IMG/VR virus record: IMGVR_UViG_3300025361_000001
Reading direction: 5' to 3' (one strand)
From: a virus
Length of the DNA: 29,802 nucleotides
Both the position numbers and the translations under genes were made by a program. This document shows, piece after piece, positions 1 to 29,802 of this stretch (within the stretch, counting starts at the first letter, position 1; every line of letters begins with the position of its first letter). Below the pieces are notes generated by a model. The model had not been told where the DNA came from, did not search any database, and saw only the letters and a program-made list of their open reading frames with translations.

Positions 1-351
1 CGTTGTCCGGCCGTAGTCGAGGCCGCTGTGGTTGGCCGTCCGCGCCTCGTAGCTGTCCTTGAGGGCGGCGAGTGTCTGTTGAGTCGCCGGGTCGATGGTC
101 GTGCCCGCCGCGTTCTCGACCGCCGTGGCCGTGGCCGGTGAGATCGAGACCGTGTTGTTGACCTCCGTGGCGACCGTGTTGGTGACCTGTGTTTTCCCGA
201 TTTGGCGGCTCGAATCCGAAAGCAGATCGAAAACCGGGTTGTCGGGGAGAGACACGACATCAACGTCACCGAGCGCCCGCGTGTCGTTGTCGGTGACGTC
301 GACTTTCGTGGCGACGCTGCTGCCGAGTTTGTAGGCCGACGATTGGACCAT
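1..351 (-). CDS. Partial (3'-truncated) putative spike/fibre protein
   Basis: ATG at 351 directly follows the stop of 352-741; frame stays open for 117 codons to the window edge (MVQSSAYKLGSSVATKVDVTDNDTRALGDVDVVSLPD...); Thr/Val/Asp-rich; lies at the distal end of the structural operon. Absent from the ORF track because there is no stop. Confidence 0.6.
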   Translation of the reverse strand, partial: MVQSSAYKLGSSVATKVDVTDNDTRALGDVDVVSLPDNPVFDLLSDSSRQIGKTQVTNTVATEVNNTVSISPATATAVENAAGTTIDPATQQTLAALKDSYEARTANHSGLDYGRTT

Positions 352-741
352 CTACCGTACCTCCAGATGGAGCCGCGCGGCGAGATCGACCGCAGCGCCG
401 CCGTCGTTGAGGGTCGTGAGCGCGACCGTCCCGTTCCCGGCCGTCAGCGGTTTGCCGAGGCTGTCGGTGAACGAGAACGGCGAGTTGATGCCACCCAGCG
501 GCGACTCGGCCGTAAAGGAGATTTCCGTACTCCCGTAGCGAAGGCGGTAGCGCACGTCGGTCGTGTCGCTTGCCCCCATCGCGTGCAGCAGTACGCGACT
601 CTGGTCGGTTGCGGGTTCGTACTCCGCGAGAATCGTCTCCTCGCCCGGCAGACAGGTGATCGTCCCGTCAGGGTTGGCATCTTGGAACTCCGAGGTCTCT
701 ACGACTGTGTATTCGCGGAGGTGGATTGCATCTTCAGGCAT
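352..741 (-). CDS. 129-aa beta-rich putative virion protein (vertex/penton or spike-associated candidate)
   Basis: Acidic ORF with alternating hydrophobic beta-strand pattern, coupled to the spike-like gene; shares an upstream motif with the VP7-like gene; function inferred from position only. Confidence 0.55.
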   Translation of the reverse strand: MPEDAIHLREYTVVETSEFQDANPDGTITCLPGEETILAEYEPATDQSRVLLHAMGASDTTDVRYRLRYGSTEISFTAESPLGGINSPFSFTDSLGKPLTAGNGTVALTTLNDGGAAVDLAARLHLEVR

Positions 742-871
742 CGTAACCCCCGGTGAGATAGGTGAGAATCATGCGTCTGTTCGTGTGCTGGTTGACAGTC
801 ACATGGAATAAGCGGTCAATCAGGGATTCGTTTCGGGACTCTACAGGTGAGCGAGAAACCAGCGACAGCCG

Positions 872-1156
872 CTATGCGTCGTCGGCTGCTTCGGCGTCGT
901 CAGGATCGCGTTTGTCGACACTGTCGAACGGCTCGGCGACGAACTCGCGGAAGTCGTCGACGAACGTGAACTGGTACTGCGTGAGCGCCTCGTGAATGGC
1001 GAACGCAGCCGCCCCACCAACCGCCAGCATGAGTGCTGTCGTGAGTTCTCCGGCACGATACGCCTCGGCCGCCCCGCCGAGCAGGATCGTCCCTGCGCCG
1101 AGAGCGACCGATTTGAGTCCACCTTCCTTGAACCGTTTTGCCATCTTGTCCGGCAT
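872..1156 (-). CDS. 94-aa membrane protein with two hydrophobic segments (holin-like size and topology, unproven)
   Basis: Basic N-terminus, two Gly/Ala/Leu-rich segments, acidic tail; GAAA-CTTATC BRE/TATA-like element about 25 nt upstream of the ATG. Confidence 0.65.
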   Translation of the reverse strand: MPDKMAKRFKEGGLKSVALGAGTILLGGAAEAYRAGELTTALMLAVGGAAAFAIHEALTQYQFTFVDDFREFVAEPFDSVDKRDPDDAEAADDA

Positions 1157-1175
1157 ACCGTCGCGTTTGTGGCGT

Positions 1176-1214
1176 TGACAGATAAGTTTCCAATTCGGTT
1201 AGATTTATCTGACA
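1176..1214. promoter_or_regulatory. Back-to-back divergent promoters inside an inverted repeat
   Basis: TGACAGATAA (1176-1185) and TTATCTGACA (1205-1214) are a 9/10 inverted repeat; each arm carries a TTATC TATA-like core 20-30 nt upstream of ATG 1156 (-) and ATG 1233 (+). Confidence 0.6.
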
Positions 1215-1232
1215 TACGTGTGTGCTGACTAC

Positions 1233-1511
1233 ATGATGGATCTCTACGGCACGCTGTTGGTGTTGGAGTCGGTCGTTGGCGAGCGCGAACGGGCCTACGT
1301 GAAATCGGCCGAGGTCGCCGACCAGTTGGACCCCTCAACCCGCTCGATTGCCGCGCGGATCGTCGAGATCCGCGACAGTGGTGAGATCCCCGTCGAGATC
1401 GAAAAATGGTCCCAGAGTACGTCCGGGGCGACGTGGGCCGTCGAGATCCCCGACCACGACGCCTTCGAGGCGTATCTCGACGAACTTCGGGCAGCGGGCG
1501 CGTCAGTCTGA
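1233..1511 (+). CDS. Small haloarchaeal winged-HTH DNA-binding protein (about 92 aa)
   Basis: YVKSAEVADQLDPSTRSIAARIVEIRD...VEIEKWSQSTSGATWAVE resembles a common haloarchaeal wHTH family (YxKS..IA..L...IEKWS...TW.V); start moved to ATG 1233 using the TTTATCT box at 1204-1210. Confidence 0.7.
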   Translation: MMDLYGTLLVLESVVGERERAYVKSAEVADQLDPSTRSIAARIVEIRDSGEIPVEIEKWSQSTSGATWAVEIPDHDAFEAYLDELRAAGASV

Positions 1512-1937
1512 GTCGGTCGGCGAGCGGATTTCTGCGCGTGTGTTGGTAGTGTTGCAGGAGAGACAGCGTATCTTGGTGAACTCGATGTTTCCGGCGTCGC
1601 TCTTGTTGCCGCCGAGGCGGAACATCCACGGGTCAGTCTCGCCGCACTCAACGCAGTAGCAGTCGGCCGGGTCCTCGAAGTGGGTTGCCGGATCGAACGC
1701 GAAGCCGAAAGGGATCGCGTGTTCGACGAAGTACGATAGACCCATGTCGATGAGCCGACGGCGGGCGTCGCTGTCCGAACGCAGGATGAACGTCTCGGCC
1801 AGCCCGTCGTCGAGCGGCATCTCGCGGATGGCGTCGTTGTACTCCTCGCGGAACTCCTCGATGCGCTCGGCCATGAACTCCGGCTTGCGCGTCGACGACT
1901 TGTGGTCGAGATTGTAGTCGAGTGGCGTGTCCGACAT
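1503..1937 (-). CDS. 144-aa protein with C-terminal CxxC...CxxC zinc ribbon
   Basis: CVECG...RCLSCN; start set at ATG 1937 (MSDTPL) because GTATAT lies about 26-31 nt upstream. Confidence 0.65.
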   Translation of the reverse strand: MSDTPLDYNLDHKSSTRKPEFMAERIEEFREEYNDAIREMPLDDGLAETFILRSDSDARRRLIDMGLSYFVEHAIPFGFAFDPATHFEDPADCYCVECGETDPWMFRLGGNKSDAGNIEFTKIRCLSCNTTNTRAEIRSPTDSD

Positions 1938-1985
1938 GGATAGACGTTGCTGTCGGACTGGCATATACTCTTTGGAGAATGAACG

Positions 1986-2198
1986 CTACGAGAAAAACAG
2001 CCCGAACACGAGCGCCACGACAACCGCGCAGGTAACGAAGCCGAGCGCGAACGCGTGCGGGCCGGGAATCCGAGTCAGCGGGTTCGAGGCGGTCGATTCC
2101 GTGGCCGCCTCGGTCGAGGCGAACGAGAGTGTCGACCCGGTCGATTCGGTGTCCGGTTCAGCGTCCGTGTCGGTGTCTTCGGGGAGTTCCATCGGCAT
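1986..2198 (-). CDS. 70-aa membrane protein with acidic N-terminus and C-terminal TM helix
   Basis: ...AFALGFVTCAVVVALVFGLFFS; TACTAAAT TATA-like element about 25 nt upstream. Confidence 0.65.
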   Translation of the reverse strand: MPMELPEDTDTDAEPDTESTGSTLSFASTEAATESTASNPLTRIPGPHAFALGFVTCAVVVALVFGLFFS

Positions 2199-2234
2199 TA
2201 TGAGTAGTGTGAGAGGCCGACCATTTAGTACCTC

Positions 2235-3416
2235 TCACAGGAGACCGAAATACCACGCCGCGCCGAGACCGACCGCGCCCGTCCCGGCCGCCGCGGCTGC
2301 TTTGGTTCCGGTCGAGAGTCCACCACCGCCGGATGCGCCCGAGGGAGCGCCCCCAGATCCGCCACCCACAGACCCACCCGAGGAGGCGGGCGGCAGGACT
2401 CCGCCGCGGTTCGAGTTGCCGGGGCCGCGCGGCGGCGAGTCAAGACCGGGCGAGGTGTCGGGGCCGCGCGGCGGCGAGTCAAGACCGGGCGAGGTGTCGG
2501 GGCCGCGCGGCGGCGAGTCAAGACCGGACGAGGTGTCGGCTTGGCCGCGGTAGATGTAGTTGTTCGTGACATCCCGCGAGCCATCTCCATTGTTGCCCGA
2601 AGGGTCTTCGTCACCCTTCGTGTTCTCGCCGCCGCCGCTCTGGTTTTCGGATGCGCCAGTCAGCATCGCGGTGGTTTCGCCGATCTTTTCGTTTGGCACC
2701 CCTTTGCTGTTGCCTTGATCGTCTTGGAGTTGGACGATGCTGTCTGCGTTCAGGTTGATCGCAGTGTTGCCGCCGAACTCCTGTGCGGCGTCGTCGAGTT
2801 CGTCCACCGCATCGCCAGTGATGATGTTACGCTGAGGTTGCATATCCTCGACAGTGATCGGGTCGCCGTCCCCATCAGTCCGCCGCCGTGGATACTCGTT
2901 GTCATCGTCGGTGTCGTTGCCCGCACCCGACGGATCGGGGGAAGTCGACGACCCGACGTTGGGGCTGGTGTCGGGCGACGGGTCGTACCCCGACTCCCAA
3001 TACTTCGTGTTGTCAGAAGACGGGGAAGACGAAGACTCGTCTGTCGTGTTGTTCCCCGACGGGTCGGGAGAGTCGTCCGAATCTGTCGATCCGGAATCGG
3101 TGTCACTGGTCGTGGTGTAACCACCATACGACCCGTGGCGTTCCGATCCCCCGCCACCACCAGAGTCGTTGCCCGCACCCGACGGGTCCGGGTCGCTCGA
3201 TCCAGACGACCCGCTGTCCGACGAGCCGCTGCTGCTGGTTCGACTGGCGATGGAGCCGCCCGACGACCCGCCATCATCATCGTCCGATCCTGACGAGCCG
3301 CTGCTGCTGGTTCGACTGGCGATGGAGCCGCCCGACGACCCGCCATCATCATCGTCCGATCCTGACGAGCCGCCCCAGCCCGAAAACGTGCTTCCAATTT
3401 GTCCTAAGATTCCCAT
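2235..3416 (-). CDS. 393-aa Gly/Ser/Asp-rich, repeat-containing, C-terminally anchored putative virion protein
   Basis: Low-complexity acidic ORF with 24-aa x2 and 13-aa x3 repeats, recurring DPSG motifs and a hydrophobic C-terminus (AAAAAGTGAVGLGAAWYFGLL); own TATA-like box at 3448-3456. Confidence 0.75.
   Translation of the reverse strand: MGILGQIGSTFSGWGGSSGSDDDDGGSSGGSIASRTSSSGSSGSDDDDGGSSGGSIASRTSSSGSSDSGSSGSSDPDPSGAGNDSGGGGGSERHGSYGGYTTTSDTDSGSTDSDDSPDPSGNNTTDESSSSPSSDNTKYWESGYDPSPDTSPNVGSSTSPDPSGAGNDTDDDNEYPRRRTDGDGDPITVEDMQPQRNIITGDAVDELDDAAQEFGGNTAINLNADSIVQLQDDQGNSKGVPNEKIGETTAMLTGASENQSGGGENTKGDEDPSGNNGDGSRDVTNNYIYRGQADTSSGLDSPPRGPDTSPGLDSPPRGPDTSPGLDSPPRGPGNSNRGGVLPPASSGGSVGGGSGGAPSGASGGGGLSTGTKAAAAAGTGAVGLGAAWYFGLL
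2421..2537. repeat. 39-bp tandem repeat x3 (DTS[P/S]GLDSPPRGP)
   Basis: GGGGCCGCGCGGCGGCGAGTCAAGACCGGGCGAGGTGTC at 2421, 2460 and 2499 (last copy has one substitution). Confidence 0.95.
3220..3372. repeat. 72-bp perfect tandem repeat x2 plus a partial third unit
   Basis: GACGAGCCG recurs at 3220, 3292 and 3364; the two full units are identical and encode SSGSSGSDDDDGGSSGGSIASRTS. Confidence 0.95.
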
Positions 3417-3447
3417 TGTGTTTGTGTTTGTGTTCGTGTGTTTCGCC

Positions 3448-3456
3448 TTATATTAT
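3448..3456 (-). promoter_or_regulatory. TATA-like box for the 393-aa gene
   Basis: ATAATATAA on the minus strand, 31 nt upstream of ATG 3416, followed by an A/C-rich leader (ACACGAACACAAACACAAACACA). Confidence 0.55.
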
Positions 3457-3474
3457 CCATCACGGTTCGATACG

Positions 3475-3897
3475 TCACAGCGGGATGTCGAACGCCGAAA
3501 GCAACGTTGCCAGCAGTCCAAGGACGCCGAGCGTCGTTCCGCCACCCCAATACAGGATCGCGGCGGCCGTCGAGTTGCGCTCGATGTCGCCGCGATAGTT
3601 CTCGCGGAAGTACTCCTTGTCCAGCGCCGACTCCTCGACCGCCCGGATGTCAGCACCGACCCCCGACAGCCGAGAATCAATGCGTTCGAGCATCTGGGCG
3701 TTCGACTCCATCTGTGATTCGACGGCGGCAAGACGTTCGCGGGTCTCGATCTCGTGTCCAGTAATGGATCCGCGACCGGGCGTGTGACTTCTGCCCCCAT
3801 CGGTCGCCGTCGGCGACGCTTCGCGGGAGCGGTCGTCGGGGTACGAGATCACGTAGGAAAACTCACTAGCGGCGCGAACTTCGTGTGGGTCCATCAT
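3475..3897 (-). CDS. 140-aa coiled-coil protein with C-terminal TM helix
   Basis: Heptad-like stretch IETRERLAAVESQMESNAQMLERIDSRL, then ILYWGGGTTLGVLGLLATLLSAF; translationally coupled to the upstream gene. Confidence 0.7.
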   Translation of the reverse strand: MMDPHEVRAASEFSYVISYPDDRSREASPTATDGGRSHTPGRGSITGHEIETRERLAAVESQMESNAQMLERIDSRLSGVGADIRAVEESALDKEYFRENYRGDIERNSTAAAILYWGGGTTLGVLGLLATLLSAFDIPL

Positions 3898-4380
3898 TTA
3901 CCCCAACAGTGCCTCAAGCGAGTCTTCGTTGACGATGCGCGAGGCAATCGGGCGGGCGACGAAGTAGATGGCGAGCGAGGCGACGCCCGCCGAGGCGAGC
4001 AGTTGGATCGTGCCCATCTGCGCGAGCAGTTCGGCCAGCGACAGCCCGTCGGGGTTGTCGTCGCCGTTCGACCGGCGGAAATCCTGTTCGGCCTGTTCCT
4101 TCATCGCCATCATCTCGTCGCGCGTGATCTCGCCCTGATCGTACATCAACTCGATCTCCGAGAGCCGTTTCTGATAGGCCGTGTAGCGCTCGGTTTGAGC
4201 ATCGGCTTTGGCCGCGTCGGTGTACTGGCCGTAGCTGTAGGCTCCGGCTCCGCCGACGGCCGCGATACTCAGCGGCGAGGTGCCCTTTTTGACGCCCGTC
4301 GAGATGGTGTTGGAAGCCCCCGTGGCGAAGTCGTCGCCGACACTGCGTAGGCTGGAGACGGCCGCCTTGAGTGCCCCCAT
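3898..4380 (-). CDS. 160-aa putative virion membrane protein (two hydrophobic segments)
   Basis: LSIAAVGGAGAYSYG and LLASAGVASLAIYFVA flanking a helical charged region; within the capsid operon. Confidence 0.7.
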   Translation of the reverse strand: MGALKAAVSSLRSVGDDFATGASNTISTGVKKGTSPLSIAAVGGAGAYSYGQYTDAAKADAQTERYTAYQKRLSEIELMYDQGEITRDEMMAMKEQAEQDFRRSNGDDNPDGLSLAELLAQMGTIQLLASAGVASLAIYFVARPIASRIVNEDSLEALLG

Positions 4381-4382
4381 CG

Positions 4383-4619
4383 CTACAACACCATCCGGAC
4401 GCCGAGGCTGATTGCGGCACTCCCGGCGAGATCAGTCCCGTCGAAGGTGTCGCCGTTGCCGTTGTTGACGGTTATGTCCCAGAGCAAGGCGACGACCGCC
4501 CACGTCGCCGCGGTCCGGCCCATCCACGTGAACGCGTTGCGCCACGCGAACTCGGTGACTCGCGGGAAGATGTAGGCCGACGCCAGCGAGCCGACGACGG
4601 CGCTCAGTGCGACACCCAT
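4383..4619 (-). CDS. 78-aa putative virion membrane protein
   Basis: Mostly hydrophobic with 2-3 TM-like segments; start abuts the stop of the upstream gene. Confidence 0.7.
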   Translation of the reverse strand: MGVALSAVVGSLASAYIFPRVTEFAWRNAFTWMGRTAATWAVVALLWDITVNNGNGDTFDGTDLAGSAAISLGVRMVL

Positions 4620-4925
4620 CTACATCACCCCCCGACGGACGATGCCGGTGACGAGGAACGCGACGATGCCGATGCCGACGCCTTTGCCCCCACGCCACCA
4701 GACGCTCTGGTCCGACTCGTCAGTGACCAGCGTGTAGAGAACGGCCGTCGACGGGATGATAAGCACCCCGTCGAGGATCGTGCCGACACGCTCGCGGACG
4801 AACTTGTCGAGCGCCTCCGGTGTGCTGCGGTTGGTTGCGAACGGTGAGGTGACGACGCGTGCCGCCCCCGAGACCGTATTGATTGATTCCTGTGCCGCCG
4901 TGTTGACGTGCTTGAGTGCAGTCAT
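4620..4925 (-). CDS. 101-aa putative virion membrane protein
   Basis: True start is probably ATG 4925 (MTALKHV), an ATGA overlap with the 497-aa gene; two hydrophobic segments near the C-terminus. Confidence 0.7.
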   Translation of the reverse strand: MTALKHVNTAAQESINTVSGAARVVTSPFATNRSTPEALDKFVRERVGTILDGVLIIPSTAVLYTLVTDESDQSVWWRGGKGVGIGIVAFLVTGIVRRGVM

Positions 4926-6415
4926 AGAATCACCAAAAACAGGATGGCGGCTGCGACTGCCCCGAGCGCGCCGAATGCGGCGAGGCCGATGGGGCCGAGG
5001 CCGCCCCCCGCGCCGCCAGCCCCGCGGGCTGCCGCGGCGATCTCGCTGGGTTTTGGGCGGTCTTGGCCCGGATCGGGCGTGCGGTTCGCAGTCCCGTTGT
5101 CGGCGCGGACCTCCCACTCCTCGTAGGCTGCGACGGCATCCTTCTGGGACGGGTGCGGCGTGGCCGTTGTCGAGGCCCCGCCACCATCCCCGGCGAAGAC
5201 GAGCGTGCCGCCCGCCGTTCGCCCGGCGACGAAGAACCGCACCTCGTCGGCCGTGTTGTGCGTCTGCTTGGCGAGATACCAGCCGTCACCCAGCGACAGC
5301 CGCATCTCGACATCGCCCCACGCAGGCTCGGCCGCGTCTGCGGACTCCTCGTAGGTCGACGAGTCGCTGGCCGAGTTGGTCTGTTCGCGTTGCCACGCAT
5401 CGTAGGCGTTGTCGGCCTGCTGGGCCGAGCCGAACGGTGTCCGGCCCGACGTGGGGAACGAAGTCTCCGTGTAGCCGTCGGAGCCGTCGAGCGAGACGAC
5501 GGTGCCGCCGTTCTCCTCGACGACGACCCAGTAGCCCTGCGTGTTGCCGTCGGAACTGAACTGACGCACGCGGTCGGCCTGTGGCTGGCCCGTGTAGGTG
5601 TGGTCGACTTCGTAGCCGTCCGGGTAGACGTTCGGGCCGCCGATGACGCCGCCTGCGCCGAGGACGGCCGCCCCGCCCACTGCGCCAGCGCCGAGTTTTT
5701 GCTTGGGCGAGAACCCACCACCGTTACCGCCGGGAACGGCATCGTCGATAGCCGTCCGGAGGTTGTTCGGGAGTAGGTGATCCGGTTCTTCGAGTGACTC
5801 GGTTTTGCCCGTGTCCGCCTTGCTGAACGCTGGCCCACGACCTCGCTGGGTCGGGATCTCGGGCGACGACGCCTTGCGCGCCGTCTTCGAGCCTCTACCA
5901 ATCTGTTTGATGCGGTTGGTTACGCGTGCTAATCCTCCTAACATGTTTCCTCCGCTGGCCGCCTTTGCGACCTTCGCTCCGCCTTTGACGGCTGCTTTAC
6001 CTGTGCCGCCCGTGGCGATGAGAGCGAGTTCGCCAGCCTCCAAGGCGTCTGGTGCGTAGTCCGTCCCGGCGTGTTCCGGGTTCGTCGCCCGCGTGTCGAC
6101 GCCGGTCGCGCTGCTGTAGGCGATCTCGGCCGGAGTGCCGACGAACACGTCGAACAGCGTCTCCACGCCGCGCCCGGCCCCGATCAACGCCTTGTTGTCG
6201 GTGGTCGAGCCTGCGGCGTCCGTGATCGGCTGTTTGAGGTTCTCGTAATCCTGCGAGGCCGCCGCGGCGAACTCCTCCTCCGAGTCGTGGCCGGTCGCCA
6301 CTGTGAGTGCGCCGCGAACGGTGTCCTGCACCGAGAACACCTCGTTGTCGAGGATGGCATCGGTGCCGTCCTCGACCGCGTCGTTGGCGTTGCCAAGCGC
6401 GTCGAGAACACCCAT
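4922..6415 (-). CDS. 497-aa multi-domain putative virion/membrane protein (positionally like SH1 VP2)
   Basis: Amphipathic N-terminus, internal Gly/Ala-rich hydrophobic segments, two similar globular repeats ending in AYDAW/AYEEW, C-terminal TM; located three genes downstream of the large MCP. VP2 equivalence is positional inference. Confidence 0.7.
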   Translation of the reverse strand: MGVLDALGNANDAVEDGTDAILDNEVFSVQDTVRGALTVATGHDSEEEFAAAASQDYENLKQPITDAAGSTTDNKALIGAGRGVETLFDVFVGTPAEIAYSSATGVDTRATNPEHAGTDYAPDALEAGELALIATGGTGKAAVKGGAKVAKAASGGNMLGGLARVTNRIKQIGRGSKTARKASSPEIPTQRGRGPAFSKADTGKTESLEEPDHLLPNNLRTAIDDAVPGGNGGGFSPKQKLGAGAVGGAAVLGAGGVIGGPNVYPDGYEVDHTYTGQPQADRVRQFSSDGNTQGYWVVVEENGGTVVSLDGSDGYTETSFPTSGRTPFGSAQQADNAYDAWQREQTNSASDSSTYEESADAAEPAWGDVEMRLSLGDGWYLAKQTHNTADEVRFFVAGRTAGGTLVFAGDGGGASTTATPHPSQKDAVAAYEEWEVRADNGTANRTPDPGQDRPKPSEIAAAARGAGGAGGGLGPIGLAAFGALGAVAAAILFLVIL

Positions 6416-6417
6416 GT

Positions 6418-6645
6418 TCAGACCCTCAGTGCGATATACAGCAAGAGGAGGTCTGCGACCGCCACCCCGTAGAGGATGAGCGTCTGGGTCGAGAAACGAT
6501 ACTCCGTGCCGTTCGCCATGAGACGGATGTTCGGCCCAGTCGCGCCGTTCGCGCCGCCCGTGTCAGTCGACGTGGCCTCGGTTGCCGAGTTGGCAACCGA
6601 CGCCAGCGACCCTTCCTTTTGTTCGATGACATCGCCGATCCCCAT
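6418..6645 (-). CDS. 75-aa small membrane protein (positionally like SH1 VP12)
   Basis: Start at ATG 6645 by TAATG overlap; C-terminal TM LILYGVAVADLLLLYIAL. Confidence 0.65.
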   Translation of the reverse strand: MGIGDVIEQKEGSLASVANSATEATSTDTGGANGATGPNIRLMANGTEYRFSTQTLILYGVAVADLLLLYIALRV

Positions 6646-6911
6646 TAGAGCCACCTCGCGGCGATAAAGGCGAACGGGGCGATGTCACGAATCACCGAAA
6701 AGATCGGCGACAACGAAACCCAATCGACCGAGATTCGCTTTGCGCCGCCCGTGAGTCCCGTGAGGAACTCGTCGATAGCCGTCGAGAGGCGGTCGGCGAT
6801 GTCGATGCGATCCGGGCGGTCGGGCGACTGTCCGTTGGTGTCGACCGAACTATCCGGCGGTAGCTCGGCCGTTGTTGGGCTTACTTCCCGTGCGAGAGAT
6901 GGGACAGCCAT
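6645..6911 (-). CDS. 88-aa hypothetical protein following the large MCP
   Basis: Fills the gap between the VP4-like gene and the membrane gene with coupled boundaries; hydrophobic C-terminus. Confidence 0.55.
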   Translation of the reverse strand: MAVPSLAREVSPTTAELPPDSSVDTNGQSPDRPDRIDIADRLSTAIDEFLTGLTGGAKRISVDWVSLSPIFSVIRDIAPFAFIAARWL

Positions 6912-6920
6912 TCTGCCCCC

Positions 6921-7631
6921 TTAGACGTTCACGTCGACGCGCTGTTCCATCGTCGACGCGTACTGTCCCTCGGGGAACTCGGCGTCGTCCCAGACGATCT
7001 GCCGGGGCGAGTCGAGGTAGACGACGAGGTGTTCGGACTCCTGCCACGTGGCCGCGCCGGTCAGGTGAACCTGCGTCATGTTCTGGGCCTGATCGAAGTC
7101 GTTGAACACGTGCAGCGGGATGCCCCACGTGTCCAGCGCGGCGACGGCGTTGTTGAACTGGTCGTGGCCGATGAGTTTGATGATCCCCTCGGTCATGATA
7201 GGCCACATGACGACGTTGCCCGAGCCGACAGTTGGCGTCTCCTCGAAGGTGACCTCGTTGGCGTCGAAGTCGTAGCCCGAGACCGTGAGTTGGGCGTCGC
7301 CGTCGGCCGTGTCGATGGCGATGATCGGCTGGTAGTCCATCTGGTCGACGATGACCTCGCCGTTCGGCGGGTCGATGTTCGCCTCGGCGGTGAACGTCGA
7401 GGTGGCACCGTCGCCGTCGACGCCCTCCCGGCTGCGCGGGGAGAACTTGGTGAGGTGGTCGCCTGCCGAATAGGTGATCGAGTCGTACTTCCGCGGGCAG
7501 GTCCATTCGAGGACCCAATCCTCGCGGTTGGCCGCGTTCTGCTGGAGTTCGAGGTTGTTCGTCCCGACCTCGACGCCCGTATGCGTCAGCGAGCGGCGGT
7601 CGTTCTTGGGGTTGGTGTAGCTCTGAGTCAT
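6921..7631 (-). CDS. Large major capsid protein, VP4-like (single jelly roll)
   Basis: 236 aa; motifs WTCPRKY, WPIMTEG, DQF, FNDFDQ, GAATWQESE, LDSPRQIVWDDAEFPEGQY and EQRVDV line up with recalled SH1/HCIV-1 VP4 (FECPRKF, WPIMSDG, NQF, HDFPQ, GSASWSENE, LDAPQALTWEDSDYPRGQY, EQDVEI). Confidence 0.92.
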   Translation of the reverse strand: MTQSYTNPKNDRRSLTHTGVEVGTNNLELQQNAANREDWVLEWTCPRKYDSITYSAGDHLTKFSPRSREGVDGDGATSTFTAEANIDPPNGEVIVDQMDYQPIIAIDTADGDAQLTVSGYDFDANEVTFEETPTVGSGNVVMWPIMTEGIIKLIGHDQFNNAVAALDTWGIPLHVFNDFDQAQNMTQVHLTGAATWQESEHLVVYLDSPRQIVWDDAEFPEGQYASTMEQRVDVNV

Positions 7632-7635
7632 TGTT

Positions 7636-8163
7636 TTACGCCTTTTCGATGAGCTGCTTTTCCTTGTCGTTCATGTCGCGGGTGTGACGGATGTAGACCG
7701 GCTTGCCGGTCTGGGTCACGTTGTCGCCCATCGTGAGCCGCGATTCGCCGGGGTCGAATTTGTCCGCCCCGTCAGGCAGCCGGAGGTAGGCGTAGAGGTA
7801 CTCTCGCGGCTTGAGGAGGAGCGGTTTGTTGGTGTACTTGTAGTACTGCGGGTCCGAGCGCATTTCCTCGTAGTCGAACGCGCCCATGTTGTGCTGGAAG
7901 ATAATCGAGTTCCCCAGCGGGTTGCCCTGCACGTCGGCCTTCTGAAGGACCAACTGCGCGGACTGGTCGACGGGCGTTCCGTCTGCGGTGCGGAACTCGG
8001 GTGCCAGCGGCGTTTCTTCCTCGATGCCGATGACATAGTTGCGTGGGCCGCGCAAGGTGTACGCGGGCACGTTGTTCTGCGATGGCGAAACCTCCCGCTT
8101 GCTCACGAACTCAAGGTTGTCGTGAATCTGAATCGGGTCTTCGGTGTTTTGTCGGATTTCCAT
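7636..8163 (-). CDS. Small major capsid protein, VP7-like (single jelly roll)
   Basis: 175 aa; GPRNYVIGI, TPLAPEFR, LQKADVQGNPLG, FDYEEMRSDP, SRLTMGD and GKPV match recalled SH1 VP7 (GPDGYVIAV, TPIAPEFR, VQKCDRQGNPLG, FDYEQMRTDP, SRFTLGD, GKAV); lies immediately upstream of the VP4-like gene as in SH1. Confidence 0.92.
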   Translation of the reverse strand: MEIRQNTEDPIQIHDNLEFVSKREVSPSQNNVPAYTLRGPRNYVIGIEEETPLAPEFRTADGTPVDQSAQLVLQKADVQGNPLGNSIIFQHNMGAFDYEEMRSDPQYYKYTNKPLLLKPREYLYAYLRLPDGADKFDPGESRLTMGDNVTQTGKPVYIRHTRDMNDKEKQLIEKA

Positions 8164-8381
8164 AGATTACCCTGTGACCTCCGACGGGTAGCCGCCGGAG
8201 TCGTGCAACTTCACGTCTGGACGAGAGTCACATAAGCAGTCAATCAGCATTTGTCCGACACCGAGTAGGCAGTTCGTACCGGCAGACGGCGTGGCAACAC
8301 GGCGATATTATTCCCAACACCCTAATTGGAGCCTACCCGGAGAAAACACCAGACGGAATGGACGTAATTGAACACCATCTG

Positions 8382-8390
8382 TATTATATA
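8382..8390 (+). promoter_or_regulatory. TATA box of the plus-strand ATPase operon
   Basis: TATTATATA ending 24 nt before ATG 8415, typical spacing for a leaderless haloarchaeal transcript. Confidence 0.7.
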
Positions 8391-8414
8391 CCTATCGCAG
8401 AATTGTAGAATAGG

Positions 8415-8648
8415 ATGCCAAACACATTCGCTCCGCGAGCGTTTGCGGACGTGATCAAGGACCGTACCGACAGGATCCGAGTGCAGCACGACGGGCCAAA
8501 GGCGGAGATTAAAGAGTGGCACGCGATGGTCGACCTCCTCAACGAGGACGCCACCGCGAGCTTTCTCGGCCATTATAACCGGGCAGAGCAGATCCCCGAC
8601 GTGATCGACCTGCGCGACGGGAGCGAGAGTCCCGACGAGGACATGTAA
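8415..8648 (+). CDS. 77-aa hypothetical protein
   Basis: First ORF after the TATA box; acidic; TAATG overlap with the next gene. Confidence 0.65.
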   Translation: MPNTFAPRAFADVIKDRTDRIRVQHDGPKAEIKEWHAMVDLLNEDATASFLGHYNRAEQIPDVIDLRDGSESPDEDM

Positions 8649-9037
8649 TGCCAGACCTGCTCGACAGGCTCCCCGGCGGGTACGTGATCGCCAAAGACCT
8701 CTCAGTGTCGAAGTCGCTGGTTCCGGGTAACCCGTTCTGCCGGTACAAAACCGACGATCAGTCGCGGAAGTACTGCTCGAAGGACCTGTGGCTCAACGCC
8801 GACGAAAAGTACGTCATCCCCGAAGACGGGACGATCCCGCGACCCCACGTCGACTGTGGCTCCTGTGGCCACGACTCGTGGGTGACCGATGCGGACGAAT
8901 GTGGGCGGTGCGGCGAACCGATCTTCGTCTGCCCGAACAAGGGGTGCGACGAAGAAGTACATGGCAAGCCGGAGTCGTGTCCGGCCTGCAACGTGGGCTA
9001 CAACTGGCCCGACAAAGACGACGGAGACGCTAACTAA
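8648..9037 (+). CDS. 129-aa multi-zinc-ribbon protein
   Basis: CGSCG, CGRCG, CPNKGC and CPACN knuckles plus two further Cys; TAATG overlaps on both sides. Confidence 0.75.
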   Translation: MPDLLDRLPGGYVIAKDLSVSKSLVPGNPFCRYKTDDQSRKYCSKDLWLNADEKYVIPEDGTIPRPHVDCGSCGHDSWVTDADECGRCGEPIFVCPNKGCDEEVHGKPESCPACNVGYNWPDKDDGDAN

Positions 9038-9492
9038 TGGCACCAGAACTACTCGAAGACGACGAAGACGAGGAAGCCGAACAGACCGACGAACAGACCG
9101 ACGAAGTCGACGCCGACGGCGGCGAGAATGAGGGCGACGAAGACGAGGAAGTCGCCGAGGCCACGCTGCCGGGCGACGAGGGCGTCGAGGAGACCGAAGA
9201 CGGCGACAGCAGCGGCGGCATCCTCTCGAAGATCAACACCAAAGCCGTGATCGTCGTGTCAGTGGTTATCGTTGGCGGACTCATCCTCTGGCGAGCCATC
9301 CGAGGCAGTGGGAGTTCGCGCAAGCGACAGGGCCGCGGCAACAGCGAGCGTGTAGAGGGAAACGCGAACCCAGCCGCCAACCAGTCCGGCGGTGAGGGCG
9401 AGGCGCTCGAAGACCAGATCCAAGCACCCGACTCCGAGCCACTCAAACAGGACGAAGAAATGATGAGCATGCTGGGGATGGGAGGCCAGTAG
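9037..9492 (+). CDS. 151-aa acidic membrane protein
   Basis: Very acidic N-terminus, single TM AVIVVSVVIVGGLILW followed by basic residues. Confidence 0.75.
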   Translation: MAPELLEDDEDEEAEQTDEQTDEVDADGGENEGDEDEEVAEATLPGDEGVEETEDGDSSGGILSKINTKAVIVVSVVIVGGLILWRAIRGSGSSRKRQGRGNSERVEGNANPAANQSGGEGEALEDQIQAPDSEPLKQDEEMMSMLGMGGQ

Positions 9493-9499
9493 CTGACCG

Positions 9500-10249
9500 A
9501 TGCCCCCGGAACTCGAAGTCGACGACGAATACGGTGACGACGAAGACGACGGCGTCGTCGGCGGTTTCGATGGCGTGTCGAGCGATACCGACGACTCCAG
9601 TGCCGAGGAGTCGATGTCGATGGGGACGGCCGATCTGGGCGTCAGCGATGACGACGGCATCGTCGCCAGTTTCGACGGTGTCGAAGACGAAACCGACGAC
9701 AGCGACGACACAGGCCAGAACAGCAGTGGCGGCGGGTCCAGCAGCGATACGGGCGATACCTCGATCCAGTCGGCCATCGAAGGCGGGCTGGCGGAGGCGG
9801 CCGCCGTGGGGCTGGAGGGCCAAGAGCGGACCCGCGTCAGTTCCGAGATGCGCGCGGTCGCCGAGAAGTTCAAAGTCGGCTACTTCGGCGAGAAGTGTGT
9901 CCAGAAGTACCTCAAACGAGACCTCGAAGACATCCCGCCGGAGTACGGGCTGGCGGCCGCGCTGATCGCGTTCGCCGCCTTGGCGATCCACAAGCGGCCG
10001 GACGGCGAGGACGCGCTCAACAACGCCGTCTCCATCGTCAGAGAACGCCTCTCCGGAGACGACGAGGCCGACGCGCCACCGCAGCCACGAGCGCCGCGAG
10101 AGCCGCGTCGTGAGCAGCGGGGTGCGCCGCCGGAGCCAGAACCCGCGCCACAGGAAGAATCGCGTGGCGAGCCGCGTGAGTCGTCTGAGCAGACCGCCGA
10201 CCAACCACAGCAGCAACCACAGCCGCAGCCAGCCGGAGACCCACAATGA
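9500..10249 (+). CDS. 249-aa acidic protein with one hydrophobic helix and a Pro/Gln/Glu-rich tail
   Basis: Asp/Ser-rich N-terminus, YGLAAALIAFAALAI, C-terminal PQPRAPREPRRE...QPQPQP; ATGA overlap with the next gene. Confidence 0.7.
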   Translation: MPPELEVDDEYGDDEDDGVVGGFDGVSSDTDDSSAEESMSMGTADLGVSDDDGIVASFDGVEDETDDSDDTGQNSSGGGSSSDTGDTSIQSAIEGGLAEAAAVGLEGQERTRVSSEMRAVAEKFKVGYFGEKCVQKYLKRDLEDIPPEYGLAAALIAFAALAIHKRPDGEDALNNAVSIVRERLSGDDEADAPPQPRAPREPRREQRGAPPEPEPAPQEESRGEPRESSEQTADQPQQQPQPQPAGDPQ

Positions 10250-10761
10250 GCGAGAGCAACCCCGAACAGACCGGAGACCAGCCCGAGGGCGACCTCGAAC
10301 CAGACCCAACCGCCGACGCCGAGGAAGTCGAAGCCGCCATCGAGGCCGAAGGTCTCGACGTGCCAGACGGAGACGGGGACGGTGGCGGACTGTTGGAAGT
10401 CCTCAACAGCGGCGGCATCAAACAACTCCTGCTGCAAAAGACGTTTCAGGACCCCCAGAGCAGCCACGAGTATTCGCAGGCCGATCTCGTCGCCGACGTG
10501 GTCAACGTCATGCGGATGGATGCCAAGCAGATGTGTGCGCTTCACGACATCAAAGTCGAAGTCGACAAGATGTCGCCCGAACGGTCGGCCGAACTGCTCG
10601 AAGATGTCGCCAAGAACGAGGGTGTCGGCATTATTGACGTGTTCCAGCAGATCGAGGAGAAACGCGACAAAGTGTTCCGCCAGAAGATGACCGACGAGCA
10701 GTACGACCAGTATATCCGGTTCAAGGAGTCGATGCTCTACTCGGTCGGAGGCAGCCAATGA
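10246..10761 (+). CDS. 171-aa acidic helical hypothetical protein
   Basis: Coupled by ATGA overlaps on both sides; halophilic composition. Confidence 0.7.
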   Translation: MSESNPEQTGDQPEGDLEPDPTADAEEVEAAIEAEGLDVPDGDGDGGGLLEVLNSGGIKQLLLQKTFQDPQSSHEYSQADLVADVVNVMRMDAKQMCALHDIKVEVDKMSPERSAELLEDVAKNEGVGIIDVFQQIEEKRDKVFRQKMTDEQYDQYIRFKESMLYSVGGSQ

Positions 10762-10913
10762 GCGAGATTGGCTTCGACGGCGTCGAACTCGGGACCGACG
10801 ACTCGGTGGGCTGTTCGGACTGCAACGTGCCGCTTTCGGATCACGACAAGGAACGCGACTACAGCGGCAAGGGTCCGGCAGGGTCGTACTCCTACAACTA
10901 CATCTGCCCCTAA
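10758..10913 (+). CDS. 51-aa Cys-containing microprotein
   Basis: MSEIGFDGVELGTDDSVGCSDCNVPLSDHDKERDYSGKGPAGSYSYNYICP; ATGA overlap upstream, stop 1 nt before the ATPase ATG; below the ORF-track cutoff. Confidence 0.7.
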   Translation: MSEIGFDGVELGTDDSVGCSDCNVPLSDHDKERDYSGKGPAGSYSYNYICP

Positions 10914-10914
10914 G

Positions 10915-11868
10915 ATGGCCCGGACAGCCATCCTCGGGCGTTCAGGCATGGGGAAATCGTGGTTCGGCGGGAAGGTCCTCGAAGATGTCCTGACCAACGG
11001 CGATGGCTCCGGGCGTGCGGGTCGCTGTGGGTGTGGGACCGACGACTGCGATCACGAGGCGGGCGACGACGACTACATCCCGACCGTCGAAACCGGAGAG
11101 GGAGCGCCCGACTTCGATATTGACGAGGACTTCGAGTATGCGATCCACGTCGACCTTGAAGACGAGGAAAAGGGGTTCTCGGACCCGGTCGATCTGATTC
11201 TCCTGACGTACTCGGCGACGCCCGACAACATCAAGAAGTTCGTCAAATTCGAGGGCGAGGTGCCATCGTACATTCCCGAAGACGAACTCAAGGACGGCGA
11301 CGAGATCCTCCTGCCGAAGTGGGTGTTCTACAAGTACAAGTACATCCGCGTGGTGCCCGACGGGCTGACCGACGAGGAGTCGAAGATCCTCGTCGAGATG
11401 CTGGCCGACGCGGCGATGAAGGCCGGGGACACCCACTTCTCGCTGGACGAAGCCCACCTGATCGCCAGCAAACACGGCATCGGCGACAAACTGATGCGGC
11501 TGGTGACTGGTGGCCGAAAGCGAGGCGTCGAGTGGTTGTTCATGACCCAGCGCCCGCAGAAACTCCACGAGGACATCCTCTCGCAGACCGACTACACCGT
11601 GTATTTCAACCTGCGAGGCCGGGACCGTGACAAGGCCGCCGAAAAGGCCGAGTCGATTCCCAACGCCGAGGACAAGATCGACGCGCTCGAACCACGGGCC
11701 GCGATCATCGAGGACTTCGACCGCGGCGAGTACGAGGAGTTCTCGACCGAAGACCTCGAACGGTCTATCGAACACGTCAGCGGTGACGACGGCAAGGCCG
11801 ACTCGGCCTACGAGTCGCTGATGGGGATTGGCAGCGACGAAGAAGACAGCGACGACACCGACGATTAG
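10915..11868 (+). CDS. Genome-packaging ATPase (A32-like, FtsK-HerA superfamily), 317 aa
   Basis: True start MARTAILGRSGMGKSW (Walker A); Walker B FSLDEAH; Arg motif GGRKRG; MTQRPQ; also IRVVPDGLT and HVSGDDG, resembling recalled SH1 ORF17. Confidence 0.92.
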   Translation: MARTAILGRSGMGKSWFGGKVLEDVLTNGDGSGRAGRCGCGTDDCDHEAGDDDYIPTVETGEGAPDFDIDEDFEYAIHVDLEDEEKGFSDPVDLILLTYSATPDNIKKFVKFEGEVPSYIPEDELKDGDEILLPKWVFYKYKYIRVVPDGLTDEESKILVEMLADAAMKAGDTHFSLDEAHLIASKHGIGDKLMRLVTGGRKRGVEWLFMTQRPQKLHEDILSQTDYTVYFNLRGRDRDKAAEKAESIPNAEDKIDALEPRAAIIEDFDRGEYEEFSTEDLERSIEHVSGDDGKADSAYESLMGIGSDEEDSDDTDD

Positions 11869-11869
11869 C

Positions 11870-14800
11870 CTACTCGTCTTCGGGGCCGTAGTCGCCGTCG
11901 GTGTCGCGGTTCGGTCCTTGCTCTTTTTCCGGTTCCGTTCGTGCGGCGTCGACGGTGGGTTGGTTCTCCGAGTCCTGCTGCGGGACGCCCTCGTTGAACT
12001 TGTGGGCCACGTCGTCGAACGCTTCGCCGAACTCCTCGCCATAGAAGTTCTCGAAGTTGGAGTAGTCGGTGTCTTCGAGGTGTTCGCGGGCCTCGCGGGT
12101 GCGTTCGATGTCGTCCTCGACGCCTTTCGAGACGCCGAGAGCGTCGCGGGTCTCGATGCCCGTGCCGTCGAAGCCAGCGATCTCGCGGAGATACGTGGCC
12201 TTGGCGCGGGCCTTGTCGCTGGCCGAGCCGATGGCGTTCCGGCCGCGGCGCGTGGCCCGCCACTCGTCGAACGGCGGCACGTCGGGCCGCGACGGTGTGA
12301 ATGAGTTGGGCAGCACGTCCGAGAGCCGTGTCTCGAAGCGGTCGGTGAGGTTCCAGCGGTCCGTGAGATTGGCCGCCGTCTCCATGTCGATCCCCCGGAG
12401 GAACAGCCCGAACACCGAGAGATCCGTGCCGGAGAGATCGTCCCAGTCGATAGTGCCCGCGGCCGCCTTGCGGATGCGGTCGGACTCGTCGGAGTCGAGC
12501 CACTTGCGCGACTCCTGCGAGTCGCCCGGCTCCCACTCCTCGGGTTTGAGAACGATGTTGCTGACGCGACTGGCTTCGACCCGCTCGGCGATCCGGCTCT
12601 GCTGGCCGCGGATCAGCGCGTTGAACAGGTCCTGATAGGTGTTCAGCCGGTAGGTCGACTTGCCGTCGGTGTCGTGTGCGCCGTTGGAGTAGTTGAACGC
12701 CTTTTGCTGCTCGGCGCTCCACTCCATGTAGCCCTCGTCGGGGTCGTGGTAGTAGTGGCCGATCCGCTTGTGAGGGCGCTTGTCCATCTCCGGCGGGAAG
12801 ATCAGCCACGGCCCGATGTCGTTCATGTCGGGGTCATCGAAGACCTCGCTGGCGTTGAGTTCCGGCTCCTGTAGCTGCCACCAGTACTCGCGGTCCGACG
12901 GGCGGTCGAACATCCCCCTAATTGGCATCTCGAACGCACCCTTATTGGCCTCCGAGAGGTGGTCGCCGATGGCGCTGATCGTCTCGCGCTCCATTACGTC
13001 GTAGACCAGCCCCATCCGGTAGCGGTTGTAGGCATCCAACAGCGTCATGCCCTCCTCGTCTTCGGCACGTGCCTTGTAGAACTTCCAGACCTGCGAGAGG
13101 ACCGTCGTGTTGGGCGTCGACGGCAGGTCGTTCCAGACCTTGAGGAACGCCTTGTTGGTGCAGACCGGGCCGGAAGACATGGTCTGGTCGCCATCGAACG
13201 ATACGTTTTGGATGTTCTCGACGACCGCCGGAACGTCGCCCGTGGTCTGTTTGTCATCGGGGCCGAAGAACCAGCCGCGGTGGAGTGACCAGCCGAGTTC
13301 GTGGACTTCGGCCGGTTTGAGCGCTTTGTCGCGCTTCGGCTCGACGCCGAGTTGGTTCTGGAGATCCTCGTCGCCGCTCCAGTAGTAGCCCGAGCGCCCG
13401 GTCGCAACCTGATAGCCGTGGATGGCGAGCCGTTGCATGAGCAGGCGGACCGTTTCTTCGGGGTGCGTGCTACCAGTCTCAGAGAGAACGTCAGAGTACT
13501 CCGACTGCACCTCGCGGCCCGCAATCGTGTCGTAGGTCGGCTCGTCGTACTCATCGGCCGTAGCCGGTCGACCGTGGCCAGACGGTGGGATGTGAGCAGC
13601 GAGGAAGGCGACCCGCGCCCCGCGGAAGTAGTCGCCCGTCCCGCGGCGCAGCGGCTCCTCGATGCGGCGTTGGATGTTCTCCAGCACCGTGTCCGATCCC
13701 GGCCCGGTGGTGTAGAGCCACTCGGGCGAGGCCGCATCCGCGAGAAAGCGGAACGCGCCGGGCGTGATGCGGACCTTCGCGTCGAGCGTCCCGGTGTAGG
13801 GCACGTCGTCGCGGTTGGGGTCGTCCGGGTTGTAGGTGTCGAGTTCCGAGGAGCCTTGGCCGAACTCGTAGGTCGCCGTCACGCCAGCGCCGTAGTTCTT
13901 GTCGAAGTCGGGCTGGACGTTGATGCCCGGTGCGACCCGATACATCATGTACGACGCCTCGGCAATCGAGAGGGTGACCGCGGTCGTCGTGACGGCGCTC
14001 GCCAGCCGCGAGTTGTCAGTGAGCCACTTGCCGACCCGCTCGAAGGCGTGAGAGCCGTAGGACAGCACATCCGGCACCGTGAACCCCGGACCGGGCATGT
14101 TGAAGTTCGGTGCGAGTCCCGCCGCAAACGGCGCGGTGTTGATGTCGTCTTCCTCGATGGACTCCTGAATGTAGTGCTTGCCGTCGGCCGTCTCGATGAT
14201 GTTTACGTCGCTCGAATCGGCGTCGATATACTCCCTGACGAACGAAAACGCGTAGTCGAGGTTGGCATCCGAGACGAGATAGGTCGGCTGATCGGGGCCA
14301 CTCCATTTGACCAGCGCGACGTGGAACTCGTCGTAGCCGTACTCGCCGTTCTGCGGCGTGCCGTCGGTCATCCCCGACAGCGTCAGCACCGAGCCGTTGT
14401 CCCGGTTGAACCACGACAGGCGGCGGTGTTTGTCGTTGGCCATCACCAGCCCGTAGTCGACCAACACCCACGGTCCGCTCATGTAAGGGACGGTAGCGCC
14501 CGCCTTCTCGACGAGTTCGTCGACGAACGTCCAGCCCGCGAGATCGGCGTCCTCGTCGAGACCCTCCATCGCGTCGCCGATGAACTGGCCGGGCGTGATC
14601 TCCATGTCGCCGCGGATCTCGTTGAACGTGATCGAGTCGCCGAAGTTGTCTTCGAGATACTGGTCGGCCGGGACCGGCTTGGTGGCGCGGCGCTGGCCCT
14701 CGTCGAGGGCTTTCGAGGCGCGTTTCTGGACGACCTCGGACAACACCTGTACTGCCATCTTGCGCTCCTTGTCGCGGGCAAACGGGTTGAACAGTTTGGG

Positions 14801-16054
14801 GTCGACCTCGGCGTGCATGACGATAGACGAGAAGATGTCCTCCACGTCGCCTGCACCCCACGTGTCGGGGTCGACGCCGCCGAAGTCGTAGGTCCACTCG
14901 TGGTTTTCGACGTTGTCGGCGAAGTCGCGGACCAACTCGACGGCGGTCGTATGGACCAGCCGGTTGTCGTTGATCTGGTGTTCGCGGAGCGTGTCTTCGA
15001 CCAGCATCTCGACGAGTTCGTCGTACTCGAAGAAGGCAATGCCGCGGATGGTCGGGTCGTGGGTGCCGCGTTCCTCGTGGATCTCGCGGGCACGCTGCCA
15101 CACGTCGTCATCGAGGATGTCGAAGGCCATCTCACGGGTGATGTCCTGCTCGTCGAGACCCTCATAGAGGCCGAAGTCCTCGGGTTCCGACTCGGCGTGG
15201 CGGATGATGTCGCGGTAGAGCGGGTCGGTGTGGGCGTCGATGAAGTCCTCGACCACCGAGACTGTCGCCTGTCGGGCATCCATCTGGGCTTTGACGCCGT
15301 CTCGTTCGACGGCGTTGTCGGCCAGTTTGAGGACGATGGCGCGGTAGTCGTCGTTGCTCTCGATGAGTTTCTCGTGGGCCATCTCCCGGCCGCGAGCGCG
15401 GACCTCCTCAGTCAGGATGAGGCGGGCTTGGGTCTTCGGCGAGGTCGTCTCGTCGTCCGGTGTCTCGGGGAGCCGTCCCGAGTGTTCGCGCACCATCCGG
15501 AAGATGTACTCCGAGTCGTCGTCCTGCCAGTCGTAGGGCCAGCCCGACCAGCGCTGGAACTCCACGTCCTGTACCCACGACGACACCACGTCGCGGGTGG
15601 CCGCCTGAAACGACTCGTAGTCCATCTCGACGTAGTTGTTGATCGCCGCGCGCTTGAGGTTCGAGACGACCGACTCGTACATCGACTCGGTGAGCGGGCG
15701 CATCTCGCCCTCGTCGCCCGAGACCATGTGGAGATCCATCGCCTTCGAGTCGTCGGCGTAGAAGCGCGGATGACCCGACTCGTCATAACGCTCTCGGAGG
15801 TTGTACGTGCCGCCGCGCGGCCCTTCGACCTCCACATCTTTTGTTTCATCCGAGTTCGTTGTGACACTTTGGACGACGAGTGGTTGGGAGCGCTCCCCCC
15901 ACAACACCATGTCACCCTTATTCACGGACTGGAAGGTCTGCCACGCGGCCTTCACGTGGGCAGGCCAGTCGCTCAACGCGACCTGTGTGGCGGTGTACGG
16001 TGGGTCGACATCAGGGTCGGATGCGGGACGCACCTGACCAGATCCAATGCTCAT
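11870..16054 (-). CDS. 1394-aa acidic protein of unknown function
   Basis: Long ORF with halophilic composition and its own BRE/TATA; stop 1 nt from the ATPase stop (convergent); no catalytic motif recognised. Confidence 0.8.
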   Translation of the reverse strand: MSIGSGQVRPASDPDVDPPYTATQVALSDWPAHVKAAWQTFQSVNKGDMVLWGERSQPLVVQSVTTNSDETKDVEVEGPRGGTYNLRERYDESGHPRFYADDSKAMDLHMVSGDEGEMRPLTESMYESVVSNLKRAAINNYVEMDYESFQAATRDVVSSWVQDVEFQRWSGWPYDWQDDDSEYIFRMVREHSGRLPETPDDETTSPKTQARLILTEEVRARGREMAHEKLIESNDDYRAIVLKLADNAVERDGVKAQMDARQATVSVVEDFIDAHTDPLYRDIIRHAESEPEDFGLYEGLDEQDITREMAFDILDDDVWQRAREIHEERGTHDPTIRGIAFFEYDELVEMLVEDTLREHQINDNRLVHTTAVELVRDFADNVENHEWTYDFGGVDPDTWGAGDVEDIFSSIVMHAEVDPKLFNPFARDKERKMAVQVLSEVVQKRASKALDEGQRRATKPVPADQYLEDNFGDSITFNEIRGDMEITPGQFIGDAMEGLDEDADLAGWTFVDELVEKAGATVPYMSGPWVLVDYGLVMANDKHRRLSWFNRDNGSVLTLSGMTDGTPQNGEYGYDEFHVALVKWSGPDQPTYLVSDANLDYAFSFVREYIDADSSDVNIIETADGKHYIQESIEEDDINTAPFAAGLAPNFNMPGPGFTVPDVLSYGSHAFERVGKWLTDNSRLASAVTTTAVTLSIAEASYMMYRVAPGINVQPDFDKNYGAGVTATYEFGQGSSELDTYNPDDPNRDDVPYTGTLDAKVRITPGAFRFLADAASPEWLYTTGPGSDTVLENIQRRIEEPLRRGTGDYFRGARVAFLAAHIPPSGHGRPATADEYDEPTYDTIAGREVQSEYSDVLSETGSTHPEETVRLLMQRLAIHGYQVATGRSGYYWSGDEDLQNQLGVEPKRDKALKPAEVHELGWSLHRGWFFGPDDKQTTGDVPAVVENIQNVSFDGDQTMSSGPVCTNKAFLKVWNDLPSTPNTTVLSQVWKFYKARAEDEEGMTLLDAYNRYRMGLVYDVMERETISAIGDHLSEANKGAFEMPIRGMFDRPSDREYWWQLQEPELNASEVFDDPDMNDIGPWLIFPPEMDKRPHKRIGHYYHDPDEGYMEWSAEQQKAFNYSNGAHDTDGKSTYRLNTYQDLFNALIRGQQSRIAERVEASRVSNIVLKPEEWEPGDSQESRKWLDSDESDRIRKAAAGTIDWDDLSGTDLSVFGLFLRGIDMETAANLTDRWNLTDRFETRLSDVLPNSFTPSRPDVPPFDEWRATRRGRNAIGSASDKARAKATYLREIAGFDGTGIETRDALGVSKGVEDDIERTREAREHLEDTDYSNFENFYGEEFGEAFDDVAHKFNEGVPQQDSENQPTVDAARTEPEKEQGPNRDTDGDYGPEDE

Positions 16055-16079
16055 GTATCAGATCAAACGGGCCTCTCTC

Positions 16080-16092
16080 ATATAGTATTTCC
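16080..16092 (-). promoter_or_regulatory. BRE/TATA promoter for the 1394-aa gene
   Basis: GGAAA-TACTATAT on the minus strand ending 25 nt upstream of ATG 16054. Confidence 0.65.
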
Positions 16093-16402
16093 ACCGCGTT
16101 TGTCGGAGGCCAATCGACAGACGGCGGCGACTTAATTGGAATTGTGGTTGGGAACGGCCTTCCAGCGGCGTCTGAGTCGCCCCGAATCGGCCACTCCTCA
16201 GGCGAGCGCGCGCACGGAATCGGCGGGCTGCCGTCATGCGGTTTTGAGGCTGCTGAGATGCCAGCCGACGCCGTTGAGAACGAGTTAGGAGCATGGCGTG
16301 TGAAAACCACCAGACGGCGGCGTGGTAATTGGGCGTTGGTCGGGGCGAGAGTCAACGGTTCTGGAGTGTAAAAATCGCAAGACAGCAGCGTGGTATTTGG
16401 AT

Positions 16403-16465
16403 AAAAAAAAGGCCCCATCCCACCACCACCCCCGGTGAAGGGGATGGTAGCAGGATGGGGCCTTT
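16403..16465 (-). terminator. 26-bp stem-loop followed by an oligo-T tract
   Basis: Minus strand AAAGGCCCCATCCTGCTACCATCCCC-TTCACC-GGGGGTGGTGGTGGGATGGGGCCTTT then TTTTT; all four non-Watson-Crick pairs are G-U on this strand; lies downstream of the last gene of the minus-strand operon. Confidence 0.75.
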
Positions 16466-16510
16466 GAGGGGCGAGTGGAGGTTTCAGGAGGGGTGCGTCA
16501 GCAGAGGACT

Positions 16511-16648
16511 TCAGAACCGATTGTCTTCTCCCATCTGTTTGCGGTCGTCGTGGATGACACCATGCTCCGGGCAAACGATCTTGCGCCGCATCATGCCGAC
16601 CGCCTCGAACGTAACCTCGCGGTCGCAGTCGCCGCAGGTTACGGGCAT
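16511..16648 (-). CDS. 45-aa zinc-finger microprotein
   Basis: MPVTCGDCDREVTFEAVGMMRRKIVCPEHGVIHDDRKQMGEDNRF (CxxC...CxxH); below the ORF-track cutoff. Confidence 0.7.
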   Translation of the reverse strand: MPVTCGDCDREVTFEAVGMMRRKIVCPEHGVIHDDRKQMGEDNRF

Positions 16649-16664
16649 TTTTCTCTGGGTGCCA

Positions 16665-17441
16665 TCAGAACCTCGCCAGCCACTCGAACAGATCGTCGAG
16701 TGGGTCGAGCGGTGGGTCGTAGAGTTCGAGCGGTTCAGTGGTGATCTCGTCTGGGCTTACGCCGCCATCGCCAGCCTTCCGCATCAGTTGGCGACGCCAG
16801 CTACGCAGTACGTCGTTGTGGGCGGTCGACTCGCTCTGCCGCCAGACGTTCTGTTGGTGGGTGACGCGGTCGCCGTCGGCGTCCTCGAAGGTGATCTCTA
16901 CGCGGTAGAGCGTGTACTTGAGCGCCTCGTCCCAGAGCTTCTTGCGTTCGTCGATGGTGGCGTCCCAGCCGTCGATGCGCGAGAGCATCTGCTGGAGGTG
17001 GATCAGTTCCGCGTATTCCTCGTGGCCGATCCCAATCGAGCCTTCGATGTAGTTGATCTCGGCTTTGATCGCCTCGCGCCGAGTGCCACGCGGGAGTTGC
17101 TCGATGAAGCGTTCGAGCGCGCCAGCCCGCGTCGTGCCGCTGCGCTCGGTCGCCTGACTGAGGCGTTGGCTCGTCAGCGAGAGGACCGCCCGTTCGAGTT
17201 GCCAGCCCCACTCCTCGCTGGCGACGACGTTTCGGAGCGTGTCTTTCGAGACAGGCTGCTCGTAAGAGAGCGCGTTTTCGAGCGTGTCGCGCGCACTCCC
17301 CTCGGGTAGCGCCTCGAAGATTTCGCCGCCACGAGTGGTGAGGCGGAGGGCGATGTCCTGTGTGCCGAACTTCTGGATGAGGTAGTCGAGGATCTCTACT
17401 CTGCGGACTTCTGCGTCTGGTGTGTCGGTGGTTTCAGTCAT
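16665..17441 (-). CDS. 258-aa hypothetical protein
   Basis: Acidic helical ORF with ATGA overlap to the upstream zinc-finger gene. Confidence 0.7.
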   Translation of the reverse strand: MTETTDTPDAEVRRVEILDYLIQKFGTQDIALRLTTRGGEIFEALPEGSARDTLENALSYEQPVSKDTLRNVVASEEWGWQLERAVLSLTSQRLSQATERSGTTRAGALERFIEQLPRGTRREAIKAEINYIEGSIGIGHEEYAELIHLQQMLSRIDGWDATIDERKKLWDEALKYTLYRVEITFEDADGDRVTHQQNVWRQSESTAHNDVLRSWRRQLMRKAGDGGVSPDEITTEPLELYDPPLDPLDDLFEWLARF

Positions 17442-17698
17442 TCTTTGTCGTTGGGTGTGTGTTGCCAGCCCTCGTCATTAGAGGCGCTGTCGAAGTCGTC
17501 GATGATCGTGGCGTCGAGGCGGCCAGCGTTGGTCAGTCTGCCAGTGGCCTTGAGCGAGGTGCCGAACGTCCGTTCCGGGTCGTCGGCTTTGACACACGAC
17601 GGGCAGAGTGTGTCGTAGTAGTTCTGTCGGGCGAGATCGAACTGCGCGCCGCACTTCCGGCAGGACGTGATCTCGGGGTCGTGAGGGTGTGGCGTCAT
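17438..17698 (-). CDS. 86-aa zinc-finger protein
   Basis: Start MTPHPHD at 17698 (ATGA overlap); CRKCG...CPSC. Confidence 0.7.
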   Translation of the reverse strand: MTPHPHDPEITSCRKCGAQFDLARQNYYDTLCPSCVKADDPERTFGTSLKATGRLTNAGRLDATIIDDFDSASNDEGWQHTPNDKE

Positions 17699-17901
17699 GC
17701 GTTCACCCACTCCGGTAGCTGGTCGCCGGGTTCGCACGGCGTCGGGCGGCCACACTCCCCACACCGGACGTGGACCTTGTTGATGTCCGAATACGATTCG
17801 CCGTCGAACGAACGGTAGACCATCCGCTCGCAGTTCGAGCAGTGGCCCGTGTAGTGGCGGCGACCGTTCTTCGCTGGCGTGATCTTATTTCCCATGCTCA
17901 T
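17695..17901 (-). CDS. 68-aa zinc-ribbon protein
   Basis: CSNC...CGECG..PC. Confidence 0.7.
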   Translation of the reverse strand: MSMGNKITPAKNGRRHYTGHCSNCERMVYRSFDGESYSDINKVHVRCGECGRPTPCEPGDQLPEWVNA

Positions 17902-17934
17902 TTCCTGTCCGTCTGTCGTCTGTAGTATCGTGTG

Positions 17935-18186
17935 TCATTGGTCGAGTGACCTGATTGCGTCGGCAATTGAGGCTTCGGAAACGGCGAACACCGAATCGAC
18001 GAGCTTTCCCATCTGATAGGGGTTGTCGCTCTCGTAGAGAACGCACGTCCAGCCGGTGCCGCTGGCTGTCGAGACCGGGCGGCAGATGATCGTCCGGTGC
18101 CGATCCGCGGAGTCGAATCGGGGGTTGCCGTTGTCGGTCGACATCTGTCGCCAGCCCTCGGGCGCGTCTGGAACTGTGACCGCCAT
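17935..18186 (-). CDS. 83-aa hypothetical protein
   Basis: Start MAVTVPDAPEGW at 18186 by TGATG overlap; the longer ORF-track version is an upstream extension in a shadow frame. Confidence 0.6.
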   Translation of the reverse strand: MAVTVPDAPEGWRQMSTDNGNPRFDSADRHRTIICRPVSTASGTGWTCVLYESDNPYQMGKLVDSVFAVSEASIADAIRSLDQ

Positions 18187-18548
18187 CAGTCGAACAGCCC
18201 CGATTCCTCCGTCGTGAGTTCGACGTGCGAAGCGAGCGTCGACAGCGTCGGTGGGAAACTGTCTTGGAGTTCGTTGAGCGCGACGTGGCGCTGCTCGTCT
18301 GTGATTTCGTCCGAGTCGGTCGAGACCGTCACTGCGCCGTAGACGACGAGCCATGCCGAATCCTGCAACGTGACCGGCGCTTCGGTTTCGTGCGACGGCA
18401 GCGACTCGGTGGCCCCCAGAATCTCCGCGCGGACCTCCTCGAAGACGACTGGTTGTTCGGTTGTGTCGGACTCGTCGAAGGCCTGCCACGCGACCGAGAG
18501 TGTCGACTTCGACAGGCAGAGCGTCGTCCCCATCTGCGGCCCGCTCAT
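18186..18548 (-). CDS. 120-aa hypothetical protein
   Basis: Acidic; coupled on both sides. Confidence 0.65.
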   Translation of the reverse strand: MSGPQMGTTLCLSKSTLSVAWQAFDESDTTEQPVVFEEVRAEILGATESLPSHETEAPVTLQDSAWLVVYGAVTVSTDSDEITDEQRHVALNELQDSFPPTLSTLASHVELTTEESGLFD

Positions 18549-19153
18549 TGACTGACCCCGATGGTGCCGACATAGTCGATTACGGCGGCGTCGTCGAGCG
18601 GGTCGTCGTCGAAGCGCGTCGAGGTGGCCCGGTAGAGGCGGTCGTCGCCGTCGTAGTTGTCCGTCTCGCGGAGATCGAACACGACCAATTTGTCGTAGCC
18701 GTCATCGTCCGAGCGGTCGCCCTCCAACACCTCACGGACGTATTTGAGCGGTGGGGCGTCGGAGAGTCGGGCAGTCATCTGCGACAGTGGGAGGAAGAAC
18801 GACTCGCCGTTCGGGCACTCTCGGTCATGTGGTCGTGTGAGCGTCGCCCACCCGTCCGCGTGATCCTCCGAGTTGATGAGGACCGTCTGGTTGAGCGTCC
18901 GGTAGGCCGCCAGCGTCGAGTAGTGGATCAGTTTGCCGTGACCCTCGGGGTACTGGTAGCCCAGAAAGTTCCGCGTTGAGGTGTAGAACTTCCCGTCGTT
19001 GTGTGTCGGGAGTGCGCCTCTCGCCCACGCGTTTGCGACCCACTGCTGGTTGCCCGTTGCTCGGCTGATCGGTTCGTAGACATCTGCGTTGTATTCGGTT
19101 GTCGATCCGTCTGTGTCGACCTCGATACTATCGAGGAATCTGTGTGTTGACAT
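18545..19153 (-). CDS. 202-aa hypothetical protein, first gene of a cassette
   Basis: ATG directly preceded by the ACCACCGACACA leader, with the 19-bp motif 29 nt upstream. Confidence 0.75.
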   Translation of the reverse strand: MSTHRFLDSIEVDTDGSTTEYNADVYEPISRATGNQQWVANAWARGALPTHNDGKFYTSTRNFLGYQYPEGHGKLIHYSTLAAYRTLNQTVLINSEDHADGWATLTRPHDRECPNGESFFLPLSQMTARLSDAPPLKYVREVLEGDRSDDDGYDKLVVFDLRETDNYDGDDRLYRATSTRFDDDPLDDAAVIDYVGTIGVSQ

Positions 19154-19182
19154 TGTGTCGGTGGTTTTGTGCCGGAATTTCA

Positions 19183-19201
19183 GTGTCCTGTTTCATGGCC
19201 T
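19183..19201 (-). promoter_or_regulatory. 19-bp cassette motif AGGCCATGAAAYAGGACAY, copy 1
   Basis: Plus-strand GTGTCCTGTTTCATGGCCT; 29 nt upstream of ATG 19153. Confidence 0.7.
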
Positions 19202-19225
19202 GTGGCCCGGCTCCCTGAACGTGCA

Positions 19226-19258
19226 AACGCCCTACCCGATCATATCAGGTAGAGCGTT
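19226..19258 (-). terminator. 15-bp stem-loop downstream of the duplicated gene (second copy at 20247-20279)
   Basis: Minus strand AACGCTCTACCTGAT-ATG-ATCGGGTAGGGCGTT; both mismatches are G-U on this strand; starts 9 nt after the stop codon. Confidence 0.6.
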
Positions 19259-19266
19259 ATAATTGC

Positions 19267-20115
19267 TTACTGGTCGAACTTAGTTGACAGATTCTCGCGG
19301 GTCTGGGCGATCCGGTTGTCGGTCGGCTGCGGGATCGGCGCGCCGGAGGCCGCCTTCCGGATGCTCTCGACACGGTTGGTGTAGGCGTCGAACGCCTCGA
19401 AGACCGAGTCCTGTGTCGGGAGACGGGCGGCGACGAACAGGTCACTCATCGTGATGTGGACGCGTTCGATCTGGTCCCACGACGACCGCACCTGTTTGGG
19501 CACGTTGACCGACGGGGCGAGGTCGTCCAGCGAGCCGCCAGCCAGTTCGCGGAGTTGGTCGATGCCGGTGCGGAACTTCGAGCGCGGCATGTGGTCGACG
19601 ATCTTGACTTCCGGGTGGAAGTAGAGCGCGAGTGCCATGTCGGCCTCGTCGCTCGGCATCAGGCTCTCGAAGGCCACGAAGCGCTCGTCGTCCTCGAAGA
19701 CCTGCACGGCGATCTCGCCGTAGAACTCCATCAACATCGCCAGTTCGGAGACGCCGCAGTGACAGTTGGCGGCGAACTCCATGTAGTCCGCGAACTCCGG
19801 GGCGACCGAGAACGTCGAGCGGGTGTCGTGTTTCTTGTCGCCGTGGCCGTGCGAGAGGCCACAGACCGGACACTCGAAGTCGCGGACCGAGGCTGACTCG
19901 ACCTGTTCGGCGGCGCGGCCGAGGACCTCCGCCATCGTGTTGTCGATACCCTCGTTTCTCTCGGCGTCGGATCGGAGTTGGTTGGCGTCGACCGTCGGTC
20001 GAGCGTAGTGGTCGCCGAGCTTCCACTTGCGAACGTCGTAGGTTTCTGCGTCTGCGTCTGCGTTGTTGGTTGCTGCGTTGGTGCCGCTGAACATCGCGTT
20101 GTCGTAGTTCGTCAT
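19267..20115 (-). CDS. 282-aa Cys/His-motif protein, duplicate copy
   Basis: Identical to 20288-21136; the 44-aa N-terminal extension in the ORF track (start 20247) only reads through the duplication junction. Confidence 0.75.
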   Translation of the reverse strand: MTNYDNAMFSGTNAATNNADADAETYDVRKWKLGDHYARPTVDANQLRSDAERNEGIDNTMAEVLGRAAEQVESASVRDFECPVCGLSHGHGDKKHDTRSTFSVAPEFADYMEFAANCHCGVSELAMLMEFYGEIAVQVFEDDERFVAFESLMPSDEADMALALYFHPEVKIVDHMPRSKFRTGIDQLRELAGGSLDDLAPSVNVPKQVRSSWDQIERVHITMSDLFVAARLPTQDSVFEAFDAYTNRVESIRKAASGAPIPQPTDNRIAQTRENLSTKFDQ

Positions 20116-20203
20116 TCTAGTTAGGTTCGGGTGAGCGGATGACCGTCCGTTCGCGGAAGTTGGTCGGGAGATGCTGTGTCGGTGGTTTTGTGCCGGAATT
20201 TCA

Positions 20204-20222
20204 GTGTCCTGTTTCATGGCCT
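20204..20222 (-). promoter_or_regulatory. 19-bp cassette motif, copy 2 (carried in the duplication)
   Basis: Identical to 19183-19201 at offset 1021. Confidence 0.65.
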
Positions 20223-20287
20223 GTGGCCCGGCTCCCTGAACGTGCAAACGCCCTACCCGATCATATCAGGTAGAGCGTTATAATTGC

Positions 20288-21136
20288 TTACTGGTCGAAC
20301 TTAGTTGACAGATTCTCGCGGGTCTGGGCGATCCGGTTGTCGGTCGGCTGCGGGATCGGCGCGCCGGAGGCCGCCTTCCGGATGCTCTCGACACGGTTGG
20401 TGTAGGCGTCGAACGCCTCGAAGACCGAGTCCTGTGTCGGGAGACGGGCGGCGACGAACAGGTCACTCATCGTGATGTGGACGCGTTCGATCTGGTCCCA
20501 CGACGACCGCACCTGTTTGGGCACGTTGACCGACGGGGCGAGGTCGTCCAGCGAGCCGCCAGCCAGTTCGCGGAGTTGGTCGATGCCGGTGCGGAACTTC
20601 GAGCGCGGCATGTGGTCGACGATCTTGACTTCCGGGTGGAAGTAGAGCGCGAGTGCCATGTCGGCCTCGTCGCTCGGCATCAGGCTCTCGAAGGCCACGA
20701 AGCGCTCGTCGTCCTCGAAGACCTGCACGGCGATCTCGCCGTAGAACTCCATCAACATCGCCAGTTCGGAGACGCCGCAGTGACAGTTGGCGGCGAACTC
20801 CATGTAGTCCGCGAACTCCGGGGCGACCGAGAACGTCGAGCGGGTGTCGTGTTTCTTGTCGCCGTGGCCGTGCGAGAGGCCACAGACCGGACACTCGAAG
20901 TCGCGGACCGAGGCTGACTCGACCTGTTCGGCGGCGCGGCCGAGGACCTCCGCCATCGTGTTGTCGATACCCTCGTTTCTCTCGGCGTCGGATCGGAGTT
21001 GGTTGGCGTCGACCGTCGGTCGAGCGTAGTGGTCGCCGAGCTTCCACTTGCGAACGTCGTAGGTTTCTGCGTCTGCGTCTGCGTTGTTGGTTGCTGCGTT
21101 GGTGCCGCTGAACATCGCGTTGTCGTAGTTCGTCAT
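20288..21136 (-). CDS. 282-aa putative metal-binding protein
   Basis: CPVCGLSHGHGDKKH and CHCG motifs; acidic; no family recognised. Confidence 0.8.
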   Translation of the reverse strand: MTNYDNAMFSGTNAATNNADADAETYDVRKWKLGDHYARPTVDANQLRSDAERNEGIDNTMAEVLGRAAEQVESASVRDFECPVCGLSHGHGDKKHDTRSTFSVAPEFADYMEFAANCHCGVSELAMLMEFYGEIAVQVFEDDERFVAFESLMPSDEADMALALYFHPEVKIVDHMPRSKFRTGIDQLRELAGGSLDDLAPSVNVPKQVRSSWDQIERVHITMSDLFVAARLPTQDSVFEAFDAYTNRVESIRKAASGAPIPQPTDNRIAQTRENLSTKFDQ

Positions 21137-21236
21137 TCTAGTTAGGTTCGGGTGAGCGGATGACCGTCCGTTCGCGGAAGTTGGTCGGGAGATGCTGTGT
21201 CGGTGGTCGACTGGTGAGTTGTTTTGGCTATCACCA

Positions 21237-21280
21237 TACCGCCGCGCGGACTCGAACCGCGCGTCAGTACCTACGGCGGC
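21237..21280 (-). ncRNA. 44-nt mini-tRNA / t-element (acceptor stem plus T-arm; no D or anticodon arm)
   Basis: Minus strand GCCGCCG-TAGGTACTGACG-CGCGG-TTCGAGT-CCGCG-CGGCGGT-A: 7-bp acceptor stem (G1-U72), U8-A9-G10, perfect 5-bp T-stem with TTCGAGT loop, discriminator A; intergenic. Confidence 0.75.
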
Positions 21281-21306
21281 GACGGGTCGGCGGAGGTGTG
21301 CCTACC

Positions 21307-22011
21307 TCAGAGATCCTCCGGTGTGTAGGTGACCGCCCACAGCGCTCGGGTGACGAACTCGACCATATCGTCAGTGGTGCCGAGGCCGGTGAAGCCGTCG
21401 AGTTCGAGTTGACCCTCGCCTTCCGGGCGGCGTTGGAACCGCACCTCGTAGGCCGGTTTGTTCGCCGAGTCGTCGAGGACCGTCCCGTCTCGCTTGGCGC
21501 GATCCGTGTTCGGATGGTAGAACTGGTTGTCGTAGGTCAGCAGGACGTGGTCGTGGATCAGCCAGCCGTCGCTCTGAACGTCCACGTCGTCGAACACGTC
21601 GAGCGCAGTCAGTTGGTCGACCGCCCGCGGGTTGACCGCGTAGTCGAGGATCTCGGCGGCCAGCGCGACCAGCGGCTGTGGGTCCGGCGGGTTGGTCTCG
21701 TAGGTCACCAGCAACGCATCGAGCAGGTCGCTCTTGTCGTGTTCGGCCACCGTGACGTACTCGGTCCAGTCGGCGTCGAGGCGGTCGAGGTTGATACCGT
21801 AGACCTCGCGGTCGCCCTCCATGTCCGGTGAGATCGTGACCGCGTACTCGTCGTTGGTCAGTTGGACGTGTTCGTCACGGTCGACGAGCAGCCCAGACAG
21901 CCCGTGTTTGTAGGCGAGCTTGTTGTAGTCCGACCACGGGATGAGTTCAGTCTCGCCGTCGTCTTGCAGGACCAGCGCGTGCGTCTTGCGGTTGTCGAGG
22001 ACTCTGCCCAT
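21307..22011 (-). CDS. 234-aa hypothetical protein coupled to the GHKL ATPase gene
   Basis: TGATG overlap with the 1046-aa gene; acidic. Confidence 0.75.
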   Translation of the reverse strand: MGRVLDNRKTHALVLQDDGETELIPWSDYNKLAYKHGLSGLLVDRDEHVQLTNDEYAVTISPDMEGDREVYGINLDRLDADWTEYVTVAEHDKSDLLDALLVTYETNPPDPQPLVALAAEILDYAVNPRAVDQLTALDVFDDVDVQSDGWLIHDHVLLTYDNQFYHPNTDRAKRDGTVLDDSANKPAYEVRFQRRPEGEGQLELDGFTGLGTTDDMVEFVTRALWAVTYTPEDL

Positions 22012-25000
22012 CAGTCATCACCTCCGTCATCGGGGCAGGTCGTCGACAGCATTACGATGGCCTGCCGAAGGTTCTCGGTGTCGGTGGGGTCGATGCCGAG
22101 ATCGCGGCAGGCCATGAGAAGTTCCTTTTCGTAGTCTTTCGGGCCGTTGTAGCCCGTCTCGATCCGACCCCAGATGTCGGAGTCGTTGTCCCACTGCGGG
22201 TACTGCGTTCGCTTGAAGATCCGGTCGAGGTCACGGACCGGGGAGCGGCGGATCTCGGCCGTCTTTTCCGGGAGCGACGAGTCGTAGTTCCAGTAGTGGA
22301 CCTTGATGACGCCCGAGCTGCGCGACAACGATTCTGGCCGGTCGTAGAACATATGGATGTACGTCTTGATCCGGTCGCGCTTGACCGTCCACTGTGTGTC
22401 CCACTCGACGGCGCGCCACGTGTCGAGGTCGTCCGGCACGTCCTCGGCATCCATCTCGCGGAAGTTCGGGATGCCCGAGATGCCGTTGATGAACTCGTCG
22501 AGCGTGCGCTGGCGGATCTCGGCGTACATCTCGTGGGACGGCGATACGTCTTCGATCTGCTTGCCGCGGATGGCCGCCCAGAGCGCATCCGATTCCTTGT
22601 GGACGAACACGTGCGAGTCGCGGTCGTCGAGGATCGTCTCGATAGTCGAGTCGAAGCCCGCCTGCGAGAACGGGTCGTAGACCGGGAGCTTCGTGCTGGT
22701 GATCATCTCCTCGAACTCGTCGAGGTAGTAGACGTTGTCGTAGGCGTGGAGTGCCTCGGCCTCCATCTTGATGCACTTGATGATCGCCGCGTGTTCGGAC
22801 AGGTCGTAGTGGTCCGAAATGTTCTCCTCGCGGGTCGACGAGAACAGGACGATGTCGTGCTGGCCGAGGTCCGTTCCGTTGACACCGATGGAGACATCAT
22901 CTGAGTCCTCCATGTCGTTCAGCCCCTCCATCAGATCGCCGACGGTGAACTTGTAGTCGATAGAGGCGTTCGGTTTGCAGCGGATGTCGACCGGGCGCTC
23001 TTGGAAGTTGTCCGGATCGGTGAGGTCGATCTCGACCTCGTCGCCGTCCTCGTTCGTCGTCGTGGTTTTCGTCGAGGCGTTGCTCCGCTTGCGCTTGTCG
23101 TGGATGTGCTGGGGCACCGTCCAGTCGTCGTCGAGACTGGTGTCGTCGTGCGTCATCGGCGTGTCCTTGACGAGCGCGGCGACGAGAACTCCCTGCCAGT
23201 TCGAGTAGTTGCGCGTCTTGATGAGCGCCGCGTTCGGGTAGTTCTCATTGTGCCAGATGACCTTCGCTCGGTCGCGGTTGATCGTCGTGCCGACGAACAG
23301 CGGCCAGCGGCCCTCTTTGGCGAGTAGCGTGCCGAGACAGACCGAGTTGCGGCGGTTGTCCTTCTTGTTGGGATCGCCGCGCATGTCGCTGGTTGCCACG
23401 TCGACCGTGTTCTCCATGCGAGCGAGCAGGCACAGGTTCTCCCACTGTGGGTGAGCGCGGTCGTCTCGCTCCGTCTCGCCCGACGTGTTCTCCTTCATAG
23501 GATCGGAGATGGACGGCTCGCCGGGGTCGACAGTCGGCGCGTCGTCCAGATCGAAGTCGATGTCCGGGCGACTGGTACACCAGCGGGCGAGGGGCTTGCG
23601 GTTGGGGAGCGTGTGGCTGCTGGCGTGTTTCTTGAGCAGCTTGCGATACAACTCGTGTTGGGTGCCCGATTCGCGGATGAACGCCAGCGCGTCGTCGGGC
23701 GTGTCGGCCGTCAAGACACCGTTGAGGTGGTCCGAGACCGTCGAGAGTTCTTCCTCACGGGCGATGTGGTCGAGGTACTCGAAGAAGCGCTTGTGGGCCT
23801 CGTCCTGTTTGAAGTTGTCACGCGAGGCGACCGGCACCGGCAGCGGCACGTCGGGCATCGGCTTGGACTGATCGGCGATGTCGTCGATCTCGCCTGCGAG
23901 TTCGTCGATCTGCGAGGCGAGGTAGCCACGGTTCGGCCCGGCGGCGATCAGCCCCTGCTCGTTGTGGATCTGGAGGTGATCGTTCCAGAGCGTGTCGATG
24001 GACTGCAGGTAGGACAGGTTTCTGTCGATTGGATTGTCGAGGAGGTAGGTGTCGTTGGTCATACTCGACTTCGAGACGATGTCCGGCGTGTCGAGGACGA
24101 GCGTGAACTCGCCCGGCCGGTCGATCACGATGGCCGGTTCCTCGTCGTACTGATCGAGGAACGTCGTCCGGTCGAACTCCTCCTCGTTTTTCGAGCCGCT
24201 TTTGACATCCTGCCACGACACCTGCGTCGGGAGGATGTCGGTGTAGCGCTCCATGTCAGACATGAACGTCTCGGTGTTGGCGCTGTCTTGGACCGGGATG
24301 GTGAACTCGGTGCCGAAGAAGCCGTCGTCGATCTGCGACGGGATGGGGATCATCCCGCCGAAGTACGAGTAGAACGTGTAGCCGTCCCGGTCGCGCTGGG
24401 GGACGACCTCGCCCGACTGCGACTCCTCGCGGCGAGTCCGGGTTTTGACCTTCATCGCGCCCTCCTCGCCCGCGATGGAGACCCACGTCAGCGAGCCGAT
24501 CCCTTTGTTGCCCGCCGACGAAAGGTCGACGCCCGACCCCGACGCGGCCGGTTCGTTCCAGAGTTCGATGGCCTCGCCGGTCGTCATGGCGATACCGTTG
24601 TCGCGGGTCGTCAGCGAGCCGTTGTCGTGGTCGACGGTGAACTCGATGCTCGGCGCGTAGCCGAGGTCTCTCGCCATGTCGATGATCTCGGCGGCCTTTT
24701 TGGGCAGTCTGATCGTCCGCTCGCCGTCGATCTCGGGGTGGGAGTGGTCGACCTCGTGGTAGAGCGCGCTCTCGCCGTAGGCGAGGGTAACCAGCCGCTT
24801 GGCCTCGCGGGTGATCGCGGCGACGTGGTTCTGGAGCCACTCGCGGAAGAAGACGCCCGTATCCTCGTAGAGACCGTCGGCGAGGATCTGCTGGACTTGG
24901 ACGGGCGTGTCGCTGATGAGCGCCTCTTTCGAGCCTGCGGTGACGACCAGCGGGTGATCGTCGTCGGCCACCGAGAAGTCGCGGTGGAGGCGGTCGGGCA

Positions 25001-25151
25001 GCGCGTGTTTCATCCGCTCGGCGGGCGAGTCGTACTCCGAGTCGGCGTCGTCGTCGACGGTCTCCGGGGTGACGACTTCGGCGGCTTCGACAGCGGTGGT
25101 TTCGGCGTTGTTCTCGGATTCGTCGTCTGCGTCTGTGGTTGGTTTAGACAT
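22011..25151 (-). CDS. 1046-aa protein with N-terminal GHKL ATPase domain (Hsp90/HtpG- or phage rIIA-like)
   Basis: Bergerat-fold motifs in order: LYEDTGVFFREWLQN (N-box), TRDNGIAMT (G1), GNKGIGS (G2), GTEFTIPV (G3); long unrecognised C-terminal region. Confidence 0.8.
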   Translation of the reverse strand: MSKPTTDADDESENNAETTAVEAAEVVTPETVDDDADSEYDSPAERMKHALPDRLHRDFSVADDDHPLVVTAGSKEALISDTPVQVQQILADGLYEDTGVFFREWLQNHVAAITREAKRLVTLAYGESALYHEVDHSHPEIDGERTIRLPKKAAEIIDMARDLGYAPSIEFTVDHDNGSLTTRDNGIAMTTGEAIELWNEPAASGSGVDLSSAGNKGIGSLTWVSIAGEEGAMKVKTRTRREESQSGEVVPQRDRDGYTFYSYFGGMIPIPSQIDDGFFGTEFTIPVQDSANTETFMSDMERYTDILPTQVSWQDVKSGSKNEEEFDRTTFLDQYDEEPAIVIDRPGEFTLVLDTPDIVSKSSMTNDTYLLDNPIDRNLSYLQSIDTLWNDHLQIHNEQGLIAAGPNRGYLASQIDELAGEIDDIADQSKPMPDVPLPVPVASRDNFKQDEAHKRFFEYLDHIAREEELSTVSDHLNGVLTADTPDDALAFIRESGTQHELYRKLLKKHASSHTLPNRKPLARWCTSRPDIDFDLDDAPTVDPGEPSISDPMKENTSGETERDDRAHPQWENLCLLARMENTVDVATSDMRGDPNKKDNRRNSVCLGTLLAKEGRWPLFVGTTINRDRAKVIWHNENYPNAALIKTRNYSNWQGVLVAALVKDTPMTHDDTSLDDDWTVPQHIHDKRKRSNASTKTTTTNEDGDEVEIDLTDPDNFQERPVDIRCKPNASIDYKFTVGDLMEGLNDMEDSDDVSIGVNGTDLGQHDIVLFSSTREENISDHYDLSEHAAIIKCIKMEAEALHAYDNVYYLDEFEEMITSTKLPVYDPFSQAGFDSTIETILDDRDSHVFVHKESDALWAAIRGKQIEDVSPSHEMYAEIRQRTLDEFINGISGIPNFREMDAEDVPDDLDTWRAVEWDTQWTVKRDRIKTYIHMFYDRPESLSRSSGVIKVHYWNYDSSLPEKTAEIRRSPVRDLDRIFKRTQYPQWDNDSDIWGRIETGYNGPKDYEKELLMACRDLGIDPTDTENLRQAIVMLSTTCPDDGGDD

Positions 25152-25168
25152 TGTGTCAGTAGTTGCGA

Positions 25169-25438
25169 TTAGTTAGTTGCCGTCCAGTACGCGATCCGGT
25201 CGAGTGGGATGTAGGCACGCACCTCGTCGTCAGAGGCTCGCGCTTTGTAGTCCGACTTTTTGGCGTCGCTCGTTCCGGAAACATCCCAGCGAAGCAGTAG
25301 AACATCCCGGCCTTCGTGCAGGTGCCAGTCGGTCGGATAATAGATTACCCGGTGTGGTGTGACTTTTTCGCCGTCGGTAGTTGGTGGGAGTTTTGCCACC
25401 TTTTAGATATAGGAGACAGTGACTTTTGGATACGTCAT
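25169..25438 (-). pseudogene. Small beta-rich protein gene interrupted by an in-frame TAA (or a 76-aa GTG-start CDS 25169-25399)
   Basis: ATG 25438 (ATGA overlap with the upstream gene) reads MTYPKVTVSYI-TAA-KVAKLPPTT... in frame with the 76-aa ORF. Confidence 0.5.
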
Positions 25439-25578
25439 AGGGCGATTATCGGTGCGGCGATGTGTGCGCCAGCCAGCAGTCCAGACGCCGCGATCCAGAC
25501 AGCCAGTGCGTTCTGGGGGTCGCCAAGGTAGTCGATGATCTCTGCGATTGCCGTTAGTAGGTCGTCGTTGATTTCCAT
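25435..25578 (-). CDS. 47-aa single-pass membrane microprotein
   Basis: MEINDDLLTAIAEIIDYLGDPQNALAVWIAASGLLAGAHIAAPIIAL; A/C-rich leader; below the ORF-track cutoff. Confidence 0.6.
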   Translation of the reverse strand: MEINDDLLTAIAEIIDYLGDPQNALAVWIAASGLLAGAHIAAPIIAL

Positions 25579-25795
25579 TGAGAAGTTCGAGTTGGTTGGT
25601 TGCTGCACGGTTCGACTGTCGGGATTGGTGCAGAATAGTGTACCGTCTGATGAACGGTGATGGACTCATCAGAGGGAGGAGGTTGGGGTCGGACCACGGT
25701 CCGATCCAGAATACCTGATACATGGCAACCTTTAGGCCGCCTCGCGCTCAGGTCTCAGGTGGGTCGAGAGACCTGTGTCGGTGGTTGGCCTTGGA

Positions 25796-25978
25796 TCAAG
25801 ATTCATCGTCAGGCCCTCCACTTTTCTGCGAGAGTGCTTCTTCGAGGATGCCGAGAACCAGCAGCAACAGCTCGTCTGAGAGTCGTCGATCCGTGTGTGA
25901 GAGCTGTGAGAGGTGGTCGCGGGCTTCTCGGATTTTCTGTGCTACCTGCTGTCGTCTGCGCTCGCGTTCAGTCGCCAT
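25796..25978 (-). CDS. 60-aa helical hypothetical protein
   Basis: Amphipathic helical pattern; overlaps the upstream gene by 11 nt. Confidence 0.55.
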   Translation of the reverse strand: MATERERRRQQVAQKIREARDHLSQLSHTDRRLSDELLLLVLGILEEALSQKSGGPDDES

Positions 25979-26498
25979 TGAGAATGTCGTGTGCCATCGA
26001 GCCTTCTGGCGGGTTCGGGTCGGCCGTCGAGGTTGTTTGCTCGGTGATGTAGTCCATCACCGATGTCTGTTCTGAGTCCGGCACCGAGAGGAACTTCGTG
26101 ACCGGCGCGACCGACCACTTCATCACGCAGTAGACCGCGTAGATCGCAGTCAGCGCGACGACGACGCCGATGGCGTTGGCGATCCGTTCGTCGAGATTGC
26201 CGCGCTGGGTGAGTTGGGCAACGATGCGGTTGGTCGCCGCGCTGATCGCACCCGTGACGATGCTCGACAGGCCGTAGTAGATCCCGAAGACGACCACCAG
26301 CACGGCGAGCGTCTTGGCGAGTGTGTAGGCCTGTTTGGCCGCCCGAACCACGTAGTGCGTGGTGTAGGCTCCGAAGACCGCCAGCGTCAGCGTGAACATC
26401 CCGGCAGCCAGCCGCAGCAGCGTCGTGTCTTTGCCGTCCGTGTCGACCCTTTCGAGCGCCGTTTCGAGCGTCTTGCGCGGTTCGTCCGGTTGGATCAT
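25968..26498 (-). CDS. 176-aa membrane protein (about three TM segments)
   Basis: Start MIQPDE at 26498 by ATGA overlap; three hydrophobic stretches. Confidence 0.7.
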   Translation of the reverse strand: MIQPDEPRKTLETALERVDTDGKDTTLLRLAAGMFTLTLAVFGAYTTHYVVRAAKQAYTLAKTLAVLVVVFGIYYGLSSIVTGAISAATNRIVAQLTQRGNLDERIANAIGVVVALTAIYAVYCVMKWSVAPVTKFLSVPDSEQTSVMDYITEQTTSTADPNPPEGSMAHDILNGD

Positions 26499-27097
26499 GG
26501 CCGACCACCCAGCATCTCGGCCTCCCACTCGCGGCGGTTTTCGATGGCATCGCGTCCCGCGTCGGTGAGATCGTAGTAGTTGGTGCGCTGGTCGCGGTCG
26601 CCCCAGTCACGACCGGCGCGGGCGGGCGGCAACCACTCGTAGTAGTTGGTGCGCTGGTCGCGGTCGCCCTTCTCGACCAGCCCGCTGTCGACGAGCGAGT
26701 CGAGGTTGGAGTAGAGCCGCCCGTTGTTGACCTTGGCGATGGTGGTGTCGTTTTCGAGCCGTCGGCGGATCTCTTGGCCCGATGGTTTGTCCGACCCCAT
26801 GATGACGTAGAGGAGGTCGCGCTGGAAGCCCGTCAGACCGAACATGGTAGACATCAGATCCCCCTTGCTCACGTTTGGGTTGTACTGCTCGGCGCGAGCG
26901 TGCAGGCTGCGGCGCGACTGATCGAACGTCCAGAAGTCGTCGGGGTTGATGTTCATGTCGAGGCGGTCCGTCTCGGTGTCGTCGTCGGTGTCGGTAGTTG
27001 GTTCTGTCATATCGAACTCGAAGATGGTTGCTTGATCGTCCGGGTCGTCGCCGATCTCGCGGAGGCGCTGCTGGTCGGGAGTGTAGTCGGCAGTCAT
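26495..27097 (-). CDS. PadR-family winged-helix regulator with acidic N-terminal extension and a 22-aa in-frame insertion
   Basis: LTGFQRDLLYVI...GRLYSNLDSLVDSGLVEKG..DQRTNYY.LT..GR..IE.RREWE is the typical haloarchaeal PadR pattern; start MTADY at 27097 by ATGA overlap. Confidence 0.85.
   Translation of the reverse strand: MTADYTPDQQRLREIGDDPDDQATIFEFDMTEPTTDTDDDTETDRLDMNINPDDFWTFDQSRRSLHARAEQYNPNVSKGDLMSTMFGLTGFQRDLLYVIMGSDKPSGQEIRRRLENDTTIAKVNNGRLYSNLDSLVDSGLVEKGDRDQRTNYYEWLPPARAGRDWGDRDQRTNYYDLTDAGRDAIENRREWEAEMLGGRP
26571..26669. repeat. 33-bp perfect direct repeat flanking a 33-bp unique insert
   Basis: TCGTAGTAGTTGGTGCGCTGGTCGCGGTCGCCC at 26571-26603 and 26637-26669. Confidence 0.95.
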
Positions 27098-27384
27098 CTC
27101 CACGACTCCCCGCGGCTCAGGCCCGTGTTGAGGACATCGACCTGTCGGCCGTACTCGGTCAGCATCGCCTTGTTGTGGCTGTCGTCGGCAACAACGAGAC
27201 CTTCGCTGGCCCATGTTGCGACGATCTGTCGGCTGCGCTGTTCGTGTAGCGTCGTGTTGTTCTGGGCGACCTGCGTGACCGAAACGTAATCTTCGTCGCT
27301 GGACTCTACGTAGCTGTTGAAGCGTGCCCAGAGGTGTTGTTCATCGTCTGATACCTGTCTGTTAGGTTCGTGTGTCGTTGTCAT
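27094..27384 (-). CDS. 96-aa putative winged-HTH protein, first gene of a cassette
   Basis: VSVTQVAQ...RSRQIVATWASEGLV....AMLTEYG resembles a MarR-type wHTH with wing; ACCACCGACA leader and 19-bp motif 29 nt upstream. Confidence 0.6.
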   Translation of the reverse strand: MTTTHEPNRQVSDDEQHLWARFNSYVESSDEDYVSVTQVAQNNTTLHEQRSRQIVATWASEGLVVADDSHNKAMLTEYGRQVDVLNTGLSRGESWR

Positions 27385-27413
27385 TGTCGGTGGTTGGTAC
27401 TCCCGTGTTTCAA

Positions 27414-27432
27414 GTGTCCTATTTCATGGCCT
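27414..27432 (-). promoter_or_regulatory. 19-bp cassette motif, copy 3
   Basis: GTGTCCTATTTCATGGCCT, 29 nt upstream of ATG 27384 (same spacing as copy 1). Confidence 0.7.
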
Positions 27433-27467
27433 GCCCCGAGAGCGCGGGTGTGTGCCTATACAAACGC

Positions 27468-27505
27468 AAAAAGGCCCACACCAGCGTACTGCCGGTGTGG
27501 GCCTT
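27468..27505 (-). terminator. 15-bp stem-loop plus T5
   Basis: Minus strand AAGGCCCACACCGGC-AGTAC-GCTGGTGTGGGCCTT then TTT; one G-U pair; same CCCTCAA(A)GGCCC...GGGCCTTTTT frame as the 16408 hairpin. Confidence 0.7.
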
Positions 27506-27606
27506 GAGGGTCGTGAGAAGTGAGGAGTCCGCATCGCATACTCGTCACTTCCTTTCTGATTCTTTCTACATGTATATATAGGGCCTGTAGCCTTATAAAG
27601 GGTCGC

Positions 27607-28779
27607 CTATATGGACGCCTCTGCCCCCTCTCGCGTGCGTTTGAGTGCCTGTGAGTCGAAGGTATCGGGGCGTTTGTCGAGCAACACGCGGGCGAACTCG
27701 TGGGTGAGCGGGTTGTCTGCGGGCGGCTCGTCGGCCATTCCGCGCTCCATAGCGAGGGCGGCGAAGCGGTCGTAGGCGTTGGCGGCCGTCTCGTTGTCCG
27801 TCTCGCGGGCGCTCGTGGCGATTGTCGAGAGGCGGTTGGCGATGGTCGGCCAGTCGAGTTCGACCGACCGGGCCGTCATGTAGGCCGGATCGTGGGCGAC
27901 AGGAATGTCACCATACGCGTCTGAGTCGGACTCAGCCGCAGTAAGCGTCGAAACCAGCCGCGACTCGTTTCGGCCGTGTGCTTCATCCGGCGTGTCGTCG
28001 GTGTCCTGCTCGTCGGCATCCCAGTCAGGATGGACGATTGTGCGGTGGGACTTCATGCCGCGGACAGTCTGGAACGTCTCGCCACACACAGTACAGTCGG
28101 TCGGGTCCGAGCCTTGGCCGCACGCAGAGCCGCCGCGATGGCCACCGAGGCCGTTGCCCGTCTCGAACAGCGTGCCACAGTCCTCGCAGTAGTGGATTAT
28201 GTCCTCGACGATGGCAGGCGTGAGGTCGTCGTCGAGCGTGTGTGGCTCTGGTGGACTCATGTCGTCTCCCTCGTCGAGGCCAGTGATTGCGTCGATGGTT
28301 GGAAGCTCGGTTGCATCGGTTGACTCTGGGGCGGTCGACCAGTTTGAACGTGTCCCTCTGCGCCCCATCCGCTCATATTCGAGGCCGTGTTGGGGACCCC
28401 CGGACGGCATCGTCGGGTCCTCGGCTGCGTCGACACGCTCCGAGGGAATGTCCGTCGAGAAGTAGTCAGGTACTGCCGACCCGTCAGTGAGCTTCGTTGG
28501 AGACCCAACATCTCGGAGACCCTCGATAGTTATCGTCGTTGGGTAGTAGGCGTTCGTCTTTGTTTTCCCGCCATTTTTCGACGGCGACAAGCACATTTTC
28601 GCGTCGATGGTTCCCGCGCCGAGAAGATTCGCCAGCGACGCTGAAAGATCATCTGGCGTGTCGAAGACCACTCTGACCGCCGGGTAGAGGTCGCGGAGTC
28701 TGGCTGCTTCGCCGGTTTTCTGATAGTACTTTGCGACTGCGAGTGCGCCCCAGTGGATTTTCGTGTTAGGTCGTTTCAT
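27607..28779 (-). CDS. 390-aa protein with two central zinc fingers and a possible N-terminal wHTH
   Basis: CEDCGTLFETGNGLGGH....AC and CTVCGETFQTVRGMKSHRTIVH (C2H2-type). Confidence 0.75.
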   Translation of the reverse strand: MKRPNTKIHWGALAVAKYYQKTGEAARLRDLYPAVRVVFDTPDDLSASLANLLGAGTIDAKMCLSPSKNGGKTKTNAYYPTTITIEGLRDVGSPTKLTDGSAVPDYFSTDIPSERVDAAEDPTMPSGGPQHGLEYERMGRRGTRSNWSTAPESTDATELPTIDAITGLDEGDDMSPPEPHTLDDDLTPAIVEDIIHYCEDCGTLFETGNGLGGHRGGSACGQGSDPTDCTVCGETFQTVRGMKSHRTIVHPDWDADEQDTDDTPDEAHGRNESRLVSTLTAAESDSDAYGDIPVAHDPAYMTARSVELDWPTIANRLSTIATSARETDNETAANAYDRFAALAMERGMADEPPADNPLTHEFARVLLDKRPDTFDSQALKRTREGAEASI

Positions 28780-29285
28780 TGGTGTGTCGGTGATTGATCG
28801 TCAGTTGGTTCGGTGCCGGTGCAATCGGGGAGGTGTCTGGCGAGGCTGCCGGAGAGGTCCTCGTCACAGATCGGACACGCGCCATACGCCGTGGAGCCTG
28901 TGTTTCCCGTATTGTGCGGCTCGGAGTTATCCGTCTCGTCGAGGATGTCGTGTACCGCCGCCGCGTACTCGCTGCCGTACTTGGCCATCCGATGTGCGAG
29001 AGCGTGTTTGGTGTGTGTCTCGACCGTGTGCGGGTTCGCCTCGAACCACGCCTCGACGACTTGGCGCGGCGTGTGTTCGCCCTCGATATAGTAGATTGTG
29101 AGTTTGTGGCCGCCGCCGGAAACAGCACCTCCATTCGTTGACGTCGTCGGGCGGAAGTTCGTCAGACCTGCCAGTCGGGTGGGGTACGGGACTTTGCCAG
29201 TGTCTGCGTTCAGTTCTTTTGTTGGTTGTGGGCCGCGCTCGATGAGTTCGTCCCAGAGCTTGCCCATTGTTTGATTGAATGTCAT
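28776..29285 (-). CDS. 169-aa protein with C-terminal C2HC zinc finger
   Basis: CPICDEDLSGSLARHLPDC; start MTFNQ follows the ACCACCGACACA leader (an in-frame ATG at 29312 is an alternative). Confidence 0.7.
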   Translation of the reverse strand: MTFNQTMGKLWDELIERGPQPTKELNADTGKVPYPTRLAGLTNFRPTTSTNGGAVSGGGHKLTIYYIEGEHTPRQVVEAWFEANPHTVETHTKHALAHRMAKYGSEYAAAVHDILDETDNSEPHNTGNTGSTAYGACPICDEDLSGSLARHLPDCTGTEPTDDQSPTHQ

Positions 29286-29310
29286 TGTGTCGGTGGTTGC
29301 CCTCTGTTTC

Positions 29311-29329
29311 ATGTCCTATTTCATGGCCT
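29311..29329 (-). promoter_or_regulatory. 19-bp cassette motif, copy 4
   Basis: ATGTCCTATTTCATGGCCT (18/19 identical to copy 3), 25 nt upstream of ATG 29285. Confidence 0.7.
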
Positions 29330-29342
29330 ACGAGGGAGAGTG

Positions 29343-29802
29343 TTATCTGCTCAGTGCGTTCCGCACGTCAACGTAGACCGCATGGGTGAGGTTGATCAGC
29401 GCCGCGATCACCAGCCCGACGCTGAACCACAGCGCGTAGACGAGTGACTGCTTGGCCCACGCGGACGTCTGTTCGCGGGTGAGTGCCGCCGGATCGTCTG
29501 CCATCCGCTCGGCCGTCGTGTCGTACTCGACGCCGTCGAGCGAAGTGAACACACCCTTGCGCTCGGTCGTGGTGGCGAAAACCACGTCATCCTCGTCAGC
29601 GATCCGCTCGTAGTTGGTGTCGTAGGCCGGCTCGTGAGACGTGTCAGCCTCATCCTCGGAGTCGGTCTCCTCGGGCGGTCGGAGATCGTACTCCATGACG
29701 TCGTCAGCAACCCCACTGGCGATGCGGCGCGAGGCGAGGCCGTCGGCGTAGACTACGTCGCGTTTCTCGCCGACCACGCGGAACGACTCGCCTGTGAACT
29801 CG
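29343..29802 (-). CDS. Partial (5'-truncated) acidic protein with C-terminal TM helix
   Basis: Frame is open upstream of the ORF-track GTG to the window edge; SLVYALWFSVGLVIAALINL at the C-terminus. Confidence 0.65.
   Translation of the reverse strand, partial: EFTGESFRVVGEKRDVVYADGLASRRIASGVADDVMEYDLRPPEETDSEDEADTSHEPAYDTNYERIADEDDVVFATTTERKGVFTSLDGVEYDTTAERMADDPAALTREQTSAWAKQSLVYALWFSVGLVIAALINLTHAVYVDVRNALSR

Follow-up and report, generated by a model that had tools for sequence, protein, structure and literature searches.

What is the short tRNA-like sequence that lies in the gap between two genes of one viral operon, and what would it do there? The window (the whole stretch of DNA analyzed, 29,802 nucleotides of IMG/VR virus record IMGVR_UViG_3300025361_000001) carries this 44-nt sequence at 21237-21280 on the minus strand. 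A preliminary description, made from the letters of the window by themselves, had read it as a mini-tRNA lacking the D and anticodon arms, which the virus might use to have its early polycistronic RNA cut by the tRNA-processing enzymes of the host.

The gap belongs to a gene module that is found in two quite different kinds of virus. The module starts with a Hsp90/GHKL-like gene of 1046 amino acids (22011-25151, minus strand; 28-31% identity to the “HSP90 chaperone” of HSTV-2, HRTV-2, and HRTV-11), followed by a 234-aa gene (21307-22011, minus strand; phrog_21685, a homologue of HSTV-2 gp91), whose start overlaps the stop of the GHKL gene, and by a 282-aa gene (20288-21136, minus strand; phrog_30610, a homologue of HSTV-2 gp90), which is the first copy of a 1021-bp tandem duplication whose ends fall on a 12-nt repeat. 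The same order of the three genes is found in the tailed genus Mincapvirus (HSTV-2, HRTV-2, HRTV-7, HRTV-11, HCTV-6, and HCTV-15 carry the module), at 28-37% protein identity. Neither megablast nor tblastn with the 1394-aa ORF of the window gave any match; the ORF at 10768-11868, in turn, shares 31-33% identity with the packaging ATPase of SH1, HCIV-1, HHIV-2, and PH1, in agreement with the sphaerolipovirus affiliation that had been proposed for the window. From the ATPase match and the homology of the module, we place the window as a distant SH1-type (sphaerolipovirus-like) virus that has an early-region module in common with tailed viruses.

The mini-tRNA (tRNA top-half) element is separated by 26 nt from the stop of the upstream 234-aa ORF (21307-22011) and by 100 nt from the ATG (21136) of the 282-aa ORF, which agrees with the location first reported for it (26 nt past the stop and about 100 nt ahead of the next ATG); it is also on the sense strand of the operon, since the element and the flanking genes are all on the minus strand. 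The sequence that the preliminary description quoted from 21280 to 21237 is exact to the base, and its acceptor stem, 12-nt linker, T arm, and trailing base can all be read where they had been placed. Along the minus strand, these are a 5′ acceptor strand of 7 nt (21274-21280, pairing with 21238-21244); a 12-nt linker in place of the D and anticodon arms (21262-21273), which starts with TAGG and has the dinucleotide GG; a T arm (21245-21261) consisting of a 5-bp stem (21261-21257 with 21249-21245) and the 7-nt loop TTCGAGT (21256-21250), and matching the T-arm motif GGTTCRANYCC; and the 3′ acceptor strand with a discriminator-like trailing A at 21237 (together 21237-21244), with no CCA encoded. 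In the 7-bp acceptor-like stem, the outermost pair is G.U and the other six are Watson-Crick pairs.

Single-sequence tests fail to set the window element apart from background. ARAGORN reported no tRNA gene in the window and Rfam gave no tRNA match for the element at E-values up to 10; a canonical tRNA gene, with just 12 nt between the acceptor and T stems, was therefore rejected. The best Rfam match is to mascRNA-menRNA (RF01684), at 25.1 bits (E 0.014) against a gathering score of 42.5, so membership in that family was also rejected. When the window and eight related loci were scanned with Rfam 15 at gathering thresholds, only one true tRNA and the HF2 hammerhead were found. The minimum-free-energy fold of the element is not tRNA-like, the centroid fold consists of the acceptor stem and T arm, and the folding energy has a z-score of only -0.86 relative to shuffled sequences. 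We nevertheless consider the element more than a chance arrangement, because it has syntenic copies with compensatory changes, and because 25 distinct family members pair well above controls in which the pairing partner was slid along the alignment (see below).

The syntenic copies were found after homologues of the 234-aa gene. In HSTV-2 and HRTV-11, where these homologues are only ∼37% identical to the window protein, the gap after the gp91 homologue opens with the same architecture in a different sequence: compared with the window, two acceptor positions are changed and matched by changes on the opposite strand, the T stem has one compensatory change, and the G.U outer pair is kept. The 234-aa protein used by itself as the query gave no match among viral contigs, and homologues were reached only with an alignment. 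The metagenomic homologues are 33-58% identical to the window protein, and the fold lies directly downstream of the homologue in loci L003, L005, L006, L008, L015, L016, and L019, the syntenic metagenomic copies representing at least eight sequence types. At two distant loci, L007 and L014, the fold is absent at that junction; L007 has a copy scoring 22.7 bits one gene further along.

We searched for more family members with covariance models. The first model (R1) was built from the syntenic copies and had a blurred 3′ register; an alignment made with it (A3) included false matches and showed only 58% pairing in helix 1, so a replacement with a consistent register (R2) was used instead. The window element scores 44.2 bits with R1 and 41.5 bits with R2, and there is no further copy in the window, even with filters off (the next best match has 15.8 bits with R1). 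Applied to the 7.7-kb HSTV-2 locus, R1 found three more copies, each in an intergenic gap; the whole HSTV-2 genome has six non-tRNA matches, all on the minus strand and in or at the edge of gaps of the operon at 52-64 kb, and a seventh match that is the T arm of its real tRNA-Gln. R2 also matched viruses on which it had not been trained: SH1 (34.6 bits; ORF54/ORF53 gap), HCIV-1 (35 bits; ORF46/ORF45 gap), and HF2 (30.7 and 29.3 bits; gaps HrrHF2_005|010 and 030|035). HRTV-7 has nine R2 matches in all, its tRNA and weak matches included, of which 5-6 are family copies. A pattern scan of IMG/VR for the subtype seen in SH1 and HF2 gave further carriers; other pattern matches, including those in L040 and L045, are true tRNAs and were rejected. 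One uncultured contig of 56.6 kb (L055) has five copies on one strand; four of the five begin right after a stop codon, and four of the five then carry a shared motif, CGAACTAC, ahead of the next ATG.

No match of at least 29 bits was found in PH1, HHIV-2, HVTV-1, or HGTV-1 (∼305 kb in total, including 36 true tRNA genes in HGTV-1), and a 26-bit match in HSTV-1 lies inside a gene and was discarded; from these negatives and the HSTV-1 match, we consider about 29 bits a clean threshold. That PH1 has no copy fits with the published replacement of the SH1 ORF51-55 region in this virus (PMC3622292). All copies of at least 29 bits whose annotation or flanks were examined are on the gene strand, and all are clearly intergenic except two (L005 3118-3163 and HSTV-2 63985). 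The copies are absent from the annotation of the SH1, HCIV-1, HF2, and HSTV-2 records; in HSTV-2, the start of at least one gene, gp101, was apparently annotated over a copy.

Judged by these matches, the family spans tailless SH1-type viruses and tailed Hafunaviridae, all of them viruses of haloarchaea. We found no description of such elements in the literature on HF2, the HF1 group, PH1 and SH1, and archaeal tailed viruses. New are the window copy, in a genome of sphaerolipovirus type, those of SH1 and HCIV-1, and a module common to two realms.

Base pairing in the family was evaluated in two alignments, each compared with controls in which the pairing partner was shifted. In 11 hand-registered copies (A4), for which the register was picked by eye and favors pairing, 96.6% of the cells pair, vs. 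40-58% in the slid controls. In 25 distinct copies of at least 28.9 bits (A7; 14 of them outside the training set), aligned by the model and so leaning toward the structure of the model, 94.9% of the cells are in standard pairs, vs. 43-53% in controls slid by 1-3 columns; the covariation score is 0.678, vs. 0.06-0.16, double-sided changes are seen in 10 of the 11 pairs, and none of 500 shuffles matched the observed values. All T-stem cells are paired in A7, with compensatory changes in four of the five pairs and an invariant G-C pair closing the loop. Against the caveats of register and of model-made alignment stand the slid controls, the untrained matches, and RNAalifold, which independently predicts both helices, including the inner five acceptor pairs. 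Across the inner ten pairs of the 25 copies, there are 244 Watson-Crick cells, three G.U, no A.C, and one A.A; the presence of G.U without A.C, together with the strict strand bias, argues for a structure of RNA rather than of DNA.

Other parts of the fold vary between copies to different degrees. The T loop is TTCGACT in 16 copies, TTCGAGT in 6, and TTCACGA in 3, such that 22 of the 25 copies have a TTC-R-A-N-Y loop and the three TTCACGA copies are without A58; one weak HSTV-2 copy has a 5-nt loop. The G-rich linkers are 9-18 nt long and contain GG in 24 of the 25 copies, and the elements are 40-49 nt in total. A sixth T-stem pair is possible in 17 of the 25 copies, and the total helix is 10-13 bp, as compared with 12 in tRNA. 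CCA is not encoded in any family copy, and the acceptor sequence and trailing base differ among copies, even inside one genome. The preliminary description had also called U8-A9-G10 invariant, which is true only in a loose sense: after the stem, the window, HSTV-2, and L007 have TAGG, but the SH1/HF2 subtype has AGYGGCGGC. The search of related viral contigs for covarying copies, on whose outcome that description had staked its reading, clearly found both conservation and covariation. We consider it confirmed, at the level of sequence comparison, that the element is a real, conserved, and covarying mimic of the tRNA top half.

The conservation also bears on whether the element could be a viral tRNA gene that decays after an internal deletion and has no function now. 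Over its first 10 nt and over its last 23 paired nt, the window element is identical to a Thermoplasmatota tRNA-Asn, and internal 28-nt deletions of viral tRNA genes are known in Serpecor1 and HRTV-8 (PMC7230728). However, both helices are kept through compensatory changes among viruses whose flanking proteins are 33-58% identical, and the fold recurs in 5-6 gaps of one genome; since covariation is maintained, neutral decay is excluded, and we regard a pseudogene as very improbable. The window element does resemble an archaeal tRNA in which positions 11-48 have been replaced, which may be how the family originated.

Just as improbable, in our judgment, is a site that works at the DNA level, either an attP-type tRNA fragment or a recombination site at a cassette boundary. 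It is true that viruses of the HF1/HF2 group carry a partial tRNA serving as attP, a fragment of tRNA origin that likewise lies in the genome of a haloarchaeal virus (PMC8707807; PMC7230728), and that the window element lies at the edge of a module exchanged between realms, just upstream of the 1021-bp duplication with its 12-nt-repeat ends. The attP of those viruses, however, reproduces an uninterrupted 3′ portion of a host tRNA and is present once, beside an integrase, whereas the element has both acceptor strands, has no exact match for its 3′ half in the haloarchaeal genomes scanned, recurs within genomes, and covaries. That both acceptor strands are present, so that the element is not simply an attP fragment, had already been argued for the window, and it holds for the family: no tRNA has the 5′ strand directly joined to the 3′ part, and still the two strands covary. 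By exact matching, the 22-nt 3′ half of the window element has four matches in 185,579 species (representative) genomes, none of them haloarchaeal. In addition, a domain scan of 19 window ORFs gave no integrase; HSTV-2 has six copies and a single XerCD gene, 1.5-13 kb away from them on the opposite strand; and the wobble pairs are G.U on the sense strand only.

Upstream of the element in the window, a small hairpin with a 5-bp stem and a 6-nt loop (21293-21308, minus strand) overlaps the stop codon, with 12 nt in between; it is possibly a protector of the 3′ end of the upstream mRNA, and L003 and SH1 have comparable hairpins upstream of theirs. Pairing of the upstream region with the linker was considered and rejected, since it is seen in L005 but absent in L015 and L016. 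No AT-rich promoter box was found in the window between the stop and the element, from which we conclude that the window element can be transcribed only within the upstream message. Downstream, a Shine-Dalgarno-like GGTGATA (21229-21235, minus strand) starts 1 nt past the element, with no conserved ORF behind it; it matches the Shine-Dalgarno sequences that precede real ATGs of the window (GGAGGTGAT at 22022 and GGGGGTGAT at 4629), and it also follows the element in L003, L005, L015, L016, and L019 (GGTGATG in L006). A short ORF from an ATG overlapping the trailing base was rejected, since L003 is without that ATG and the encoded peptides show no conservation. Further on, 29 nt downstream of the element, is a 12-nt leader repeat, ACCACCGACACA (21196-21207, minus strand), which recurs in the window at 17421, 19154, 20175, 25774, and 29286; L003 has ACCACCGACAC at the matching place.

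In SH1, HCIV-1, HF2, HSTV-2, and L055 (all five copies), a second hairpin begins 1-5 nt past the element, and it covaries between SH1 and HCIV-1. Just before the ATG, this hairpin is followed by a lineage-specific motif: GTGACACCG in HF2, GGGACACAACC in HSTV-2, and CGAACTACC in L055. The resulting layout (stop codon, small hairpin, mini-tRNA, hairpin or Shine-Dalgarno-like motif, leader, and ATG) fits with cleavage on both sides of the element that would leave protected ends.

We think it somewhat probable, with a little better than an even chance, that the element is a processing signal for RNase P and tRNase Z, similar to a t-element. Its acceptor-like stem stacks on a T arm whose loop is of the GGTTCRANYCC type, and the other arms are absent; from annotation and sequence it is intergenic and on the gene strand in the window, HSTV-2, SH1, HCIV-1, HF2, and L055. 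Archaeal RNase Z cuts after the discriminator and tolerates the loss of the D or anticodon arm, and it requires an acceptor stem and a mature 5′ end (PMC7479834). Since the parts that such enzymes read are kept, and the acceptor sequence, the trailing base, and the rest vary, the family looks like a structural processing signal rather than a mimic of a particular tRNA.

In the proposed mechanism, the polycistronic viral transcript would contain the element, in the sense orientation, as a structured RNA. A cut by host RNase P at the 5′ edge of the element would free a GHKL/234-aa mRNA with a 3′ end just behind the small hairpin, and a cut by host tRNase Z after the trailing base (the A at 21237 in the window, where this 3′ cut is a prediction) would give the 282-aa mRNA a defined 5′ end at the Shine-Dalgarno-like motif; in SH1, HF2, and HSTV-2, the downstream mRNA would begin at the second hairpin instead. 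A minihelix of 40-49 nt would be freed as a by-product. We found no account in the literature of SH1 transcripts across the ORF54/53 gap.

The closest known systems support parts of this reading. In Haloferax volcanii, a t-element upstream of 5S rRNA is cut by tRNase Z and makes the 5′ end of the 5S rRNA, and with t-elements next to or flanking a crRNA, both RNase P and tRNase Z carry out the processing in vivo (PMC4326828). The viral elements share with it the haloarchaeal setting and a tRNA-like fold within a longer transcript; however, the Haloferax t-element is a single host locus in an rRNA operon, whereas the viral family is often multi-copy, lies between protein genes, and has putative cleavage. 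Against the reading speak the helix lengths that differ from the 12 bp of tRNA and the loops without A58; moreover, other computationally found tRNA-like elements of Haloferax were reportedly not cut in vitro by the account of Hoelzle et al. in 2012. Plant mitochondrial t-elements, whose edges are mapped 5′ and 3′ ends of mRNAs and whose excised forms have been detected, are likewise non-canonical tRNA-like folds with the GGTTCRANYCC T-arm motif (PMC1920247), but they belong to another domain of life and to an organelle genome, keep more of the cloverleaf, and have no sequence relationship to the viral family.

Similar cut marks are found in mammalian cells and in mitochondria. The tRNA-like RNAs of mascRNA and MEN-beta (RF01684), which are cut by RNase P and RNase Z, likewise form a tRNA-like fold where a long transcript ends; these mammalian RNAs have retained the cloverleaf, and the resemblance is confined to the acceptor and T arms. 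In mitochondrial tRNA punctuation, a polycistronic RNA is cut at tRNA-shaped units that lie between its coding regions, and armless mitochondrial tRNAs demonstrate that processing enzymes tolerate very reduced tRNAs. Unlike the viral elements, which are without an anticodon arm, mitochondrial tRNAs are decoding tRNAs with anticodons.

A further comparison comes from HF2 itself, where the annotated type II hammerhead ribozyme HrrHF2_135 fills a gap between same-strand genes (stop at 10290, next ATG at 10371), 1 nt past the stop codon and 11 nt ahead of the next ATG. Its positional role is the same as that of the elements, and RNA cutting is certain there, but it is self-cleaving and its fold is unrelated. 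From this hammerhead, we conclude that intergenic RNA cleavage is already in the repertoire of this virus group.

Another HF2 locus complicates the picture. A primer-extension 5′ end was published as “TSS T-4384”, with a promoter motif at 4343-4356 (PMC8707807). In the HF2 sequence, 4384 falls on a linker G within the copy that spans 4376-4414, not at the edge of the copy. Primer extension cannot separate a primary start from a processed end or a stop of the reverse transcriptase. L051 and L060 have a similar promoter-like motif at the same distance, 19 nt upstream of the element. An RNA started at 4384 would be without the 5′ acceptor strand, so the copy there would also serve as a leader and the whole fold would exist only in read-through RNA; since the acceptor strands differ compensatorily between HF2 and L051/L060 at this locus, the full fold must matter in read-through RNA. 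This 5′ end means that the simple picture of cutting at both ends may fail for some copies, and it lowers our confidence in a uniform mechanism.

The same 5′ end, inside the element, is one reason to consider an uncut structure acting in cis, because a promoter-started RNA would have the T arm as its leader (PMC8707807). Here, the tRNA-elbow-like fold, acting with the hairpin or Shine-Dalgarno-like motif that follows and with the GACAC-type motif ahead of the ATG, would attract ribosomes or some protein, or would stabilize the downstream message; that the second hairpin or GGTGATA is nearly always within 1-5 nt, and is then followed by a lineage-specific motif before the ATG, also speaks for such a leader or intergenic structure. 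Yet covariation of the acceptor strands extends to the HF2/L051/L060 locus, at which an RNA started from the promoter would be without the 5′ strand; a canonical T loop on stems of freely varying sequence is what tRNA-processing enzymes read; and in the window the ATG is 100 nt away. We consider an uncut leader unlikely, more plausible all the same than a pseudogene or a DNA site.

If the element is cut as a t-element-like processing signal, the question arises whether the released minihelix is the actual product: an anticodon-less, CCA-receiving tRNA mimic that soaks up or misleads the CCA-adding enzyme, modification enzymes, or tRNA-directed defense nucleases. Both the CCA-adding enzyme and the T-loop modifiers recognize the top half of tRNA. 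Such a role is compatible with processing, and several copies per genome could mean a high dose. On the other hand, the acceptor sequence and trailing base vary, even within a genome, so that there is no conserved synthetase identity; anticodon nucleases would have no anticodon loop to target; and the position of the copies is tied to gene boundaries, without a promoter and terminator of their own. As the main role, this is quite doubtful, less plausible than the uncut leader.

Returning to the processing signal, its most complete form is that two virus realms (the tailless SH1-type viruses and the tailed Hafunaviridae) share a horizontally exchanged punctuation mark made of a tRNA top half, which directs RNase P and tRNase Z of the host to split polycistronic mRNAs into messages with defined and protected ends, and that the excised minihelices might double as tRNA mimics. 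We give this broader account about an even chance.

In any case, the family labels a module of genes transferred between two realms of viruses, and it supplies naturally occurring minihelices of acceptor stem and T arm, the smallest structure that several tRNA enzymes accept as a substrate. Should the cuts be real, archaeal viruses would have a simple and widespread way of maturing mRNAs that uses only the tRNA enzymes of the host, which would explain how long halovirus transcripts give rise to the shorter RNAs seen on Northern blots, as discussed for HF2 and phiH1 (PMC8707807). The elements would also be very short, ready-made processing tags for haloarchaeal genetics, a use to which the Haloferax t-element has already been put (PMC4326828). 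If this reading is true, the elements would be the viral counterpart of mitochondrial tRNA punctuation.

The published 5′ end T-4384 of HF2, obtained by primer extension (PMC8707807), coincides with a linker G of one copy of the mini-tRNA, the acceptor/T-arm element; the locus with its promoter motif spans 2044-2149 of L036, an HF2 stretch, corresponding to 4343-4448 of the HF2 record. In HF2 the mini-tRNA copy is preceded by the promoter motif at a spacing of 19 nt, and a similar motif precedes the element at this spacing in L051 and L060, two other contigs with copies. A second HF2 stretch contains a type II hammerhead ribozyme (L054 10292-10359), which fills an intergenic gap: a stop codon lies 1 nt upstream, and a Rad3-like helicase gene begins with its ATG 11 nt downstream.

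Three mini-tRNA copies contain an extra small hairpin in the linker, with a loop starting with TAAT: one in L006, a metagenomic relative with a homologue of the 234-aa gene (5866-5880, stem GAGG/CCTC), and two in the tailed haloarchaeal virus HSTV-2 (record positions 61209-61256, GCGG/CCGC; and 63985-64033, GGG/CCC). This hairpin may be a vestigial third arm.

The 56.6-kb viral contig L055 (IMGVR_UViG_2974794068_000001) has five mini-tRNA copies on one strand, between 3431 and 10744; four begin at a stop codon or directly after it, and one was extended by ARAGORN into an 89-nt “tRNA-Ala”. Each of the five is followed on its 3′ side by a hairpin, and four share the motif CGAACTAC between this hairpin and the ATG.

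In HSTV-2, the copy at 63985-64033 (minus strand, 30.9 bits) falls within the first 20 annotated codons of gp101, and an ATG is present 3′ of this copy and its hairpin; the annotated gp101 start is probably too far upstream. We also observed an unannotated 31-aa ORF in HSTV-2 (L001 7003-7098, about 54317-54412 of the record, minus strand), zinc-ribbon-like with CxxC...CC motifs, whose 3′ end falls within a mini-tRNA copy, in its linker.

The window contains an exact tandem duplication (19154-21195, period 1021 bp) that includes the entire 282-aa gene; the unit boundaries coincide with a 12-nt repeat, ACCACCGACACA on the minus strand, and only the upstream gene copy is preceded by the mini-tRNA. 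Elsewhere in the window, a 393-aa ORF (2235-3416) holds two internal tandem repeats, one of 39 nt in three copies (2412-2539) and one of 72 nt in two exact copies (3220-3363), and a 239-aa ORF (26495-27214, minus strand), a candidate for an early regulator, carries a domain of the PadR-type transcription regulators (E 8e-12).

The Hsp90/GHKL-like, 234-aa and 282-aa genes, together with the mini-tRNA, are common to the window (20288-25151), from a tailless virus of the SH1 type, and HSTV-2 (56220-60835), from the tailed Hafunaviridae; an exchange across virus realms appears to have brought about this sharing of the three-gene module with its mini-tRNA.
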